Made by a program: the position numbers and the translations under genes
Shown: positions 1 through 64,000 of the stretch, piece after piece
How the letters are laid out: every line of letters starts with the position of its first letter
Numbering within the stretch: position 1 is the stretch's first letter
Notes under the pieces: model-generated
Told to the model about the DNA's origin: nothing
The model's database searches: none
What the model saw: only the letters and a program-made list of their open reading frames with translations
Assembly (NCBI GenBank): GCA_041600755.1
Contig: JBFIJL010000001.1
Coordinates: forward strand, 122,896 to 186,895
Direction of reading: 5' to 3'
Length of the DNA: 64,000 nucleotides
Source: Candidatus Saccharimonadales bacterium
GTDB lineage: Bacteria; Patescibacteriota; Saccharimonadia; Saccharimonadales; JAXHNE01

Positions 1-840
1 TTACCAACTGGCATAAAGGTTCAAGTGGCCCATCAAAACTGCCCGGTACCAGCGTCTGCACTTTATCCTAGAGTGTGCGGTAGTGGCGAGAACGGTGAAC
101 CTATATCACTAAAAAATAGCGCCCGTATATACGGCGAAGTTCAGGGAACAAACCAGACCACCGGATCAGGCATGTCAAACCCAGGCCTGGTTGCTGGCAG
201 TCCGCCAGCAATTGAACTGCCAGAGTATGACAGAGACGCACAGAAGGCCGCAGTAACGTCCACAATGACCGGCTCACAGGCAAGCTGCAGTCTTGGCATC
301 AAGAATTGGCCAGCTAACCTTAAAATTACTGGGGATGTGACAATTAGCAACCTGTGTACCGTTAATGTACAAGGTCCCGTCTGGATTACGGGAGATCTGT
401 CTGTGCGCAATATTGGAACAATGAACGTTGGTCTTGGCGTGTCAGAAAAACCAGTAATCATGGTTGATGGATCGGATGGCGTCGAACTTAGAAATGCCGG
501 ATCGATGCTTCCAAACTTGGGTCTTGTTGGATTTAGAGTAATAACCTACTACAGCCGTGCTAGCTGCTCGCCAGATTGCGCAAATGTAACCGGCACAGAT
601 CTATACAACAGCCAGAACGACACCACCATTCAGCTTAGAAATGCCTCAACTGCACCGTTTAGTGAATTTTATGCTCGCTGGTCCAAGCTTGAAGTCGATA
701 ACTCTGGAAACGTTGGAGCGGTGGTAGGTCAACAGATAGATTTGTCTAATGCGGCGGCCATAACATTCGGAACTAGCGTGAGTGACCTAGATACACCATC
801 AGCATGGGTTATAAAATCCTATAAACGAGTATTTAATTAG
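1..840 (+). CDS. C-terminal fragment of a secreted Cys-containing protein upstream of pilMNO (5' end lies outside the window)
   Basis: Frame 1 is open from nt 1 with no stop before the GTG at 25; stop TAG at 838-840. No catalytic motif recognised. A pilus-associated role is inferred only from its position upstream of pilM. Confidence 0.45.
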   Translation, partial: LPTGIKVQVAHQNCPVPASALYPRVCGSGENGEPISLKNSARIYGEVQGTNQTTGSGMSNPGLVAGSPPAIELPEYDRDAQKAAVTSTMTGSQASCSLGIKNWPANLKITGDVTISNLCTVNVQGPVWITGDLSVRNIGTMNVGLGVSEKPVIMVDGSDGVELRNAGSMLPNLGLVGFRVITYYSRASCSPDCANVTGTDLYNSQNDTTIQLRNASTAPFSEFYARWSKLEVDNSGNVGAVVGQQIDLSNAAAITFGTSVSDLDTPSAWVIKSYKRVFN

Positions 841-886
841 TCTGTTTGCTATACTAATGGATAGATAAAGGTTACGCTTAGAATAC

Positions 887-1957
887 ATGTCAAAATCACT
901 TTTTTATAAAAATAAACCCCTGTTTGGACTAGATATTGGATTTAGCAGCATCAAAGTCATGCAGCTAGAAAAAGCCTCACGAAAAAAATACCACGTCACG
1001 GGATACGGAGTCACCGACTTCGACCCAACTATTTTAAAAGACGGCCTCATAGTAAAACCGATCGAACTGGCCAAGGTAGTACAGAAATTATTCAGGGATG
1101 ACATAATCGGCGAAATAACCACTCGTCGGGCCGTAATCGCAATCCCAGCCTCCAAGACCTACAACCGAGCCGTCACACTCCCGAATTTATCAAAGTCAGA
1201 GCTCAAGGCAGCAATCATGAATGAAGTAGAGCAGTACATTCCAATGCCGGTCGATGAACTCTATGTTGACCATGAAATTCTAAAAGTACGGGCCGACCAA
1301 AACGAGGTTGATGTGTTGGTAGTTGCGACGCCGCGCAACGTTGTTGATTCATACTTAGATTTCGCGGCGCTGAATGGACTGGAAGTCGCTAACATCGAAA
1401 CAACTATTTCTGCCGATAGCCGACTATTCTTTGAGGCAGAAGCCAATGACATTCCAACCGTACTTATCGACTTTGGATCCGTATCCTCCGACATAACTAT
1501 CTATGATGGAAGTTTGGTCGTTACTGGCACCGTTCCAGGTGGCGGCGACACTTTCAGTGAGCTCATTGCCAAAAAACTCAACGTCACCGACCGTGAAGCC
1601 AATATCATAAAAACTAAATACGGGCTAAGTCTAAGCAAAAAACAAGTTGAGATAACCGAGAGTCTGCAAATAATTCTTGACCAAATTGTCAAAGAAATTA
1701 AGCGCGTCATCCGATATTACGAAGAGCGTAATGATGAAAATAAAAAAATTGGACAAGTTGTTGCGCTAGGTGGAGGCTCAAATATGCCAGGACTTGCCGA
1801 CTACATGACTAGTGCGCTTCGACTTCCAGTACGAAGTTGTGACCCCTGGCAAGTACTACAGTTTGGAAAACTACAACCACCAAATTCCGCACAAAAATCA
1901 ATGTACATAACAGCAGCAGGTCTAGCAATCATGAATCCAAAGGATATATACTCATGA
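887..1957 (+). CDS. pilM: Type IV pilus assembly ATPase-like protein PilM
   Basis: 356 aa. N-terminal GLDIGFSSIKVMQL actin-like fold motif typical of PilM. TGA stop overlaps the next ATG (ATGA). Confidence 0.85.
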   Translation: MSKSLFYKNKPLFGLDIGFSSIKVMQLEKASRKKYHVTGYGVTDFDPTILKDGLIVKPIELAKVVQKLFRDDIIGEITTRRAVIAIPASKTYNRAVTLPNLSKSELKAAIMNEVEQYIPMPVDELYVDHEILKVRADQNEVDVLVVATPRNVVDSYLDFAALNGLEVANIETTISADSRLFFEAEANDIPTVLIDFGSVSSDITIYDGSLVVTGTVPGGGDTFSELIAKKLNVTDREANIIKTKYGLSLSKKQVEITESLQIILDQIVKEIKRVIRYYEERNDENKKIGQVVALGGGSNMPGLADYMTSALRLPVRSCDPWQVLQFGKLQPPNSAQKSMYITAAGLAIMNPKDIYS

Positions 1958-2664
1958 TCAACCTGCTGCCGAATGAGGTTCGATCTGGGAACAGCTACGG
2001 ATTAAAAAATCGTGTTCTTGTTAGCTGGGTGTTTGCTTTTATTGTTAGTATTGCTGGAATCTGGGCGATTATTGTTTTTGGCCATATGCAAATCAACCAA
2101 GCTATTGCGTCCGAAAAGCTACAAATTTCACAGTCAGAAAAAAGACTGCAAGATCAAGACCTTGATGGAACAAAAAATGACATAGATTCTATCGATTCAA
2201 GCATCAAACTTGCTCTAAAAGTACTTGAGCAAAAGCTTTTATTTTCTAAGCTCCTTCAGCAAATTGGAGCCGTGATGCCGGAAGGCACAGTCCTTCAAGG
2301 CATCGGTCTTCAAGAAATAAAAGGTGGAATTTCGCTAATTGCTCTAGCCGAAACCTATCAAGCTGGAACTCAGATTCAAATAAACATAGCAGATGAATCT
2401 AATAATGTATTTAAGCAGGCGGACATTATAAACATTGCTTGTGGGGAGCCCGAGAATTCAGCAAACCCTCAATATCCTTGCACCGTAAATATCCAAGCAC
2501 TATTCTCTGATGACAACGCATTTTTATTCATCAATCAAAACGATGCAGTCAGTGCGGAGACTCAATCTAAAAATAATGCAATTATCGAGAAATCCCTAGA
2601 GGATGATTCAGTCACCCTCCCGCCAGTCATAGAGCCATCAACCAATGGAGATCAGAATGAATAG
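1954..2664 (+). CDS. pilN: Type IV pilus assembly protein PilN-like, with a long C-terminal extension
   Basis: Starts MINLLPNEV (the PilN INLLP signature), followed by one TM helix. Translationally coupled to pilM. Confidence 0.65.
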   Translation: MINLLPNEVRSGNSYGLKNRVLVSWVFAFIVSIAGIWAIIVFGHMQINQAIASEKLQISQSEKRLQDQDLDGTKNDIDSIDSSIKLALKVLEQKLLFSKLLQQIGAVMPEGTVLQGIGLQEIKGGISLIALAETYQAGTQIQINIADESNNVFKQADIINIACGEPENSANPQYPCTVNIQALFSDDNAFLFINQNDAVSAETQSKNNAIIEKSLEDDSVTLPPVIEPSTNGDQNE

Positions 2665-3238
2665 TAAGCGGCTTTACTACACCTGCAGTGGATTGCTGGT
2701 TCTTCTTTCGATTGGCAGCATTGCAAGTGCTTATTTTGGCTACAATACACTCGTTGCAAAAAGCAAGACACTTACAGGCCTCAAAGTTACTTCATCTTCG
2801 TTTGAAGAACAAGAGCGGTCGCTCATTAAGGCAAAGTCAGACATAAGTGAATACCGACAGCTGCAACAGGTTGCTGAGTCAATCGTCCCTCAAGAAAAGG
2901 ATCAAGCCAGAACGGTGCGCGAGCTCGTAGCTCTCGCAGAAGCTTCTAATATTAAAATATCCGGACTAAGTTTCCCTACATCAACGCTTGGTTCAGAAAA
3001 ATCTACTACAACCGGACCGACACAGCTCAAGAAGGTTGAAGGCATACCTGGGCTGTCACAACTTGAGATAACGGTTAGCTCCGACACAGCAGCAAGGTTT
3101 GAAACTATCATTGATTTCCTGGCTAGACTTGAAAACAACCGACGCACGTCTGCAATATCGTCGATATCCATTACGCCCGAGCAAGATAGTGGATTGTTAA
3201 AATTTAACTTCTCGGTACAGGTATACATAAAACAATGA
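2645..3238 (+). CDS. pilO: PilO-like pilus assembly protein
   Basis: 197 aa with an N-terminal TM helix and coiled-coil region. Sits third in the pilM-pilN operon and overlaps pilN by 20 nt. Confidence 0.5.
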   Translation: MEIRMNSKRLYYTCSGLLVLLSIGSIASAYFGYNTLVAKSKTLTGLKVTSSSFEEQERSLIKAKSDISEYRQLQQVAESIVPQEKDQARTVRELVALAEASNIKISGLSFPTSTLGSEKSTTTGPTQLKKVEGIPGLSQLEITVSSDTAARFETIIDFLARLENNRRTSAISSISITPEQDSGLLKFNFSVQVYIKQ

Positions 3239-3522
3239 GACTTCCCGCACAAACCACCAAGTTAACATCTTTCATAGTCAGGTTTAGGTTCATGATTTTT
3301 GTTTTATTATTTGCTTCAATTTATGCATTTTTAATTTTATCAATAGATTCACTCAGCTCAGCAACACCTTCATCGACTGCGGTTGATGAAGAATTAAAGA
3401 CCGTTAAAAGATTGAATGTAAGCCAAGAATCTATAGATAGAATGCTGAAACTCAGTGAAGAGAATATTGAAGTAAAATCGCTGTTCGACGAGGCCCGAAA
3501 CAATCCATTCGCAGAACAATAG
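3235..3522 (+). CDS. Small single-pass membrane protein, last gene of the pil operon
   Basis: 95 aa. ATGA overlap with pilO and a hydrophobic N-terminal segment. Confidence 0.4.
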   Translation: MRLPAQTTKLTSFIVRFRFMIFVLLFASIYAFLILSIDSLSSATPSSTAVDEELKTVKRLNVSQESIDRMLKLSEENIEVKSLFDEARNNPFAEQ

Positions 3523-3527
3523 ATTTG

Positions 3528-4112
3528 CTAGTTACCGTATAGCTCTAGGTTCTTTTCGTGCGCGCCAACCATCATCTTGGCAAAATGATAAGGGTTTGGA
3601 GCATAAGTAAACGTGTAATTCTGCTGTTCGCCCGCAGTCTCAACAACAATAGTTCCGTACTTAAAAATACGAGCCAGTACGCCATTTTGGGTTACGGTCA
3701 CGTCCTGGACATCTCCAATGCCCAGCTGTGATATCTTGCGATTAAATAGTGTCAGATACAATACTTGAGCAATTTTTTCATTAGTAACGAGCATGACGTT
3801 ACTGCTGTAGATAAACCCAGCGATGGCCGTAACTCCAAGCGCCAATAAACTTAGAATTAATCCTACAAAAACTATTATTCCACGGTATTGATCCATGGTG
3901 CCAGTGAGGGTAGAGAATTCAGCCTCAATGAACCATGCACTAAGAAGGCAAGCCGTAAACAGAACCACTGAAACGATAATCCCCGATAGATACACAATGA
4001 AAAGACCAAACGGATGCTTGCGAATCTCGCAAATAAGCTCTTCGTTTTCATCAAACTCTATAACTTCGAATAGCCTTTTGCCAATTTTAGATAAATTCTT
4101 TGGGTCAATCAT
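3528..4112 (-). CDS. Membrane protein with bacterial PH (bPH_2/YdbT-like) domain
   Basis: 194 aa with two TM helices followed by a YGTIVVETAGEQ...FTYAPNP segment resembling bPH_2 domains. Confidence 0.5.
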   Translation of the reverse strand: MIDPKNLSKIGKRLFEVIEFDENEELICEIRKHPFGLFIVYLSGIIVSVVLFTACLLSAWFIEAEFSTLTGTMDQYRGIIVFVGLILSLLALGVTAIAGFIYSSNVMLVTNEKIAQVLYLTLFNRKISQLGIGDVQDVTVTQNGVLARIFKYGTIVVETAGEQQNYTFTYAPNPYHFAKMMVGAHEKNLELYGN

Positions 4113-4136
4113 ATACTAGCTAGTATACCAGTATTT

Positions 4137-5192
4137 TTAAACCAAAGACTGCTGATCATTAGTGTCTTTTGCTGGCTTTTTCCCCATGTGGTCATACGCT
4201 CGACGAGTCAACTTGCGACCTCGAGGAGTGCGCTCCAAAAACCCAATCTGCATAAGATAAGGTTCGTAAAAATCCTCGACAGTACTCACTTCATCTCCAA
4301 GCACTGCCGCCAAGGTATTCAGGCCTACTGGACCGCCACCGTGATGATCAATAATTGAGCTCAGCAGCATGCGGTCAGCATTATCCAGTCCAAGTTCGTC
4401 GATTTCCAGTAGGTCAAATGCCTCCTGGCTAATAACCGCATCGATAATGCCATCCCCATTCACGTCGGCAAAGTCACGCACTCGCTTTAAAAGTCGGTTA
4501 GCGATACGTGGCGTAAGGCGTGATCTTGTAGCTAGCAGTTCTGCGGCACCAGGCTTCATAATACTATCCAAAATCGATGCCGACCTTTGCACAATTTTCG
4601 CAATTTCTTCTGGCTTGTAGTACTCAAGTCTATGAAGCATGCCAAACCTATCACGTAGTGGTGCAGCCAATGCGCCTGTTCGAGTCGTTGCACCAATCAA
4701 GGTGAATTTTGGCACATCAAGCCGTAAACTACGTGCGCTCGGGCCCTTGCCCAACATAATATCGATCGCATAATCTTCCATGGCGCTGTACAGCACCTCT
4801 TCTACGCTACGATTCAAGCGGTGAATCTCATCAATGAATAGCACATCGCCATCGCCAAGGTTAGTCAGTATGCTGGCAAGGTCTGCAGCTCGGTCAATTG
4901 CCGGTCCACTAGTTACGCGAATCTGCGCACCCATCTCATTGGCTATAATCTGAGCCAACGTCGTTTTGCCGAGCCCTGGAGGGCCATACAGCAAGACATG
5001 ATCCATTGGTTCATCACGCTTCTTGGCAGCATCGATGGCAACCTGTAAGTTCTTTTTTATATGTTCTTGACCAGTGTATTCACTTAGTGATGTCGGGCGA
5101 AGTACATTTTCGATTCTTTGTTCGTCTTGCTGACTTTCATCAGCAGGATCGTCGCTCAACTGTCCTGGATCTACTATTCGTTCTATAGCCAT
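4137..5192 (-). CDS. ruvB: Holliday junction branch migration helicase RuvB
   Basis: [22 protein letters not shown] Walker A, DEIHRL, and RuvB C-terminal winged helix. Confidence 0.95.
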
Positions 5193-5195
5193 GAA

Positions 5196-5765
5196 TTATC
5201 CTTTTAGAGCCTGTTTAATTCTATCCTCAACCGAGAGACTAGGATCAATTACTCTGAGTTTTTCAACTGCATCATTACTAGAATACCCAAGTGACACAAG
5301 TGCTTGAACCGCCTCATCCGTAGTTGGCGCCTGTGCCAAGAAATCGGTTGCATCTTCACTAGATTCAAGACCAACTTTATTTTTCAGATCAACCACAATT
5401 CGCTCTGCTACTTTTTTACCTACGCCTTTTGCGGCTGTAATAAACTTCACGTCTCCATTAGCGATTGCAGCGCGCACCTGCCCTTCGGTGCCAATATTCA
5501 TAATTGCCATACCAGCCTTAGGTCCAACTCCATTGACACTAGTTAAAAGCAAAAATAATAGTTTTCGCAACTTGGTGCTAAAACCATACAAATCATGGTG
5601 ACCTTCTTTGATGCTCTCAGCAATGAATAAATCAGCACTGGAACCAATCGGCAGCATAGACTGCTCGTCTACCGCCACCACAACGCCATAGCCAACACCA
5701 CCGCAGTCAATAACTACTTGCGACCCATCATGTTCTATCACCTGCCCTCTAAGTCGTGAAATCAT
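5196..5765 (-). CDS. ruvA: Holliday junction DNA-binding protein RuvA
   Basis: MISRLRGQV...VIDCGGVGYGVVV N-terminus and HhH region GVGPKAGMAIM. Confidence 0.9.
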   Translation of the reverse strand: MISRLRGQVIEHDGSQVVIDCGGVGYGVVVAVDEQSMLPIGSSADLFIAESIKEGHHDLYGFSTKLRKLLFLLLTSVNGVGPKAGMAIMNIGTEGQVRAAIANGDVKFITAAKGVGKKVAERIVVDLKNKVGLESSEDATDFLAQAPTTDEAVQALVSLGYSSNDAVEKLRVIDPSLSVEDRIKQALKG

Positions 5766-5769
5766 ATAT

Positions 5770-6243
5770 CTATTCTACACGAAGGGTTGCAATATGTGTC
5801 AGTGCAGCTGCAAGTGCATCGGCACAATCATCTGGCTTGGGTTTAGACTTAAGGCCCAGTTGCACCCGTACCATTTCCTGAATCTGAGCTTTAGTTGCGC
5901 GACCATAGCCAGTCATCGCCATTTTGATCTGCAGTGGCGTGTATTCATAAATTGGTATTTTCGACTCTTCAAGCGCCAGCAATATTACACCGCGAGCCTG
6001 ACTCACCGCCATACCAGTTGTAACGTTTTGGGCAAAAAATAACGTCTCGACACTTGCGACATCTGGCTTTAACTCTTCGCACAATTCCCGCATTGAATCG
6101 TATAGCTCCTTTAGGCGACTAGCGTCAGAATCACCAATCGTAGTTCGAATCACTCCCGCATCAACCATTTTTGAGTTACGCTGCTTGTCTACTACGCCAA
6201 ACCCAATAATTCCACTCCCTGGATCTATTCCTAAAACTCTCAT
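5770..6243 (-). CDS. ruvC: Crossover junction endodeoxyribonuclease RuvC
   Basis: MRVLGIDPGSGIIGFGVV start. 157 aa, in a ruvC-ruvA-ruvB arrangement. Confidence 0.9.
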   Translation of the reverse strand: MRVLGIDPGSGIIGFGVVDKQRNSKMVDAGVIRTTIGDSDASRLKELYDSMRELCEELKPDVASVETLFFAQNVTTGMAVSQARGVILLALEESKIPIYEYTPLQIKMAMTGYGRATKAQIQEMVRVQLGLKSKPKPDDCADALAAALTHIATLRVE

Positions 6244-6608
6244 GATTTATTTCGTCGCATGCGATCCATACTGACGAAAGTGAGCGGAATAGCAGCGAAA
6301 AGACTCCAAAAGATCGTATTAATAATGAACCTGTCGTACATGAATCCATACCCACCAATCTCACCCTGTTTCACTAAATAATCTTGAAAATTATTAATCT
6401 GGTGATTGGGTCCCTCGTGTCCCTCTAATTTATACACAACAGGAAAACCTCGACCATATAATTCATAGTCTTCAAGTAACATTAGACATACGTTGCATGG
6501 GGTGGATACGTATTTCTTAATTAATTCTTTCCTTAGATAGCTAACCGAACTTAGCATTATTCCGATTACTAATGCTGTTGACATGACTCGCAACCAATGT
6601 TTTTTCAT
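6240..6608 (-). CDS. Hypothetical membrane protein between yebC and ruvC
   Basis: 122 aa with N- and C-terminal TM segments. Overlaps both neighbours by 4 nt, indicating coupling. Confidence 0.5.
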   Translation of the reverse strand: MKKHWLRVMSTALVIGIMLSSVSYLRKELIKKYVSTPCNVCLMLLEDYELYGRGFPVVYKLEGHEGPNHQINNFQDYLVKQGEIGGYGFMYDRFIINTIFWSLFAAIPLTFVSMDRMRRNKS

Positions 6609-7306
6609 GACAGGTTAGTGTAGGTGTTTACGACGTCATCTAAGTCTTCTAGTGTTTCAAGCAGTTTGACCACTTTTGCTTGCTTCTCATCATCAACTTC
6701 CACCATAGTATTGGGCTCAAATGATAGTTCTGCGTCGAGTACTTCCATGCCCGCCGCCTTGAGTGCATCCCTAACTTTTGCGAGCTCCTTCGGGTCAGTG
6801 ATAACATTCATCTCACCATTCTCTTCTGTAGCGTCTTCTGCGCCAGCATCCAGTACAGCCAAAAGTGCATCTTCGCCGGTTGCCTTAACTCGAATCACGC
6901 CTTTTTGATCAAACTGAAATGCCACCGCGCCTTTTTCGGCAATACTGCCACCGGTTTTACTAAAAGCATGACGCACCTCTGGATAAGTTCGATTGATGTT
7001 GTCGGTTGCGCATTCAATGATAATACCAACACCACCTGGACCATAGCCTTCGTAGACGACCTCTTGGAGTGCTGCAGCGTCTTTGTCGCTCACTCGTGCA
7101 ATAGACCGCTCAATATTCGCGTTTGGCATGTTTGCTGCCTTGGCCTTATCAATTGCCATTGCGAGAGAGGGGTTCATTGCTGGGTCAGCACCGGCACGAG
7201 CAGCCAGGGCAATTTGATTGCCAAGTTTTGTGAATATCGCTCCACGTTTTGCGTCTTTTGCACCCTTTTCTCGTTTGATTGTTGACCATTTACTGTGACC
7301 TGACAC
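6605..7306 (-). CDS. yebC: YebC/PmpR family DNA-binding transcriptional regulator
   Basis: SGHSKWSTIKREKGAKDAKRGAIFTKL signature. GTG at 7306 is preceded by GAGGGGAAG; the track's longest start is TTG at 7327. Confidence 0.9.
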   Translation of the reverse strand: MSGHSKWSTIKREKGAKDAKRGAIFTKLGNQIALAARAGADPAMNPSLAMAIDKAKAANMPNANIERSIARVSDKDAAALQEVVYEGYGPGGVGIIIECATDNINRTYPEVRHAFSKTGGSIAEKGAVAFQFDQKGVIRVKATGEDALLAVLDAGAEDATEENGEMNVITDPKELAKVRDALKAAGMEVLDAELSFEPNTMVEVDDEKQAKVVKLLETLEDLDDVVNTYTNLS

Positions 7307-7319
7307 GTAAGCTTCCCCT

Positions 7320-8795
7320 CTATTCAATAATATTTCTATCTGTAATTTTACCGTATTTTCGCTTTACTGCATAATGCAGCAAAATCGTAAACAAGCCCAA
7401 TAGTCCATAAACATATAACGTCGCGATAAATGAAATTTCACTTTTAAGTAGCGCTCCTGGAAAACGTGCAAACATCTGCACTACATCAAGCATATAGGTC
7501 AAAACAATCGTCGCTGGAAATCCGAAGATTCCCGACACTACTGGTGCGAACATGCCAAATACACCGGCAATTAGCGAGCCGAGCATCGCAAGCGGAACTA
7601 GCGGAACGATCAGTGCATTGCTCACTAGAGCAATCAGTGAAACTTCACCAAATATATACAAAATAAGCGGAGCGGCCATTAATTGCGCACAGACGCTCTC
7701 CAGCACAACCTGACCTATGAGCCTCTGTTCCCTGTCGCCATATAGGCGTTGTTTTACGAGTGGCGCAATCACCAACACCCCAAAGAAGGCCAAAAATGAC
7801 AAGTACCATCCTATGTCAGACCAGACATATACTGGATCCCAGTACGCAGTTAATGCAGCCGACAGCAATAGTAGCACCATCGGCTTAATGGCCCTGCCAT
7901 AATACCAAGCTAAAAGACTCAAGACACTTACTACTGCAGCGCGCACAATCGAAGCACTAAAGCCTGTAACAAAAATAAAAAGTGCAATCAATGCGAAAGA
8001 AAATGCGACTGATTGGTATTTTGAACGTTTTCCAAGCAGCCGTCGCATAATGCGCACAATAATGGTCAGATTATACCCAGAAACTGCAATAATATGCGTA
8101 AGGCCGGCAATTGACAATGCAGTGAGTATGCCACTTGGCAAGGTTGTTCGCTGGCCAATCAACAATCCTAGCCCAAAAGACGCCTGAGGTTCGGGAATTG
8201 CATTGAACATTCCGGCAACAAAACGACGACGGATATTCTCGAGCGTGCTGGTATCGGGTTGCAGCACTGTGATTGTGCCGTAACTAAACTTTGCCTGCTT
8301 CGATCCACCTGTTGGAAATAGCTTACCTTCTAGCTGCACAACATCACTGCGCGATACACTCAATGCGCCAAAACCTTGTACCCTAATCTGACCTGGAAGA
8401 GACTTCAACCCTTCTTCGGTTTGCACCTCTATGCTACCCGCATCAAAAGTTAGCTGACCGCTATCGCCGTATACTGCATCATTTAATGCAACTGCTTTTA
8501 TTAGGATTTGCTGACCATACAAATCACCGTACTGTGCGATCGACTCAAAATGTAGACTGCCACGATTCACTCCAATTACTACGCCAAAAATAACTACAGC
8601 AAGAAGACCTGTTAGACTGCGACGTGAAATTAAAACTAAGGCCGAAACGCCTGACAGTAAGATAGTAAAGCTATCGGTCTGGGTCTTTCTTCCAAGCAAC
8701 AGGCCAGCAAGTATCGCGGTACAAAACCATACAATATAAGTCGCACGATTAAACCTTCGATTCAAGCCAGAGCTCATGAGCATATTAAACACCAT
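7320..8795 (-). CDS. comEC: ComEC/Rec2 DNA internalisation channel, short form
   Basis: 491 aa polytopic protein with the competence-domain motif GLTHIIAVSGYNLTII. No HxHxDH metallo-beta-lactamase motif is visible. Confidence 0.85.
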   Translation of the reverse strand: MVFNMLMSSGLNRRFNRATYIVWFCTAILAGLLLGRKTQTDSFTILLSGVSALVLISRRSLTGLLAVVIFGVVIGVNRGSLHFESIAQYGDLYGQQILIKAVALNDAVYGDSGQLTFDAGSIEVQTEEGLKSLPGQIRVQGFGALSVSRSDVVQLEGKLFPTGGSKQAKFSYGTITVLQPDTSTLENIRRRFVAGMFNAIPEPQASFGLGLLIGQRTTLPSGILTALSIAGLTHIIAVSGYNLTIIVRIMRRLLGKRSKYQSVAFSFALIALFIFVTGFSASIVRAAVVSVLSLLAWYYGRAIKPMVLLLLSAALTAYWDPVYVWSDIGWYLSFLAFFGVLVIAPLVKQRLYGDREQRLIGQVVLESVCAQLMAAPLILYIFGEVSLIALVSNALIVPLVPLAMLGSLIAGVFGMFAPVVSGIFGFPATIVLTYMLDVVQMFARFPGALLKSEISFIATLYVYGLLGLFTILLHYAVKRKYGKITDRNIIE

Positions 8796-9144
8796 GAACT
8801 ATGTCAGAGACAATCTGATCTTGTAATGTCAGCTATGCTGTCGGAGCTGGAGGAGATGTCTGGTCGCTAGGCTCAGCAGCGACGACAGGGACAGTAGAAG
8901 CAGGTGCAGCATTATCAAATAATGAAACTGGAGCCGCAGTAGGTGATATGATTGGCGAATTTACTTGCGCTACGCTGAGTTTATTGAATCCAATCTGAAT
9001 GGGGCTTGACCTGTCTTCGGCCCGAAACTTCTACTTTGAAAGAAATATTTCGAATGAAGGTTTTCTTTCAAACTGCCACTGGCAGTTCTCCCCCACGACA
9101 TCCTTTTGGCGTGTCGCGGATTCAGGCACGAAACCTTATCAAAT

Positions 9145-9173
9145 AAAAAGACTCACCTCGGTGAGTCTTTTTA
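9145..9173 (-). terminator. Hairpin terminator after tRNA-Lys (A/T-flanked, potentially bidirectional)
   Basis: AAAAAGACTCACC-TCG-GGTGAGTCTTTTT. Confidence 0.6.
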
Positions 9174-9175
9174 TT

Positions 9176-9252
9176 TGGAGGGTCCGGTGGGACTTGAACC
9201 CACGACACCCTGCTTAAAAGGCAGGTGCTCTAACCAGCTGAGCTACGGACCC
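9176..9252 (-). tRNA. tRNA-Lys (anticodon UUU), CCA encoded
   Basis: The reverse complement folds as a cloverleaf: GGGTCCG/CGGACCC acceptor, CCTGC-CTTTTAA-GCAGG anticodon arm, GTGGG-TTCAAGT-CCCAC T-arm. Confidence 0.9.
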
Positions 9253-9393
9253 ATGGGTATTTAAGATATATTAAACTTAAAACTAACTTCTTGAATTATC
9301 CGTATTTATGCAAGAAAGTCAATAGCAGACCTTATTTGAATTAAACAAGAAAAGCTAATATACTAAGCATAACAAATTTAAAAAAGGACTTTC

Positions 9394-9774
9394 ATGCAAC
9401 AACAAGGACAATTTCAATTTCTAGCGACACCTGGCAGTACATTTGTAACCTTTATTGTTTCAGCGGTAATGATCTACATCCCCATAGTCGGGTTTGCATT
9501 CGCGATTAACTATTTTTCAGGATGGATTGCAGACAACATCACAATAAACGGACAAAAGATAAAATTCGAAAGTTCATTTGGTGAGACATGGATTTTCTTC
9601 TTTGTGCAAATGCTTTTAGTGGCTGTCACTTTTGGAATCTATATTTTTTGGTACGTCCCTAAAGCGTACAACTTTATCCTTAACCACGTGTCATTTGTAC
9701 CAGCAAATCCTGTTACACAACAAGCACCAGTGGCGGCACAAACTCAACCTACACAAAACACTGCAGTAATCTGA
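9394..9774 (+). CDS. Small polytopic membrane protein (DUF898/YjgN-like by eye)
   Basis: 126 aa with AAAGGA Shine-Dalgarno (SD) 7 nt upstream, two or three TM helices and a Q/P-rich tail. Confidence 0.5.
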   Translation: MQQQGQFQFLATPGSTFVTFIVSAVMIYIPIVGFAFAINYFSGWIADNITINGQKIKFESSFGETWIFFFVQMLLVAVTFGIYIFWYVPKAYNFILNHVSFVPANPVTQQAPVAAQTQPTQNTAVI

Positions 9775-9804
9775 ACGCAAAACAAAACCTATGCCCACCG
9801 ATGG

Positions 9805-10287
9805 TTAGTGTTTATTTTTTGAATGTCCTTTGTTTTTATTTAAAAGCCATAGAGTCGCAAGCTGGAATCCAACAACCACCCCGATTACGAGTTCAATGGA
9901 TTCATAGGCTTGAGCACCAATCTCAGTTGAAGTAGCTCTGGCAAGCATCTCTGTAGGCAGTGTAGGCAATGCAAATGCCGCCAATACTACTCCTGCTATA
10001 AGTAGAGGGATCCATGCGTAAAAGAGCTTGGTCTTTTCGATGCTCCCTTTTAGGAATAAAGCCGTGAACAGTATGGGTAGTACGATTATCACCAGCTCAG
10101 CATAGTGCGCAAAGGTCTCGCTGTTAGTTAGTGACTTGATTACCAACTCTGCATCATCACCAAAATATCTCCCCAGAAGTTCGCCGGCCATTACACTAAA
10201 AAACAAATGTGATGGATTCACTCTAAACAAGATTCCAAGTAGCAACGGAAAGCCGGTCAGAGCGCCAAGAATTATATAACTAGACAT
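9805..10287 (-). CDS. Hypothetical polytopic membrane protein
   Basis: 160 aa with about five hydrophobic helices. No recognised motif. Confidence 0.5.
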   Translation of the reverse strand: MSSYIILGALTGFPLLLGILFRVNPSHLFFSVMAGELLGRYFGDDAELVIKSLTNSETFAHYAELVIIVLPILFTALFLKGSIEKTKLFYAWIPLLIAGVVLAAFALPTLPTEMLARATSTEIGAQAYESIELVIGVVVGFQLATLWLLNKNKGHSKNKH

Positions 10288-10309
10288 TACCGGTTTATCA
10301 TAGCAAACT

Positions 10310-10801
10310 TTATAGGTTCTGCTCTATGGTAAGTTTTAGTGGCCGTGTTAGTGAATCACCAACACCACCTTTTAGTTCCAAAACATAGCGCACCGGCTGG
10401 CTTGGGCAAAATGTATCAGGATAGGATGACGGATCTGCTGACGGCTCTAAATCTATTACCTCATAATTGGCGTCTAGCCAGAATATATCAAGTGGAAAAT
10501 CAACGTCCTTCATCCAGAAACAATAAGTATAGTCTTCTTCAAAGACAAAAAGCATACCTTCATTGGGCAGGATGTCATCACGTCCACCCAGTCCCTTCAT
10601 GCGCTTTTGGTTGGTGTCTGCTAGCTCAACCTGAAACTGTTTACCTCCGAAGGATACAAGTGCTTTTTGATATTCAGCAGGCGGCGCCACAGACACAGAC
10701 CTGTATGCCGAGATGCTCAAAATAACAAACAATAAAATGGCAGCTAGAAGTATCGAGAGTTTACGCGCCGACACGGTCACGCTTGCGCTTGCCTTTGGCA
10801 T
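10310..10801 (-). CDS. DUF192 domain protein with N-terminal signal anchor
   Basis: CFWMKDVDFPLDIFWLD matches the DUF192 core. Start is ambiguous (ATG 10837/10813/10801, GTG 10780); every option overlaps the rimK 3' end. Confidence 0.65.
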   Translation of the reverse strand: MPKASASVTVSARKLSILLAAILLFVILSISAYRSVSVAPPAEYQKALVSFGGKQFQVELADTNQKRMKGLGGRDDILPNEGMLFVFEEDYTYCFWMKDVDFPLDIFWLDANYEVIDLEPSADPSSYPDTFCPSQPVRYVLELKGGVGDSLTRPLKLTIEQNL

Positions 10802-11675
10802 TTTGCTCAACATAGTCAAGAATTTGTCCGGCAACATTGCGCCCAGTCACCTTCTCGATTGCAAATCCGGGGCTGGCGTTTACTTCAAGTATAAGCGGCC
10901 CACGGTCGCTGCGCATCATGTCGACACCGCAAATCGGCAGGCCAATTGCTTTTGCGGCCTTAGTAACTGTTTTGCGCTCTTCTGGTGTCAATTTTATCAC
11001 CTTACCTTCACCGCCTTGATGTAAGTTTGAACGAAAATCATCGTCAAGGCTCTGACGCTTCATACTTGCAACAACCTTGCCGCCAACCACGATTGCACGA
11101 ATATCAACGCCTGCTGACTCCTTTACGAACTCCTGAAGCAAGATGTTGGTTCCGTCGTCGTCCATCACATAGAATGCTTGAAGTACAGACTTGGCAGCCT
11201 TCTTGGTTTCGGCCAAAACAACACCATTGCCGTGTGTTCCACGGGCAAGCTTAATGATAATTGGCGTTCCGCCCAAACCTTCAATTAGTTCATCAATGTC
11301 AGTTGTAACACCGCGAGAGAAAACTGTTTTGGGTATACCCACACCTGCACGAGACAAAAGCTGCATGCTACGAAGCTTATCGCGCGAACGAACAAGAGCA
11401 ATAGAACTTGTTGTCGTGTAGACACCCTGCATCTCGAACTGCCTAACGATTGAACTTCCATAACGTGTATAACTACTGGCAATTCTAGGAATAATCACAT
11501 CGTAGTCTTTGAGAGGCTCACCCCGGTACGTTACGACTGGATTGTTTTTTTCGATAGTAGCGTAGCACTGCGAATAGTCAATAACGTCCACATCATGACC
11601 ACGCTCCAAAGCCTCTTCTTTGAGTCGCTTTGTTGAGTAGTTGCCAGGGCCTTTGGATAAAATCGCAATTCTCAT
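10761..11675 (-). CDS. rimK: RimK-type ATP-grasp ligase (ribosomal protein S6 glutamate ligase family)
   Basis: MRIAILS...TKRLKEEALERGH N-terminus. 304 aa with ATP-grasp motifs (IIKLARGTHGNGV, EVNASPG). Confidence 0.85.
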   Translation of the reverse strand: MRIAILSKGPGNYSTKRLKEEALERGHDVDVIDYSQCYATIEKNNPVVTYRGEPLKDYDVIIPRIASSYTRYGSSIVRQFEMQGVYTTTSSIALVRSRDKLRSMQLLSRAGVGIPKTVFSRGVTTDIDELIEGLGGTPIIIKLARGTHGNGVVLAETKKAAKSVLQAFYVMDDDGTNILLQEFVKESAGVDIRAIVVGGKVVASMKRQSLDDDFRSNLHQGGEGKVIKLTPEERKTVTKAAKAIGLPICGVDMMRSDRGPLILEVNASPGFAIEKVTGRNVAGQILDYVEQNAKGKRKRDRVGA

Positions 11676-11684
11676 ATCTGAACC

Positions 11685-12113
11685 TTACTTACTTGCCTTA
11701 AGCACGTCAACCAAAAATCCATGTTCTGCTAAAAATCTACGACCAATAAGCACATCAAGACTCATCTCTGAGCGGTCGGCGAGTGTCAACGTTATTGGTA
11801 GTGTTTCACCCGCAATAGTAATTCGTGTATTTACAAAGAATCGCTCTTGCTCAATACCATTGCTGCTTTTTACTGGACCAGTTGAATAGTCACGAGTCTG
11901 AATTTCGATATCTGGATGGTCAAACGGCGAGAATTTTAAAACTCTGCCTTTTTTGTCTTCATCTTCATGGATTTCAGTACAGTGCAGTGATCCGGTAAAT
12001 GCGCCAGTGTCTATTTTTGCAAGCAGTGGCGCCATTGGCGTGAAATCAGGAAAACTCACATGCTCATTGCGACCAAGTATTTTATTTTTTGCAACGGCGA
12101 TTGTCTTTGACAT
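11685..12113 (-). CDS. Retropepsin-like 'ATP-dependent zinc protease' family protein (RimB-like RimK partner)
   Basis: AKIDTGAFTGSLH aspartic-protease-like motif. 142 aa, immediately upstream of rimK as in the rimB-rimK portion of rimABK-type operons. Confidence 0.7.
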   Translation of the reverse strand: MSKTIAVAKNKILGRNEHVSFPDFTPMAPLLAKIDTGAFTGSLHCTEIHEDEDKKGRVLKFSPFDHPDIEIQTRDYSTGPVKSSNGIEQERFFVNTRITIAGETLPITLTLADRSEMSLDVLIGRRFLAEHGFLVDVLKASK

Positions 12114-12145
12114 AACCTTCTAATTATAGCATAGATTGAATTATT

Positions 12146-12271
12146 TTACAACCCTTGTGCTTTTTTGACGCGCAAGAAAACTAGCACGATGGCGGTCATT
12201 ACAATAACGATCATCATGACAATCATTGTGATGAATCCTTGCGCATTGTGTAGTGTTTTCGTTTTTTTCAT
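12146..12271 (-). CDS. Possible 41-aa single-TM micro-protein
   Basis: Manually translated ORF MKKTKTLHNAQGFITMIVMMIVIVMTAIVLVFLRVKKAQGL, lying between dnaJ and the rimB-like gene. No clear SD. Confidence 0.3.
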   Translation of the reverse strand: MKKTKTLHNAQGFITMIVMMIVIVMTAIVLVFLRVKKAQGL

Positions 12272-12311
12272 AGTTACTAAAAGTGTAGCAGAATTGGTGC
12301 GTAAACTTTAT

Positions 12312-13385
12312 TTAAAAGTCTTCTAGTAGCTTCTTTTGAGCTCGCGAAAGTTTTGTCGGTGTATCAACAATAATTGTGACGATATGCGCACCCCTGGAGT
12401 CTTTACGCAAGTGCGTTACACCATGACCACTCAGTTTAAAGTCAGTGCCGCTCTGTGTTCCAGCTGGTACCTTCATAGTCACCGGGCCATCGACAGTACT
12501 TACTTCGATCTCTGTTCCTAGCGCTGCGGCCACCATATCAACGTGTTCATCTGACAAGATTAGATCGCCTTCACGGGTGAAATGTTTATGCGGTTTTACG
12601 CGAACATTCACGTACAAGTCACCTTTATGACCATCTGCAACCGCTTCACCATGCTCACGCAACCTGATTGTCGCCCCATCATCAATGCCAGCAGGGATTT
12701 TCAAAGAAATCTTTTGCTTGGTTCGCTCGGTGCCCTTTCCCTTGCAGTTGGTGCAGGTTTTTTCTGGTATCTTACCTTTTCCTTTGCAGGTCGGACATGT
12801 CACTGCCTGCTGCATATTGCCAAAAACAGTTTGCATGACACGTACTACCTGCCCAGCGCCTTGACACTCATCACAGGTTTTGACGTCATGACCGGGTTCG
12901 GCAGTAGTTCCCTTACAATGAGAACAAATATCATCTAGCTGTAAATTTAGGTCAACCTCAGTGCCGAATACTGCTGATTCAAATGAAATTTCGACATCTG
13001 TTTCAACGTCTCGACCGCGACTTGACCTTCGACCACCTTGGCCGCCACCACCGCCTCCAAAAAAGCTACTAAAAATATCACCAAGACCAAGATCGCCAAA
13101 GTCGAAGTTCACATTCTGTCCTTGACCACCAAAACCGGCGTATGGGTTGCCACCACCGCCTCCAGATCCACCGACGCCAGCGTGTCCAAATTGGTCATAA
13201 CGTTGGCGCTTACTCGAATCTTTCAAGACTTCGTAGGCTTCGTTTATTTCTTTAAACTTTGCCTCGTCTCCACCTTCTTTATCAGGATGATACTGAATCG
13301 CTTTTTTCCGAAAAGCCTTCTTTAGTTCATCAGCACTTGCGCCCTTGGCGACACCTAATACTTCATAATAATCACGTTTACTCAT
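12312..13385 (-). CDS. dnaJ: Chaperone DnaJ
   Basis: J-domain DYYEVLGV...HPD, G-rich linker and four CxxCxGxG zinc-finger repeats. Confidence 0.95.
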   Translation of the reverse strand: MSKRDYYEVLGVAKGASADELKKAFRKKAIQYHPDKEGGDEAKFKEINEAYEVLKDSSKRQRYDQFGHAGVGGSGGGGGNPYAGFGGQGQNVNFDFGDLGLGDIFSSFFGGGGGGQGGRRSSRGRDVETDVEISFESAVFGTEVDLNLQLDDICSHCKGTTAEPGHDVKTCDECQGAGQVVRVMQTVFGNMQQAVTCPTCKGKGKIPEKTCTNCKGKGTERTKQKISLKIPAGIDDGATIRLREHGEAVADGHKGDLYVNVRVKPHKHFTREGDLILSDEHVDMVAAALGTEIEVSTVDGPVTMKVPAGTQSGTDFKLSGHGVTHLRKDSRGAHIVTIIVDTPTKLSRAQKKLLEDF

Positions 13386-13395
13386 TGGATCTATT

Positions 13396-13422
13396 TTAGC
13401 ACTTGAGGGTGATGAGTGCCAG
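13396..13422 (-). promoter_or_regulatory. CIRCE-like HrcA operator upstream of dnaJ
   Basis: TTAGCACTT-N9-GAGTGCCAG versus consensus TTAGCACTC-N9-GAGTGCTAA (15/18), 10 nt from the dnaJ start. Confidence 0.6.
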
Positions 13423-13427
13423 TTTTT

Positions 13428-14183
13428 TTATAGGAGCGAAAGCCAGTATTCCTGAAATTTGAAATAAATCATAAAGGCAATAATTAAATAGGCCGTAAGT
13501 ATAGCTACAGGCATGTTTTTTTCTAAATAATCTTTAACTAAAACTGGAGTTTTTATCGCACCTATGAGTGATGCATATAGCGTCACGTAGAGGAAAGTAG
13601 GAATAACCATCAACCAAACAGATATACAAAACAGGCATAATGCGCCAATGCTATAAAGTGATTGCCAGATCAGCCACATGCAAAATGCAGCACCGAATGC
13701 CGTTCCGAGCCATAATGCCTGCCACCACCATTTCTTAAAAGCGCCACCTGCCAGCAAACTCATACCGGCAATGATTAGCGCACCAAATCCAAACACGCCA
13801 AGAATAGGATTTGGGATCCCACCAAATGCACTAGCCTGGGCGCTGCCAATAATTGGCGAACAAGCCACAACAGGACTAATTGAGCACGGTGTTACATAAT
13901 CGGGATTTTGCAAAAGCTCGATTTTTTCACGGGTAAGGTTCACGGCAGCGGCCATGCCAATTGACCCAACGAATATAAGCAAAAATGGCAAAATAACTTC
14001 AAGTTTTTTTCGGAGGTTTTTCTGCCTGATTGCAATGGGTCGAATAAGTATAACTACGAGAGCAAGTGTGGCGAATAGCAATCCAAAGTACCAGTAAATT
14101 GAATGATAGGTAACAAAAATTGCAATTAAGCTAGTAAATAGCGGCACGGTGGCCGCAATAAGTTTTGAGTGTTTAAAAATCAT
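13428..14183 (-). CDS. Vitamin K epoxide reductase (VKOR) family membrane protein
   Basis: Loop Cys pair C-x7-C (TPCSISPVVAC), then SAFGGIPNPILG, and a CLFC (CxxC) motif in a TM helix. Confidence 0.75.
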   Translation of the reverse strand: MIFKHSKLIAATVPLFTSLIAIFVTYHSIYWYFGLLFATLALVVILIRPIAIRQKNLRKKLEVILPFLLIFVGSIGMAAAVNLTREKIELLQNPDYVTPCSISPVVACSPIIGSAQASAFGGIPNPILGVFGFGALIIAGMSLLAGGAFKKWWWQALWLGTAFGAAFCMWLIWQSLYSIGALCLFCISVWLMVIPTFLYVTLYASLIGAIKTPVLVKDYLEKNMPVAILTAYLIIAFMIYFKFQEYWLSLL

Positions 14184-14198
14184 GACCTTAAGTATAGG

Positions 14199-15731
14199 TT
14201 ATTTCTCGAATAAATCATCACCTAAGTGTTTCTTGAGACGAGCCCGAATGCTGCCTTCGTGTCGGCCCAACAACTTTGCCAGCTTAGCTACAGGCTTGCC
14301 GTCGCTCCATGCCAACAGCAAGGTGTCATCCTCTATTTTTTTCCAGGGCTTGTAAGCGTTAGGGTGGTCCTTTCTCATGACCTCGACTTTGGCCGACCAG
14401 TCACCAGCCGCAGCTTTTTTCTTGGTACGCTTATCGCGAGTCTTCTGCTTTTTCTCATATGATGACACCAGATGCTTGAAATCTAGCTGGTGAGCTTTTG
14501 AAAGTGAGCGCAGTCTTTCGTCAATTTCATGAGCCTGCTCATTAAGCTGCAGGGCCATCTTGTTTATGCCAGCCAGTGTTAACGTATCAAGACTTTTTAC
14601 TCGGGACAGTGCCACATACCCCATGCCTGGCACAAAAGCATTCTGCAAATCTATGTGCGCCGCATCGAGCGTCATGCCCTGACTCTTGTGTACTGTAATC
14701 GCCCACGCAAGCCTCAAGGGTAATTGCGAAAGTCCCGCAATCTTCTTCTCACCATCACGCATCTCCCAAGCATCGGCTTCAACGGTTATTTTACGACCCT
14801 CACGAGTCTCGACAATTGGCATGGCATCCTCGTCATCACCAAAACCAATAACGGTACCTAGTGTGCCATTGGCATATTTTTTGTCGCTAGAATTTTTAAC
14901 AAACATCACAAATGCACCTTTTTTAAGCTGCAGTGTTTCTGGTGCGAGGCAAGATTTTTTAAGTGACTCAATCGCTCCTTTTCGCCCAGTGCTAGTCATG
15001 TCATATTCATACAGCTCGCCATCCATGGCATCCAACTTAGACTGATTCACGACATCGACATTTATGTTCTTGGTGTACAGCTCAGTTACAGGCTCATCAA
15101 ATGGTGAGCGCGGAATCTTACGAGCGAGCAACAATTCGGCGTGTCGACGGCGCAAATCATTGTCACGCATAGCTGTCAGTATTTCTAATAGAGAATCATC
15201 CTCTTGGCGATGCTGTTCAGATAGATAGCAAATTGTTGGTTGAATTGCCTCCCATGATTGCGAGCCAACGACGAACCCCCCCTGCTTGCTGTCGTGACGA
15301 TTTACCGGCGGAAGTTGATAAAAATCACCAGACAATACAATTTGCAGCCCACCGAATGGCTCGTCCTTATCACGAACCAGTCTGCAAACCTGTTCGACAA
15401 GATCCAATCGAAAATCATGCAGCATCGACACCTCGTCAATAATTAAGACATCGGCACCAGCTATTTGATCCTTACGCGATTTACTCATTTCCCGGATAGA
15501 TTTTGGCTGCAGCTCATCAGCAATGCCAATCCCTGCCCACGAATGAATTGTGCTACCGCCTAAATGAGTAGCTGCTAAACCAGTTGATGCTGTAACCGCT
15601 ACAGACTTACCGTCGCTTCGTGCGTTTTTGATGAATTGATTTAGAACATAGGTTTTTCCAGAGCCTGCCGGGCCGGTCAAAAAAACCGATTGTCCATCAT
15701 CTAAAATAGCCAAAGCTTCAGTTTGAGTCAT
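14199..15731 (-). CDS. PIF1/RecD-like superfamily 1 DNA helicase with C-terminal HTH-like tail
   Basis: Walker A FLTGPAGSGKTY, DEVSML, and the C-terminal VHKSQG motif of RecD/Pif1 helicases. Confidence 0.8.
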   Translation of the reverse strand: MTQTEALAILDDGQSVFLTGPAGSGKTYVLNQFIKNARSDGKSVAVTASTGLAATHLGGSTIHSWAGIGIADELQPKSIREMSKSRKDQIAGADVLIIDEVSMLHDFRLDLVEQVCRLVRDKDEPFGGLQIVLSGDFYQLPPVNRHDSKQGGFVVGSQSWEAIQPTICYLSEQHRQEDDSLLEILTAMRDNDLRRRHAELLLARKIPRSPFDEPVTELYTKNINVDVVNQSKLDAMDGELYEYDMTSTGRKGAIESLKKSCLAPETLQLKKGAFVMFVKNSSDKKYANGTLGTVIGFGDDEDAMPIVETREGRKITVEADAWEMRDGEKKIAGLSQLPLRLAWAITVHKSQGMTLDAAHIDLQNAFVPGMGYVALSRVKSLDTLTLAGINKMALQLNEQAHEIDERLRSLSKAHQLDFKHLVSSYEKKQKTRDKRTKKKAAAGDWSAKVEVMRKDHPNAYKPWKKIEDDTLLLAWSDGKPVAKLAKLLGRHEGSIRARLKKHLGDDLFEK

Positions 15732-15944
15732 ATGCCTCTAAGTATAGCGTCTATTAGCGACATGGTCTGTTGTTGTTTTCCAAAATATGACTTTTTTTCG
15801 AAGCTGTTAGATCGCTCTATCTGGTTCAGTTTTTTCTTTATCATCCTGGACTTGCTGGAGATAAATTTTAGCGGCACGTTCAAACATAATCTTTGGCTCA
15901 TCCTCATCAGACTGCGTCTCGGGTGCGACAGGATTATCCGACAG

Positions 15945-16193
15945 TCATCGTAGGTGTTGTGTGGGTTTATTGCCGCGTACCGCGGTAGTTGCATCGGCTT
16001 TGCGCAGCCGAACGTCCAATACCGCATGAAGCGCCGTGAATGCAAACATTCTGCCGCGTGGGTCAGCGTCTTCAAGTAGTGGCTTCCAATGATCTATTAA
16101 ATCTGGGCTTTCAGAAAGTCGAGCGAGTACCGAATCCTTAAATGCTGGCCACGATGGATCATCACGAATTAACGCTTTCTCAAACGCAGACAT
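15945..16193 (-). CDS. Hypothetical 82-aa protein translationally coupled to dnaK
   Basis: Its ATG overlaps the dnaK TAA (TAATG). It ends at a TGA that is followed by 45 more in-frame sense codons. Confidence 0.45.
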   Translation of the reverse strand: MSAFEKALIRDDPSWPAFKDSVLARLSESPDLIDHWKPLLEDADPRGRMFAFTALHAVLDVRLRKADATTAVRGNKPTQHLR

Positions 16194-18121
16194 TATTTTT
16201 CTGGCTTGTCGTCAGTTTTGTCGTCGACTACTTCGCCCTCTTGTGCATCTTTGGCTTTATCTTCAGTCTTTTCTTCGGAGTCGCCTTCTGCATCACCAGA
16301 CTCATTGGCAGCCGCTTCGTACATTTTGGCGCCAATTGGCATGATCTTTTCACTCAAGTTTTTGGCAGCCGCCTCTAGTGCTTCCTTGTCTGCCGACTCG
16401 TCAGCAACAGTTTTCTTTGCTGCCTCAACAGCTTCATCCATGGTCTTCTTATCGTCGTCAGATAGCTTATCTTCGTTGTCTGATTTCATTTTTTCGGCCT
16501 GATACACTGCTGAATCCAGTGTGTTTCGAGCATCAATTGCTTCACGCTTTTTCTTGTCCTCGTCAGCATGAGCCTCCGCATCTTTCGCCATTTTTTCCAC
16601 TTCTTCTTTTGAAAGACCAGAGCTATTCTGAATAGTAATGCTCTGTTCTTTTCCAGAGCCCTTATCCTTAGCGCTGACATTTAGAATTCCGTTGGCGTCG
16701 ATATTGAATGTCACTTCAATTTGCGGCACACCACGTGGCGCAGATGGAATTCCATCAAGAACGAACCGACCAAGACTCTTGTTGTCGGAAACCATTTCGC
16801 GCTCACCTTGCACAACATGAATCTCTACTTGTGGCTGATTGTCGGCTGCAGTTGAGAATGTCTCACTCTTACTTGATGGAATTGTTGTGTTTCGCTCAAT
16901 CAACTTGGTGGCGACACCGCCAAGTGTTTCAATTCCAAGACTAAGTGGCGTTACGTCTAGAAGCAGAACGTCTTTAACGTCACCCTGGAGTACTCCACCC
17001 TGAATAGCAGCACCGATAGCTACAACCTCATCGGGATTCACGCCCTGCATTGGATCTTTTCCAAAGATTTTCTTTACTTTTTCTTGTACGGCGGGCATGC
17101 GGGTCATTCCTCCGACCAGTACAACTGCGTCAATGTCACTAGCTTTAAGTCCAGCATCTTTCAGAGCCTTTTCGCATGGAGCAGCTGTCTTATCAACAAG
17201 ATCGCCAACAAGGCTTTCGAGTTTTGCACGAGACAGCTTGTATTCAAAGTGCTTTGGACCATCAGCGTCGGCTGTCAAAAATGGTAGATTTACGTTTACT
17301 TCATTGGTTGTTGAAAGTTCGATTTTGGCTTTTTCGGCTTCATCACGTAATCGCTGCATGGCTGCTTTATCTTCTGAAATATCTAGGCCATGCTCTTTCT
17401 TGAACTCGTCTGCAAAGTGATTTACTAGGACGCGGTCAAAGTCAGCACCACCAAGGTGGGTATCACCGTTAGTAGACTTCACTTCAAAAACACCGTCACC
17501 GAGCTCTAAGATCGAGACATCAAATGTTCCACCGCCAAGGTCATAAACCGCAATTTTTTCGTCTTTGCCGCCTTTTTTATCAAGTCCATAGGCAAGTGCT
17601 GCTGCAGTCGGTTCGTTAATAATACGCTTTACTTCTAGGCCGGCAATTTTACCCGCGTCTTTAGTGGCCTGGCGCTGAGAATCGTCAAAGTATGCAGGAA
17701 CTGTAATGACAGCTTCTGTGACTTTGTCGCCCAAAAATGCTTCTGCATCAGTCTTGAGCTTACCAAGAATCATAGCGCTCACTTCTTCTGGACTATATTC
17801 TTTGTCGCCCATCTTGACCTTGACGCCGTTGCCGCTCTTGACCATTTCGTAGCCCATGAGCTTGAGGTCACGCTGCACTTCTTTGTCTTCCCAACGACGA
17901 CCAATAAGTCGTTTTACTTCATAGATGGTGTTGTTTGGATTTGTAACTTGTTGACGTCGTGCAACTTGACCAACAAGTCGTTCGCCGTTCTTGTTAAGCG
18001 CAACTACACTTGGTGTAGTGCGGCTACCTTCAGTGTTTGCAATAATCTCAGGCTTTCCTGACTGCATAACAGCCATGGCTGAGTTGGTTGTTCCAAGATC
18101 GATCCCTATAATTTTGCCCAT
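16193..18121 (-). CDS. dnaK: Chaperone DnaK (Hsp70)
   Basis: [17 protein letters not shown] and [10 protein letters not shown] signatures. 642 aa with AAGGAG SD. Confidence 0.97.
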
Positions 18122-18200
18122 TTTTGCTGCTCCTTGTTTAGGTTATCTGGCGCTTGGCACTCTACGTGCGCCTCTGCCAAAAAGTGTATCAAACCCATAA

Positions 18201-18227
18201 TTAGCAGTCAAGTATGTAGAGTGCCAA
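18201..18227 (-). promoter_or_regulatory. CIRCE-like HrcA operator in the dnaK promoter
   Basis: TTAGCAGTC-N9-GAGTGCCAA (16/18), overlapping a minus-strand TTGACT-17-TACACT promoter. A weaker second copy lies at 18154-18180. Confidence 0.65.
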
Positions 18228-18232
18228 TTTAG

Positions 18233-18556
18233 CTAGAGCAAGTCATTTTTAAGCGTAATGGTCACAGTTGCCTGCTCGGCACATGCGCCTTTCTGCTGAT
18301 TTCGAACGCATTGCCACATCTGCGGCTTCAAGCTATCTAATTCCTCGTCATCGAATTCATCAACAATTTCATCGGCGGCCGTCGGAGGGTACATATTTTG
18401 AGACAGAATTCCAGGGTGGATCTTTTTGAATGCACCGATAATAATGCGAACATCATGCTTTAGTAGCTGACCTCTGTCTTCAATTTCAACTTTTGTAAGC
18501 GGGCATGTCTCGCATGCTTCAAAGGGTCTAAGCTGAGCAACATTTCTATAGTTCAT
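18233..18556 (-). CDS. Hypothetical 107-aa Cys-containing protein between grpE and dnaK
   Basis: Its ATG overlaps the grpE TAA (TAATG). Contains CETCP and two further Cys; no recognised domain. Confidence 0.5.
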   Translation of the reverse strand: MNYRNVAQLRPFEACETCPLTKVEIEDRGQLLKHDVRIIIGAFKKIHPGILSQNMYPPTAADEIVDEFDDEELDSLKPQMWQCVRNQQKGACAEQATVTITLKNDLL

Positions 18557-19017
18557 TACTTCTCGGTTGTGACGCGAACCATTGCAGCACGAATAATCTG
18601 ATCGTGGAGGCGATATCCAGATTGCAACTCTTCGCTAACGATTTCTTTTTCGCCATCACCCTCTTCCATGCTAATCGCTTCATGAAACTCAGGGTCAAAC
18701 ACTTCTCCAGTAGTCTTGATGCGAGTCACGCCAATAGCACCAAGAGTATCTTCAAACTGCTTCACAACCCCTTGCACGCCCTTTACGTAGTCATTTTCTT
18801 TGAGGTCTGCTGGCACGTGTTTAAGTGCACGGTCAAAATTGTCTATGATCGGCAGAAATTGCTTTACGACATTAGCTTTGTGGACATCGCCAAGTGCCAA
18901 GCGGTCAATTTCTGCACGCTTACGAACATTTTCTGCGTCGGCTCGTTCGCGCTGCAGCGCTTCAGTCAGCATGGCAATTTGCTGCTCTAACTCTTCTTTT
19001 GTTGGTTTTTTGCTCAT
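18556..19017 (-). CDS. grpE: Nucleotide exchange factor GrpE (short, 153 aa)
   Basis: Coiled-coil N-terminus and a C-terminal GxxFDPxxHEA-type motif (GEVFDPEFHEAI). Confidence 0.9.
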   Translation of the reverse strand: MSKKPTKEELEQQIAMLTEALQRERADAENVRKRAEIDRLALGDVHKANVVKQFLPIIDNFDRALKHVPADLKENDYVKGVQGVVKQFEDTLGAIGVTRIKTTGEVFDPEFHEAISMEEGDGEKEIVSEELQSGYRLHDQIIRAAMVRVTTEK

Positions 19018-19244
19018 ATATCTCCTCTAAATTCTACAGTGTCACAATCTAATTCAAACAGTTCTTCATCGACTCGTTTATCGGCTAGATACGCCAAGGT
19101 GGCACTTTCCCGAATTCCAAGCCCAAGACTCAGGGCAAGTTCTGTAAATTTTTCTCGAGATATTTTATCTTTACCCATATCTCGTGCCTTAAAAGCCTCT
19201 TCAACAAATAGCGGCATCGTAATCTCTGTATTTCTATTATTCAT
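19014..19244 (-). CDS. Hypothetical 76-aa protein between hrcA and grpE
   Basis: ATG 19244 lies inside the hrcA end (TATGAATAA), and its stop overlaps the grpE ATG (ATGA). The track's longest form starts at 19274. Confidence 0.45.
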   Translation of the reverse strand: MNNRNTEITMPLFVEEAFKARDMGKDKISREKFTELALSLGLGIRESATLAYLADKRVDEELFELDCDTVEFRGDI

Positions 19245-19941
19245 ACAGTGCCTCCTCGAGTGCAGTGCCTGCATACTTAACTAAACTCATGACTTCACGG
19301 TAGCTTTGCCTAGTTGGACCAAGCACACCAATGTAGCTTTCGTCTGAAAACGGAGACTGAAACTTACTTATGATCAAGCTGCAGCCGGCGCTACGACCAA
19401 TTGGGTTTTCATTTCCGATATAGACACTTAGAGGCTTGTTTGGGGCGGCTTCACGAAGCCATGGCTCTAGATTGTCTAGCAGGCTCGCAACTTGCTTAAC
19501 CTGACCACTTTGAATGAACTCAGGCTGGCCAAACAGGTTAGAAAGACCACTCATGTATAGCTGATTGCCAATAGTTGCGATACCGAGATTATGCGTAAGT
19601 TCCACAAGAGTATCTACAGCATTACGAATGGTGCGTTCAGGTAGTCCAGCTCCCTCTACTCGAGCCGTTAGGGCGCGTTCGCCGCGGACATCATGCGAAT
19701 CCTCATTAAGCTCATTTAATACATTTACGTAATGTCGGTAGCCTTTGTCGGTTGGAATGCGCCCGGCACTGGTATGTGGCTGCTTTATGAGCCCCTGACG
19801 TTCAAGCTCGGCCATCTCAGAGCGAATAGTTGCCGATGAAACATTAAAAACTTTGGCCATGAGGCTAGAGCCAACTGGGCTGGCAACTTCGGCATACTGC
19901 TCCACAATCGCTTTCAATATCTTGGCTTGACGTTCGGTCAT
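19237..19941 (-). CDS. hrcA: Heat-inducible transcription repressor HrcA (short, 234 aa)
   Basis: N-terminal winged helix ERQAKILKAIVEQY...VGS..L...F.VSSATIRSEMAELE..GLI.QPHTSAGRIPT. Confidence 0.9.
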   Translation of the reverse strand: MTERQAKILKAIVEQYAEVASPVGSSLMAKVFNVSSATIRSEMAELERQGLIKQPHTSAGRIPTDKGYRHYVNVLNELNEDSHDVRGERALTARVEGAGLPERTIRNAVDTLVELTHNLGIATIGNQLYMSGLSNLFGQPEFIQSGQVKQVASLLDNLEPWLREAAPNKPLSVYIGNENPIGRSAGCSLIISKFQSPFSDESYIGVLGPTRQSYREVMSLVKYAGTALEEALYE

Positions 19942-19962
19942 AATACTCGTGATTATACCGTT

Positions 19963-19989
19963 CTAGCACTCAAAGTGCAAGAGTGCTAG
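19963..19989 (-). promoter_or_regulatory. CIRCE operator overlapping the hrcA promoter
   Basis: Perfect inverted repeat CTAGCACTC-N9-GAGTGCTAG, overlapping the -35/spacer of minus-strand TTGCAC-17-TATAAT. The ATG lies 10 nt after the -10. Confidence 0.85.
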
Positions 19990-20708
19990 GTTTCAAGCCT
20001 ATCGACTATTGACTGGGCGATTGCGCGGGCATCGTATGTCTGTTGATACGGTTTACCGTGCGCGAATGCATCGACACACCTAGCCGCCTCATGAAACTCG
20101 TCATTCACAATAAATTCAAAATAATCATCCGACAGGCCGGTCTTGAGGATGCGCCATGCAGTCTTTTTGCGACGCTTAAGCTCTTCGGGGTCCATGTGGC
20201 CACGATTATGCAATCGATCCATCCACACCTCATAGCTTGGAGGGAGCAACATAACCGTTCTTGTATCTGGCTTTAGACGCCTAACGTTTTCTACACCACC
20301 AATGTCGATATCGGTAATTGAGATTTTCGACTCCTGGGCAGCAAGTTCAAGTTCGTGCAAGCTCATTCCAGACACTTGCTGTCCGTGAATAATTTCGGCT
20401 TCTAGGTACATGCCAGCCTCGAGATCTCTCAAGAATTCATCCTCAGACTTAAACCAATACTCGCGACCATTTTGCTCAAGCACGCCATTATTTTCTCTGG
20501 GTTTTCTAGTCGTATCAGAAACCACAAAATGATAATTGCCCGAGCTTTGTAGCTCCTTAATAATAGTATTTCTCCCGGATGACGATGGTGCAACCAAAAC
20601 CACAAGCTCAGAGTCTGCTAGTATTTCTTGACCTTTTTTGCCCACTTGGTACGTAGATATAACTCGTTCAAACGCTTCAAGTTGGTTAAGTTTATTTATG
20701 TCTTTCAT
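19986..20708 (-). CDS. Guanylate kinase-like protein with a degenerate P-loop
   Basis: VAPSSSGRNT P-loop-like segment and VSDTTRKPRENNG...GREYWF, matching the guanylate kinase TTR.pR core. Confidence 0.65.
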   Translation of the reverse strand: MKDINKLNQLEAFERVISTYQVGKKGQEILADSELVVLVAPSSSGRNTIIKELQSSGNYHFVVSDTTRKPRENNGVLEQNGREYWFKSEDEFLRDLEAGMYLEAEIIHGQQVSGMSLHELELAAQESKISITDIDIGGVENVRRLKPDTRTVMLLPPSYEVWMDRLHNRGHMDPEELKRRKKTAWRILKTGLSDDYFEFIVNDEFHEAARCVDAFAHGKPYQQTYDARAIAQSIVDRLET

Positions 20709-20734
20709 ATATACGTTATAGCAGATCTAAAAAA

Positions 20735-22537
20735 TTAGTCACGCTTAAGCAATACCGTAAACGCTTCGGCGGGTATATCCACTTTCCCGAAACGCTTTAG
20801 TCGCTTTTTACCCTTTGCCTGTTTTGCAAGTACTTTCTTCTTGCGTGAAACGTCACCGCCGTACAGTCCACTAGTCACGTCTTTGCGGAAAGCGCTAATG
20901 TCTTCACGTGCGATAAAAGTTCCGCCTATGGCAGCCTGAAGCGGCACCTGGAAGTTCTGCCTTGGAATGATATCTTTTAGTTTTGTAACTGTTTCACGAC
21001 CCAATCCCTGAGCTTCAGTTTTATGCACCATGATACTTAGTGCATCGACAATATCACCAGCAATGTAGAAATCCAACCGTACAAGATTTTCTGGTCGATA
21101 ATCGTCCAGTTCGTAATTGAACGATCCGTATCCGCTCGTTACACTCTTGAGTTGATCATAAAAATCCGTCAACAGGTTTGCTAGCGGAGCATCAAAACTC
21201 ACTAGCGCTAACTGAGCGTCTACATATCCAAGGTTTTTCTGTATTCCGCGCTTGCTTGAAATTAACTGAATCACCGCTCCAACGTATTCCTTTGGCACAA
21301 CTATTTCACCCTTAATCCAAGGCTCTCTAATCTCTTCTATTTGAGCCGGATCAGGCAACTCTGATGCGCTGCGAATTGTCATCTCTGTTCCATTTTGCAA
21401 AGTAACTTCGTAATCAGTAGACGGATTCGTAATCACCAAATCCAGCCCATACTCTCGTTCTAACCGCTCTCGAACAATATCCATATGAAGCAGTCCCAAG
21501 AATCCAACGCGCACACCAAACCCTAGAACTGGTGAATTTTCTGGCGTAAATTGTAATGCAGAATCACTAAGGCTTAGCTTTTCGATACCGTCCTTCAGGG
21601 TTTGATAGTTTTCGTTACTATCAGGGAATAATCCTGCGTACACGAATGGTTTTACGTTTTTATAACCAGGCAGTGGCGCGCTGGCAGGCCGACTTACGAG
21701 CGTAATCGTATCGCCAACTTTTGCTTCTCGCGTGCTTCGAAGGTTCGTCACAATGTAACCGATCTCGCCCAAATTTAGTTCATCTGCAGGTGTCATAACA
21801 GGCGCAAGGGAACCTACCTCCAGCGCAATGCCCTCGGCACGAGTTGCCATCATCACAATTTCGCTCGATTTCTTAATTGTCCCGTCTAGTACTCGCACAT
21901 ACAAAACTACTCCCCGATAATCATCGTAGTAGCTATCAAAAATAAGTGCACGTGCTTCTGTGTCTTCACTACCGGTTGGAGCCGGCACATCTGTAATAAT
22001 CTTTTTAAGTACATCCTCGACACCTTTGCCTGTCTTTGCGGAAATATGCAAGATATCTTCTAGCTCACAGCCAAGCAGGCTGACAACCTCCGCACCGACT
22101 CGATCAACATCAGCTGCCGGCAAATCAATTTTATTTAACACCGGAATGATTTTTAGATCAGCCTCCATAGCTAAATAGACGTTAGCAAGGGTCTGTGCCT
22201 GAATGCCCTGGCTGGCATCAACGACTAAAATTGCGCCTTCGCAAGCCTGCAAACTACGAGAAACCTCATAGCTAAAGTCAACGTGTCCGGGCGTATCAAT
22301 AAGATTTAGCTCGTGGTCATCATAGGTCATGCGGACTGGTGCAAGTTTAATTGTTATGCCCTTCTCACGCTCAAGATCCATCTTGTCTAGTAGCTGAGCT
22401 TTCATGGCGCGCTTTTCGACAGTGCCAGTAATTTCAAGCATCCGATCGGCAAGTGTCGATTTACCGTGATCGATATGCGCAATAATACAAAAGTTTCTAA
22501 TGTTTGACTGTTCGGTCATAGACGAACAGTGTACCAC
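20735..22537 (-). CDS. lepA: Translation elongation factor 4 (LepA)
   Basis: IRNFCIIAHIDHGKSTLADR, DTPGHVDF and NKID motifs. The ATG at 22519 is an alternative start. Confidence 0.95.
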   Translation of the reverse strand: MVHCSSMTEQSNIRNFCIIAHIDHGKSTLADRMLEITGTVEKRAMKAQLLDKMDLEREKGITIKLAPVRMTYDDHELNLIDTPGHVDFSYEVSRSLQACEGAILVVDASQGIQAQTLANVYLAMEADLKIIPVLNKIDLPAADVDRVGAEVVSLLGCELEDILHISAKTGKGVEDVLKKIITDVPAPTGSEDTEARALIFDSYYDDYRGVVLYVRVLDGTIKKSSEIVMMATRAEGIALEVGSLAPVMTPADELNLGEIGYIVTNLRSTREAKVGDTITLVSRPASAPLPGYKNVKPFVYAGLFPDSNENYQTLKDGIEKLSLSDSALQFTPENSPVLGFGVRVGFLGLLHMDIVRERLEREYGLDLVITNPSTDYEVTLQNGTEMTIRSASELPDPAQIEEIREPWIKGEIVVPKEYVGAVIQLISSKRGIQKNLGYVDAQLALVSFDAPLANLLTDFYDQLKSVTSGYGSFNYELDDYRPENLVRLDFYIAGDIVDALSIMVHKTEAQGLGRETVTKLKDIIPRQNFQVPLQAAIGGTFIAREDISAFRKDVTSGLYGGDVSRKKKVLAKQAKGKKRLKRFGKVDIPAEAFTVLLKRD

Positions 22538-22558
22538 CTCTGTTAGCGATTTACCAGT

Positions 22559-24148
22559 CTAGAGGTTGACCCGAATTGGCTTCATGACAATACTGTAAAG
22601 CTTATTGATGACAGTGTGGGCTTCTTTTAATTCAAAAATTCGTGAAATAATTAGGTGAGTCAGTAGCGTCACGCTGCTAATGAGTGCCAATTTACCACCT
22701 AGTGTAACAATTCCTCTGTCGGTTGCGCTCAGCGGCAGAATCGACAGCATAATAAAGGTCGAGACAAGCGAGAACCCAGTTACAGATATTATTTTGAACA
22801 CGCCATTCACAAAGCTCATACTGAGCATCTTACGGTCGCGATACACCAATATACTTGTCAGAATTACCACCTCACTGGCCGCTACAATTGACTGTGCAAT
22901 TGCAAGTCCGGAAATTCCATATGAATCTGGTCGAGATAAATTAAATGCCAAAATTATGTTTAGGCCGATGGCGAATAGTGACACAAAAAGCGGAGTCTTG
23001 GTGTCTTTGTATGCATAAAAATAACGAGAAATGATGCTATATACAATTCGGAAAAATATCGCCACGATCAAGAAGCCAAATACGAGTGCGACTTGTGGTG
23101 CAAAGTCACCAAAAATCAGACGTGCCAAGTAGGCTCGTGCAAAATAGCAAATCACTAGTACCGGCATAGTCACCCAAATTACAGCTTGCAGTATTTGCAA
23201 AAAATCTTTTCTAAAAAGATCGGGGCGGCCCTGCGACAATCGCTCTGTGAGTCGCGGGAAAGCAGCTATGGCAATTGAATTACCCAACAGCATAACAGGC
23301 ACGTTCATGAGCGTTAGAGCAAAGCTATAGGAGCTCACAGCGCCAACGTTAAGGGTCTGTGCGCGATTAATCTCTACAATACTGTTCACTTGGTCGATGC
23401 CTTGATCGAGTGAACGCGCTGGAAGACTCCGCAGCACTGAACGCAAATTTTTTGATTTCAGGTTTATAACTGGCTTGTATTTAAAGCCAAGACCAACTAA
23501 TCCAAGTAGCGATATCGCAAGCTGCATCAACCCACCAACAAGCGCTCCAACTCCAAGTCCTACAACGCCCAGACTATCTCGAAAAAGAAAAATGCTGATG
23601 ATGATTGCAATGTTATAGGTAAGAGGTGCTACGGCATAGAAAAAGAACCTGCCAAATGTTTGTTGGACGCTCGTTAAGATTCCTGAAAGCGTAAAGAGTA
23701 GTGGATTGAGTGCAAGTAAGCGCATGATGGTTACGGCTTCATTGAAATGATCTGGCGGCAGATCTGGAGCAATGAGATTCATTAGCGGTACGGCAAAGAC
23801 AAATATGATGAGTGCCGTAAATGCCGTAACAATTGCGAGTAAATTTAATAAACTTGAAGCTAGCTCCCACATGCCTTTTTTGTCACCAGCGTGCAACCTA
23901 TCAGACAAAAAGGGAATGAATGCCACACCAAGTGCCCCGGCAGCAATCGTAAAAAAGAAAAAGTCCGGAATCAAAAAGGCTGCAAAAAATGCGTCTGACG
24001 CCCCTGGGTCAATATATGTAATATTGGTGCTAATTAAACGATTTCGAAGAAAGCCCAGAGCCTGTCCAGATAATGCAACAACAATTAGAAGTGTTGCTGC
24101 ACCGCCGAGTGAAACTCGTTTATTGGCGCGAGAGATCAATTTATTCAT
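22559..24148 (-). CDS. murJ: Lipid II flippase MurJ/MviN family
   Basis: 529 aa with about 14 TM helices and an N-terminal LGFLRNRLI motif typical of MurJ. Confidence 0.8.
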   Translation of the reverse strand: MNKLISRANKRVSLGGAATLLIVVALSGQALGFLRNRLISTNITYIDPGASDAFFAAFLIPDFFFFTIAAGALGVAFIPFLSDRLHAGDKKGMWELASSLLNLLAIVTAFTALIIFVFAVPLMNLIAPDLPPDHFNEAVTIMRLLALNPLLFTLSGILTSVQQTFGRFFFYAVAPLTYNIAIIISIFLFRDSLGVVGLGVGALVGGLMQLAISLLGLVGLGFKYKPVINLKSKNLRSVLRSLPARSLDQGIDQVNSIVEINRAQTLNVGAVSSYSFALTLMNVPVMLLGNSIAIAAFPRLTERLSQGRPDLFRKDFLQILQAVIWVTMPVLVICYFARAYLARLIFGDFAPQVALVFGFLIVAIFFRIVYSIISRYFYAYKDTKTPLFVSLFAIGLNIILAFNLSRPDSYGISGLAIAQSIVAASEVVILTSILVYRDRKMLSMSFVNGVFKIISVTGFSLVSTFIMLSILPLSATDRGIVTLGGKLALISSVTLLTHLIISRIFELKEAHTVINKLYSIVMKPIRVNL

Positions 24149-24201
24149 TACACCCTAGTATAAAGGCATCTAAGGTATTTTGACGAACAAAAAATCTGAA
24201 C

Positions 24202-26070
24202 TTAATATAATGCGGCTTCTTTTGGCATTGTCGTGTCTTTTAGAATCTCAATGACTTCCTCGGCTTCAACTGTTTCCTTGGCAATCAAGCGGTCTTTAAG
24301 CGTCTCTAGCTTATTCATGTTGGCCTTAATGACCAAACGAGCACGCTTCGCTGCCTCAATTATCAAATCCTCGATTTCATCGTCGATCAGTTTTGCAGTA
24401 TCTTCTGAATACTGGCGTTCGTGAGTGAGTCTATCCATCATCATGCCTTCATCAACATGAAACACTTGGTCTCGAAGTTTTTTACCCATGCCTTGGTTGG
24501 TGACCATTTCTCTAGCGAGTTCTGCAGCCTTCTGCAAGTCACTTCCCGCACCCGTAGTCACGCGATCTTTTCCGTATTTAACTTCTTCCGCAATACGTCC
24601 ACCAAGCATTCGAGCCAACACATCTTTGTACTCGATTATGCTGTGGTAACTCTTATCTTCGGGCGGAATAAACCATGTAACACCGCCAGTTCCACCACGA
24701 GGAATTATTGTCACTTTGTGCACCATGTCGCTGTCTGGCAGCACGTGTCCAACAATTGCGTGTCCGGCCTCATGATATGCCGTGAGCTCTTTCTCGTGAT
24801 CATTCATAATTTTACTCTTACGCTCTGGACCTATGGCAACACGTTCAAACGCTTCTGTTACATCACTGTTATCAATCGTCTTCTTGTCTTTTCTTGCGGC
24901 CACAATTGCCGACTCGTTTGCGATATTAGCAAGATCTGCACCAGATGATCCGGCAGTTTTCCCAGCCAATGCGTCAATATCAACTTTGCTATCGAGTGGT
25001 TTTTTCTCAAAATGAATCTTTAGTATAGATTCACGCGCCTTGCGATCAGGCAATCCAATATTCACCCGACGGTCAAATCGTCCTGGGCGAAGCAGTGCTG
25101 AATCCAGTACGTCTGCACGGTTTGTAGCGGCAAGTACTATTACATTTGCACCTTGTTCAAAGCCATCCATCTCGACCAAAATTTGGTTAAGTGTTTGTTC
25201 ACGCTCGTCGTGTCCACCGCCCATACCAGAACCACGTTTTCGTCCAACTGCATCAATCTCGTCTATAAAAATAATGCACGGTGCGTTCTTCTTGGCTTTT
25301 GCGAATAAGTCGCGAACTCTAGAGGCACCAACACCAACAAACATTTCAACGAACTCTGAACCAGAGATGCTGAAGAACGGCACATTGGCCTCGCCTGCAA
25401 CAGCACGAGCAAGCAAAGTTTTACCAGTTCCAGGAGGGCCAACTAGCATAACGCCTTTAGGGATTTTTGCTCCAACGTCCTCGAACTTCTTGGGGAATTT
25501 CAAAAATTCAACAACTTCTTCAAGATCTTGCTTGGACTCGTCATTTCCGGCGACATCCTTGAACAAAACTTTCTTCTTCTCATTTCCGTATAATCGAGCT
25601 TTGCTTTTACCAAAACTCATCGCTTGATTACCTTGCCCTTGAGCACTGCGCAGCATAAAGAATAGAATTCCACCAATTAATACAACCGGCAGCAATCCGA
25701 TCAACAATGACATCCATGTAGATTCACCTGTTTGCTTCTGGGGGTCCACCGTCAGGCCTTCTACATTCTTTTCTAAGCCTTGTTCATATATGGACACACC
25801 AGCTTCTTTAAACGACTTCTGAGATGGCTCTTCTTCGCCTTTTCTGGTTACCTCTATTTCGCTACCGTCAATAGATATTTTACTGATTTCACCATTATTG
25901 GCTTGCATAACCACCTCTGAAAGTGGCACTTCTTCGAGTGTCTTGGTGTCGCTACTAGCACCGTAGAAAATTAATCCGAATAGCACCACAAGTGCAATAA
26001 AAATTATATTCTTCGAATTCTTACGATTCTTCTGTCCACCTGGTTTCTTCTGAAATGATTTTTTGTCCAT
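24202..26070 (-). CDS. ftsH: ATP-dependent zinc metalloprotease FtsH
   Basis: [21 protein letters not shown]+ motif, HEAGHA zinc site and two N-terminal TM helices. Confidence 0.97.
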
Positions 26071-26097
26071 AGAGGGATATTATAGCGGTCGAAGGCG

Positions 26098-26982
26098 TTA
26101 TTTGCCAGGTGTTCTACTTGTAGTCAACACAACGGTTTTACCCTGACTTATTAGCTGCTTGTTGCCAGGTAGCGACATTCTTGATCCAACTGGTCCTGTT
26201 TTGCAAAATACGTAAGCATCCATTACAAGACGTTTTGAAATCTCAATTCCACCTCTCTGCAGCCAATGTGCAACAAACTCAAGACCAATAGACGCGTGCG
26301 TCGAGAGTAGTTCATGCCTGACTATTTCCTTGCTGTCTTTCATATGCTCAGCAACCATCTGGTCAATTTCATCATTTAATCCAAGCATAGAAACATAAAG
26401 ATCAAGCAATTTTTGCCTTAAAGTATCATCAAGATTGTTTACTATTCTATGGCGAACAAAATTACGTAGATATTTAGTGTCTAGATTCGTATTGTCTTCG
26501 TGCCAATCTAATTTATGAAGTCGAGCATAATCAGTTATTTCTGTTTTTGACTCCTCAAGCATTGGTCTCATGATGTCATTGGTGCTTTTCAGCGAACTTA
26601 AGCCCTTGCGATTTGTGCCTCGCAGCAGGTTCAGAATCATAGTTTCGATTACGTCGTCTTGATGATGTGCAGTGATGATTGCTGCTGCACTGTACTTCTC
26701 ACGTATTTTTTGTAGAAATTCATAACGCGCCTTGCGAGCCGTCGACTCACTTGCCTCATTTCCAAGCTTTAGCTGTGTTGACTCAAAACGGAGTCCGTAT
26801 TGTCTGGCTAAAGATTCTACAAATTTTGCATCGTCAGCAGATTCGGTGCGCATACCATGATCAACGTGCGCAACAATAAGCTCCAGCTCAGGAATCTGTA
26901 ACAGTTTGTGCAACAAAACTACAGAATCCACGCCTCCAGAAACCGCCACAACATAACAACCAGGTCTCATCTTCATATTCAT
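26098..26982 (-). CDS. tilS: tRNA(Ile)-lysidine synthase TilS
   Basis: PP-loop VAVSGGVDS. 294 aa, in the classic position next to ftsH. Confidence 0.85.
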   Translation of the reverse strand: MNMKMRPGCYVVAVSGGVDSVVLLHKLLQIPELELIVAHVDHGMRTESADDAKFVESLARQYGLRFESTQLKLGNEASESTARKARYEFLQKIREKYSAAAIITAHHQDDVIETMILNLLRGTNRKGLSSLKSTNDIMRPMLEESKTEITDYARLHKLDWHEDNTNLDTKYLRNFVRHRIVNNLDDTLRQKLLDLYVSMLGLNDEIDQMVAEHMKDSKEIVRHELLSTHASIGLEFVAHWLQRGGIEISKRLVMDAYVFCKTGPVGSRMSLPGNKQLISQGKTVVLTTSRTPGK

Positions 26983-26999
26983 ATGTATAATAATAGCCT

Positions 27000-27515
27000 A
27001 TGAAGAAGATATATTTTTGTAGACACGGTCTTAGCAAGATGAACGTCAGTGGGCATATAGCAGGAGTTACCGATACTCCACTGGTTGCTGAAGGTCGAAA
27101 ACAAGCAAAAAAAGCCGGCAAGAATGCAAAAAAGCTGTCGATTGACTGTATTGCCAGCTCGCCTTTATCTCGAGCCAAGGAAACTGCCGAGATAATCGCC
27201 AAGGAGATTGGCTACCCACTTGACCAAATTCATATCAACAAACTACTCCTAGAAAGAGATTTCGGTGATGCCGAAGGTCATGTCTACGCACCCGATCTGG
27301 ACCTTGATGGCTTTTCTGACATAGAAGCAGTAGATACTCTCATAGAACGTGCTCGCCTCACCCTTCGCTGGATAGAGACCCTGCCTGGTGAAACTGTTCT
27401 CATAGTCAGTCATGGCTCATTTGGCAGAGCACTGCAAAGCGCGCTAAATGATAAGGTTCAATTCCACACTGCTCCTCGTGTGCCCAATACAGAAATACTT
27501 CTCTGGCGCGACTAA
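27000..27515 (+). CDS. Histidine phosphatase family protein (phosphoglycerate mutase-like)
   Basis: RHG motif (FCRHGLS), SPLSRA and SHG. TATAAT 26986-26991 lies 8 nt upstream of the ATG. Confidence 0.8.
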   Translation: MKKIYFCRHGLSKMNVSGHIAGVTDTPLVAEGRKQAKKAGKNAKKLSIDCIASSPLSRAKETAEIIAKEIGYPLDQIHINKLLLERDFGDAEGHVYAPDLDLDGFSDIEAVDTLIERARLTLRWIETLPGETVLIVSHGSFGRALQSALNDKVQFHTAPRVPNTEILLWRD

Positions 27516-27725
27516 CTAACGCTCGTTGAACACCCTCAATGAGTCAAGTGCTACAAACGCCTTTGCTGCGGGTGTGTCGTTATTGCTTTGCACAATATCG
27601 TCACGTCCTTGACGATAAAATCCAATATCTTCAGCTGCCCTCAAAACCAACTGATCCATTTGCTCGGAGCTTAGTTCCGAATCATGCGACTCGCTAACAG
27701 TCATCTCGCCACTAATTACACTCAT
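27516..27725 (-). CDS. Hypothetical 69-aa acidic protein
   Basis: ATG 27725 is preceded by a strong AAGGAGGT SD. The longer track form (to 27860) lacks one. Confidence 0.5.
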   Translation of the reverse strand: MSVISGEMTVSESHDSELSSEQMDQLVLRAAEDIGFYRQGRDDIVQSNNDTPAAKAFVALDSLRVFNER

Positions 27726-27911
27726 ATAACCTCCTTTTCTGGGCAAAAAAATACGACCATCGCTGGTCGTCGCTACTTTTTTGGTTCCAGTATTTATTTT
27801 CATACTAGGTCTGTATTGTACTCCTTGTCTGCCCTGCTTTGCAAACAAGGCTGGCACCAAAGACTTCAGTGTGGTATATTCTACCTCTGTAGTTTACAAT
27901 CGTAGATGCAT

Positions 27912-27936
27912 GGCTGGATAGCTAAGTTGGAGCAGC
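27912..27936 (+). other. tRNA 5'-half look-alike fragment
   Basis: GGCTGGATAGCTAAGTTGGAGCAGC resembles the acceptor and D-arm of the tRNA at 28033. No matching 3' half or anticodon arm is present. Confidence 0.35.
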
Positions 27937-28032
27937 TTGCTGCAGAAATAGTAATCGCATAGGCGCACTACCCAACCTACTGGCCTGCAAATGACGATTA
28001 CAGTTCATTTACAGTTCAAAATTACAGAATAT

Positions 28033-28109
28033 GGCAGGATAGCTCAGTTGGTTAGAGCGCAGGACTCATAAGCCTGAGGTCCCGAGTTCAAATCTCGGTC
28101 CTGCTACCA
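28033..28109 (+). tRNA. tRNA with anticodon CAU (elongator Met or lysidine-modified Ile2), CCA encoded
   Basis: GGCAGGA/TCCTGCT acceptor, CAGGA-CTCATAA-GCCTG anticodon arm, CCGAG-TTCAAAT-CTCGG T-arm. Confidence 0.9.
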
Positions 28110-28258
28110 AATTTAATGCCCCACGTAAGTGGGGTTTTAAATTTGGTACTGGTCTGTTTTAAGGCGAGGGACCGAAAGGCGTAAAAAGCCTGAGGCTTAT
28201 TACGTTTTCCTTGCTTGGCCGAAAGAGAAATTTAATATTTCGATTGAGCACGCTTAGA

Positions 28259-28286
28259 CCGAGTTCAAATCTCGGTCCTGCTTCCA
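28259..28286 (+). repeat. Exact copy of the 3' part of tRNA 28033-28109 (T-arm + acceptor 3' strand) followed by TCCA
   Basis: CCGAGTTCAAATCTCGGTCCTGCT is identical to 28082-28105, 177 nt downstream of the original. Confidence 0.85.
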
Positions 28287-28322
28287 AGATAAAACCGTCC
28301 ATTTTGGGCGGTTTTATCTTGG
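28284..28322 (+). terminator. Long A/T-flanked hairpin fused to the CCA of the tRNA fragment
   Basis: CCAAGATAAAACCGTCC-ATTTT-GGGCGGTTTTATCTTGG (17-bp stem, one mismatch). Confidence 0.6.
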
Positions 28323-28344
28323 AAAATCGTGATACTCTTTTACT

Positions 28345-36912: not shown

Positions 36913-37524
36913 TTAGTTTCCGCCCTGCATGCCTCCACGCTTCGGTCCACCGTGTCCGCGGCCAGCTCCAAACATAACATCCTTTAGATCTATGTCATGT
37001 TCCTCTGCCCATGCTTCGAGGGAAGCTTTTACTTCACTTTGTGACGCTTCAAGCTCTGCTAGTTTCTCCTCGATTAAGATCTTTTGCTCGGCAGTAATTT
37101 CGCCGTCGGCGACAGCATCTTCAAGGTCACTTTCTCCACGCGAACCTTGAATAGCCACATATTTAAGGTCGACGCTATTCTCATCTGCCCATGCTTGCAG
37201 TGAATCACGATTTGCCTGTCGTTCGGTTTGCAGCTCTACGCGCTTTTCTTCGATTAAAATCTTTTGCTCGGCAGTAATTTCGCCTGCATCAACTTGTTCC
37301 TGTAGCTTTTCTGAGTAATCAGCGTCTATCTCTGCCTGGCGCAAATCACGCTCTTCATCTAGTACTGCCTGCACCTCGTCTTGACTTAGGTTAAATTTTT
37401 CAGCGATTGTGGCAGCTAAATCCGTACCCCCCATAATATGAGCCGACGCAGCCTGCACTCCCGCACCCATTACTCCTAGCCCAGCAATTGCACCAGTTAC
37501 TAAAAATGTCTTTGTTCGTTTCAT
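36913..37524 (-). CDS. Secreted protein with two ~60-aa internal repeats
   Basis: ATG 37524 with AAGGAG SD, signal peptide MKRTKTFLVTGAIAGLGVMGAGVQAASA, and the repeat GEITAEQKILIEEK...L.AWA.E...DLK present twice. Confidence 0.6.
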   Translation of the reverse strand: MKRTKTFLVTGAIAGLGVMGAGVQAASAHIMGGTDLAATIAEKFNLSQDEVQAVLDEERDLRQAEIDADYSEKLQEQVDAGEITAEQKILIEEKRVELQTERQANRDSLQAWADENSVDLKYVAIQGSRGESDLEDAVADGEITAEQKILIEEKLAELEASQSEVKASLEAWAEEHDIDLKDVMFGAGRGHGGPKRGGMQGGN

Positions 37525-37797
37525 AGCACTCCTTTTTTTATTGCTTATATAAATTTGTCGCACATGCATTTCATTGCCGCTGCAATCTACATGCTCAATT
37601 CGACTGCTGCTTTTTGAGGCAGCATCGCAATACTACCTGCCCAACTTGAGAATTAGCTGAACCCTCTCATGGAAGGGATTAAGCTTGCTTTGCCCTAAAG
37701 CAACTTGCTGGCGACTTTGCATTGAAGTGAGTTAGCATCGGATTTCAAGGAATTATTGTGCGACATATTGGTAAACTACGACTTCGATAATCGTAGA

Positions 37798-37825
37798 TTG
37801 ACATAGTGGCCACTACTGCTATAAT
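37798..37825 (+). promoter_or_regulatory. Consensus promoter with an embedded 12-bp palindrome (candidate ArsR operator)
   Basis: TTGACA-16 nt-TATAAT. The spacer begins with the perfect palindrome TAGTGGCCACTA (37804-37815). Confidence 0.6.
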
Positions 37826-37862
37826 TAAGTAGTTGCTTAAACATTACATTAACAGGGAAGTC

Positions 37863-38153
37863 ATGCAGATACTCAACAGGTCAGATGAAACAACTTTAAA
37901 GCTCATGCAGATATTATCTGACGAGACTCGTTATAGATTGTTCAAAATACTGTCACGAGATGATCAACAATGCGTGAGTGAACTGTCGGCCCTGCTTGGG
38001 ATTTCTACTTCTGCCGTATCGCAACAGTTTCGAATTATGGAACTGAGTGGAATGGTTGCAAAAAAGCGCCACGGCCAGAAAATTTGTTACTTTGTTGATC
38101 AGAAAAGTCCGCTAGTGGCTCAATTTAAGAAACTTCAAGGAGGTTCAATATGA
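37863..38153 (+). CDS. ArsR/SmtB family transcriptional regulator
   Basis: LMQILSDETRYRLFKIL...CVSELSALLGISTSAVSQQFRIM HTH_5 pattern. The track's alternative TTG start is at 37833. Confidence 0.8.
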   Translation: MQILNRSDETTLKLMQILSDETRYRLFKILSRDDQQCVSELSALLGISTSAVSQQFRIMELSGMVAKKRHGQKICYFVDQKSPLVAQFKKLQGGSI

Positions 38154-38503
38154 GCGCAGAATTAGTAACCGCACTCGTCGTTTCTCATGCAATTCATAGC
38201 GCTGGTGAGACCACAAATGTATTATCAAAGTTAACTCGGCTATCCAGCGCGATAGATGGAAAAAAGTTGCCAAAATATCCAATGAATCTCGATACACGAC
38301 CAAAGGCTCTGGCTCTTGGATTTGGCATGACTGCCTTCTTTTGGGCAATATCTTACTTTATTTTACGAGCCATGAACCTCAATGACGAACCTTTGTATGT
38401 CATTGCACTGGTTTCGCTAATTGCGGCAGAAGCATATGGCACCATTCGTTTAGACACATTCCACGTTCGGATTGAACGCATTATTAAAAAGTTTTCAAAA
38501 TAA
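38150..38503 (+). CDS. Hypothetical membrane protein
   Basis: 117 aa with AGGAGG SD, an ATGA overlap with the arsR-like gene, and two TM helices. Confidence 0.55.
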   Translation: MSAELVTALVVSHAIHSAGETTNVLSKLTRLSSAIDGKKLPKYPMNLDTRPKALALGFGMTAFFWAISYFILRAMNLNDEPLYVIALVSLIAAEAYGTIRLDTFHVRIERIIKKFSK

Positions 38504-38512
38504 GGAGAATCT

Positions 38513-38767
38513 ATGTCAGCACCAACAATTACTATCTATAGCACGGCAACCTGCGGGTTTTGCAAAATGCTCAAAGGTTATCTACAGGATAAGGGTATCG
38601 ATTATAATGAGCTCCACGCCGATCAAGATCCAAAAGTTGCTCAAGACCTGTACGACAAAAGCGGCCAGCTGGGTGTTCCGTTTACAATCATCGAGAAAGA
38701 CGGCAAAACCGAGCAAATTCTTGGATTCGACCGAAAGAAAATTGACGAAATTTTGGAGATCAAATAA
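38513..38767 (+). CDS. Glutaredoxin-like protein (NrdH/YruB type)
   Basis: ITIYSTATCGFCKMLK CxxC motif and GVPFTII. 84 aa with AAGGAG SD. Confidence 0.85.
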   Translation: MSAPTITIYSTATCGFCKMLKGYLQDKGIDYNELHADQDPKVAQDLYDKSGQLGVPFTIIEKDGKTEQILGFDRKKIDEILEIK

Positions 38768-39069
38768 TGAAAGCCACATACAACAATCAAGTCATTGCCG
38801 AAGCACCAAAGGAAGATCTTATCTACATTGAAGGCAATTGGTATTTTCCGCTGAGCAGTGTCAAGCAAGAACTTCTTACCAAAAGCGACACACAGTATAC
38901 TTGTCCATGGAAAGGCGACTGTCAGTATTACGACGTAACTGTTGATGGCCAAACTAGCAACGACGCTGTATTCGGCTATCCTAATCCTCTGCCTTCGGCA
39001 ATCGACAGGGTCAAAAAGGACTTCAGCGATCACGTCGCCTTCTGGCAAGAAGTAGTCGTTAGCGAATAG
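38767..39069 (+). CDS. DUF427 domain protein
   Basis: YFP...TCPWKGDCQYYDV...DAVFGYPNP matches the DUF427 core pattern. Confidence 0.7.
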   Translation: MKATYNNQVIAEAPKEDLIYIEGNWYFPLSSVKQELLTKSDTQYTCPWKGDCQYYDVTVDGQTSNDAVFGYPNPLPSAIDRVKKDFSDHVAFWQEVVVSE

Positions 39070-39084
39070 GCGCCCCCTAAAGCA

Positions 39085-39549
39085 TCAAGAGTTTTCGAAA
39101 ATGGTTTGACGCCTAAAGAAAAACTCCATCCAGGCTTCAAAGTTCTGCTGATAGACTGGCTTTTCGGTTGCCTCCAAAGGTGCTTGCTCTGGGCGCTCAA
39201 GCTCCGGAGCGTATTCGTAGGCGACAGATTCGGGCACAAGAAGCACCGTCTCTCCTGGAGCGGCCTTGCTGAACTGTTTTCGTGCAGCGAGCTCTAGAAA
39301 TTGATCAGTTTCGAAGTATTGATTTCGAAGACTCAAGGTATCGTTTTGTAATTTTTTAATCTCATTCTCTTGTTCAAGCCGGGCTAGCTGCTGTTGTAAC
39401 TCATAATTAGTTTGAATAACTCCAACACTGTTCCAGGTAACAAGTAGCGCGATGACAATAAAAATATCAAGGCCAAGTACGCGCACATCACGAAGCCGCT
39501 TTATGTGCTCTACTACAACACTCAAGTATCGTTGCAGCACTTCACGCAC
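39085..39549 (-). CDS. Septum formation initiator (FtsB/DivIC-like)
   Basis: A single TM helix followed by a leucine-zipper-like coiled coil (QQQLARLEQENEIKKLQNDTLSLRNQ) and ETDQFLELAARKQF. Confidence 0.65.
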   Translation of the reverse strand: MREVLQRYLSVVVEHIKRLRDVRVLGLDIFIVIALLVTWNSVGVIQTNYELQQQLARLEQENEIKKLQNDTLSLRNQYFETDQFLELAARKQFSKAAPGETVLLVPESVAYEYAPELERPEQAPLEATEKPVYQQNFEAWMEFFFRRQTIFENS

Positions 39550-39858
39550 TTACTTACTTCCACTCATTTGTGCAAAAGCGAGAATAAATGACAGAAGGAA
39601 TCCTCCTGCCAACAAAACCGTAGCGATCAATTCACCATGCTGAAAATAAATAACCGCAAGAATCAACATAATGGGCACAATAGCGAGCAATCTCTGCAGC
39701 CCACGGACGCCAAGGCTCTGCAGTACGCTGTAAACCAAGAACAATATGCCTCCCACCAACAATAGCGAAACTAAAAATGGCTGCGATGTTACTGTCTCAA
39801 ACGTGGAAATAGGCTCAGATTCATCCGCAAAGTTTAGTGCAAAGTTAGACATAAGCAT
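39550..39858 (-). CDS. Hypothetical membrane protein
   Basis: About 100 aa with three TM helices. ATG at 39858 or 39852; the track's TTG at 39879 lies inside the 21-bp inverted repeat. Confidence 0.5.
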   Translation of the reverse strand: MLMSNFALNFADESEPISTFETVTSQPFLVSLLLVGGILFLVYSVLQSLGVRGLQRLLAIVPIMLILAVIYFQHGELIATVLLAGGFLLSFILAFAQMSGSK

Positions 39859-39873
39859 TAGTATGACATATAG

Positions 39874-39930
39874 ACTCAATAGACAATAGCCCCTGCTCGC
39901 ACTGAGTTAAGGGGCTATTGTCTATTGAGT
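39874..39930. repeat. Perfect 21-bp inverted repeat with a 15-nt loop
   Basis: ACTCAATAGACAATAGCCCCT (39874-94) and AGGGGCTATTGTCTATTGAGT (39910-30). No T-run on either side. Confidence 0.9.
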
Positions 39931-39945
39931 GAAATTGGATGCAAT

Positions 39946-40086
39946 TTAGCAGAATGGGCAATCGCCGTCAGCTTTTTTGGCTTCCATTTTTGCAAGCATA
40001 GCTTTTGCCTCATCGGCCGCGCTCGTGTCTTGCTTTTTGTCTGATTTCTTAGCTTTTGGGGCTTGCTTGTCGCTGAGTCCTAACAT
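39946..40086 (-). CDS. Possible 46-aa Lys-rich protein ending in CPFC
   Basis: Manually translated ORF MLGLSDKQAPKAKKSDKKQDTSAADEAKAMLAKMEAKKADGDCPFC. It reads more protein-like than the antisense F/L-rich track ORF 39977..40165. Confidence 0.35.
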   Translation of the reverse strand: MLGLSDKQAPKAKKSDKKQDTSAADEAKAMLAKMEAKKADGDCPFC

Positions 40087-40246
40087 GCTTGTAATCAACT
40101 TTCTTTTTATGGATCAGCTTAGCTCATTTATATTTGCCAAGCTGATCCTTTTTATTTTTGTTTGAACAATGTGACTTATGTAGTGTATACGATTGCCACA
40201 CTTGTTCTGTTACTTTTTGGTGTTTATATTTGTAAGTAACAATCAC

Positions 40247-40275
40247 AGTATATACCGCTTTTGCTTATTTGTCAA
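40247..40275 (-). promoter_or_regulatory. Promoter directly after the ATPase stop codon
   Basis: The minus strand reads TTGACA-17 nt-TATACT. Confidence 0.45.
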
Positions 40276-40282
40276 TACTATT

Positions 40283-42961
40283 CTAATGAACTGCGTCGTG
40301 TTCCGGGTGAATTAATCTGTTGAGTGCTGGGTTAAGAAGTTTCATGGTAACGAACAGCACCACTGATCCGGCGGCCATAATCACCCAATCATGGGCTTCC
40401 AGTGGACCAACGTCAAAGTATTTCGCAAGTCCTGGCAGATACAAGACTGCAATCTGCAAGGCAAATGAAGAAACCAATGCCACAGTTAGCCAAGGATTCG
40501 CCAACCACTTAATTTTGTAATCTGTCCGGATATCTATAAGACGCACTAGTTCATACACCACCATAGTTGCAAATGCTGCCGAAACAGCCGCAAAATGACT
40601 TTCGCGAGTGCTGTTGTACCAGAACTGACCGATGAGTAGCATGCTCATCAACGAACCAAAGATGATGATTTCTGCCCAGACACGGCTAGTGATAATTGCT
40701 TCCTGGAAACGTTTTGGCTTGGATGACAAAATATTGCTTTGTGACGGGTCGGAGCCAAGTGCCACTGCCGGCAAGCCATCTGTTACGATGTTGATGAATA
40801 GCAGTTGTGCTGCCGTCAAAATCAAATCATTGAATATCAAGATACCTAACACTACCGCTATAACTTCAGCGATGTTGCAGCTAATCAAGAAATTAACAAA
40901 CTTTCGCACGTTATCGAATATACCGCGACCCTCTTCTATCGCGTTCACGATGGTCAAGAATTGATCATCGAGCAAAATAAGGTCAGCCGCTTCCTTGGCA
41001 ACATCGGTTCCAGTGATGCCCATTGCAATACCAATATCAGCTGCTTTGATGGCAGGTGCATCGTTGACGCCGTCGCCTGTCATTGCCACTTGATGACCAT
41101 GCTTCTTGAGAGCCTGAACAATGCGAATCTTGTGTTCTGGATTTACGCGGGCATAGACGCTAATCTCTTCTACCTTGTCTTCAAATTGCGCTTGGGTTAG
41201 GAGGTCAAGCTCTGGTCCAGAAATTGCCTCTCCCTTTAGTCCAATTTCTTTGGCAATCGCCTTTGCGGTCTCAACGTAGTCTCCGGTGATCATCACGACG
41301 CGCATTCCAGCCTCAGCCTGAACACGGTGAATAACCTCAATAACTTCTTTGCGCGGCGGGTCCATCATTGCCTGAAGTCCAACGAACGTCAAACCAGACT
41401 CTACCTTGCCCTTTGGTTCGGTCTTGGAATCTTTAAAAGCAAATGCAAGCACGCGAAGTGATTGAGATGCGTATTCCAAGTTTTGTGTCTTGATTGACTT
41501 CTTGACTGAATCAGTTAGCGCATGCGACTTGCCATCTCTCCCAACGTAGCTTGTACAAACCGCCAGCACTGATTCCAATGCACCCTTCGTGGCAACCGTG
41601 TAAGCATCTTTTCCCTTCACTACAACCGACATCATTTTACGTTCAGATGAAAATGGCACTTCTTTAACTCGGGAATAAGTGGCGTTTAATTTTGAAACAA
41701 GCTGTCCATTCTTGGCGGCCGACACAATCAATGCGCCTTCAGTTGGATCGCCAATGACGGCACCATCATGCAGTGATGAGTTATTGCAAAGTGCTCCAAT
41801 AAACAATAGCTGTTCTAGGTGTTTTGGCTTTTTATCAAACGTTCCTGTCGTTTCGTAACCTTCACCCGTAACATCTACTAAGGTCTCGTTAACCCACGCG
41901 TTACGAACCGTCATTTCTCCCTTGGTGAGCGTTCCGGTTTTGTCAGAACAAATCACATCTGTAGACCCTAGTGCCTCTACAGCTGACAGTTTGCGCACAA
42001 GTGCGTTTTTGCCGGCCATACGCCGCGCACCAAGCGCCAAACTAATACGCACCACAAATGCTAAGCCTTCAGGGATTGCAGCCACCGCAAGCGCAACGGC
42101 CGCAGTGAAGGCAAAAATAAGATGGTGTAGTGTCGACTGGCCCTCCTCCTTGACGAAGAAGAAAATAATCACAAACACCGCTGCACAAATTGCAGCGATA
42201 ACGTAACCAAGCTTTTTGCCAAGGTCATCGAGTTTTTGCTGCATGGGCGTTGCCTCAGTTTCTACATCGTTAACCAGCTGCGCAATCTTACCAATCTCGG
42301 TTTGTTGTGCCGTAGTTACCACCACACCGATGCCCGTGCCACTGGTCAAGAAAGTGCCGGCAAAAAGCATTGATTTTTGATCGCCAAGAGCCAGATTTCC
42401 TCTATAGACTGCCGCATTTTTGCTTACCGGCAACGACTCACCCGTAAGTGATGATTCGTTGGCTTTTAATTCCGTAGCTTCGATTATTCGAACGTCTGCA
42501 GGGATCTTCTGTCCAGCCTCAAGAAGCACGATATCGCCAGGCACCACATCGATTGCCTCAATCTCTACTGTTTCACCACCACGTCGCACGCGTGCTTTAA
42601 AGCCAACTAGCTGCTTGAGCGCTTCAACAGTTTTTTCGGCTTTGTATTCATTAAAGAACCCAACTAAGGCAATCGCAACTACAATCGCTATAATAAGCAA
42701 TGATTCTTTTACACTGCCGCCTTCTTCTAGGAATGCAACGCCAAATGACACTACCGCAGCAACAATTAGCACGATAACGAGAGCGTCTTTAAATTGATTT
42801 ATGAATAGCTGGAATGGATTAATTCGTTTCGAGCCATGCAGCTCATTCTTTCCATATTTCTTAAGGCGATTTCCTGCCTCTGATACCGACAAGCCCTTTG
42901 ACTCATCTACATCTAATTTTTTTACGACCGCTTTTGGACTAAGTTCGTACCACCGTGACAT
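40283..42961 (-). CDS. P-type cation-transporting ATPase (P2/Ca2+-ATPase-like)
   Basis: CSDKTGTLT phosphorylation site, TGDGVNDAPA hinge, and the P2-type N-terminal GLSVSEAGNRLKKYGKNEL. 892 aa. Confidence 0.93.
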   Translation of the reverse strand: MSRWYELSPKAVVKKLDVDESKGLSVSEAGNRLKKYGKNELHGSKRINPFQLFINQFKDALVIVLIVAAVVSFGVAFLEEGGSVKESLLIIAIVVAIALVGFFNEYKAEKTVEALKQLVGFKARVRRGGETVEIEAIDVVPGDIVLLEAGQKIPADVRIIEATELKANESSLTGESLPVSKNAAVYRGNLALGDQKSMLFAGTFLTSGTGIGVVVTTAQQTEIGKIAQLVNDVETEATPMQQKLDDLGKKLGYVIAAICAAVFVIIFFFVKEEGQSTLHHLIFAFTAAVALAVAAIPEGLAFVVRISLALGARRMAGKNALVRKLSAVEALGSTDVICSDKTGTLTKGEMTVRNAWVNETLVDVTGEGYETTGTFDKKPKHLEQLLFIGALCNNSSLHDGAVIGDPTEGALIVSAAKNGQLVSKLNATYSRVKEVPFSSERKMMSVVVKGKDAYTVATKGALESVLAVCTSYVGRDGKSHALTDSVKKSIKTQNLEYASQSLRVLAFAFKDSKTEPKGKVESGLTFVGLQAMMDPPRKEVIEVIHRVQAEAGMRVVMITGDYVETAKAIAKEIGLKGEAISGPELDLLTQAQFEDKVEEISVYARVNPEHKIRIVQALKKHGHQVAMTGDGVNDAPAIKAADIGIAMGITGTDVAKEAADLILLDDQFLTIVNAIEEGRGIFDNVRKFVNFLISCNIAEVIAVVLGILIFNDLILTAAQLLFINIVTDGLPAVALGSDPSQSNILSSKPKRFQEAIITSRVWAEIIIFGSLMSMLLIGQFWYNSTRESHFAAVSAAFATMVVYELVRLIDIRTDYKIKWLANPWLTVALVSSFALQIAVLYLPGLAKYFDVGPLEAHDWVIMAAGSVVLFVTMKLLNPALNRLIHPEHDAVH

Positions 42962-43043
42962 AGCTTTAGTTTCTTTTTACGTTACTGTTGTACTAATGGT
43001 ATAGTGTTTTTATAACATAAGCAAAAAGAGCGTGGGAGATTAT

Positions 43044-44171
43044 ATGGACGTATTAGCATCTGTAGATCTGGAAACACAAATAAGTGAATTAGCAATACGA
43101 ACAGTCGGCATATCGGCCGTAGCACTTGTGGTGTTTATCTTGATCGCAGTCATAGTAAATAAGGCACCCGAGAAAGTACAGAAGTATTTTAAACTTCCGC
43201 TATTTATCGGAATTGCCGGAGTAATGGCCGGAAGTACTTTAATATTGGCAATTAGCACAGTGTATTTGAATGTCAAAAGTGAATCTGGCGGCCCAGTGCA
43301 CTGGCATGCGGGTATCGAATTCTGGGCATGCGGTACTGAGTTCAACCTTCGTGATCCCCAGGGCGCACTTAGCAATAAAGTCGGAACTGCCACATATCAC
43401 GAGCACAACGATAAGTTCATTCACCTCGAAGGCGTTGTCGTAAAAAAGAGCGTTGATGCGTCACTTGATAAATTCATGAGAGTAACCGGTGGATACATTA
43501 CGCCAACATCTGTAGGCATTCCTTTGTCAGAAGATGAAGCAGCCTGGCCAATCACTGGTGACCAACGTGATGGTGATGTTGACAACACGGATCAACTTGC
43601 ACAAGTCACTGGTAATGGCGAACGAATTGGACAATCAGTTGATGGAAACGGTCCTGTACTCCAATTGCAAAATGGCGATCAATGCCCTGACGGCACTGAA
43701 GGTGAAGTGCAGGTCTATGCCTACCGCTTCAATAAAGACGACAACACATACACCCAAGAAAAATTAGAAGATCCAGGTAGCTATATTATGCGTGATGAGT
43801 CTTCGCTTGGACCTCCAAGTGACTGTGTTATCGTCGAATTTGGCCCACGTGCAGCTGCAACCGACAAAATATGTGAACAGTACGGAATCAAGGATGTGGA
43901 AAGGTGCACAGACTTTGGCGTTAAAACGTACAACGACGAACTTTGCTACATACGTGAGATCAACCGACCCGAGGAGGCACAAGATGAAGAGCTTCCTGTG
44001 AGTGATGAAACCTCATCTGAAACATGTTTGTACGACCCAGAGAATCCTACTGACTGCGGTAGCGATACACCAGAAACTAGCCTAAACCAAGATAGCTCAT
44101 GCCTAGCCGAAGAAGAGGCAGATTGTGACGATACAGTAACCGAACCCGCTCAACTGGAGGCGCCAGAATGA
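43044..44171 (+). CDS. Membrane-anchored, Cys- and His-rich exported protein with an acidic tail
   Basis: GGGAG SD before ATG 43044, two N-terminal TM helices, HWHAG/YHEHND His clusters and about 13 Cys. ATGA coupling to the next gene. Confidence 0.6.
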   Translation: MDVLASVDLETQISELAIRTVGISAVALVVFILIAVIVNKAPEKVQKYFKLPLFIGIAGVMAGSTLILAISTVYLNVKSESGGPVHWHAGIEFWACGTEFNLRDPQGALSNKVGTATYHEHNDKFIHLEGVVVKKSVDASLDKFMRVTGGYITPTSVGIPLSEDEAAWPITGDQRDGDVDNTDQLAQVTGNGERIGQSVDGNGPVLQLQNGDQCPDGTEGEVQVYAYRFNKDDNTYTQEKLEDPGSYIMRDESSLGPPSDCVIVEFGPRAAATDKICEQYGIKDVERCTDFGVKTYNDELCYIREINRPEEAQDEELPVSDETSSETCLYDPENPTDCGSDTPETSLNQDSSCLAEEEADCDDTVTEPAQLEAPE

Positions 44172-44872
44172 TAGACTTACCTACCCTTGGACTCGTAATC
44201 GGTTCAGCGGCAATTGATTCAATAAACCCTTGTGCTATTGGAGTGCTGATACTCATGGTCTCAGTTATTCTCGGTCAGGGCGGTGGCACAAAACGCCTAC
44301 TTCTAAATGGACTGGCCTACATTGGTGCAATATTTTTCACCTACCTCATAGCTGGGCTTGGTCTTGTGTACTTCTTTGCAGCGGTTCCAATTGTAATTGC
44401 TGAGTACCTCTCACTGTTCGTAGCTGCCCTTGTTGTGGTTGGCGGTATATTCGAAGTTAAAGATTACTTCTGGTACGGCAAAGGTTATAGTTTGCAGATA
44501 CCAGTGTATTTTGCCAATAAAATTCATGAATATTCTACAACCAAGACCAGCCTGTTTGGCGTCATGTTTCTTGGGGCATTCGTTGCAGCGGTTGAGTTGC
44601 CCTGCACTGGCGCACCATACCTAGCAATCATCACTATCTTGCGCATAGATTTTAATATGGTGGCATTCGGTCTCATGGTGCTCTACAACCTAATATTTGT
44701 CGCTCCGCTCATCATTATCCTATTCATGGTTGCTGGTGGTGCTAAGATTAGCGCAGTATCAAAATGGAAAGAAGAGAGCAAGGGCACCATGCGCCTATTC
44801 ATGGGGCTTCTGTTAGCAGTCCTTGGCTGGATCCTTATTCTCATCGCTAACGGAACGGTAAACTTCGGATAG
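44168..44872 (+). CDS. CcdA/DsbD-like thiol:disulfide electron transfer membrane protein
   Basis: Six TM helices with Cys in TM1 (SINPCAIGV) and TM4 (ELPCTGAPY), the DsbD_2/CcdA pattern. Confidence 0.75.
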   Translation: MIDLPTLGLVIGSAAIDSINPCAIGVLILMVSVILGQGGGTKRLLLNGLAYIGAIFFTYLIAGLGLVYFFAAVPIVIAEYLSLFVAALVVVGGIFEVKDYFWYGKGYSLQIPVYFANKIHEYSTTKTSLFGVMFLGAFVAAVELPCTGAPYLAIITILRIDFNMVAFGLMVLYNLIFVAPLIIILFMVAGGAKISAVSKWKEESKGTMRLFMGLLLAVLGWILILIANGTVNFG

Positions 44873-44875
44873 CCC

Positions 44876-45145
44876 ATGAAGCACATAATCAAACGCGGAA
44901 AACACACTGAGGGATACGACGATCGCAAACTTTATGCAAGTGTTTATGCAGCTTGTTTATCTGTTCGAGAACATCCGGGATCGGCAGAAATAATCGCCAA
45001 CCAGGTTGAGAAAGAAGTTAGCACATGGCTGGGGAAAAAGCACGAAGTTACATCCAATGACCTGAGAAGAGTTGCGCACGACGCACTCGCAGTCATTAAC
45101 CCAGATGCGGCTCATATATATGTACATCATCGGGTAATCTGGTAG
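44876..45145 (+). CDS. Stand-alone ATP-cone domain protein
   Basis: 89 aa. MKHIIKRGKHTEGYDDRKLYASV... matches the ATP-cone start pattern (V.KRdG..e.fd..Ki). Confidence 0.7.
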   Translation: MKHIIKRGKHTEGYDDRKLYASVYAACLSVREHPGSAEIIANQVEKEVSTWLGKKHEVTSNDLRRVAHDALAVINPDAAHIYVHHRVIW

Positions 45146-45154
45146 GAGTTCTCT

Positions 45155-46549
45155 ATGCACAAAACAAAACATTCAAGACCGGTTCACTTTGACTACGACC
45201 TAATTATTGTCGGCACAGGAGCTGGGGGTGGTGTTGCTGCTCATCAAGCTCGGATGGCTGGCAAAAAAGTAGCTGTTATCGAAGCCGAGAAACTTGGGGG
45301 TGAGTGCCCCAACTACGGCTGCGTCCCAACCAAAGCACTCTTGCAGGCCGCAGAGACATACAAATCTGCAAAGGAAGGCGAACGCTTTGGATTAAAAGCC
45401 AAAGACATTGGATTCGATTACAAAAAAATCAAAGCCTGGAAAACCGCTGCCGTAAACCACACCGGCGCAGAAGAGGGCGAAGCGTTTTATAAATGCGAGG
45501 GAATCGACGTAGTGCACGGTTATGGCCACTTTATCGATCCTTGGCGTATTACTGTTGGAGGAAAGCGATTTTCTGCCAAAAAATTTCTAATTGCAACCGG
45601 CACAAAATCTGTAGTTCCGCCAATTCCTGGTCTCGACACAACTGGCTACATCTCGTACCGTGAGGCGATAGACCTCGATGAACCACCAAAGTCACTGTTC
45701 GTAATTGGCGGCGGTGCAATTGGCTGTGAATTTGCTGAAGTGTTTTCGTCATTTGGAACCAAAGTACACATAGCCGACATGGCCCCCCGCTTGATTGCAC
45801 TTGAAGACGAAGATGTTGGCGAACTACTGGGAGCCCTATTTGCACAAAAAGGTATCAATGTGCACACCAGCGTTCGAGTTACTCGAGTTGCCAAAAAGGG
45901 CAACCAAAAAGTGGTCAGTATCGAGACGGGTGGCAAAACCCAAACAATCGCAGTTGATGAAATTCTGCTCGCCAGCGGAAAGGCAGCCAACACCGACCTG
46001 GGACTTGAGAACGCAGGTGTTGCCTACGATCGTAAGGGCATCACCGTAAACGACTTCATGCAAACTACTAGTAAGCATATCTACGCCGCTGGCGATGTTG
46101 TTGGGCCATATCGGTTTACGCACACTGCATCGTATCAGAGTAAAATTGCAGCACACAACATGTATCACCGTGAAGGCAAAATTAAAGCCAATTATCGAGC
46201 AATTCCCCGCTGTGTCTTCACCGATCCAGAAATTGCCTGTGTAGGTGAAACCGAAGCGCAACTAAAAGCCCGAGGCAAGCGCTATCAGGTTGGCGCAGTG
46301 CCAATCAGTGTTATCGGCCGCGCCAACACCAGCGGAGTCGAGAATGGCTTCGTTAAGGTCCTGGCTAGTAATTATGGAACCATCCTTGGCGCCAGCATTG
46401 TCAGCCCTAGAGCCGGTGAAATGATTCATGAGTTAACGCTAGCCGTGCAACATAAAATGACCGCCCGCCAAATCGCCGAAACAGTGCACGCCTTCCCTAC
46501 CTGGAGTGAAGCTGTTCGAAAAGCATGCCAAAAGCTTCAATCCCGCTAA
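45155..46549 (+). CDS. Class I pyridine nucleotide-disulfide oxidoreductase (dihydrolipoamide dehydrogenase-like)
   Basis: GTGAGG FAD motif, redox-active GGECPNYGCVPTK, a second Rossmann motif GGGAIGCE, and the C-terminal HAFPTWSE dimer-interface motif. Confidence 0.9.
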   Translation: MHKTKHSRPVHFDYDLIIVGTGAGGGVAAHQARMAGKKVAVIEAEKLGGECPNYGCVPTKALLQAAETYKSAKEGERFGLKAKDIGFDYKKIKAWKTAAVNHTGAEEGEAFYKCEGIDVVHGYGHFIDPWRITVGGKRFSAKKFLIATGTKSVVPPIPGLDTTGYISYREAIDLDEPPKSLFVIGGGAIGCEFAEVFSSFGTKVHIADMAPRLIALEDEDVGELLGALFAQKGINVHTSVRVTRVAKKGNQKVVSIETGGKTQTIAVDEILLASGKAANTDLGLENAGVAYDRKGITVNDFMQTTSKHIYAAGDVVGPYRFTHTASYQSKIAAHNMYHREGKIKANYRAIPRCVFTDPEIACVGETEAQLKARGKRYQVGAVPISVIGRANTSGVENGFVKVLASNYGTILGASIVSPRAGEMIHELTLAVQHKMTARQIAETVHAFPTWSEAVRKACQKLQSR

Positions 46550-46586
46550 AAATCTGCTATACTCATCTCTGTTAAGTCTAACCCGA

Positions 46587-46662
46587 GGGGGCGTAGCTCA
46601 GGGGTTAGAGCAGTCGGCTCATAACTGATTGGTCGTAGGTTCAAATCCTACCGCCCCCACCA
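46587..46662 (+). tRNA. tRNA with anticodon CAU (elongator Met or Ile2), CCA encoded
   Basis: GGGGGCG/CGCCCCC acceptor, GTCGG-CTCATAA-CTGAT anticodon arm, GTAGG-TTCAAAT-CCTAC T-arm. Confidence 0.9.
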
Positions 46663-46700
46663 TCGAGATATATTCCACCATGGGATCTATCTCGATTTTT
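46662..46700 (+). terminator. Hairpin terminator after the tRNA
   Basis: ATCGAGATA-N17-TATCTCGAT followed by TTTT. Confidence 0.6.
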
Positions 46701-46703
46701 AAT

Positions 46704-47225
46704 TTAGACTACTAGCATGAAAGCGGCCATTGCAAACATCAAGGCATCTTCCACGAAGCTAACTTTTGAGAGCGGTAGTTTAATCACCCTGCCTAAGCAT
46801 GCACACATAATGTTCGATTTGTTGCTTAGCTCCTTTAACACCCCTATCGATGCTACGCCGGTAATTATAAGTGTCACAAGGTTTAATAGTGCCGACCGGT
46901 CTAGCAGCAGATAAGACACGCCCAATATCGCCTCGACGAATGGGAAGGCATAGCCCCATAACGGAAAGCGTTTAGCCACTACATCATATGATTGATAGGT
47001 GACCGAGAATTCTTCGAGACTCAAAAACTTAAAAGTGGCAAAAACTATAAAGAAGACTGCCATGAAGTCACTCATGAATCTATGAAGACTAAATCCACGA
47101 GCCCAAGCCAAAAACACCGTAATTATAACTATACTGGCTATAACTCCAGCAAATTTTAGATATTCTCGCTTGTTATTGCTTTCGTCGTGCCCTAAGTGCA
47201 CATGTGCATCTTCGTGGTGATCCAT
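46704..47225 (-). CDS. MauE/DoxX-like membrane protein
   Basis: Four TM helices with a CACLG Cys motif as in the MauE family, and a His-rich N-terminus. Confidence 0.6.
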   Translation of the reverse strand: MDHHEDAHVHLGHDESNNKREYLKFAGVIASIVIITVFLAWARGFSLHRFMSDFMAVFFIVFATFKFLSLEEFSVTYQSYDVVAKRFPLWGYAFPFVEAILGVSYLLLDRSALLNLVTLIITGVASIGVLKELSNKSNIMCACLGRVIKLPLSKVSFVEDALMFAMAAFMLVV

Positions 47226-47230
47226 AGCCT

Positions 47231-48181
47231 CTATTTTAGCAGCTCTTTTGTGAAATCATCCAAAGATTCGGTGTGCATTAGACGATCACGCAGTTCTTTT
47301 GCGCCATCAAAATCACTAATATAAACCTTGGCGAATTTCTTCATGAGTGCCGGATTCTTGCGGCCTTCCCATTGCTCTCGGAACAGAGAAATATGCTGAG
47401 CAAACAATTGCTTTCTCTCTGTCTCGCCTACTGAATCCCAAACGCTGCTGCTTGCAAACACATACGGGTTTTTGAAAATTCCGCGACCAATCATAATGCC
47501 ATCCAGCCCTGATTCTTTAGCCAATTTTTCACCCTGCTCGCGGGACTCTACGTCTCCATTTCCAACCAGCAGCGTATCTGGAGAGATCTCATTACGTAGC
47601 GCCACAATACTGCTAGCTAACTCCCAATGAGCTGGAACTTTCGACATCTCTTTCACAGTCCTAAAGTGCACAGTCAACATCGGTGGTTTATGTTCAAGCA
47701 GAAAGCGAATCCAAGTTTCGTCGTATTCACGGGTGCCTATGCGCGTTTTAATGCTGACGTTTTCTGATCCCGCCCCATCCTGAGCGGCAACAATTATGTC
47801 GTGTGCATGTTCACGGTTTTCAATCAGACCCGAACATAAGCCCCGACTAACTACATTCTTCACAGGACAGCCCATATTGAGGTCAACTCCAATAAACCCA
47901 TCAGCCATGATTTCCCTGGCAGTTATTCTAAAATTTTTTACAGTAGAGCCCCAAATCTGGGCAATCAACGCACCCTCAGAAGCATCTTTAATAAGTTTTT
48001 TACCAACATGCTTGCGTCCTGGCGACTGCAGGCCATCGACATTTGCGAACTCCGTCATATACAAATCTGCTGGCGCGCAACTATGCACTACCCGGCGGAA
48101 TGTCGTATCGGTCACGTCATCCATTGGCGCCAAAACAAAAAATGGCTTTGGTAGTGTGTGTAAAAATTTATCCATGTGCAT
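47231..48181 (-). CDS. dus: tRNA-dihydrouridine synthase
   Basis: FVLAPMDDVTDTTFR, DLNMGCP and TVHFRT motifs of the Dus family. Confidence 0.88.
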   Translation of the reverse strand: MHMDKFLHTLPKPFFVLAPMDDVTDTTFRRVVHSCAPADLYMTEFANVDGLQSPGRKHVGKKLIKDASEGALIAQIWGSTVKNFRITAREIMADGFIGVDLNMGCPVKNVVSRGLCSGLIENREHAHDIIVAAQDGAGSENVSIKTRIGTREYDETWIRFLLEHKPPMLTVHFRTVKEMSKVPAHWELASSIVALRNEISPDTLLVGNGDVESREQGEKLAKESGLDGIMIGRGIFKNPYVFASSSVWDSVGETERKQLFAQHISLFREQWEGRKNPALMKKFAKVYISDFDGAKELRDRLMHTESLDDFTKELLK

Positions 48182-48188
48182 TAGTTCA

Positions 48189-49001
48189 CTAGTTTACAGT
48201 ATAGGTTTGTCTATTTTGCGTTTTTTGTATTTCTCTTTGATGAGCCCGGGCCGCCTGGCCTAGGAGCCCTGCTCTGGCGTCGAGATATCTCGCTTGCAAA
48301 TCGAGCAACGACTGCCACTTCCCTACACGAGTATTTTGTCGCTGGCTAGTAAGATAGTTTATTGCAGATGCCTCAACTCGCCTCCTTGTTTCATCATCCC
48401 AATTTCGATATATGCGCAGTGTATCGATCACGTTAAGAAGTTCGGACCACGATTGGCCAATCAGCCGTTTCATTTCATGCGCAGGCTTATGAGCAAAGCC
48501 AGGTGACTTTGCTTCCTTCAACAATACTAGAACGTCCAGATTCCTGGCTACTAAACCATCGCGGTGAAGACTGATTGCATCGACGGTTGTTTCCAGGGCA
48601 TGAATGCGTGAACGGTCACTGCGCTCAACCGCTTGATCTGTAATGTCTGTTGCTGCGGCAATAGTTTTGCGTGCGGCAGACCGTGCAAGCAATTCTGGAG
48701 GTCGCCTGACCCAAGTAAACTCCTTTGGAGGAAGAAGCACTCCTTTTGCATAGCCTACTGGATTCGGATCTAAACCCCTGCTATTACGATCATTCGTAAA
48801 CAAAATATCTTCAAGTTTGACTGCATTAAACCAAGACTTCTCGACATCAGTAAGCACAATATCGGCCAAATCTTGCTGCGGGTCGTAGAGTCGCTCCTTG
48901 ACGTAGCCACCAAAAGCCACGAGTCGATTTGTATCTTCTTTTATTTCAGCGACTGGAGGACCATGTAGCTCACCTGATTGTTCTGGTGTATTCCCTGTCA
49001 T
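48189..49001 (-). CDS. Hypothetical 270-aa protein
   Basis: Long ORF with GAGGG SD. No recognised motif. Confidence 0.55.
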   Translation of the reverse strand: MTGNTPEQSGELHGPPVAEIKEDTNRLVAFGGYVKERLYDPQQDLADIVLTDVEKSWFNAVKLEDILFTNDRNSRGLDPNPVGYAKGVLLPPKEFTWVRRPPELLARSAARKTIAAATDITDQAVERSDRSRIHALETTVDAISLHRDGLVARNLDVLVLLKEAKSPGFAHKPAHEMKRLIGQSWSELLNVIDTLRIYRNWDDETRRRVEASAINYLTSQRQNTRVGKWQSLLDLQARYLDARAGLLGQAARAHQREIQKTQNRQTYTVN

Positions 49002-49018
49002 GACGCCCTCACTTTATA

Positions 49019-49285
49019 CTAATTTTGTTTTTCGCGATTTGCTGAATAAATAGCTACAGCACCCTTGATTGCTGAGTTGTCGTGTGTAGAGCCTTCGATA
49101 CCAGTATCATGCTTTATTTGAGCAATTCGCTCACTTACGCTTTCTGGGGCTGGGTCGGAATAGAGCTTCTTCTGAAAGTCTTCAATATCCTCTTGGGTTG
49201 CTCCAGGAGCGGTCGATTTCCAATGTGCTTCAGAAAGCTCAATTGCTCGCTGCAGGTTATCTGGTGTTGTTCGTTGTTCTGCCAT
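49019..49285 (-). CDS. Hypothetical 88-aa protein
   Basis: ORF 17 nt upstream of the 270-aa gene on the same strand. Confidence 0.5.
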   Translation of the reverse strand: MAEQRTTPDNLQRAIELSEAHWKSTAPGATQEDIEDFQKKLYSDPAPESVSERIAQIKHDTGIEGSTHDNSAIKGAVAIYSANREKQN

Positions 49286-49309
49286 AACGATATTATAGCA
49301 CAGTTATGC

Positions 49310-50158
49310 TTATTTTACAACCAGTAGCACCCAGAAGAAGAGCATGGCTCCCATGATCATATTTATGCGAGGGAAATATGTGTAGTAGCGAAAGAATGCC
49401 TCTTTTGTGGCAGTTTTGGACGACACATACATTAACCATAGGTAGAGAAGTCCGCCAGCTAGCGCGAACCAACCAAGATATTGATACGAAAGAATAGCAG
49501 CGGCTGCGTAGTTAAATGCGCAAAAGATAAGTGTATTTTGCTTGCCAAGTACAGTTGCAATGGTTTTAATTTTAGCTTTCTGATCAGCTCGAATATCTGG
49601 TATCGCCGAGAAGGCATGCATGGCTGCGCACCAAAACATGCCAGCAAGGAAAAGCTGCAGTGCAGGATATGAGCCACCGGTAAGCAGTCCGTAGCTCACC
49701 AACGCAGGAAATACGTAAAGCACATTAAAATAAGCATCCAAAAATGGCTTGGTCTTGGCTCGGATTGGCGGCACTGAGTAGCCTAGACCAAAGAAATAGA
49801 AGCCTGTCATCGCCCACTTCACCGCCTGTGGAACTGAAGGAGGTAGAACAAGAAGTAATCCAAGCATACCCATCAAAGTCAAAATTCGTAGCACTCCCTG
49901 TCGATGATCGGGGCTCAATAGTTGCTCGTATCCCTGTTTTTTTGAATTGTGCTTGTCGGTTTCGTAGTCAAAAACGTCGTTAAACCCATATATGAGTAAA
50001 TTGGCAGGAACAGTGAAAAACAGACCGAGTGCAAGCAGCCTGAAAGAAAATACCTGATTAGGAGCGGCAACGATACCGATCAAAAAGGGACCAAGCAAAT
50101 AAACCCAGAATCGTGGTCGGCTTAATCGCAAAAGTGGGCTTCGTTGACGACTACTCAT
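49310..50158 (-). CDS. UbiA-family prenyltransferase (lycopene elongase LyeJ/CrtEb-like by context)
   Basis: NDVFDYETD (NDxxDxxxD) and a second Asp-rich region. SRPRFW N-terminus and about eight TM helices. ATG 50158; the track's TTG is at 50176. Confidence 0.75.
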   Translation of the reverse strand: MSSRQRSPLLRLSRPRFWVYLLGPFLIGIVAAPNQVFSFRLLALGLFFTVPANLLIYGFNDVFDYETDKHNSKKQGYEQLLSPDHRQGVLRILTLMGMLGLLLVLPPSVPQAVKWAMTGFYFFGLGYSVPPIRAKTKPFLDAYFNVLYVFPALVSYGLLTGGSYPALQLFLAGMFWCAAMHAFSAIPDIRADQKAKIKTIATVLGKQNTLIFCAFNYAAAAILSYQYLGWFALAGGLLYLWLMYVSSKTATKEAFFRYYTYFPRINMIMGAMLFFWVLLVVK

Positions 50159-50175
50159 GTGCGATAATTGTAGCA

Positions 50176-50859
50176 ATGAATCTAGAAAATGTACCGAATG
50201 TTATTGCTTTGATTGCCCCGATAATTGGAATTATCTTATTTGCAGTACCAAGTTACTTCGGTGTACTCAAGCAACGAAAGACATTAGGACTGTTTATATT
50301 AATCATCCTTGGGGTGTACGCCTTAGCGGTTGAAACGGCAGCAATCAAAACTGGTTTTCCTTATGGATCATTCAGCTATACCGATGTTCTTGGCCCAAAA
50401 TTACTTGATACCACTCCATGGGCGGTGGCTTTTGCTTATCCACCAATTTTGCTTGGTGCATTCTGGCTGGCGAGCAAGTTTACTCGCTCATTTCCACGCA
50501 TAATTCTAGCGGCAATATTTGCAACTATAGTGGATGTTGTTCTTGACCCAGCTATCGTGAAACTTGAATTTTGGGCCTGGGAAACACCAGGAGCATTTTA
50601 TGGAGTTCCTTGGATTAACTTTGCTGGGTGGCTGCTCAGTGGCCTCGTGGGCGCCTTCATCTTGCATATACTCTGGGGCAAGGATCATCGCGTCAAGGCT
50701 CCTGTAGCTTACAGTGGGCTGTCTGTGCTGTTGTTTTGGACTGGCGTTAACGCTGGAGTGGCACAGAAGATTCCATTTGGCATAGGTGCCGCCTATGCAC
50801 TTCTCATTTTGATAATTATCATAATAGAAAAGCAGCAATTTAAAGGAGAAGATGAGTAA
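50176..50859 (+). CDS. Carotenoid biosynthesis membrane protein (CruF/PF04240-like)
   Basis: Polytopic, with FPYGSFSYTDVLGPKL...PWAVAFAY resembling the Caroten_synth family. An 8-nt overlap couples it to the desaturase gene. Confidence 0.6.
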   Translation: MNLENVPNVIALIAPIIGIILFAVPSYFGVLKQRKTLGLFILIILGVYALAVETAAIKTGFPYGSFSYTDVLGPKLLDTTPWAVAFAYPPILLGAFWLASKFTRSFPRIILAAIFATIVDVVLDPAIVKLEFWAWETPGAFYGVPWINFAGWLLSGLVGAFILHILWGKDHRVKAPVAYSGLSVLLFWTGVNAGVAQKIPFGIGAAYALLILIIIIIEKQQFKGEDE

Positions 50860-52429
50860 GTCCGCTCTGATCATAGGGTCGGGATTTGGTGGACTAGGAT
50901 CAGCATGCTTACTCTCTAAAGCGGGCTACGATGTCACTGTGCTTGAAAAAAACGAAATGGTTGGGGGACGAGCAAGCGTCTTTAATGTTAAAAAAAACCG
51001 CTACGGAACATGGGCTGTAAGCACCAATAAAAAAACAGTTGGGCGTAAACCAGAGTCGTTCCGCTTTGACATGGGGCCAAGTTGGTACTTGATGCCTGAT
51101 GTATTTGAACACTTCTTCGAATTGATTGGAGAAGACGTAAATAAGCTTCTAGACCTTGAAAAGCTTGGACCAAGTTATCGAATATTCTACAAAGACACAT
51201 CCAAAAGTGTCGATATCTATTCTGATCTAAAGCGCGACCTCAAAACAATCGAATCCATCGAAGATGGTGCCGGCGAAGCACTAAATCGCTATCTAGATCA
51301 GGCTGGCTACCAGTATGAAGTTGCCAAAGATAGATTTATGTACAAAAACTACGACTCTATCAAAGATTTCTTCACCAAAGAAATGGCGGTTGAGGGTCGT
51401 AAGCTTAGTGTGCTTGCAAACATGGACAAGCATGTGCGCAAGTATTTCAAGACTGATGCCATGCAAAAAATCATGCAATATCCACTCGTATTCCTAGGCT
51501 CAAGCCCATACAATACCCCGGCGATTTACAACATCATGAGCCATATCGACTTCAATATGGGGGTGTTTTATCCACAAGGTGGCATTTACGAAATTACTGA
51601 GTCTTTGGCTGGAATTGCAAAGAAACACGGCACAAAGTTTAAGATAAACACACCAGTAAAAAAAATAATTGTCGAGAACGGCAAGGCGGTTGGTGTAAAG
51701 CTAGAAAACGGCAAGGACCTACGGGCAGATATCGTCATTAGTAACGCAGATATTTATCACACCGAGCACACACTACTAGATGAAAAGCACCGCACAAAGT
51801 CCAAAAAATACTGGGACAAGCGCACACTGGCACCAAGTGCCCTGATCATGTACCTGGGCGTAAAGGGCAAGTTACCATCTTTGACGCATCACAATCTTTT
51901 GTTCAGCAAAGACTGGAAACAAAATTTTGCCGAAATTTTTGATAAGCCACAATGGCCAAGCGATCCAAGCCTGTACGTCTGTAATCCAAGCAAAACCGAC
52001 TCGAGCACTGCTCCAAAAGGACATGAAAACTTATTTGTGCTTGTGCCGATTGCGCCAGGCCTGACTTACACCGAAAAGCAGCTCGAAAAATATGCTGACA
52101 CCATCCTGGCAACTATGGAAACCGAGATGAAACTGACTGGGCTGCGCGATCAAATTGTCTATAAGCGCCTGTTTAGCGTCAAGGATTTCTTTGCCCGCTA
52201 CAACAGCCAAGGCGGCACTGCACTTGGCCTAGCCCACACTCTCAAGCAAACGGCCGTATTTCGACCAAATAACATCAGTAAAAAAGTGAAAAACCTTTAT
52301 TTTGTAGGAGCTGGCACAAATCCGGGCATTGGGATGCCAATCACTCTTATTAGTGCCGAACTTATGTACAAGCGCCTGATTGGAGACAAAACGTCTGGCC
52401 CTCTAACGGAAAAACAGTTGCAGAAATAA
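50852..52429 (+). CDS. Phytoene desaturase family enzyme (CrtI/CrtD-like)
   Basis: N-terminal IIGSGFGGLG...VLEKN...GGRA FAD fold. 525 aa with the C-terminal FVGAGTNPGIGMP motif of CrtI-type desaturases. Confidence 0.88.
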   Translation: MSKSALIIGSGFGGLGSACLLSKAGYDVTVLEKNEMVGGRASVFNVKKNRYGTWAVSTNKKTVGRKPESFRFDMGPSWYLMPDVFEHFFELIGEDVNKLLDLEKLGPSYRIFYKDTSKSVDIYSDLKRDLKTIESIEDGAGEALNRYLDQAGYQYEVAKDRFMYKNYDSIKDFFTKEMAVEGRKLSVLANMDKHVRKYFKTDAMQKIMQYPLVFLGSSPYNTPAIYNIMSHIDFNMGVFYPQGGIYEITESLAGIAKKHGTKFKINTPVKKIIVENGKAVGVKLENGKDLRADIVISNADIYHTEHTLLDEKHRTKSKKYWDKRTLAPSALIMYLGVKGKLPSLTHHNLLFSKDWKQNFAEIFDKPQWPSDPSLYVCNPSKTDSSTAPKGHENLFVLVPIAPGLTYTEKQLEKYADTILATMETEMKLTGLRDQIVYKRLFSVKDFFARYNSQGGTALGLAHTLKQTAVFRPNNISKKVKNLYFVGAGTNPGIGMPITLISAELMYKRLIGDKTSGPLTEKQLQK

Positions 52430-52441
52430 GTTTTCAAAAAC

Positions 52442-52473
52442 AAAAAAATCGGCTGATTGCTCAGCCGATTTTT
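52442..52473. terminator. Bidirectional terminator between convergent genes
   Basis: AAAATCGGCTGA-TTGC-TCAGCCGATTTT. Confidence 0.7.
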
Positions 52474-52493
52474 GCTTTCTAAGCGATAGTTGC

Positions 52494-52691
52494 TTAGCGG
52501 TCGCGCTTGATAGTCAAGAAACCGTTACGTGGGTTCTCATTTACTGAGTAGCCGTCTGGAAGATCAGTAGCTTCTGGTCGTTCGTCCTTGCTAAAGTAGT
52601 AAATTCGCTGTTCTTTGCCACCACGGAGTGTGACCATTTTGCTGTTTAGGTAGTACGTTACACCTTTTGAGTTAGTGTGCTTGTAAGCCAT
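52494..52691 (-). CDS. Hypothetical 65-aa basic protein
   Basis: GAGGGAAG SD upstream. No recognised domain. Confidence 0.55.
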   Translation of the reverse strand: MAYKHTNSKGVTYYLNSKMVTLRGGKEQRIYYFSKDERPEATDLPDGYSVNENPRNGFLTIKRDR

Positions 52692-52903
52692 AGTGCTTAA
52701 CTTCCCTCTCTTACTTAAGTAGTAGTGACTCTACCATACGCTTGAGGTATTTCACTTGTCAACAACTTTCCCACAGATTGACCCCTGTAAAGAATTATCA
52801 CCCCTGTTGTTTCTGTATAAAAATTACAATTACCTGCTTGCAGTCGTTAATGCTTATGCGCTACACTTAAGCCTGTAACAAATTATAAAGGTGGAGAGAA
52901 TAC

Positions 52904-53578
52904 ATGGAATTTATGAACCGCAGTAATCCTGGTGCACCGCAGCAGCAGCACAATCCAGCTGCTCAAACCTCTGCGCAGCATCCAGCAGCAAAAAAGAAAA
53001 GTAAGTTTAGCGGGGGCGACGGTGACTCAAAGAGCATACGTATCGCTTCTATAGTTTTACTGTTTTCAGTGACAATATTGATCGTATTTTTGGTATTTTC
53101 ATTTGTCTTGGGACCAAAAAACGAGAGCAGCTACGTTGAAAAAGACCGATTACAAGCAGTCTTCCTAAATGGCGGACAGGTGTACTTTGGTAAAATTTCT
53201 GATCTCAACGATAAGTACATTCGCATGAGTGACATCTTCTACTTGCGCGTTAACCAAGTTGTTCAGCCAAACCAAGAAGGCACTCAGCAAGCTTCTGGCG
53301 ATAATATCTCACTCGTAAAGCTCGGATGTGAACTTCACCGCCCAAGCAATGAAATGCTTATCAACAGAAGCCAGGTTGTATTCTGGGAAAACCTCAAGGA
53401 TGAATCTGGTGAAAACACCGTTCCTGGTGCAGTCGCCAACTACAAGACTCAGTACCCTAACGGCCAAGAATGTCAGGCTGGTGGTGGCACAACCGACACA
53501 GGTGCAACTCAAACCACCCCAACAACCGGCACTGGCACCGGTTCGGGAACAGGCGTAACAGGAACTGGCACAAACTAG
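52904..53578 (+). CDS. Membrane-anchored protein with low-complexity termini
   Basis: GGTGGAG SD, Q/A-rich N-terminus, one TM helix and a (TG)n-rich tail TGTGTGSGTGVTGTGTN. Confidence 0.55.
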   Translation: MEFMNRSNPGAPQQQHNPAAQTSAQHPAAKKKSKFSGGDGDSKSIRIASIVLLFSVTILIVFLVFSFVLGPKNESSYVEKDRLQAVFLNGGQVYFGKISDLNDKYIRMSDIFYLRVNQVVQPNQEGTQQASGDNISLVKLGCELHRPSNEMLINRSQVVFWENLKDESGENTVPGAVANYKTQYPNGQECQAGGGTTDTGATQTTPTTGTGTGSGTGVTGTGTN

Positions 53579-53613
53579 AGCGGTCATTTCTTATACAGGC
53601 ACATAGCCTTATT

Positions 53614-53643
53614 AAAAAACTCCAGCACAGTCTGGAGTTTTTT
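53614..53643. terminator. Bidirectional terminator between convergent genes
   Basis: AAAAAACTCCAG-CACAGT-CTGGAGTTTTTT. Confidence 0.7.
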
Positions 53644-53648
53644 AATAC

Positions 53649-54266
53649 CTACAGTTCGTGTTTGTAATACCAGCCAAGTAAAATTCTTGCAATCAAACAC
53701 ATACCAACAAGTACGGCCGCCACAATACTAAAGCCCGCAACATCAGGAGACCAGGCTGGTGAGGCAAAATCGAACTGATAGAGCTCCTTTGGAATAGTTG
53801 TATTATCATTTAACTGTTTAGTGTTGCTAGCTATGTATTCATCGACACAAGCAGCGCGTTCTTTAATGCGACCAGCACCGAATCGACTCTCACATATTCC
53901 AGGTGCCTCAGCTAGCACTTGCTTGTTATGTGATTCAATATCGGCATTTTGTGAACCAGTCAGTCTTTCGTATGTATACTTTAACTGGATTGGAGGCTTG
54001 ATAGATACGCCACCGGAGTTCAGGTTGGTATTCATGTGCCCATACACATGCGTTCGCAGTTCATCAAGAGCTTCTTCCACCCCTTCACCGGCTTTATCGG
54101 CAGCATAGACAGCAGAGCGAAGCTCCACCATTCGCGAATAGTTGTCACGAAGCGCAATCGCGGCAACCGAAATGGTCACAAACAAGATACCCAGTAGCAA
54201 TCTGATTGAAATACGCTGCAGCATCTTGTGATGACGATACATTGCTCTTTTCGCGTTCATGCTCAC
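53649..54266 (-). CDS. Hypothetical protein with N- and C-terminal TM helices
   Basis: 205 aa. A 4-nt overlap couples it to the upstream MFS gene. Confidence 0.55.
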   Translation of the reverse strand: MSMNAKRAMYRHHKMLQRISIRLLLGILFVTISVAAIALRDNYSRMVELRSAVYAADKAGEGVEEALDELRTHVYGHMNTNLNSGGVSIKPPIQLKYTYERLTGSQNADIESHNKQVLAEAPGICESRFGAGRIKERAACVDEYIASNTKQLNDNTTIPKELYQFDFASPAWSPDVAGFSIVAAVLVGMCLIARILLGWYYKHEL

Positions 54267-55471
54267 CTTCCTCCCAAAGCCTTAAAGCCCTGAGTATTGA
54301 TAAGTATCGAGCAAAGTCCAGCAATCGCGAACCCCGTAGTTAGCAGCTGAAAATCTGTCATAAACTGTGACAGAACCAACAACTGAATCCAAGTAATAGA
54401 TTTTACTAAACTACCAAAGGCCTCAAGACTTGAAAGGTAAACAATCCTAAGTCCTTCATGCTCATCAGAGGCATCGTAAACACCTTTGATATACGGAATA
54501 CGGTAGCCCACTGTAAGTGCCTCATTCATTATATTTATTGCCAACACGCCAGCAATGCCGCTAACGAATGGCCGCAGACCATACACGCATGCATTCGCAA
54601 ATGATGAAACACGCAACAATAATCCACCCTTTTTGCCGTCAACCAATTTACCCACAAAATAAGCAGAAGCAATTGAAATCATAAATCCGATTGACGCCAG
54701 TCCACCAATATTTCCATAAACATTTTCACTAAAAATAAACAAAACTAAAAATGCTGGCCACAAAACAAGACAAAGATTGTTTTCTATGCTGTAAAAAGAA
54801 TAAGATAAGAAGTCTCGCTTGATTGACGATATATCAAGACGACTATAGAAAAGCTTCTGATGCGTTTTCACTGGTTCGGCAGTCTTAAAAAGCGGAACCA
54901 GGCCTATTAGCAAGACCACAACGGCTACCAAAAATAATACTTGAGGTCCATAAAATGTTGCCAGCAACCCGCCGGTTACTGGTCCCAGCATGCCCCCAAC
55001 TCTCTCTAGGGCATTCAAGTATCCCAGCTCTTTGCCACCGTGATTTATGTGCTTTATTTTTGAAAAATCTACATGTAGCGCAATAAAAGTAAAGCTATTG
55101 GCCGCCCCCCATATGGCGGCAGGAATAAGTAGTGAGGCTGCTGAGGTTCCAAGAAATGAAAATGTGCCTGCTGCAATTATTTGAATGATGTAGCCAATGA
55201 GCAATGTGTGCTTAGGGCCAAAGCGAGCTACGGTATGCGCTGCAAGGAAATCCATAAGTACGCGAACAGCAAAAAAACAAATAAAAAATTGAATCACTCC
55301 CGTGAGCCCAAAACCGGACTTCAATATATACACTGGAACAAAAATGCCTATCAGCCCCAGTGCGAAACTACGGAATGACATAGCAATATAGACTTCACTC
55401 AACTCGTCAAATGTGGCCTGACGCCAAAAGTGTCTTCGAAGCATCGCCTTGTGAATGATATTTTTGAGCAT
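54263..55471 (-). CDS. Major facilitator superfamily transporter
   Basis: 402 aa with about 12 TM helices in a 6+6 arrangement. Confidence 0.75.
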   Translation of the reverse strand: MLKNIIHKAMLRRHFWRQATFDELSEVYIAMSFRSFALGLIGIFVPVYILKSGFGLTGVIQFFICFFAVRVLMDFLAAHTVARFGPKHTLLIGYIIQIIAAGTFSFLGTSAASLLIPAAIWGAANSFTFIALHVDFSKIKHINHGGKELGYLNALERVGGMLGPVTGGLLATFYGPQVLFLVAVVVLLIGLVPLFKTAEPVKTHQKLFYSRLDISSIKRDFLSYSFYSIENNLCLVLWPAFLVLFIFSENVYGNIGGLASIGFMISIASAYFVGKLVDGKKGGLLLRVSSFANACVYGLRPFVSGIAGVLAINIMNEALTVGYRIPYIKGVYDASDEHEGLRIVYLSSLEAFGSLVKSITWIQLLVLSQFMTDFQLLTTGFAIAGLCSILINTQGFKALGGR

Positions 55472-55514
55472 TTTTTATTTCTTACTTTTTACAACTTAAG
55501 TGTACCATAGAGCC

Positions 55515-56771
55515 ATGCATATTTTCTTTAGCGGCATCGGTGGGACGGGCATTGGACCATTGGCACTGATTGCGCATCAAGCAGGGTTTAGTGTTTCAGG
55601 CTCCGATAAACAAGATTCAGACTACATTTCATATTTGAAAAACCAGGGTATTTCAAATATCACAATCGGACAGTCTAAAGATTTAATTGCAAAAGTTCAT
55701 GAATCCACTCCGATTGACTGGTTTGTATACTCTTCAGCAATTATTATGGAAGGAAATGCCCCCGAACTGGAGTACTGTAACCAGAACTCAATCAAGACCA
55801 GCAAGCGAGATGAACTAATCAATCACATTTTGAGCGAAAAACACCTAAAAATGATTGCAGTCGCTGGTACTCATGGGAAAACCACCACTACAGCAATGTT
55901 GATATGGCTGCTAAAACAGTGCGGCACACCAATTAGCTATTCACTTGGCGCTAAAATATCTTTCGGAGAAATGGGTGAATATAGCGCTAAAAGCGAGTAT
56001 TTTATCTATGAAGCCGACGAATTTGACAGAAACTTTCTTCAGTTCTCTCCCTACGCAGCCGTCATTCCTGGCATCGCTTACGACCACCCTGACATATATC
56101 CTACAAAAGATGACTATAACCAAGCTTTCTTGGACTTCTTCAATAAAAGCACGCATGTATTTGCTCATCAGAAAGACTTAACTACTGTAAAAAGTGACTT
56201 ACTGCCTAGTGAAGATATATCATCACTATTCACGCTACCTGGGCAGGTCAACAGAGAGAATGCTGCGCTCGTCGTTTCTGCTGCACACGCGATCACAGGC
56301 GTTGATCGTAATACTTTGATCGAACATCTAAACACATTCCCTGGTGTATCCCGGCGATTTGAAAAGATAACCGATCATATCTACAGCGACTATGCTCATA
56401 CGCCAGAAAAAATTGCAGGCGCCCTACAATTGGCGCATGAAGTCGCTGGCAATAACGTTGTGGCAGTCTATGAAGGGCTTCATAATACTCGCCAACATTT
56501 CATAAAAGACCAACTTCCAAATATGTTTAAGGGAATCAAGAAGCTATACATTGTGCCAAGCTACCTGGCTCGTGAAGATGAATCCTTGGAGATGCTTTCA
56601 CCTGCAAAGTTATGTGAAATAACCGAATACCCTGACGTGCGGGTAGAGTCTCGGCTAGACGATACACTTAAACAACGAATACAAGCTGAAGTAACCGAAG
56701 GCAATCTTGTGCTCTGTCTCAGCGCAGGTGGCGGTGGTAGCCTTGATGAATGGCTGCGAAAGAATTTCTAA
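55515..56771 (+). CDS. Mur ligase family enzyme (MurC/Mpl-like)
   Basis: HIFFSGIGGTGIGPLA N-terminal Rossmann motif and AVAGTHGKTTTT P-loop. TACCAT lies 6 nt before ATG 55515. Confidence 0.8.
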   Translation: MHIFFSGIGGTGIGPLALIAHQAGFSVSGSDKQDSDYISYLKNQGISNITIGQSKDLIAKVHESTPIDWFVYSSAIIMEGNAPELEYCNQNSIKTSKRDELINHILSEKHLKMIAVAGTHGKTTTTAMLIWLLKQCGTPISYSLGAKISFGEMGEYSAKSEYFIYEADEFDRNFLQFSPYAAVIPGIAYDHPDIYPTKDDYNQAFLDFFNKSTHVFAHQKDLTTVKSDLLPSEDISSLFTLPGQVNRENAALVVSAAHAITGVDRNTLIEHLNTFPGVSRRFEKITDHIYSDYAHTPEKIAGALQLAHEVAGNNVVAVYEGLHNTRQHFIKDQLPNMFKGIKKLYIVPSYLAREDESLEMLSPAKLCEITEYPDVRVESRLDDTLKQRIQAEVTEGNLVLCLSAGGGGSLDEWLRKNF

Positions 56772-56781
56772 CTCCCTCTAA

Positions 56782-57128
56782 CTATCGATTGTCTCCACTT
56801 CCTTTTTGCACACCACGATCAAGGCGAGATGCAAGCTTTTGCAAGTTTATCTCAGCAACTTCCTGAAGAGTGAATCCCAGATATTCAGAAAGTACACTTA
56901 CGTACCACAAAACATCACCAAGCTCCTTAGCTATCTCTTGCTTGTCGCCTGGCGTTATTTCACCATTTCTATCTCTGATAATTTTTCGAATTTTTCGGCG
57001 ACTTCACCTGATTCACCAACAAGACCAAGCAGTTTGGCAATCAGAGCCGGGTTATGTGCATCAAGGCTCTCTGGCGTCTTCATTAGCTCTGTAGTTAATG
57101 CTCCCTTTTGATATTCGTTTAAATTCAT
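56782..57128 (-). pseudogene. MazG-like nucleotide pyrophosphohydrolase interrupted by a frameshift
   Basis: Frame A reads MNLNEYQKGAL...GESGEVAEKFEKLSEIEMVK*. The -1 frame continues RKIRKIIRDRNGEITPGDKQEIAKELGDVLWY...NLQKLASRLDRG. The switch lies at the A5 run (T5 on the plus strand, 56991-56995). Confidence 0.7.
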
Positions 57129-57709
57129 GCGGCGATCTCTCCTTGCTCATTTATTTTTACTGCGCCTTCGCGTATAACTTCTATAACGTCATCGACAACA
57201 CGAATAACTGTTGATTCAGTTTGCTGACTTAAATCACCACCATCCACGTAAAAATCTGGGCCGTCTCCGAAATAGTCCACAGCTTGCTGCACCCTTGCTG
57301 AAATTGGCTCACCAGTAAGATTTGCGCTTGAAGTCTGCAGTGGACCGGTTTGCTGTAATAGCTCAAGTAATTGCGAATTATCTGGAATTCGCACTGGAAT
57401 ACTTCCAAGCCCTTGATGAAGATGATCAAGATCGACACACGGAATAACGACGCTAACTGGGCCAGGCCAAAATTGTTCGACTACGGTGAGATATCGTTTT
57501 TTGAAGCCAAGATCAACTAGCTGCTCAATGGAGGCAGCAATAATTGTGCCCGGCTTGCCTTCCCGTCTTTTCAAATCATAAATTCTGGTAACTGCAGACT
57601 TATTGGAAGCTAACGCCACTATTCCGTAAACAGTGTCAGTGGGGATCACACCAACACTGCCATCGACTAACAATTTACTTACTTCCAATAGTGATTGATA
57701 CACCTGCAT
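57125..57709 (-). CDS. tsaC: L-threonylcarbamoyladenylate synthase (TsaC/YrdC family)
   Basis: GVIPTDTVYGIVA, SSANLTGEP and STVI motifs of the YrdC domain. Confidence 0.88.
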   Translation of the reverse strand: MQVYQSLLEVSKLLVDGSVGVIPTDTVYGIVALASNKSAVTRIYDLKRREGKPGTIIAASIEQLVDLGFKKRYLTVVEQFWPGPVSVVIPCVDLDHLHQGLGSIPVRIPDNSQLLELLQQTGPLQTSSANLTGEPISARVQQAVDYFGDGPDFYVDGGDLSQQTESTVIRVVDDVIEVIREGAVKINEQGEIAA

Positions 57710-57755
57710 AGTTTAAGTTTAGCACTCGAGGTGAATGATTGTTATACTGACAAGT

Positions 57756-58613
57756 ATGTTTGAAAGCACAACCATTTTTATACAAGAACATTGGCTCGGC
57801 GCATTTATTACATTGACTGCTATTTTCTTAACTCGTAAGTTTGCGATGATAATCGTAGCCCGACTCGTTCGTCGAGCAATTCGCCCAGATGCCTACAAGA
57901 CAGTTGCCGAAGAGCGGCAACGTGAGGATACGCTCATTTCTGTTATTGGCGCCACGATACGAGTTGGACTGTGGATTATTGGTGGACTGCTACTGCTCGG
58001 TGTATTGGGCGTGAACATTGCACCACTTCTTGCGGGTGCTGGGGTTTTGGGTGTTGCGCTCGGTTTTGGAGCTCAGTCACTTGTAAAAGATTTTCTGTCG
58101 GGTCTATTTATACTTGTAGAGAATCAATATAGAGTTGGTGACGTCATAAACATTAACGGCGTCATTTCTGGACAAGTAAAGCACGTTAGCTTGCGCGAAA
58201 CTGCACTGCGCGACCTCGATGGCGTGGTCCATCATGTGCCTAATGGATTTATTGACTACGCCTCAAACATGACAATGGAGTACGCAAATGTAAATCTCGA
58301 CATTGGGGTTGGATACAATACCGATCTGGATGAACTAGAGCTGATTATAAATCGTGTTGGCAGCGAGTTGGCGGCTGATGAAAACTGGAAAGAGAAAATA
58401 CTAGAAGCACCCCAACTACTCCGCGTCGATGCATTTGGCGAATCGGCAATTGTGGTTAAGATAACAGGCGCGACCGCACCTATGAAACAATGGGCGGTAA
58501 CCGGCGAGCTTCGCAAAAGACTCAAAAAAGCATTCGATAAAGCTGGGATTGAAATTCCTTTTCCTCAGCGCGTCGTACACCAGGCACAGTCTCTAAAGTC
58601 TAAGAAGAAGTAG
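57756..58613 (+). CDS. Small-conductance mechanosensitive channel (MscS family)
   Basis: Three TM helices followed by a beta-domain (RVGDVININGVISGQVKHVSLRETALRDLDGVVHHVPNG). TATACT lies 7 nt before ATG 57756. Confidence 0.8.
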   Translation: MFESTTIFIQEHWLGAFITLTAIFLTRKFAMIIVARLVRRAIRPDAYKTVAEERQREDTLISVIGATIRVGLWIIGGLLLLGVLGVNIAPLLAGAGVLGVALGFGAQSLVKDFLSGLFILVENQYRVGDVININGVISGQVKHVSLRETALRDLDGVVHHVPNGFIDYASNMTMEYANVNLDIGVGYNTDLDELELIINRVGSELAADENWKEKILEAPQLLRVDAFGESAIVVKITGATAPMKQWAVTGELRKRLKKAFDKAGIEIPFPQRVVHQAQSLKSKKK

Positions 58614-59202
58614 GTTGCGAATAATCTGTAATTTCTTGAGTATTCTGTAACTGTTTAATTTGATCTTTTGCCCACCAAGACCAGACTGGCAAGCTAGTCG
58701 CGGAGATGTTTCTCGGTTTGGCGAATGATGAATAATCTACTGGGTCTTCTTCAAGTTTAGCTATGTAATCACTCCACTTTAGCCAGTTTATTTCAGACAC
58801 TTCTTCAGAATTGGGATTAGGCCGGCTTGTTGCTCGAGCGACAAAAACTGGGCAAAACTCATTCTCTATAATTTCATTATATGGCGGCGTGCGGTATCGG
58901 TAATTTGGCAGTACCAGTTTCAGATCTTTTGCAGTCATGCCAAGCTCATACTTTAGCCTTCGAATTATTGCATCTTCCAAGCTTTCATTGGGCAGTGGGT
59001 GTCCGCATACGGTATTCGTCCAAAAATTTGGCCAAACTTTTTTGCCTGCAGCGCGCCTTGTTACTAGAAACTCCCCACGATCATTGAATATATAGCAGGA
59101 AAACGCTGAATGCAGCGGCGTATTAGCATGATGACTGGCTAGCTTTGGACCAGTTTTCCCAGTTGGCAGACCTGACTCATCGACAAAAACTATTGGCTCC
59201 AT
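58600..59202 (-). CDS. idi: Isopentenyl-diphosphate delta-isomerase, type 1 (Nudix fold)
   Basis: HSAFSCYIFN, WTNTVCGHP and ENEFCPVF motifs of type 1 IDI. TATACT lies 6 nt before ATG 59202. Confidence 0.85.
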   Translation of the reverse strand: MEPIVFVDESGLPTGKTGPKLASHHANTPLHSAFSCYIFNDRGEFLVTRRAAGKKVWPNFWTNTVCGHPLPNESLEDAIIRRLKYELGMTAKDLKLVLPNYRYRTPPYNEIIENEFCPVFVARATSRPNPNSEEVSEINWLKWSDYIAKLEEDPVDYSSFAKPRNISATSLPVWSWWAKDQIKQLQNTQEITDYSQPTSS

Positions 59203-59218
59203 GCACACAGTATAAAGG

Positions 59219-59467
59219 CTATCCTTCGCTTTGTCCTGGCTCGATATCGTTACTTGATCCTTGCACCAAAAACACATCAATGCTCGCTACTAAGTCGATT
59301 AAGTCACATTCGATTTCTTGGAGACCTCGAAGTGTGCGCACTACATCTCCCCGGATTTTATCTAAATCTTTACCCTGCTCAATGTACCTATTCATATCTA
59401 CCCTGAAGGCTAGCTCATCTGCTGCTTCACGCACAGAGGGTCCAATTTCATAATAATTCATTAACAT
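59219..59467 (-). CDS. Hypothetical 82-aa acidic protein
   Basis: ORF ending 17 nt upstream of idi. No recognised domain. Confidence 0.45.
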   Translation of the reverse strand: MLMNYYEIGPSVREAADELAFRVDMNRYIEQGKDLDKIRGDVVRTLRGLQEIECDLIDLVASIDVFLVQGSSNDIEPGQSEG

Positions 59468-59499
59468 ATTTAACGATACTTTGGTATCATTAACAATCT

Positions 59500-60132
59500 A
59501 TGACCAGTGTTAAATTTTCTGAAGATGCAGTTAATCTATTGTCTGCAGCAAAAATACCCAGCTACTCGAACGTGCTAGAGCTTGATCCAGTTAAGCTTGC
59601 CGAAGACAATTCATTTTTGCTCACTGACAGAGATGGCGTGCTAGGACCCTACGGACATCCTACGAATAGTCAATCGCTTGAATGGCTTGCGGAAGCTGGT
59701 GCAGCACTCGACAAGGGTGTGGCAATTTTCACCAGCAATCCGTCCATAAAAGAATCCGCACTTCCTAAGGGAGTAAGTTTTGCATCTGCTGATTTCATGC
59801 GCCCACATCACTTTAAGCCTTCTCCATTTGGTGTGAAGAGAGCATTGAGAGGGCGCGGTGCCTCACCCGATGAAACATTAGCGATAGGCGATGGGTGTAC
59901 CGACTTGCTAGCCTATCGGCTTGCAGGGATTAAGAAACTTGGCATGGTCGCTTCACTGGGTGCTCACCCACTGCAAGACAAAGTTCATAGATATTTATAT
60001 AGTCCCGTTGTGGTGCCTTTTGCTGCAAAATTACTTCGTTTAGTTCGTGACAATGTAGGCAACGACGACACTGATCGACGCGATGACGCCAGCAACTATG
60101 ATAAAGACCACATTACCAACACTATGGTTTGA
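59500..60132 (+). CDS. HAD-superfamily phosphatase-like protein
   Basis: LTDRDGVLGP (DxDG motif I) and IGDGCTDLLA (motif IV-like). The last 93 nt overlap the convergent gene. Confidence 0.6.
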   Translation: MTSVKFSEDAVNLLSAAKIPSYSNVLELDPVKLAEDNSFLLTDRDGVLGPYGHPTNSQSLEWLAEAGAALDKGVAIFTSNPSIKESALPKGVSFASADFMRPHHFKPSPFGVKRALRGRGASPDETLAIGDGCTDLLAYRLAGIKKLGMVASLGAHPLQDKVHRYLYSPVVVPFAAKLLRLVRDNVGNDDTDRRDDASNYDKDHITNTMV

Positions 60133-60471
60133 TTGGACAGGACCGGCTTTTATTGATTCTTTTGCGGTTGGCTGGGTTGGCTGTTCAGAAATTACAGATT
60201 CCGTAACTGGAGTTTCGGGTATGGTTTCTGGCTGAGGTGAGGATTCAGCAATATCTGCCTCCTCTGGAGCCAAGGCGACCGGAACTGATGAAGATTCTGT
60301 AACTGGAGTTTCGGGTATGGTTTCTGGCTGAGGTGAGGATTCAGCGTTTTGATTAGGTACCGCAGGTGGTGGGGTTGGTACTTTTGGCTGCATGCCAGGC
60401 GCAGCAGGCTCAACCGGCGGTTTAACGTCGACAATAGGCTCTGTTGCTGTTTGTTTTCCACCCTCTTGCAT
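60040..60471 (-). CDS. C-terminally membrane-anchored Pro-rich repeat protein
   Basis: Contains ESSPQPETIPETPVTES twice and a C-terminal TM helix VVFIIVAGVIASISVVVAYIV. TATAAG lies 6 nt before the ATG. Confidence 0.55.
   Translation of the reverse strand: MQEGGKQTATEPIVDVKPPVEPAAPGMQPKVPTPPPAVPNQNAESSPQPETIPETPVTESSSVPVALAPEEADIAESSPQPETIPETPVTESVISEQPTQPTAKESIKAGPVQSNHSVGNVVFIIVAGVIASISVVVAYIVTN
60203..60345. repeat. Perfect 47-nt direct repeat (two copies, 96-nt period) inside the Pro-rich gene
   Basis: GTAACTGGAGTTTCGGGTATGGTTTCTGGCTGAGGTGAGGATTCAGC occurs at 60203-60249 and 60299-60345. Confidence 0.9.
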
Positions 60472-60620
60472 CTTATGCTTATAATAACATAACTACTCAT
60501 CCAGCTCTACGATTCCGTGACTGGCTGCGGCTAACGATGAACTACGGCCAATCTAAGTCGGTTCGATACCTTTTCCTTATCTATAGATTTAAAGCATTTC
60601 ATTGTATGCTATTACTAACA

Positions 60621-61457
60621 ATGATTAATCGATTAGTTCGAACGTTTAAACGTTTTATAGTATTGGTGCCTGGTATAATTGGCACCTACTTTGTCACGCG
60701 TGACATATTTCCTGTACTAGACGAGCAAGTTCCGGTGCCGCTTGCAGTTCTTTTGGCATACATTATTGCTGCTTATGGAATTATTCCTGCTCTACTTCGT
60801 GTGGTCCGCCTAATCTTTCCGCCGAAGCACATTCCTCACTATTGCATCACTGCCGATGGATTTGCCTCTGACCCAATTAACATTGGACTCGTTGGTTCAC
60901 GCAAGCAAATTGTAGCTGCGATGCATAAAGCCGGCTGGTACGGAACAGATAAGCGTACTGTTCGCTCAGTTGGTAAAACTATCTACTCTGTTCTGTTCAG
61001 CAAGCAGTACAAGACTGCGCCATTTAGCTACCTATACTTATTTGGAAGACGACAAGACTTGGGGTTTCAACTGCCCATTGGCAACAGCCCACACGCCAGA
61101 CACCATGTTAGATTTTGGCGGGCCGAACCGACAATTTCACATCAGGAAAAAAACAGTCTCGATTTTTGGGAGAGACTTATTACCGGCAAAAAGCGCAGAG
61201 CCAAGAGTCAGTTATGGGTTGGGGCAGCATCAAAAGATACTGGCATTGGACTCATACGTCACAATGCTCAATTTACGCACAGCGTACATCCAGATACCGA
61301 TGCTGAACGTGATTTGATAATTGAAGATCTTAAAGCCGCCAAGCGCGTATCTAGCACTCGAAAAGTGCACGTAGGAGAAGCGTACAAGTTGCGCAATCGT
61401 GTATTCAGGTCACACCTCAGGAGTGATGGCAAGCTTACAATCGCAACTTTAAAATAG
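60621..61457 (+). CDS. LssY-like C-terminal domain membrane protein
   Basis: DPINIGLVG...AGW...FGRRQDLGFQ...RHHVRFW resembles the LssY_C family. Start is uncertain (ATG 60606 or 60621; the track's longest is 60444). Confidence 0.55.
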   Translation: MINRLVRTFKRFIVLVPGIIGTYFVTRDIFPVLDEQVPVPLAVLLAYIIAAYGIIPALLRVVRLIFPPKHIPHYCITADGFASDPINIGLVGSRKQIVAAMHKAGWYGTDKRTVRSVGKTIYSVLFSKQYKTAPFSYLYLFGRRQDLGFQLPIGNSPHARHHVRFWRAEPTISHQEKNSLDFWERLITGKKRRAKSQLWVGAASKDTGIGLIRHNAQFTHSVHPDTDAERDLIIEDLKAAKRVSSTRKVHVGEAYKLRNRVFRSHLRSDGKLTIATLK

Positions 61458-61459
61458 GC

Positions 61460-63781
61460 TTAGTAGTAGTACCAACGCTCGAGCCCAGCGGTGTCTTCTA
61501 CATTTGTAACCTTCTTTGGATCGCCGCCATTGGTGCTGATGACAAAATCGGCAGACTCGGTATCGGTTTTGATTCTGTACAAAATTGTTGAATCGTTAAG
61601 CCAAATTAATGGATTCTTTAAGCCACTCTGCTCAACAAGTGTCTGCTCACTTTGGTCGGAAATATTTTCGAGCAAAAGTACCCCTTTTCCGTCTCGACTA
61701 TCGACACGAAGCGCGGCTGAGTCTGTGCCATTTTCTACATAACGTCTTGAGGCGATGTTAGCTGGCTGCCCCTCAAGCTTAGCCACAAACTTCGAGCTAA
61801 TCTCGTATTCATGCCACTCAGGGCCAGTCGTAAACGATATGTGTCCATAATCAGTTCGGAACATACTCCACACTTCCTGTGGGAATACAATCTGCCTGTC
61901 GGAACCGTCTGCATTTATTCGATACAATGCCGGGGGTGTCTTTGCATATGCACTTGATGGGGCAAACAGAATCGTACCCTCTACTGCCATTACGTCATTA
62001 AAATAATTGGCGCTCGCAAGCTCAGCAGTCGTTCCTTGAGCAATATTATGCGTTTTAAGTTGGTGTCTTTCTGGATTTGCTGCACTGGTGCCAGATTTTA
62101 TCTGCACGAATACCATTCGTTCATTTTGCCAGCCAATTACTTGAATACGCTCGGAAACTGCAACCTCTTTTAGCTCGTCTGAATTATTCATGTTGAGTAC
62201 GGTCAATGTACTAAGCAGATATCCATCGCTATTTCGTTGTCCCGAACGAGTAGAGACCAAGGCAACAACATCCTGAGATGGGTGCGGAATTAGTGCAATG
62301 TCTTCACGCTCCGAGCCAGTTCCTTTGAGTAGTAGTTGCTCATCCTTGCCATCTGCATACACCGCATACACATCGTAGGTGCCATCGCGACGGCTGATAA
62401 AAGCATGCTTCTTTGCTGCGACCATCGAGGCGCTGACTGCGTCTTTACTATCAGCCTGTACTAGAATTTTTTCCTCTCGGTAGCCATTCAGCGCCAGTGT
62501 AACTTCGAATTCATCGCTTGGCTGATCGAGGGTGATTTTAATTTCACCCTTTTCATTTGCAATCGCACTGGCATCATCACTTATTGCCTCGACTCCCTTC
62601 AAGGGCTTATCTGATACGAAATCCGCTACCTGGAACGTGTACTGCGTTCCGACGGGCTGTAATGACTGATCACTAAGTGGATTGCTTCCAAAACCGATAG
62701 TGAGCGGCTTGTTGATTTCCGCAAATGCTCGTTTCCTGATCTGCAATTGCGTGCTGCCGAGCTTTATATTACTCAACGAAACCCTACCATCAATATCAGT
62801 CAGCCCCTTTGCGCCATTTATCTCAACTTCAACATTTTTGAGTGGCTGCAAGGTGCTAGTGTCGATAATTCGGATTGAGCTGCTGCTTCGAACGCCCGCT
62901 GTGTTAAGCAATGCGTATCGAGTTTGTGGATAGGCTCCGACTCCAATAAGTCCTAGAACAAATACCAGAACTGTTGCTTTGCGGGCTTTTTTATTGTGCC
63001 ACCAAGCTGAAAAAAAATGTTTAATGCGACCGCCGAGGGTAGGCTTTTTGTCATCAAACGCCTTAGCCAATTTCTCGTCATCTTCTTTGAGAATCGCGTC
63101 ACTGTCGGCTCTGGCGATATCATCAACCGCCTGATCAAGTGATTCATCCGACGGGGGTGGACTTTGCTTTGCTGGAGCAACTACGTCAGCTTCCTTTTTA
63201 GTTGGCTTAGATTCAGGCTCTAAATCTGGCTCAGGCTGACTTGATTCATCGGTTGAATCCTCGATATCATCTGATTCTTCAGCTTCATTTTCTAAATCAG
63301 GCTCGTCATTATCTTCCACTGAAGATTCTTGCTTCTCATCGTTGTCTGTCGGAACTGTTTCAGTCGTTGTTTCTTCTGGTTCTTCTAACTTTTCGGGGAC
63401 CGAGTCCGCATCTTCTTCGTCTTCTTCAGGCTTTACTCCCTCGAGTGGTGGAGCGGTTGTAGGTTCAGTAGCTTCTTCTTTTGCATCCTCTTGCGCGTTA
63501 GCTTTTTCATCTACTGCCTTGGGATCGACCTCATCGACGTCGATTTCTTCTGAGTGGTCGTCATCTTCATGTGACACAATCTCTATTTTAGTTGGCAAAG
63601 CCTCAGCTTCACTCTCTTTTTCATCTGGCTCGTCATCATGGCTTACTACCTTAATGCTCGTACTGGGCGTGGTTGCCTCAGAAGCATCTGGTTGTTTTGG
63701 ATCGAGCATTTTCTCAATCTTAGCCTCAAGGGCCTTTTCTTCAGCATCTTCGGGTGGTGGTGTTGGGTTTTTCTTTGACAT
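61460..63781 (-). CDS. Large membrane-anchored surface protein: acidic disordered N-terminus, one TM helix, Ig-like and beta-propeller-like ectodomain
   Basis: 773 aa. About 250 aa of D/E/K/P-rich sequence, then a TM helix (ATVLVFVLGLIGVGAY), then beta-rich repeats reminiscent of TolB/PD40-type propellers. Confidence 0.7.
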   Translation of the reverse strand: MSKKNPTPPPEDAEEKALEAKIEKMLDPKQPDASEATTPSTSIKVVSHDDEPDEKESEAEALPTKIEIVSHEDDDHSEEIDVDEVDPKAVDEKANAQEDAKEEATEPTTAPPLEGVKPEEDEEDADSVPEKLEEPEETTTETVPTDNDEKQESSVEDNDEPDLENEAEESDDIEDSTDESSQPEPDLEPESKPTKKEADVVAPAKQSPPPSDESLDQAVDDIARADSDAILKEDDEKLAKAFDDKKPTLGGRIKHFFSAWWHNKKARKATVLVFVLGLIGVGAYPQTRYALLNTAGVRSSSSIRIIDTSTLQPLKNVEVEINGAKGLTDIDGRVSLSNIKLGSTQLQIRKRAFAEINKPLTIGFGSNPLSDQSLQPVGTQYTFQVADFVSDKPLKGVEAISDDASAIANEKGEIKITLDQPSDEFEVTLALNGYREEKILVQADSKDAVSASMVAAKKHAFISRRDGTYDVYAVYADGKDEQLLLKGTGSEREDIALIPHPSQDVVALVSTRSGQRNSDGYLLSTLTVLNMNNSDELKEVAVSERIQVIGWQNERMVFVQIKSGTSAANPERHQLKTHNIAQGTTAELASANYFNDVMAVEGTILFAPSSAYAKTPPALYRINADGSDRQIVFPQEVWSMFRTDYGHISFTTGPEWHEYEISSKFVAKLEGQPANIASRRYVENGTDSAALRVDSRDGKGVLLLENISDQSEQTLVEQSGLKNPLIWLNDSTILYRIKTDTESADFVISTNGGDPKKVTNVEDTAGLERWYYY

Positions 63782-63842
63782 AAATTCTGTTTATACTTAC
63801 GCTTAAGTGTATCAAAACTAGAGTTATCCGCATACCGTTAAT

Positions 63843-64000
63843 ATGAAACAATTACCAAAACCGATTACTGTTCTGCTGCTCACACTAGGCTTCATGCTAC
63901 TTTCATACGTGATATTTGCAGTGGCCAACCGAGACAGCTCATCAACTGGGCAAGACTATCTCGACCAAATACAGATTCAAACCGGCAACCCCCAACCAGC
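63843..64000 (+). CDS. 5' fragment of a signal-anchored protein (continues beyond the window)
   Basis: MKQLPKPITVLLLTLGFMLLSYVIFAVA...; the frame stays open to the window edge. Confidence 0.45.
   Translation, partial: MKQLPKPITVLLLTLGFMLLSYVIFAVANRDSSSTGQDYLDQIQIQTGNPQP

Follow-up and report, generated by a model that had tools for sequence, protein, structure and literature searches.

The window, by which we mean the whole 64-kb stretch of Candidatus Saccharimonadales DNA that was analysed, has four tRNA genes, three of which bear one or two trailer modules. The module behind tRNA-Lys(UUU) is resolved into the features below, where E designates the core element and R1 a covariance model of E that was trained on metagenome copies alone.

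9176..9252, minus: intact tRNA-Lys(UUU), host of the module (ARAGORN; Rfam tRNA 73.9 bits)
9139..9175, minus: terminator-like hairpin AAUAAAAAGACUCACCGAGGUGAGUCUUUUUAUUUGA straight after the CCA end (read from the sequence)
9111..9126, minus: antisense arm CCUGAAUCCGCGACAC (sequence comparison with tRNA-Lys)
9101..9110, minus: loop GCCAAAAGGA (sequence; a YAAAAG loop recurs in many modules)
9092..9100, minus: left flank of E, UGUCGUGGG, a 9-mer identical in tRNA-Lys
9009..9093, minus: core element E, type B, with three hairpins (R1 61.4 bits, E-value 5e-11; covariation)
9000..9008, minus: right flank CAAGCCCCA (sequence comparison)

The hairpin at 9139..9175(-) was not among the predictions of a consensus terminator scan. 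A first-pass annotation of this DNA had described a 15-mer common to the Lys and fMet trailers, an 11-bp stem and a T-arm-like end, and each is present: AACTGCCAGTGGCAG occurs exactly at 9073-9087(-) and 29415-29429(+), with no third site in the 64-kb window (chance expectation 0.15 matches); the stem is formed by TTTGAAAGAAA (9072-9062) and TTTCTTTCAAA (9045-9035); and GGTCAAGCCCC at 9011-9001 corresponds to GGTTCAAGTCCC of tRNA-Lys. Two tRNA-derived pieces are to be added to that description, namely the sense TGTCGTGGG (9100-9092) and the antisense CCTGAATCCGCGACAC (9126-9111). The left flank of E, 9092..9100(-), repeats the variable loop and T-stem 5' strand of tRNA-Lys in sense orientation, and the arm at 9111..9126(-) is the reverse complement of its T-loop, T-stem 5' strand and variable loop; judged from its sequence, the arm is predicted to be able to pair with the sequences that flank E on the left and on the right. 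The right flank, 9000..9008(-), is what remains, in decayed form, of a copied T-loop 3' half and T-stem 3' strand, and the acceptor strand and CCA of the tRNA copy are gone. Of the three hairpins in this E, P-b reads AACUGCC-AGU-GGCAGUU (9087-9071(-)) and includes the 15-mer, P-c is the 11-bp stem (9072-9035(-)), and P-d is degenerate.

Modules behind two tRNA(CAU) genes

Three further modules lie on the plus strand, one behind the tRNA(CAU) that starts at 28033 and two in succession behind an initiator-type tRNA(CAU).

28033-28109, plus: tRNA(CAU), host of the module at 28110..28322
28110..28322, plus: module after this tRNA (layout; type A motif GGCGAGGGACCGAAAGGCG)
28110-28145, plus: its first terminator
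28146-28258, plus: its body, with the P-b-like hairpin CGUAAAAAGCC-UGA-GGCUUAUUACG
28259-28288, plus: its T-arm-through-CCA copy, 29/30 nt identical
28289-28322, plus: its second terminator
29272..29346, plus: intact initiator-type tRNA(CAU) (ARAGORN; Rfam tRNA)
29347..29523, plus: fMet module 1, type A, short-helix variant (sequence; R1 22 bits, E-value 0.04)
29347-29383, plus: its terminator
29391-29404, plus: its antisense T-loop copy GAGAGACUCGAACC
29405-29408, plus: its GAUA
29409-29495, plus: its core, with the P-b 15-mer at 29415-29429 and hairpin CGAAAUGUG-UUUA-CGCAUUUG
29496-29523, plus: its copy of the tRNA 3' end, 28/28 nt identical
29518..29696, plus: fMet module 2, type B (R1 86 bits, E-value 1e-16)
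29518-29554, plus: its terminator
29570-29592, plus: its hairpin CUCUGAC-GCUAAAAG-GUCAGAG
29591-29679, plus: its core E, with P-b GCGAAAUGCC-GGA-GGCAUUUCGC
29680-29696, plus: its decayed tRNA 3' end GAGCCCCUCGCUACCA

In fMet module 2, the 3' strand of the hairpin at 29570-29592 is a copy of the variable loop and T-stem 5' strand. The tRNA 3'-end copies are near-exact in the module after the 28033 tRNA, exact in fMet module 1, and degenerate in fMet module 2 and the Lys trailer. Endings of the form TTGAG-N12-T-arm, which had been noted earlier, were found after the tRNAs at 28033 and 29272.

Similarity between the trailers extends beyond the 15-mer: R1 matches 9009-9093(-) with 61 bits and 29591-29679(+) with 86 bits, and its match to fMet module 1, at 29409-29472(+) with 22 bits and an E-value of 0.04, is weak. 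The layout of the latter module, which we call type A, recurs at 12 metagenome loci. In the R1 search of the window the module after tRNA 28033 gave no match, and it may be assigned to the family by its layout, P-b-like hairpin and type A motif only.

Fold, insertion point and distribution of the core element

The core E is ~85-130 nt long (typically ~90 nt; 89 model positions), starts with (U/C/G)GARAAC, ends with GUGAC or GURGG, and folds into the three hairpins P-b, P-c and P-d, the 15-mer being the top of P-b. Compensatory changes were found in 27 of its 33 base pairs. In the alignment, 95.7% of cells are paired, as against 26-41% when the partners are slid, and changes on both sides of a pair occupy 337 cells, as against 25-35; none of 500 shuffles attained the observed values. 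The variants of P-b, in which pairing is kept, include AACUGCC/GGCAGUU, AAUAUGCC/GGCAUAUU, AAGUUC/GAACUU, AUCCCGCC/GGCGGGAU and GAGCU/AGCUC. Since G.U pairs (~118, with a near-invariant one at columns 84:94) greatly outnumber A.C mismatches (~21), the tRNA-sense strand is the one that folds. P-b (CUGCC-AGU-GGCAG) bears no relation to P-d (GGUCGCG-GAA-CGUGACC). Several core types share one architecture, and a further type, CGAAAAAGUGUUUACAUUUUUUCGUGA..., is placed after UUCG. Inspection of the element by eye for hammerhead, hairpin-ribozyme and group I or II signatures gave nothing convincing.

The usual site of E lies between U54 and U55 of the T-loop in tRNA or tmRNA genes (GG/TT/C), with the junction sequence GGT/TC(R)A, and rarer sites occur in D-loops, anticodon loops, other hairpins and the P-d hairpin of another E. 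The element is placed 3' of GGU and its orientation is that of the sense strand of the host RNA gene throughout. Its host is a partial tRNA copy situated just past an intact tRNA and the terminator of that tRNA. In the arrangement found in the window (type 1) the intact tRNA is followed by a terminator, a spacer, the antisense T-arm copy and a loop, and thereafter by the variable loop and T-stem 5' strand, E, the T-loop 3' half through to CCA, and a terminator. Type 2 is the mirror image, in which the interrupted copy lies upstream and the intact tRNA is driven by a new promoter; no clear promoter was found for type 1 modules. All three tRNA-matching pieces, one of them antisense, copy the local tRNA, they are interleaved with constant pieces (a YAAAAG or GAUA loop, and E), and the repeat sometimes continues through the local terminator. 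In 61 non-redundant modules a median of 21 nt of the antisense arm could be aligned, with 3 mismatches to the complement of the local tRNA; these mismatches are concentrated opposite G53, and most of the substitutions are C>U or A>G changes, by which pairing is preserved. As modelled, the arm and both flanks of E would form a three-way junction. "Empty" antisense-arm hairpins lacking a core were not found, as some core follows every arm.

The metagenome copies were selected by one exact 25-nt motif, present on at least 120 contigs, taken irrespective of taxonomy; because of this selection one lineage of E is over-represented in the sample. Among the matches listed, 83 of 124 copies split a partial tRNA copy that has an intact tRNA gene next to it, 70 of the 124 lie 9-100 nt past an intact same-strand tRNA (at least 25 anticodons), in 13 the 5' part of the tRNA precedes E and the intact tRNA follows, and the acceptor 3' strand is kept in 34 of the 70 modules. 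Modules were also found after tmRNA genes. Some copies reside inside tRNA copies, others stand in tandem, and others are nested in another E (as in L182 and L219), with no duplication. Wherever copies are in tandem, flank a single tRNA or have cargo between them, they share one strand. Only L231 and L262 carry E in otherwise complete tRNA-like genes, with acceptor 3' strand and CCA retained, the T-arm of L231 being degenerate. Truncated forms of E were seen in L200, L262 and L264, and a remnant consisting of P-d only in L119. In arrays, modules alternate with GNAT and small ORFs, the content of which varies between related contigs; such ORF cassettes lie between the modules of L200, L299, L226 and L223, and an ORF is lacking in most modules, those of the window among them. 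No autonomous copy with an ORF in the variable middle was found: the long copies considered for this role proved to be nested elements (L182, L219) or a truncated E with unrelated genes (L200, L299). The 15-mer, which would be uninformative as a generic repeat, is frequent, yet it lies nearly always in a context derived from tRNA or tmRNA, and the association proposed for it survives.

Occurrence in related species is patchy. In loci gathered from 80 related species via FtsH, R1 detects E in only 6 of 80, plus the window, and only 7 of 72 ftsH-adjacent tRNA(CAU) genes are followed downstream by an exact repeat of their 3' end; exact 20-nt repeats of the tRNA 3' segment, 59-190 nt downstream, characterize 7 related loci and two tRNAs of the window. 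The 210-aa ORF at 28345-28977 has no relative in GTDB species genomes. On the other hand, fMet module 1 has an orthologue in L119 (FtsH 75% identical), in which P-b is compensated. This fits long vertical retention under selection, and thereby favours a role of the RNA at host level over pure selfishness.

Neither Rfam nor the genes surrounding E supplied a known relative or an enzyme. At gathering thresholds Rfam 15 returned tRNA and tmRNA only and no family for E, and permissive thresholds applied to the module regions gave matches at chance level, with no group I or II intron even at E-values up to 10. A census of neighbouring genes within 3 kb of the 124 listed copies revealed no integrase, transposase or reverse transcriptase and no recurrent protein family, and no integrase lies beside the modules of the window. 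The longer E motifs have no match in the 2.9 million viral contigs of IMG/VR; 96 matches to the 15-mer in that collection were set aside as chance, similarity of the flanks being absent in all. No description of the element was found in the literature, where only unrelated work on group I introns in Patescibacteria came to light (PMC13011429). Neither a transposition intermediate, nor a filled and an empty allele of one species, nor an enzyme was encountered for E.

Possible nature and origin of the modules

The Lys and fMet trailers seem to belong to an apparently undescribed family of insertion elements in Saccharibacteria, which are small, highly structured and non-coding. Of the interpretation offered in the first-pass annotation, the proposal that different tRNAs carry related trailer modules of 150-190 nt with ends matched to the host tRNA is borne out, and that of a conserved, structured, tRNA-linked family gains support from R1, from covariation and from the metagenome copies; the suggestion of remnant attP arms with protein-binding palindromes finds no support, for the reasons given below. 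From distribution only, we infer that E is or was mobile, and we lean toward the view that it is a non-autonomous element that inserts site-specifically by way of a single-stranded sense intermediate. It would work in folded, single-stranded form and in sense polarity, be it RNA or sense-strand DNA, with the antisense arm as a putative guide or splint holding both halves of the T-arm, and with an enzyme presumably encoded elsewhere in the genome; a recombinase or nuclease that works on folded single strands is slightly favoured over RNA self-catalysis. These small genomes appear to contain few redundant tRNA genes, a circumstance because of which copies of E would persist only beside a remaining intact tRNA. 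A simple insertion model does not account for the presence of antisense and sense copies of the local T-arm at each new tRNA, nor for a constant scaffold that alternates with tRNA-matched pieces. Single-event models (staggered cut, snap-back, hairpin opening, template switch) were considered, and none yields arm, conserved loop and sense flank together.

Instead of transposing, the modules could belong to a host-functional family of small RNAs spread by duplication, each being an RNA gene fitted to the tRNA beside it, for example as mimic, decoy, splint or regulator, with arm and tRNA-like 3' end kept matched by selection or gene conversion. The strong selection for structure, which is confined to the sense strand, the invariable co-orientation with the tRNA between terminators on both sides, the pairing kept by substitutions in the arm, the alternation of constant and tRNA-matched pieces, the several core types on one architecture, and the module with compensated stems shared by the window and L119 all agree with such a role. 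However, most orthologous tRNAs of related species lack a module, type 1 modules lack a clear promoter, decay is evident (the 3' ends of the Lys trailer and fMet module 2, the truncated copies and the L119 remnant), and armless copies occur in D-loops, anticodon loops, complete tRNA copies and another E; we consider a host RNA unlikely. We regard it as improbable that the modules are products of an integrase, i.e. collapsed attL/attR pairs or cis-mobilisable mini-elements derived from tRNA-targeting integrative elements or prophages, with E as attP arm. The T-loop is the classic crossover region of tRNA-targeting integration, and like such elements and their integrase-less derivatives the modules insert in the 3' part of the gene with a junction in the T-loop, show direct repetition of the tRNA 3' end beginning in that loop, leave an intact tRNA for which each unit supplies a terminator, also target tmRNA, and accumulate in tandem with accessory-gene cargo between them. 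Yet the units are ~190 nt long with no integrase nearby (none within 3 kb of the 124 listed copies) and their motifs are missing from IMG/VR; the supposed protein-binding palindrome is a hairpin stem that keeps its pairs by compensatory change, in a fold that is strand-specific, unlike conserved sites in duplex arms. Moreover, an imported attP would not bring an antisense copy of the local T-arm or a repeat that takes in the local terminator, an upstream mirror form exists, and the core also occurs as a plain, repeat-free insertion in tRNA copies and in another core. As one near-identical core serves at least 25 different tRNAs, this origin would call for as many switches of att specificity.

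That E is a self-splicing or protein-spliced intervening sequence, with most copies fossilized in tRNA pseudogene fragments, seems highly improbable to us. Its sense orientation and location in tRNA loops, together with the few otherwise complete host genes that have acceptor 3' strand and CCA in place (L231, L262), would suit an intron. Introns are abundant in tRNAs of Patescibacteria (PMC13011429), and mobile tRNA introns (bulge-helix-bulge introns at non-canonical sites in Thermoproteales; group I introns of Patescibacteria, PMC13011429) likewise place related short sequences in many tRNAs at several positions, including T-loop and D-loop, in sense orientation. But the 89-nt, three-hairpin element has neither a bulge-helix-bulge motif nor a group I or II core and matches no Rfam intron; the archaeal splicing endonuclease is not known from bacteria; the great majority of copies interrupt partial tRNA copies rather than functional genes, so that no tRNA could be obtained even by splicing; the T-arm of L231 is degenerate; and E also follows tmRNA and enters hairpins that are not of tRNA.

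Analogies to the single-stranded insertion element that we favour are found in several systems. Integron attC sites and the attP of CTX phage in its folded, single-stranded form are likewise defined by structure more than by sequence and fold strand-specifically; the arm-loop-arm layout of the modules, in which the junction begins the right flank, partly recalls attC with its junction at the edge of the last box, and the small promoter-proximal ORF cassettes that alternate with modules in L200 and L299 recall integron arrays. In contrast to integrons, the E loci yielded no IntI-type integrase, attI or Pc promoter, the junction GGU/UC does not match G/TTRRRY, the paired arms are copies of the tRNA T-arm with a 90-nt three-hairpin core that splits the sense arm, and most modules carry no ORF. 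The miniature elements derived from IS200/IS605 (PATEs) are also small and non-coding with hairpins near both ends; their insertion in one orientation 3' of a short fixed sequence, with no target duplication, has a partial counterpart in E, which follows GGU in a single orientation and lacks a duplication in its nested copies. However, the end hairpins of E, P-b and P-d, are dissimilar and their spacing from the ends does not fit, no Y1 transposase was seen near copies of E, and the usual copies have long partial target duplications and an antisense arm. A constant scaffold with short sense and antisense segments that match a target is shared with the IS110 bridge RNA and with the EBS/IBS pairings of group II introns, which differ from E in that no DEDD recombinase ORF or reverse transcriptase lies adjacent to it; its antisense segment is one contiguous stretch of ~21 nt outside the inserted core, and use of that segment in trans is putative. 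By extension, the arm, in pairing with the halves of one specific tRNA's T-arm, could serve as a programmable guide or splint and position E at U54/U55 for insertion or excision, as RNA or folded single-stranded DNA, without an element-encoded protein; or the module could be an attC-like folded site that anchors small gene-cassette arrays at tRNA genes of Saccharibacteria. We hold this pair of proposals to be rather unlikely; the base-pair-guided version would make the modules mobile elements akin to bridge RNAs or ribozymes, with tRNA loops as their speciality.

Repeated non-coding DNA would not be expected in genomes as tiny as those of Saccharibacteria and other Patescibacteria. A 90-nt element with a conserved fold, strict sense orientation and arms drawn from the local tRNA is an addition to the mobile and structured elements associated with tRNA genes. 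Its modules explain assembly breaks at these tRNAs as well as interrupted tRNA copies missed by tRNA finders, and they mark where accessory genes accumulate. Were E a host-functional RNA, few unknown RNA families of the phylum would surpass it in abundance; and if the arm does guide insertion, these modules would represent a very compact, naturally retargeted system of site-specific insertion.

Trailer modules of the window and the fold of their core

The 15-mer AACTGCCAGTGGCAG has two exact matches in the window, where 0.15 would be expected by chance, each lying 3' of a tRNA and its terminator. The sequence statements of the first-pass annotation, which had drawn attention to these copies, were all correct, and its proposal of related trailers at three tRNAs was borne out: of the four window tRNAs, tRNA-Lys carries one trailer, the tRNA at 28033 one module (the 28110 module) and that at 29272 two in tandem (fMet modules 1 and 2), while that at 46587 carries none. 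The finding is real, and larger than was first thought.

Features of the trailers, with matches to R1, a covariance model of the core (E)
9176-9252, minus: tRNA-Lys(UUU), upstream of one 15-mer copy
9126-9111, minus: antisense arm of the Lys trailer
9110-9101, minus: loop of the Lys trailer
9100-9092, minus: left flank of the Lys trailer
9093-9009, minus: E of the Lys trailer; R1 match at 9009-9093, 61 bits, E-value 5e-11
9073-9087, minus: 15-mer
9008-9000, minus: decayed right flank of the Lys trailer
29272-29346, plus: initiator-type tRNA(CAU), upstream of the other 15-mer copy
29415-29429, plus: 15-mer
29409-29472, plus: R1 match to fMet module 1, 5' half only, 22 bits, E-value 0.04
29591-29679, plus: R1 match to fMet module 2 (a training sequence of R1), 86 bits, E-value 1e-16

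Copies of E, a core of about 90 nt, were compared using 80 ftsH loci from other Saccharibacteria species and a metagenome scan with GGNGARAACTGCCAGTGGCAGYTYG that yielded at least 120 contigs (L numbers below denote these loci). Folding of an alignment of 64 distinct copies revealed three hairpins (P-b, P-c and P-d); in the first, P-b, the 15-mer makes up the AGU loop and the upper part of the stem. Compensatory changes occur in 27 of 33 base pairs; standard pairs fill 95.7% of cells, against 26-41% with slid partners, both-side changes number 337 against 25-35, and none of 500 shuffles attained the observed values. P-b also covaries in copies outside the motif selection (AAUAUGCC/GGCAUAUU, AAGUUC/GAACUU, AAAUGCC/GGCAUUU, AUCCCGCC/GGCGGGAU and GAGCU/AGCUC). 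Because G.U pairs (about 118) far outnumber A.C mismatches (about 21), and one G.U pair hardly varies at all, the fold belongs to the tRNA-sense strand rather than to the duplex. The training set of R1 included fMet module 2 as its one window sequence and excluded the Lys trailer and fMet module 1; its match to the former of these two extends the likeness beyond the 15-mer. No Rfam family matches E or the modules, even at permissive thresholds.

The further claim, that the 3' ends of modules match the host tRNA, holds at 28259-28288 (29 of 30 nt) and 29496-29523 (28 of 28), the copies at 29680-29696 (fMet module 2) and 9000-9008 (Lys trailer) being degenerate. About 200 nt without an ORF (8796-8999) separate the Lys module from a comEC-like gene (7320-8795, minus). 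Within 26098-28109, the tRNA(CAU) at 28033 adjoins a tilS-like gene (PF01171), a pairing that recurs in related loci; this tRNA is likely to be tRNA-Ile2 rather than tRNA-Met. Logan contigs of the source sample SRR29257383 end within the module-bearing tRNA-Lys (9233) and initiator tRNA (29290-29317), which fits repeat-induced assembly breaks.

Module anatomy and sites of insertion

The window modules are of type 1, the commonest arrangement, found in 70 of 124 listed copies, 9-100 nt 3' of an intact same-strand tRNA and with at least 25 anticodons.

Parts of a type 1 module (tRNA sense, 5' to 3')
1: intact tRNA
2: terminator hairpin
3: AT-rich spacer, 9-15 nt
4: antisense copy of the local T-arm (part of the T-stem 3' strand, T-loop, T-stem 5' strand, variable loop)
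5: short loop, often YAAAAG; in a short variant, loop and left flank are reduced to GAUA-GG
6: sense copy of the variable loop and T-stem 5' strand
7: core E
8: T-loop 3' half, T-stem 3' strand, acceptor 3' strand, NCCA
9: second terminator

This order places E within the T-loop of a partial tRNA copy, and comparison with the adjacent intact tRNA sets the junction at GG|TT|C, between U54 and U55. When the antisense arms of 61 non-redundant modules were set against the local tRNA's complement, the median alignment was 21 nt long and had 3 mismatches. These concentrate opposite G53 at the junction; substitutions are chiefly C>U and A>G, and pairing with the module's own flanks is kept. The arm is thus predicted to pair with both flanks of E, in a three-way junction.

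In type 2 (13 of 124) the whole 5' part of the tRNA precedes E; next comes a short hairpin built from T-arm sequence and its complement, then a AGTTTACAAT box resembling a promoter, then the intact tRNA. The other 41 copies were scored by script as other or unclassified, and most of them could be sorted by eye into a few groups: second array units, starting with just the last 9-11 nt of the tRNA and a terminator, modules 3' of tmRNA genes (L274, L285), and copies of E within D-loops (L186, L193, L212, L268), anticodon loops (L208, L247, L270), otherwise complete tRNA-like genes (L231, L262) and other hairpins (L249 and L257, L215 and L277, L185 and L209); among these last, GAGCCTACAGAGGGGGTGGGCACCGCTGTAGGCTC exemplifies a host hairpin adjoining an intact copy of itself, and no Rfam family matches the six. 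Nested copies, with a second E in the P-d hairpin of the first after GGGU (L182:4244-4430, L219:314-490), have neither duplication nor antisense arm, and E therefore behaves as a separate unit that has ends of its own. Within a locus every copy is on the same strand; tandem pairs, tRNAs flanked on both sides and copies 0.6-2 kb apart with cargo between them were also seen.

The same architecture accommodates other cores. Type A shares P-b with E and then diverges; it is found in fMet module 1, in 12 metagenome loci and probably in the 28110 module, and directly 3' of two tmRNA genes (L274:4100-4499, L285:7859-8400), where the tmRNA 3' end is repeated (GTACCCGGCAGCTCCACCA). A further type (..CGAAAAAGUGUUUACAUUUUUUCGUGA..GGAGGAGC..) is inserted after UUCG of the T-loop (L182:2069-2260, L287:734-900, L191:362-520, L115:2241-2420), and its likeness to the 3' hairpin of fMet module 1 (CGAAAUGUGUUUACGCAUUUGAGUGAGAA) gives the cores a modular or chimeric look. 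Three further loci (L144:3888-4063, L164:5554-5722, L156:7698-7776) have other short inserts that separate a tRNA from an exact 3'-end repeat, one of them being a "type C" body (GCGTGAACTCAGA-hairpin-TTCGGGT) and another measuring 59 nt. In L152, the last 18 nt of a tRNA(CAU) (8965-9041) recur exactly but inverted at 7583-7600, on the opposite strand and 1.4 kb upstream.

Distribution and neighbouring genes

Besides the window, only 6 of the 80 related loci gave an R1 match to E, and only 7 of 72 tRNA(CAU) genes in those loci have an exact downstream copy of their own 3' end. The initiator-tRNA module is common to the window and L119, with P-b compensated; farther 3', and at the other tRNA(CAU), their modules differ. 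Within 3 kb of the 124 listed copies there is no recurrent integrase, transposase or reverse transcriptase; the largest neighbour cluster, from six loci, consists of unannotated ORFs in which nothing recombinase-like was visible by eye. The motifs were not found in 2.9 million viral contigs (IMG/VR), nor was anything on this element found in the literature. In two related contigs (L200:11164-12725, L299:523-2239), modules beginning with just GGCCCTCCA and a terminator take alternate places with small ORF cassettes. The cassettes encode GNAT acetyltransferases, a SnoaL-like protein and a 117-aa protein; their content differs between the contigs, and the flanking modules are common to both. An ORF with HTH domains only (HTH_38/HTH_7) abuts the L200 array (10675-11172, minus). 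Between two window modules lies a 210-aa ORF (28345-28977) with no Pfam domain, for which a peptide scan of 185,579 species genomes found no relatives; it may be island cargo.

Nature of the element

The modules are best viewed as one family of site-specific insertion elements, small in size and non-autonomous. In stable-RNA genes they would target a GGU placed at the 5' edge of a hairpin loop, the T-loop above all, and copies would be kept only where an intact tRNA remains after partial duplication. That the active form is a single-stranded sense intermediate, made either of RNA or of sense-strand DNA, is suggested by the strict sense orientation, by hairpins that covary in a strand-specific way and by arm substitutions that keep pairing; GC skew did not discriminate between replication- and transcription-linked orientation. 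What most resembles a guide is the alternation of sense and antisense copies of the local T-arm with a conserved loop and core.

The main rival, a host-functional RNA tailored to each tRNA, would account for apparent vertical retention with compensatory change, but is harder to reconcile with the patchiness, the decay and the many aberrant insertion contexts. Remnants of attP, as the first-pass annotation had proposed, would explain the direct repeats, tmRNA targets and cargo arrays, yet this reading fails on structure, on the lack of integrases and on an antisense arm copied from the local tRNA. The group I introns that occur in the anticodon loop of Patescibacteria tRNAs (PMC13011429) are distinct from E. 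Membership criteria established no known class among integrase att sites, integron attC sites, IS200/IS605 miniature elements, introns, bridge RNAs and Rfam families. The window trailers are local representatives of a structured tRNA T-loop element that is widespread and apparently undescribed.

What the first reader, a model, noticed from the sequence alone, without database searches (positions are those of the whole stretch)
43044..47225. Thiol-redox operon: Cys/His-rich exported protein - CcdA-like - stand-alone ATP-cone - flavoprotein disulfide reductase, flanked by a MauE-like protein
Seen: four co-directional, tightly spaced genes (ATGA overlap at 44168; 3-nt and 9-nt gaps). The first is a 375-aa membrane-anchored protein with about 13 Cys and His clusters (HWHAG, YHEHND). 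The second is a 6-TM CcdA/DsbD_2-like protein with the two TM cysteines. The third is an 89-aa protein that is only an ATP-cone. The fourth is a class I FAD/NAD(P)H disulfide reductase (GGECPNYGCVPTK, HAFPTWSE). Downstream across a tRNA lies a MauE/DoxX-like protein, and a P2-type ATPase is divergent upstream. Established: CcdA/DsbD pass reducing equivalents from cytoplasmic thioredoxin to the cell exterior, and ATP-cones are nucleotide-sensing regulatory domains best known from NrdR and ribonucleotide reductases. Inference: this could be a self-contained NAD(P)H-to-exterior electron relay serving the Cys-rich ectoprotein, possibly gated by nucleotide status through the ATP-cone. No thioredoxin-fold protein is encoded in the operon, so the direct electron donor to CcdA is unclear. 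I am not aware of this combination being described.
Basis: partly seen in the sequence, partly recalled or inferred. Interest (0 to 1): 0.55.

Follow-up and report, generated by a model that had tools for sequence, protein, structure and literature searches.

The report
Conserved CPR membrane thiol-metal cassette
Five tightly linked genes (a cation pump, a metal-binding surface protein of unknown fold, a CcdA-like membrane thiol carrier, a tiny ATP-sensing protein and an unusual NADH flavoenzyme) are kept together across ultra-small bacteria and archaea, and they look like an undescribed system that passes reducing power across the membrane to a metal site on the cell surface.

Summary
The four genes are real and sit exactly as described. 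They are part of a larger unit. In 80 related genome loci from Saccharibacteria, other CPR phyla and DPANN archaea, the order ectoprotein, CcdA-like, ATP-cone, reductase is kept. A P2A-type cation ATPase is adjacent in 55 of 62 loci; ZIP or CorA takes that place in two archaeal loci.

The ectoprotein faces outward. It has no Pfam match and no fold match, a conserved five-His/Asp/Glu site, and a universal Cys96-Cys214 pair. The membrane protein is a remote DsbD/CcdA-superfamily member with both Pro-Cys motifs invariant. The reductase resembles lipoamide dehydrogenase but never has the catalytic His (Phe or Tyr instead, as in MerA), and it is never next to E1/E2 genes. The ATP-cone protein is mis-annotated as NrdR.

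One natural variant lineage has lost the ectoprotein and the pump, the membrane protein's two cysteines and the reductase's three. This argues that they work as one thiol pathway.

Best reading (about 45%): NADH, dedicated reductase and CcdA-like protein keep a surface metal-binding protein reduced, and that protein works with a cation transporter; the ATP-cone acts as an optional nucleotide gate. Electron direction, the metal and the substrate are untested. I found no publication describing this cassette.

The parts
40283..42961 (-). P2A-type (Ca2+/Mn2+-like) cation-transporting ATPase, 892 aa, divergent from the operon
   Evidence: Pfam E1-E2_ATPase, Cation_ATPase_N and Cation_ATPase_C. NCBIfam TIGR01517 scores 522.6 against a cut-off of 507. 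The best solved relative is Listeria LMCA1 at 594 bits, with SERCA-like PEGL, N..E and N..TD pore motifs. It is adjacent to the ectoprotein gene in 55 of 62 loci: 36 divergent and 19 co-directional.
42976..43005 (+). Promoter-like site: TTTACG, 18 nt, TG-n-TATAGT (extended -10)
   Evidence: Consensus scan. Such sites are not more frequent than chance in this region, but the TGnTATAGT element is conserved at this position in related loci.
43016..43025 (+). Conserved CATAAGCAAA element between the -10 box and the ribosome-binding site; candidate operator
   Evidence: It is the only exact copy in the 64-kb window. TGNTATAGT-N10-CATAAGC occurs exactly once in each of 15 loci from the Saccharibacteria-type group, always just upstream of the ectoprotein gene. 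Some loci carry tandem or inverted copies.
43044..44171 (+). Outward-facing metal-site protein of unknown fold ('CysHis'), 375 aa. Two N-terminal membrane helices are followed by an acidic ectodomain. Conserved site: H86, H88, E92, H119, H121, D123, H127, E129. Inferred disulfide pairs: C96-C214, C261-C277, C288-C301.
   Evidence: No Pfam family even at E<=10. AF2 model pLDDT 77, with no Foldseek match in PDB or BFVD. Conservation in 195 homologs and joint loss of cysteines in pairs. The family is small: 344 representatives among 1.84 billion proteins.
44168..44872 (+). CcdA-like six-helix membrane protein, 234 aa, with invariant 'IDSINPC22' and 'VELPC146TGAPY' motifs. A cytoplasmic loop (KDYFWYGKG.SL.IP) and an outward tail (LIANGT.NFG) are also conserved.
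   Evidence: Pfam SfLAP matches 17 of 20 relatives and DsbD_TM 3 of 20. NCBIfam matches the DsbD membrane region at 2.5e-5. JGI names relatives CcdA. Alignment A2. Identity to the window is 52-92% across bacteria and archaea. Adjacent to the ectoprotein gene in 72 of 74 loci.
44876..45145 (+). Stand-alone ATP-cone protein, 89 aa
   Evidence: PF03477 at 32.2 bits against a cut-off of 25.8. Family conservation: K6, R7, K18, E38, Y82, H85, R86. There is no room for a zinc ribbon upstream. Adjacent in 60 of 71 loci. JGI and NCBI annotate relatives as NrdR.
45155..46549 (+). Group-1 flavoprotein disulfide-reductase homolog, 464 aa. 'GGEC51PNxxC56' is invariant, Phe or Tyr replaces the catalytic His, there is a Cys near the C-terminus (C458), and an NADH-type acidic residue follows the second GxGxxG.
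   Evidence: TIGR01350 scores 418 against 408.8; MerA scores 390 against 454. In PDB, Lpd 2eq6 scores 271 bits and MerA 4ywo 252 bits. Position 447 is F in 34, Y in 23 and H in none; 55 of 57 have a tail Cys. Within 2 kb of the CcdA-like gene in 48 of 59 loci.

Best explanation
This is a self-contained membrane module for thiol and metal handling, found in CPR bacteria and DPANN archaea.

Core (shown by synteny). The core is an outward-facing metal-binding protein plus a dedicated CcdA/DsbD-superfamily membrane protein.

Mechanism (inferred). The two intramembrane Pro-Cys cysteines (C22, C146) carry reducing equivalents outward. These keep the ectoprotein's universal C96-C214 pair reduced. That pair sits in the same strand as the HxH of the five-His/Asp/Glu site, so reduction would let the site bind, release or reduce a metal ion. 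The ectoprotein would work together with the cation transporter that is almost always encoded beside it: a P2A ATPase here, ZIP or CorA in some archaea.

Electron donor (inferred from co-occurrence and joint cysteine loss). In most CPR lineages the donor is not thioredoxin. It is a dedicated NADH-dependent reductase that looks like lipoamide dehydrogenase but lacks the catalytic His and is encoded in the operon.

Regulation (inferred). The 89-aa ATP-cone is an optional cytoplasmic regulator. It would tie electron export to ATP/dATP status, probably by docking on the conserved cytoplasmic loop of the membrane protein.

Not determined: the metal, the final substrate and the direction of flow.
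For: Synteny over 80 loci from several CPR phyla and DPANN:
- CcdA-like adjacent to the ectoprotein gene in 72 of 74 loci.
- ATP-cone adjacent in 60 of 71.
- Reductase within 2 kb in 48 of 59.
- ATPase adjacent in 55 of 62.
- No other gene is shared by more than 15 loci, and there is no thioredoxin.

Modularity:
- Archaeal loci keep only the pair, or the pair plus the ATP-cone.
- Six loci have the reductase directly after the CcdA-like gene, with no room for an ATP-cone.

Thiol-carrier hallmarks. Both Pro-Cys motifs are invariant, including in a paralog that sits between a VKOR-thioredoxin fusion and DoxX.

Ectoprotein:
- Outward topology.
- The metal-type residues are conserved in 159-186 of 195 homologs.
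- C96 is present in 194 of 195 and C214 in 190 of 195.
- The other cysteines are lost only in pairs.

Natural 'knock-out'. In two variant lineages (L081-83 and L085-87) the ectoprotein and the ATPase are absent. Together with this, the membrane protein has lost both cysteines (hhalign 97.6% to the family) and the reductase has lost C51, C56 and the tail Cys.

Transporter swap. ZIP (1.4e-45) or CorA (1.2e-72) flank the pair where the ATPase is missing.

Precedent. DsbD, CcdA and ScsB use two membrane cysteines to export electrons to envelope proteins (PMC3322552).
Against: - The reductase lacks the His base that characterised disulfide reductases use. Its active site is normally buried. I know of no case where such an enzyme reduces a CcdA directly.
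- The ectoprotein has no CxxC motif and no thioredoxin fold, unlike every known CcdA/DsbD/ScsB acceptor.
- Pfam places the membrane protein closer to SfLAP than to DsbD_TM. No solved CcdA or DsbD is found by sequence.
- The cysteine-free trio persists under apparent selection, so membrane protein + ATP-cone + flavoprotein also has a function that needs no thiols.
- The role of a Ca2+-type pump is not explained mechanistically.
- C96-C214 may be a purely structural disulfide.
Confidence: 0.45

Rival explanations
1. Inward metal relay like the mer system. The ectoprotein captures a thiophilic or redox-active metal ion. It hands the ion to the two membrane cysteines of the CcdA-like protein, acting as a thiol-lined permease like MerT. 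The ion then passes to the tail Cys and the C51/C56 pair of the MerA-like flavoenzyme, which reduces it with NADH. The ATPase deals with the cation balance.
For: - The reductase has Tyr or Phe where MerA has Tyr (MerA position recalled from memory), with the same spacing to the Glu, plus a conserved Cys near the C-terminus.
- MerA is nearly as close as Lpd: 390 vs 418 bits in NCBIfam and 252 vs 271 bits in PDB.
- From memory, the LysE/DsbD superfamily also holds metal transporters. The best Pfam match is not DsbD.
- The ectoprotein has a His/Asp/Glu site.
- All cysteines are lost together with the ectoprotein in the variant, which fits a thiolate relay as well as an electron relay.
Against: - The MerA score is below its cut-off. 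There is no C-terminal Cys pair and no NmerA domain.
- Phe in 34 of 57 sequences cannot ligate a metal.
- At least 7 loci with room downstream lack any reductase, and several archaeal loci are among them. A reduce-to-detoxify system could not work there.
- A separate cation transporter is nearly always adjacent, which makes a second permease redundant.
- The cassette looks like a housekeeping unit: normal GC content and presence across many habitats.
Confidence: 0.17
2. Accessory subunit of the pump. The two-helix, disulfide-bonded ectoprotein would be a beta-subunit-like partner of the P2A ATPase, comparable to the Na,K-ATPase beta subunit or CDC50. The CcdA-like protein and the reductase would only serve to fold or isomerise its disulfides.
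For: The ATPase is adjacent in 55 of 62 loci and co-directional (same strand, short gap) in 19. The ectoprotein has a confidently modelled helical hairpin and three inferred disulfides. Its ectodomain is very acidic, with 63 D+E against 21 K+R.
Against: - The ectoprotein/CcdA-like pair occurs without the ATPase, next to ZIP, CorA or no transporter at all.
- P2A pumps such as LMCA1 work without subunits (from memory).
- An invariant five-His site is not explained by a scaffold role.
- There is no fold similarity to known beta subunits.
Confidence: 0.1
3. Ordinary genes that are merely neighbours. The reductase would be a plain dihydrolipoyl dehydrogenase or a low-molecular-weight-thiol reductase. 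The ATP-cone protein would be a truncated NrdR. The CcdA-like protein would be fed by thioredoxin as usual.
For: TIGR01350 is passed narrowly, 418.4 against 408.8. Databases name the ATP-cone protein NrdR. A glutaredoxin-like gene lies 4.3 kb upstream in the window.
Against: - The catalytic His is absent in all 57 sequences.
- There are no E1/E2 genes near any locus.
- There is no zinc ribbon and no room for one.
- Order and tight spacing are kept across phyla and across domains.
- The cysteines are lost in concert in the variant.
- The glutaredoxin is syntenic in only 3 loci.
Confidence: 0.08

Closest known systems
CcdA / DsbD / ScsB membrane electron transporters (PMC3322552)
   Same: A membrane protein with two similarly placed intramembrane cysteines, each after a Pro. 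It is encoded next to its dedicated extracytoplasmic partner. There are weak but consistent sequence links to the DsbD membrane domain.
   Different: The known classes take electrons from thioredoxin and give them to a thioredoxin-fold CxxC protein or domain. Here no thioredoxin is encoded. A dedicated flavoprotein and an ATP-cone sit in the operon, and the partner has a new fold with a metal site and no CxxC. This protein is far more conserved than usual for CcdA (52-92% identity across domains) and does not reach Pfam's DsbD_TM cut-off.
Envelope copper and metal thiol systems: ScsB/ScsC, and TlpA with Sco (TlpA/Sco from memory; ScsB from PMC3322552)
   Same: Reducing power exported through a DsbD-type protein keeps the cysteines of an envelope metal-handling protein reduced.
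   Different: Those acceptors are thioredoxin-like. There is no dedicated NADH reductase, no ATP-cone and no linked P2A, ZIP or CorA transporter.
mer operon (MerP, MerT, MerA), from memory
   Same: The same three-layer layout: an outer metal binder, a membrane protein with cysteines, and a cytoplasmic group-1 flavoprotein with an aromatic residue in place of the catalytic His and a C-terminal Cys.
   Different: There is no homology to MerP or MerT. The MerA model is below its cut-off, there is a single tail Cys, and there is no NmerA domain. The reductase is optional in some lineages.
Dihydrolipoyl dehydrogenase (E3)
   Same: Best overall similarity, including the dimerisation domain. FAD and NADH motifs and the CxxxxC are present.
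   Different: The HAH-PTxSE catalytic His is always Phe or Tyr. The active-site motif is the unusual invariant GGECPN. There are no E1/E2 or lipoyl-protein neighbours.
ATP-cone of NrdR and ribonucleotide reductases (PMC9110341, PMC11226230)
   Same: Pfam ATP-cone, with the N-terminal K-R and the later Lys conserved.
   Different: It is a free-standing 89-aa protein with no zinc ribbon and no RNR. It is encoded between a membrane thiol carrier and a flavoprotein. No paper in the searched library describes this context.
Bacterial P2A Ca2+-ATPase LMCA1 / SERCA
   Same: 594 bits to LMCA1. DKTGT, PEGL and the TM5/TM6 ion-site residues are conserved.
   Different: I know of no P2A pump that is genetically coupled to a thiol-redox module.

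Membership tests
CcdA/DsbD-superfamily thiol-disulfide electron transporter | Two conserved cysteines inside membrane helices 1 and 4, each preceded by Pro | tested here: met
   C22 in 'NPC' and C146 in 'LPC' are invariant in 20 of 20 diverse relatives, including a paralog. The NCBIfam DsbD match spans residues 19-212 against model positions 184-374, the membrane domain.
CcdA/DsbD-superfamily thiol-disulfide electron transporter | Sequence membership: Pfam DsbD_TM (PF02683) at its curated cut-off, or similarity to a solved CcdA/DsbD | tested here: not met
   The window protein matches only SfLAP, at 28.3 bits against a cut-off of 35. DsbD_TM matches 3 of 20 relatives, best 6e-6. There is no PDB sequence match, even with a profile.
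CcdA/DsbD-superfamily thiol-disulfide electron transporter | About six membrane helices with both ends outside | tested here: inconclusive
   Hydropathy and K/R counts fit six helices with an N-out/C-out arrangement. The single-sequence AF2 model was unusable, pLDDT 53.
CcdA/DsbD-superfamily thiol-disulfide electron transporter | Acceptor is an exported thioredoxin-fold CxxC protein | tested here: not met
   The invariant partner has no CxxC motif and no fold match to anything in PDB.
CcdA/DsbD-superfamily thiol-disulfide electron transporter | Cytoplasmic donor is thioredoxin | not testable with these tools
   No thioredoxin is conserved in the neighbourhood. A glutaredoxin-like gene lies 4.3 kb away in only 3 loci.
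Dihydrolipoyl dehydrogenase (E3) | NCBIfam TIGR01350 above its cut-off, with the redox-active CxxxxC | tested here: met
   418.4 against 408.8. C51 and C56 are invariant in 58 of 58 sequences.
Dihydrolipoyl dehydrogenase (E3) | Catalytic His-Glu pair (HAH-PTxSE) | tested here: not met
   The His position is F in 34, Y in 23 and H in 0. The Glu position is E in 47 and Q in 10.
Dihydrolipoyl dehydrogenase (E3) | Works with E1/E2 or another lipoyl protein | tested here: not met
   None within 10 kb in the 59 loci that carry the reductase, and none within about 15 kb in the window. The rest of the genome was not examined.
Mercuric reductase MerA | TIGR02053 cut-off, C-terminal Cys pair, NmerA domain | tested here: not met
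   390 against 454. There is a single tail Cys in 55 of 57 sequences and no N-terminal extension.
Mercuric reductase MerA | Tyr in place of the catalytic His | tested here: inconclusive
   Tyr in 23 of 57 sequences and Phe in 34 of 57, including the window.
NrdR | N-terminal zinc ribbon followed by an ATP-cone | tested here: not met
   The ATP-cone starts at residue 2. The gene starts 3 nt after the stop codon of the previous gene. All 56 relatives are 85-99 aa long.
ATP-cone domain | Pfam PF03477 above its cut-off, with conserved basic residues for the phosphates | tested here: met
   32.2 against 25.8 bits. K6 in 61 of 62, R7 in 59 of 62, K18 in 62 of 62. Nucleotide binding itself was not tested.
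P2A Ca2+-type ATPase | P-type motifs and Ca2+-site residues in TM4, TM5 and TM6 | tested here: met
   DKTGT, PEGL, N..E and N..TD are conserved. TIGR01517 scores 522.6 against 507. The transported ion was not tested.

The most novel reading that the evidence does not exclude
CPR bacteria and DPANN archaea lack respiratory chains. They may possess a thiol 'wire' driven by NADH, running from a His-less flavoprotein through a CcdA-like protein. This wire would power a membrane-anchored surface metalloenzyme of a new fold. In most lineages that enzyme would mature to an N-terminal His, as in copper 'histidine-brace' enzymes. The system would then be a redox-active cell-surface organ: a metal reductase, an oxidant scavenger or an oxidative enzyme acting on the host surface. 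Its output would be throttled by a free-standing ATP-cone, which would be the first use of that domain outside ribonucleotide reduction.
Probability: 0.2. Interest if true: 0.8.

Novelty: new variant of a known kind. Interest (0 to 1): 0.62.

Why it matters
CPR and DPANN organisms make up a large share of microbial diversity. They have tiny genomes, and most of their conserved membrane proteins have no assigned function. This cassette is one of the few multi-gene units kept in order across several CPR phyla and in DPANN archaea.

If the model holds, it would add three things:
- A fourth way of feeding DsbD-type transporters, through a dedicated NADH flavoprotein instead of thioredoxin.
- A new class of acceptor: a metal-site protein of new fold, linked to a cation transporter.
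- A new job for the ATP-cone.

It also corrects current annotation. The names 'NrdR', 'dihydrolipoyl dehydrogenase' and 'cytochrome c biogenesis CcdA' are misleading in organisms that mostly lack cytochromes c and lipoyl enzymes (the latter statement is from memory).

The naturally cysteine-free variant offers a ready-made comparison for experiments.

Tried and rejected
- Fold assignment of the ectoprotein. The AF2 model (pLDDT 77) gave no Foldseek match in PDB (best E 0.2) or BFVD. Pfam found nothing at E<=10, and longer family members carry no fused domain. I considered Cu,Zn-SOD, cupin, thioredoxin-like and metallo-beta-lactamase readings of the His motifs and dropped them for lack of any match.
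- Structure of the CcdA-like protein. I submitted a single sequence instead of an alignment, and the model was unusable (pLDDT 53).
- PDB sequence search for CcdA/DsbD relatives found none, even with a profile.
- An apparent CcdA/ATP-cone fusion in the clustering was an artefact of an N-masked run in L016.
- A thioredoxin inside the unit: none found. The glutaredoxin-like gene at 38513-38767 is local synteny only.
- Recent horizontal transfer into this genome: GC content is flat.
- Source names for the window proteins: none on record.
- Literature: seven of the eight searches looked for a paper that joins ATP-cone, CcdA, a P-type ATPase or this reductase in CPR/DPANN. None was found.

Full report
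OBSERVATION

The junctions read exactly as described: an ATGA overlap at 44168-44171, then 3-nt and 9-nt gaps. The first gene most likely starts at ATG 43044, 6 nt after a GGGAG; relatives start at the same place.

Pfam and NCBIfam give the following:
- Gene 1 matches nothing.
- Gene 2 has a sub-threshold SfLAP match and a weak match to the DsbD membrane domain.
- Gene 3 is a bona fide ATP-cone (32 bits against a cut-off of 25.8).
- Gene 4 is a group-1 flavoprotein disulfide-reductase homolog. Lipoamide dehydrogenase scores 418 against 408.8, and MerA scores 390 against 454.

A tRNA-Met and a MauE-family protein follow. A P2-type ATPase is divergent upstream. The organism is a Candidatus Saccharibacteria MAG.

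- Gene 1 has 10 Cys and only 5 His.
- It is anchored by a two-helix hairpin.
- 'HAFPTWSE' carries Phe where E3 enzymes have the catalytic His.

THE UNIT IS LARGER AND WIDELY CONSERVED

A genome scan with an alignment of gene-1 relatives returned 80 loci. They come from Saccharibacteria, Levy-, Woyke-, Nomura- and Parcubacteria, and from DPANN archaea. Some records are labelled Gammaproteobacteria, but their proteins are 60-77% identical to those of Levybacteria.

tblastn with the window proteins gave these counts, out of loci with enough flanking sequence:
- CcdA-like gene directly after gene 1: 72 of 74.
- ATP-cone next: 60 of 71.
- Reductase within 2 kb: 48 of 59.
- P-type ATPase adjacent upstream: 55 of 62 (36 divergent as here, 19 co-directional).

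Clustering of all flanking ORFs found no other gene in more than 15 loci, and no thioredoxin.

The unit is modular:
- Archaeal and some CPR loci keep only the pair, or the pair plus the ATP-cone.
- Six loci have the reductase directly after the CcdA-like gene, with no room for an ATP-cone.
- At least seven loci keep the ATP-cone but lack the reductase.
- Where the ATPase is missing, L071 carries a ZIP transporter directly downstream and DoxX upstream. L072 carries CorA directly upstream.

MauE is a neighbour only in the closest relatives (6-8 loci). DoxX and VKOR do recur, however.

THE PARTS

Ectoprotein
- Topology. The AF2 model (pLDDT 77) has two long N-terminal helices with a K-rich connecting loop, followed by an alpha/beta domain. 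This puts both the N-terminus and the domain outside.
- N-terminus in other lineages. At least 50 of 80 non-Saccharibacteria family representatives begin with a signal-peptide-like segment ending A-x-A|H-E/G-E/D. This confirms the outward orientation and suggests a mature N-terminal His.
- No known fold. There is no Foldseek match in PDB or BFVD and no Pfam match.
- Small family. An exhaustive profile search found only 344 representatives among 1.84 billion proteins.
- Conserved metal-type site. In 195 homologs, H86, H88, H119, H121, D123, H127 and E129 are each kept in 175-186.
- Cysteines. C96 (194 of 195) and C214 (190 of 195) are universal. C261 and C277 are lost together in 24 sequences, against 3 single losses. 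C288 and C301 occur only together. I therefore infer three disulfides. The universal C96-C214 pair lies in the same strand as the HxH.
- Charge. The ectodomain is strongly acidic.

CcdA-like protein
- It has 3,639 detectable relatives, which JGI names CcdA.
- Identity to the window protein is 52-92% even in archaea.
- 'IDSINPC22' and 'VELPC146TGAPY' are invariant, also in a paralog. These resemble the SPC and PCTGP contexts of B. subtilis CcdA (from memory).
- A cytoplasmic loop (KDYFWYGKG.SL.IP) and the outward C-terminal tail (LIANGT.NFG) are also near-invariant. This suggests protein contacts on both faces (inference).
- Formal membership is weak. SfLAP matches 17 of 20 relatives and DsbD_TM 3 of 20. 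No solved relative is found by sequence.
- In L074 the paralog lies between a VKOR-thioredoxin fusion and DoxX, directly upstream of the cassette. That is a thiol-redox setting.

ATP-cone
- K6, R7, K18, E38, Y82, H85 and R86 are conserved. C27 is present in 50 of 62.
- There is no zinc ribbon and no space for one.
- Databases call it NrdR, which is wrong.

Reductase
- It is closest to Lpd (T. thermophilus 2eq6, 271 bits) and nearly as close to MerA (4ywo, 252 bits).
- GGEC51PNxxC56 is invariant in 58 of 58 sequences.
- The catalytic-His position is F in 34, Y in 23 and never H. The Glu position is E in 47 and Q in 10.
- A Cys within about 12 residues of the C-terminus is present in 55 of 57.
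- An acidic residue or Asn follows the second GxGxxG, which suggests NADH.
- From memory, Tyr at this position is the MerA pattern, and Phe occurs in 2-KPCC. Both enzymes act on something other than a simple disulfide.

ATPase
- The best solved relative is Listeria LMCA1 (594 bits), and the ion-site residues are SERCA-like.

A NATURAL EXPERIMENT

Distant relatives of the ATP-cone protein led to two lineages, L081-83 and L085-87. There the trio of membrane protein, ATP-cone and flavoprotein persists, but four things have changed:
- The ectoprotein and the ATPase are absent within 8 kb.
- The membrane protein is still homologous (hhalign 97.6%), but it has lost both cysteines. It reads 'IHTSFQLSV' and 'AELLFIFAPIL'.
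- The flavoprotein reads 'GGDSPNWSD(I/V)PTK', so both active-site cysteines are gone.
- The flavoprotein has also lost the tail Cys.

Five cysteines in two proteins were lost together with the ectoprotein. This is the strongest evidence here that reductase, membrane protein and ectoprotein form one thiol pathway. It also shows that the trio has some function that does not depend on thiols.

MECHANISM

Best reading (0.45). Reducing equivalents flow from NADH through the dedicated reductase to the CcdA-like protein, and from there to the ectoprotein's C96-C214 pair. This keeps or switches a surface metal site that cooperates with the adjacent cation transporter. The ATP-cone is an optional nucleotide-dependent gate.

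What is shown and what is inferred:
- Shown: synteny, topology, conservation, and the coupled loss of cysteines.
- Inferred: direction of flow, direct reductase-to-CcdA transfer, metal binding, and nucleotide control.

Main difficulties:
- The reductase lacks the acid-base His.
- The acceptor is not thioredoxin-like.
- The role of a Ca2+-type pump is unexplained.

Rivals:
- A mer-like inward thiolate relay (0.17).
- A beta-subunit-like accessory of the pump (0.10).
- Unrelated neighbours (0.08).

COMPARISON AND NOVELTY

[quoted passage not shown] This cassette keeps the two-cysteine membrane core but differs at both ends. It also adds an ATP-cone, a domain known from NrdR and ribonucleotide reductases (PMC9110341, PMC11226230), and a cation transporter.

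Seven of the eight literature searches looked for a description of this combination and found none. I rate it a new variant of a known kind, with real uncertainty about its function.

REGULATION (SIDE RESULT)

Upstream of gene 1, an extended -10 box (TGGTATAGT) is followed 10 nt later by CATAAGCAAA. That is the only exact copy in the window. The same arrangement is conserved just upstream of gene 1 in 15 loci of the Saccharibacteria-type group. It is a candidate operator specific to the cassette.

Noticed in passing
L081:7273-11076, L085:7277-9680: A cysteine-free version of the trio: a membrane protein without either Cys, an ATP-cone, and a flavoprotein reading 'GGDSPNWSD'. It lacks the ectoprotein and the pump. 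In one lineage glucose-6-phosphate dehydrogenase follows it. In the other, a NOX-like ferric reductase plus a cupredoxin lie about 4 kb away.
   Followed up: partly
P0265-P0389; L065, L071, L072, L074, L077, L078, L080: Most non-Saccharibacteria homologs of the ectoprotein start with a signal-peptide-like segment ending A-x-A|H-E/G-E/D. The mature protein would then begin with His followed by acidic residues, as in copper 'histidine-brace' proteins. This rests on a regex only; no signal-peptide predictor was run.
   Followed up: partly
window 43016-43025 (and 42998-43005): CATAAGCAAA lies 10 nt after an extended -10 box. It is unique in the window and conserved at the same place in 15 related loci. 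Some loci carry tandem CATAAGCATAAGC or an inverted GCTTATG upstream. It is a candidate operator, and the binding factor is unknown.
   Followed up: partly
window 35137-37569: A histidine kinase, an OmpR-type response regulator and a secreted 218-aa protein with two 'GEITAEQKILIEEK' repeats (no Pfam match). A homolog of the regulator lies downstream of the reductase in 8 related loci, which suggests a link to an envelope-stress two-component system.
   Followed up: partly
window 37833-38767: An ArsR-family regulator, a 117-aa membrane protein and an 84-aa glutaredoxin-like protein (CGFC motif). They are syntenic only in the 3 closest loci. The glutaredoxin-like protein is a possible alternative thiol donor.
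   Followed up: partly
window 46704-47225 (-): The MauE-family protein has a His-rich N-terminus (MDHHEDAHVHLGHDE), which is conserved in the L002 homolog. It looks like a metal-binding tail. DoxX/MauE-type proteins also flank the cassette in L071 and L074.
   Followed up: no
L074:4182-6179: A VKOR-thioredoxin fusion, a paralog of the CcdA-like protein (42% identical, both Pro-Cys motifs kept) and DoxX lie directly upstream of the ATPase/ectoprotein/CcdA-like/ATP-cone block. A second VKOR lies downstream. Together they form a compact membrane thiol-redox island.
   Followed up: partly
window 49310-52429: A carotenoid-type gene set in a Saccharibacteria genome: a UbiA prenyltransferase, a Caroten_synth protein (PF04240, 3e-43) and a CrtI-like amine-oxidase-family desaturase.
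   Followed up: no
L038, L042, L046, L047, L053, L054, L062-64, L067, L075; also L036, L052, L058: Public records labelled Gammaproteobacteria (including a 1.6-Mb 'chromosome', OZ246394.1), Magnetospirillaceae, Limnocylindrales or Lysobacterales carry cassettes. For the seven of these loci that were compared (L038, L042, L046, L047, L052, L054, L058, L063 minus none lacking data), the proteins are 57-77% identical to those of Levybacteria. These are probably mislabelled CPR genomes.
   Followed up: partly
L066 (Nanoarchaeia), L065/L070/L080 (Woesearchaeota): Archaeal loci carry the cassette, with a CcdA-like protein 52-64% identical to the bacterial one. L066 has all five genes in the Levybacteria-type order. 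This points either to transfer between domains or to mis-binning.
   Followed up: no
window 28033-28109, 29272-29346, 46587-46662: There are three tRNA-Met (CAT) genes within 19 kb. One sits between the reductase gene and the MauE-like gene.
   Followed up: no
window 32994-33401: A methionine sulfoxide reductase B (SelR, 9e-42) lies about 10 kb upstream. It is another thiol-dependent repair enzyme in the region.
   Followed up: no

Follow-up and report, generated by a model that had tools for sequence, protein, structure and literature searches.

What does an ultra-small epibiont do with genes for the late steps of carotenoid synthesis, and where would it obtain the substrate? Saccharibacteria, which are ultra-small epibionts, are thought to lack most lipid biosynthesis. 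Within a 64,000-nucleotide stretch of a Candidatus Saccharimonadales genome (the window), we examined three adjacent genes that a preliminary description had read as a bacterioruberin-type carotenoid module, possibly fed by lipid borrowed from a host.

Organization of the gene cluster

All three previously reported open reading frames were found in the window. A minus-strand gene (49310–50158) encodes a 282 amino acid UbiA-family prenyltransferase, predicted to be a LyeJ-type lycopene C5-elongase/1,2-hydratase. It is divergent from a plus-strand gene (50176–50859) for a 227 amino acid PF04240 protein, a predicted polytopic carotenoid hydratase resembling CruF, and sequence reading places a junction of just 17 nt (50159–50175) between the two start codons. 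Translationally coupled to cruF is a second plus-strand gene (50852–52429) for a 525 amino acid CrtI-family desaturase of the C0507 (CrtI/CrtD) type. Its ATG at 50852 precedes the cruF TAA (50857–50859), giving an 8 nt overlap, and the sequence AAAGGAG lies 5' of this ATG. Both the divergent arrangement and the overlap are thus as originally reported. A palindromic intrinsic terminator, with a 13-bp stem between an A-run and a T-run (52444–52473), closes the CruF–CrtI pair. A consensus scan detected no promoter in the 17-nt junction, and promoters of the divergent pair, if any, must extend into the adjoining coding regions.

Family assignment of the three proteins

Profile searches with PF01040, PF04240, and PF01593, which the preliminary description had proposed, matched each protein to its family. 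The UbiA protein scored 94.6 bits against PF01040 (cutoff 34.2). Among narrower models, it passed NF009516, which represents a CruF-associated subfamily (240.6 bits; cutoff 205), and fell under the cutoffs of the CrtEb-like NF009608 (124.3 bits; cutoff 217) and of NF010119 (134.6 bits). Homologs divide in the same manner, with NF009516 also passed by the proteins of loci L014, L053, and L074 and NF009608 by those of the cyclase-associated loci L085 and L087. The two aspartate motifs, NDVFDYETD and DIRAD (comprising N60, D61, D64, D68, D188, and D192), follow the NDxxDxxxD and DxxxD patterns of the superfamily and are invariant across 29 homologs. An identical 282 amino acid protein is on record (P0001), which favors a start at the ATG (50158) over one at a TTG further upstream (50176).

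NF009516 is described simply as ‘prenyltransferase’, and the link to LyeJ (KEGG lyeJ) comes from three other sources. The first is gene context: in the window the gene adjoins cruF and a crtI/crtD desaturase, and the majority of 80 compared genome loci, from at least five phyla, likewise group UbiA, CruF, and CrtI genes. The second is that the corresponding prenyltransferase in a curated Halarchaeum crtB-crtI-PT-cruF cluster is 38.8% identical over the full length – comparable to the 36–38% reported between the Lye of Arthrobacter, a bacterioruberin producer, and haloarchaeal Lye (Arthrobacter CruF, 42–44%; PMC9122864). The third is that several homologs bear the JGI name lycopene elongase/hydratase. 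From this combination we predict that the UbiA protein is a LyeJ-type lycopene elongase/hydratase, which would catalyze DMAPP-dependent C5 addition and 1,2-hydration.

The desaturase matches PF01593, scores 497 bits against TIGR02734 (cutoff 238), and reaches 618 bits against NF058655, the model for bifunctional CrtI/CrtD (CrtID) enzymes of the C0507/D1086 type (cutoff 640; the bacterial orthologs tested score 599–620 bits). Spirilloxanthin-type CrtD models gave 261 (NF042421), 221 (NF045637), and 69 bits (TIGR02733), against cutoffs of 500, 580, and 550. An N-terminal FAD motif of the GxGxxG form, GSGFGG, occupies residues 9–14, GAGTNPGIG lies at residue 486, and full-length identity to the CrtI of the Halarchaeum cluster is 44.6%. 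A search for a recorded protein identical to this CrtI found none. The oxidase is thus a CrtI-family carotenoid desaturase. The earlier assignment, a CrtD/CrtI desaturase acting on lycopene, holds as to family and is corrected as to type (C0507) and perhaps as to substrate, which may be phytoene.

C0507 itself was first called a bacterioruberin CrtD, and later work revealed that it combines CrtI and CrtD activities (PMC11946383). The window enzyme is predicted to share this bifunctionality, in which case a separate second desaturase is not necessarily needed and the entry substrate could be phytoene rather than lycopene. Consistent with a bifunctional enzyme, and in agreement with the C0507 experiments (PMC11946383), an orthologous CrtI is the sole desaturase beside crtB in Acidobacteriota and in a set of Saccharibacterial loci that lack cruF (type B). 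Locus L074, possibly a sister lineage, carries a separate classical CrtI in addition to its CruF-side desaturase, and the window enzyme might therefore act solely as a CrtD.

The CruF-like protein scores 149 bits against PF04240 (cutoff 25), aligning to positions 7–207 of the 209 in the profile. Its top NCBIfam model is TIGR03460, bisanhydrobacterioruberin hydratase CruF (143 bits; cutoff 154.7), with NF041333 at 107 bits (cutoff 300) and a gamma-carotene hydroxylase CruF model lower than TIGR03460 at 59.6 bits. Like the desaturase against the CrtID model, CruF falls slightly under an equivalog cutoff that is tuned to haloarchaea. Identity to the annotated Halarchaeum CruF is 32.8%. Taken with the CruF linkage, the best family matches and the Halarchaeum identities of all three proteins (44.6, 38.8, and 32.8%) support the original reading of the trio as a bacterioruberin-type module.

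A probable native carotenoid-tailoring module

The nearest loci, with 68–69% UbiA identity and the same synteny, belong to metagenome-assembled genomes labeled Candidatus Saccharimonadales or Saccharibacteria, in support of the Saccharibacterial nature suggested earlier for this organism. The habitats of these closest relatives are desert salt-flat soil and sand. A MurC-MFS-...-CrtI-CruF<>UbiA-...-Dus arrangement (<> denoting divergent genes) is common to about 17 Saccharibacteria loci, whose CrtIs form a single clade with 100% bootstrap. We refer to the window, loci L002–L009, and an 804-kb (Ga0643546_0000001) and a 942-kb (Ga0645779_00051) JGI contig as type A; the UbiA tree recovers this group as monophyletic with weak support (15–20%).

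The genes are thus conserved across genomes in identity and organization, and their motifs are intact. We consider it likely that the trio is a native, vertically inherited Saccharimonadales carotenoid-tailoring module with a bacterioruberin-type product, homologous to the haloarchaeal and actinobacterial genes. Its enzymatic steps and product we infer from sequence. The CrtI/CrtD-type flavoenzyme would convert phytoene to lycopene and later introduce the 3,4 double bonds, the LyeJ-type UbiA protein would attach a DMAPP-derived C5 unit to C-2 of each lycopene end with hydration of the 1,2 bond, and CruF would hydrate the added isoprenoid units. The predicted product is an acyclic, hydroxylated C50 (or C45) bacterioruberin-type carotenoid located in the membrane, where it probably acts in photoprotection, antioxidant defense, or membrane stiffening.

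We identified a further candidate pathway gene 6 kb from the trio, overlooked in the preliminary description. This type-1 isopentenyl-diphosphate isomerase gene (idi; 58600–59202, minus strand) encodes a protein scoring 209.8 bits against NF002995 (cutoff 127) and 130.5 bits against TIGR02150 (cutoff 105.8); the reading frame is open as far as 59280, and the recorded gene call is 200 amino acids (L001). Idi makes DMAPP, the C5 unit that the elongase adds, and the enzyme encoded here is the predicted source, which would convert IPP to DMAPP for the UbiA protein. Loci L007, L008, and L169 also have an Idi homolog close to the trio, and Idi is fused to CruF in Acidobacteriota. The nearby idi shows that the cell itself handles IPP and DMAPP. 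Counting against our main reading, a C5 precursor pathway is reportedly missing from freshwater Saccharimonadia (PMC9166423), which puts even the supply of IPP in doubt.

Source of the C40 substrate

We lean towards a C40 substrate made with a crtB and a GGPP synthase (GGPPS) encoded elsewhere in the genome, rather than one derived from a host. A possible, though doubtful, alternative is that the lineage no longer has crtE, crtB, or the classical crtI and converts phytoene or lycopene from the membrane of a host, such as an actinobacterium, into a bacterioruberin-type pigment, with DMAPP the only precursor made by the cell. Extended to the whole type-A family, where idi and CrtI/D–LyeJ–CruF would have been kept under purifying selection, this proposal is equally tentative.

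Absence of the early genes around the trio is compatible with borrowing. Four CrtB probes and three GGPPS probes, run by phmmer against all six frames, detected neither gene at E ≤ 0.01 in the 64-kb window and the 10 kb past its right end, an interval reaching from about –49 to +22 kb of the trio (71 kb). Those 10 kb carry no other carotenoid gene either, and the protein at the left edge of the window matched no recorded protein. The window's lack of crtB, a GGPP synthase, and a second desaturase, noted previously, was also confirmed. Neither gene was found within 10 kb of the trio in any of the approximately 17 syntenic relatives, including the loci on the 804-kb and 942-kb contigs. A type-B CrtB profile and the L074 CrtB were each searched against 5.8 billion proteins; neither search placed type-A contigs among the best 120 of more than 7500 matches, although absence from those best 120 means little. 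The two near-complete type-A JGI contigs were also missing from the 80 loci of a metagenome scan with a Saccharibacterial CrtB alignment, but their accession numbers indicate that the scanned collection probably does not include them. Other observations also point towards borrowing. In L074, genes for GGPPS, CrtB, and a classical CrtI adjoin the same CrtI-CruF<>UbiA core, of which type A looks like a trimmed version. Rhodopsin-bearing Saccharibacteria without retinal synthesis have been proposed to take up retinal from Actinobacteria (PMC9296517), and Saccharimonadia have been described without fatty-acid and C5 isoprenoid synthesis (PMC9166423).

Several lines of evidence nevertheless favor a self-made substrate. 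CrtI-CruF<>UbiA with no crtB within 10 kb occurs in a cultured, free-living Microlunatus and in seven other Actinomycetota loci, and a detached layout in free-living Actinomycetota is also documented in the literature (PMC9122864). GGPPS-crtB-crtI adjoins a homologous elongase in at least 13 other Saccharibacteria/Patescibacteria loci, and complete clusters are present in many Saccharibacteria (PMC11484240). A desaturase of a phytoene-capable type and the neighboring idi suggest an otherwise self-sufficient pathway. Since the detached layout has this precedent in Actinomycetota, complete loci exist in Saccharibacteria, and the sequence inspected amounts to about 8% of a genome of about 0.9–1 Mb, the absence of crtB near the trio carries little weight. 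The earlier suggestion of a borrowed lipid is accordingly weakened, not refuted: the lack of crtB and GGPPS nearby stands, and free-living Actinomycetota share the detached layout.

Two other window genes were considered for roles in the pathway. A conserved 270 amino acid reading frame downstream of UbiA (48189–49001) was rejected as a cryptic phytoene synthase, having no Pfam or PDB match and, in alignment, four invariant columns only, none of them acidic. An MFS protein (54263–55471) was rejected as a carotenoid-linked transporter, with no detectable kinship to the MFS protein beside the L087 cyclase-containing (type C) cluster. The MFS gene is part of the conserved backbone.

Alternative products and origins

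A genuine module with a different product seems rather unlikely. Such a product could be a mono-elongated C45 or glycosylated carotenoid or, for relatives that encode cyclases, a cyclized one, or could derive from a different polyene available to the cell. The sub-cutoff CruF and CrtID scores leave room for it, as do the missing cruF of type-B loci, a variable insertion of 22–57 amino acids in most type-A CrtIs, and locus L082, where a PF05834 lycopene cyclase gene sits between those for CruF and CrtI with a PF18916 protein nearby. Yet the window encodes exactly the three activities that suffice to convert lycopene to bacterioruberin in Haloarcula japonica, and no cyclase-domain reading frame, glycosyltransferase, or ketolase was found in it (nor was a rhodopsin).

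Recent horizontal transfer from an actinobacterial host, or assembly contamination by one, is very improbable. The CrtI-CruF<>UbiA order does match that of Actinomycetota, but the GC content of the locus equals the window average, the trio sits inside a backbone conserved in about 17 Saccharibacteria contigs, and identity to actinobacterial proteins is only ~45%. Type A groups with Actinomycetota at bootstrap values of 0–2%, on which basis we rejected recent transfer. Finally, the names of two broad Pfam families (UbiA, Amino_oxidase) and a VKOR homolog elsewhere in the window are the sole hints of a prenyltransferase for quinone, heme, or lipid headgroups beside an amine or other oxidase, but this reading is effectively refuted by UbiA scores of 20–43 bits against quinone, heme, chlorophyll, and GGGP transferase NCBIfam models (cutoffs 180–414), by CrtI-family scores of 497–618 bits, by the Halarchaeum identities, and by steady linkage to CruF and crtB across phyla.

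Implications

A conserved and intact pigment-tailoring module suggests that Saccharibacteria devote genes of their own to shielding the membrane from light or to stiffening it. Presence of the trio in the phylum is already known (PMC9948471, PMC11484240), and with lyeJ/crtD/cruF published for Patescibacteria in 2023 (PMC9948471) the finding is less unusual than first assumed. What is new here is the C0507-type desaturase, predicted to be bifunctional; an idi that travels with the module; the recognition of at least three C50 carotenoid gene layouts within the phylum; and the observation that in type A, alone among these layouts, the module never has crtB and GGPPS beside it. If crtB were truly absent, the locus would provide direct genomic evidence that CPR bacteria take up and remodel host membrane isoprenoids. 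A borrowed substrate would make this the first epibiont to complete a pigment pathway on host lipid, in parallel with the retinal borrowing proposed for rhodopsin-bearing Saccharibacteria.

Comparison with known carotenoid systems

Haloarchaea provide one of the closest known systems. The bacterioruberin genes of Ha. japonica are crtI/crtD (C0507), lyeJ, and cruF (Yang et al. 2015, as cited in PMC11946383). The same three families cluster there and on plasmid pCBA1220-01 of Halarchaeum sp. CBA1220, and the window desaturase shares the C0507 type rather than resembling spirilloxanthin CrtD. The systems differ in host, haloarchaea there and here a bacterium whose genome spans about 0.9–1 Mb, and in order, the divergent UbiA<>CruF-CrtI of the window contrasting with the co-linear crtB-crtI-PT-cruF of Halarchaeum, where alone crtB is adjacent.

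Among Actinomycetota, Arthrobacter agilis and A. bussei carry a lye-crtD-cruF locus apart from idi-idsA-crtB-crtI (PMC9122864). The tail module is likewise detached from crtE/crtB in the window, and idi is counted as a pathway gene in both. Arthrobacter CrtD is reported to be more divergent (27–29% identical to the Ha. japonica enzyme; PMC9122864), unlike the C0507-like desaturase of the window. Microlunatus/Friedmanniella loci (L053, L042, and L063) show the CrtI-CruF<>UbiA layout of the window, without tree support for specific kinship.

The cyclic-C50 operon of Corynebacterium and Micrococcus has the order crtE-crtB-crtI-crtYe-crtYf-crtEb. Systems of this kind, including the Saccharibacterial type-C loci L085–L087 from the same phylum as the window, also use a UbiA-family C5 elongase on lycopene, and crtB/crtE/crtYf were published for a Saccharimonas MAG in 2024 (PMC11484240). 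Type-C elongases score 343–390 bits against NF009608, compared with 124 bits for the window UbiA (cutoff 217); the window has CruF where cyclic-C50 clusters have two small cyclase-domain proteins; and the window and type-C CrtIs fall in different clades, split at 100% bootstrap.

Another published counterpart is the set of lyeJ/crtD/cruF genes from Lake Baikal Patescibacteria/Saccharibacteria, read as evidence of bacterioruberin synthesis (Haro-Moreno et al. 2023, PMC9948471). In those genomes the genes are often dispersed and their trees are called polyphyletic, and the source of lycopene is not discussed (PMC9948471). The window represents the same phylum and the same trio, and differs in that the three genes form a tight cluster with synteny across about 17 genomes.

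A predicted bacterioruberin-type module

The trio comprises a 282-amino acid UbiA-family protein (49310-50158, minus strand; PF01040, 94.6 bits), a 227-amino acid PF04240 ‘carotenoid biosynthesis protein’, CruF (50176-50859, plus strand; 149 bits), and a 525-amino acid flavin amine-oxidase/CrtI-family protein (50852-52429, plus strand). In the window sequence 17 nt separate the facing start codons of UbiA and CruF. The CrtI ORF, whose ATG is preceded by AAAGGAG, shares 8 nt with the end of CruF, and a 13-bp palindromic terminator (52444-52473) lies 3' of CrtI. A preliminary description had placed ORFs of these three families at these positions, and profile searches agree; the NDVFDYETD motif and the 8-nt overlap that it reported are both present in the sequence. 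This motif and a second aspartate motif, DIRAD, are invariant across 29 UbiA homologues. The GC content of the locus equals that of the remaining window.

Family-level models give a more specific assignment. UbiA passes the NCBIfam equivalog model NF009516 (240.6 bits, cutoff 205) but stays below the cutoffs of both sister models. On models for quinone, MqnP, chlorophyll-synthase, and GGGP-transferase enzymes it reaches just 20-43 bits. The best NCBIfam model for CruF is the bisanhydrobacterioruberin-hydratase model TIGR03460, at 143 bits against a cutoff of 154.7. The desaturase passes the NCBIfam CrtI-family model (497 bits), scores 618 bits against a cutoff of 640 on NF058655 (‘bifunctional phytoene desaturase/3,4-desaturase’), and reaches just 261 and 221 bits on spirilloxanthin-type CrtD models. 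NF058655 is the counterpart of Haloarcula japonica C0507 and D1086; C0507 was originally named CrtD of the bacterioruberin pathway, and genetics later added CrtI activity (PMC11946383). Compared with the curated crtB-crtI-prenyltransferase-cruF cluster of a Halarchaeum megaplasmid, identities are 44.6% for CrtI and 38.8% for the prenyltransferase, both over full length, and 32.8% for CruF. For reference, the enzymes of Arthrobacter – a bacterioruberin producer – share 36-38% (Lye) and 42-44% (CruF) identity with their haloarchaeal equivalents (PMC9122864). Because NCBIfam scores and haloarchaeal identities place the trio outside the quinone, heme, and lipid prenyltransferases and the amine oxidases, the proposal that it is a bacterioruberin-type module stands as a prediction from homology.

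By homology, the CrtI/CrtD enzyme would convert phytoene to lycopene, and the LyeJ-type UbiA would add C5 units from DMAPP and hydrate the 1,2 bond. The same desaturase would then act again to make the 3,4 double bonds, and CruF would hydrate the added isoprenoid units, yielding an acyclic C50 carotenoid of the bacterioruberin type. In Acidobacteriota and type-B loci (a second patescibacterial layout) the orthologous desaturase is the sole CrtI-family gene beside crtB, which indirectly suggests that the enzyme is bifunctional, with both CrtI and CrtD activity. One saccharibacterial locus, L074, pairs the CruF-side enzyme with a classical CrtI, and the two CrtI clades split at 100% bootstrap; because of this pairing, the desaturase of the window’s lineage could act as CrtD alone.

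Association with isopentenyl-diphosphate isomerase

A type-1 isopentenyl-diphosphate isomerase gene (idi; 58600-59202, minus strand), overlooked in the preliminary description, lies about 6 kb from the trio. Its product exceeds the cutoffs of NF002995 (209.8 bits, cutoff 127) and TIGR02150 (130.5 bits, cutoff 105.8). The Idi product DMAPP is the C5 donor for lycopene elongases (PMC9122864). An Idi homologue adjoins or lies near the trio in three relatives (L007, L008, and L169), and in Acidobacteriota CruF and an Idi domain form a single 434-amino acid protein, which together support a predicted functional link between Idi and the carotenoid module.

The CruF-Idi fusions (~434 amino acids; PF04240 plus a C-terminal NUDIX domain, NF002995 216 bits) occur in Pyrinomonadaceae and Chloracidobacterium-labelled MAGs. 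Examples are L021:2329-3633 (minus strand), L017:8652-9962, and L011:2224-3522, with equivalents in about 40 acidobacterial loci. The surrounding cluster reads CruF-Idi<>UbiA (a divergent pair), CrtI, CrtB.

Source of the C40 substrate

Six-frame phmmer searches (E <= 0.01) with four divergent CrtB and three GGPP synthase (GGPPS) probes found no homologue of either enzyme in the window – in agreement with the preliminary description – or in the 10 kb past its right end, and none within 10 kb in any window-type relative (type A). The missing genes had prompted the idea that the lipid is borrowed from a host. The absence near the trio held up, but it is weak evidence for borrowing, since detached layouts and, elsewhere, complete clusters are both found. 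In Actinomycetota, the cultured Microlunatus aurantiacus and seven further loci show the same detached layout with crtB absent within 10 kb, and Arthrobacter is reported to carry idi-idsA-crtB-crtI and lye-crtD-cruF at separate loci (PMC9122864). Many Saccharibacteria encode crtE and crtB (loci here; PMC11484240), and the whole basis of the absence around the trio is about 71 kb of a ~0.9 Mb genome. We think it reasonably probable that another part of the genome carries crtB and GGPPS. Borrowing of the C40 substrate appears unlikely, though it has a precedent in the retinal borrowing proposed for Saccharibacteria (PMC9296517) and fits reports that Saccharimonadia are missing the synthesis of both C5 isoprenoids and fatty acids (PMC9166423). 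A small residual probability falls to other outcomes.

Inheritance in the type-A lineage

A protein identical to the window UbiA is on record from a 283-kb NCBI contig and Logan sample SRR29257383. The closest genome loci (68-69% UbiA identity) belong to MAGs labelled Candidatus Saccharimonadales or Saccharibacteria, originating from sand and Salar de Ascotan soil. About 17 loci, including ones on the 804-kb contig Ga0643546_0000001 (IMG 3300078222) and the 942-kb contig Ga0645779_00051 (IMG 3300076002), share the type-A backbone MurC-MFS-...-CrtI-CruF<>UbiA-small ORF-270-aa ORF-Dus. Type-A CrtIs form a single clade with 100% bootstrap in a neighbor-joining (NJ) tree; the UbiA NJ tree is poorly resolved and gives type-A monophyly 15-20% support. 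From the shared backbone and these trees, we infer that the module is native to the type-A lineage and old. Contamination or recent transfer from a host was rejected, as the backbone is kept across the ~17 loci and NJ trees group type A with Actinomycetota at 0-2% bootstrap.

Downstream of the window UbiA, on the same strand, are an 88-amino acid ORF (49019-49285, minus strand; 24-nt gap) and then a 270-amino acid ORF (48189-49001, minus strand; 17-nt gap); both recur at this position in type-A loci with poor conservation, and searches of Pfam and PDB returned no matches for either. Most type-A CrtIs carry a basic, hydrophilic, variable insertion of 22-57 amino acids between GGRA and FRFDxGPSW (50984-51049 in the window, residues ~45-66), which is missing from L007, L008, type B, Acidobacteriota, and haloarchaea. 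Some type-A relatives carry additional genes in the module: in L082 (4328-9236 and 19298-19978) a PF05834 lycopene cyclase sits between CruF and CrtI, and a PF18916 protein lies 9 kb off. An ABC-2 type transporter pair is immediately 5' of CrtI in L082 and L171 (5509-7432).

Distribution and other C50 layouts

Scanning one genome per GTDB species, we identified at least 575 relatives of the window UbiA. UbiA, CruF, and a C0507-like CrtI occur together in most of the best 80 of these loci, which span Saccharibacteria, other Patescibacteria, Acidobacteriota (Pyrinomonadaceae and Chloracidobacterium-labelled MAGs), Actinomycetota (Microlunatus, Friedmanniella), Armatimonadota, and one Bizionia. 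Acidobacteriota of the Pyrinomonadales make up most of the relatives (loci L011-L079); Armatimonadota (Abditibacteriaceae), Propionibacteriales, and one Bizionia are also represented.

Three layouts besides type A are found in Patescibacteria. In type B (nine loci), UbiA adjoins CrtI-CrtB-GGPPS (CrtB, 219 bits on PF00494; GGPPS, 148 bits on PF00348). The genes lie around 10000-14500 in L010, L014, L023, L024, L052, L056, L062, L077, and L081; L081 is a tenth, type-B-like locus whose weak CrtB match falls outside the cluster of other CrtBs. Because no CruF was found within 10 kb of the type-B LyeJ-type UbiA, the end product is predicted to be anhydro (bisanhydrobacterioruberin-like), unless cruF sits elsewhere. 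L074 combines GGPPS, CrtB, and a classical CrtI with the CrtI-CruF<>UbiA core at one locus.

Type C has the order polyprenyl synthase, SQS_PSY, CrtI, two small lycopene-cyclase-domain ORFs, and UbiA (L085:9153-13776, L086:8918-13799, and L087:6861-13772, on Saccharibacteria-sized contigs of 322-990 kb). This complete cluster resembles the cyclic-C50 (decaprenoxanthin-type) operon of Actinobacteria, which has this gene order. Type-C UbiAs pass NF009608 at 343-390 bits. The elongase models thus split by context – NF009516 with CruF, NF009608 with cyclases – and the gene contexts of the loci therefore calibrate both. Directly upstream of the L087 cluster are genes for a heliorhodopsin and an MFS transporter.

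Other features of the window

The window encodes three tRNAs with a CAT anticodon (28033-28109, 29272-29346, and 46587-46662) and a putative tilS ORF, recognised by eye (26098-26982, minus strand). One of the three is probably a lysidine-modified tRNA-Ile2, not tRNA-Met. The window also encodes a homologue (13428-14183, minus strand; PF07884, 115 bits) of vitamin K epoxide reductase (VKOR), a quinone-dependent disulfide-bond enzyme. To our knowledge, quinone synthesis is not expected in this lineage.

Relation to known carotenoid modules

The window trio represents an already known sort of module, since lyeJ, crtD, and cruF were reported in 2023 from Lake Baikal Patescibacteria, including a Saccharibacterium, and read as bacterioruberin synthesis (PMC9948471), and a Saccharimonas MAG with crtB, crtE, crtYf, and ‘ubiA’ followed in 2024 (PMC11484240). 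The additions made here are that the desaturase is assigned to the C0507 type, that idi is linked to the module, that the phylum contains several distinct C50 layouts, and that in one conserved lineage, type A, crtB never adjoins the module. The last point allows the borrowing hypothesis to be tested directly on closed contigs that are already available. Bacterioruberin is usually ascribed to haloarchaea together with a small number of Actinobacteria; the LyeJ-CruF-CrtI/D module is much more widespread than this would suggest.
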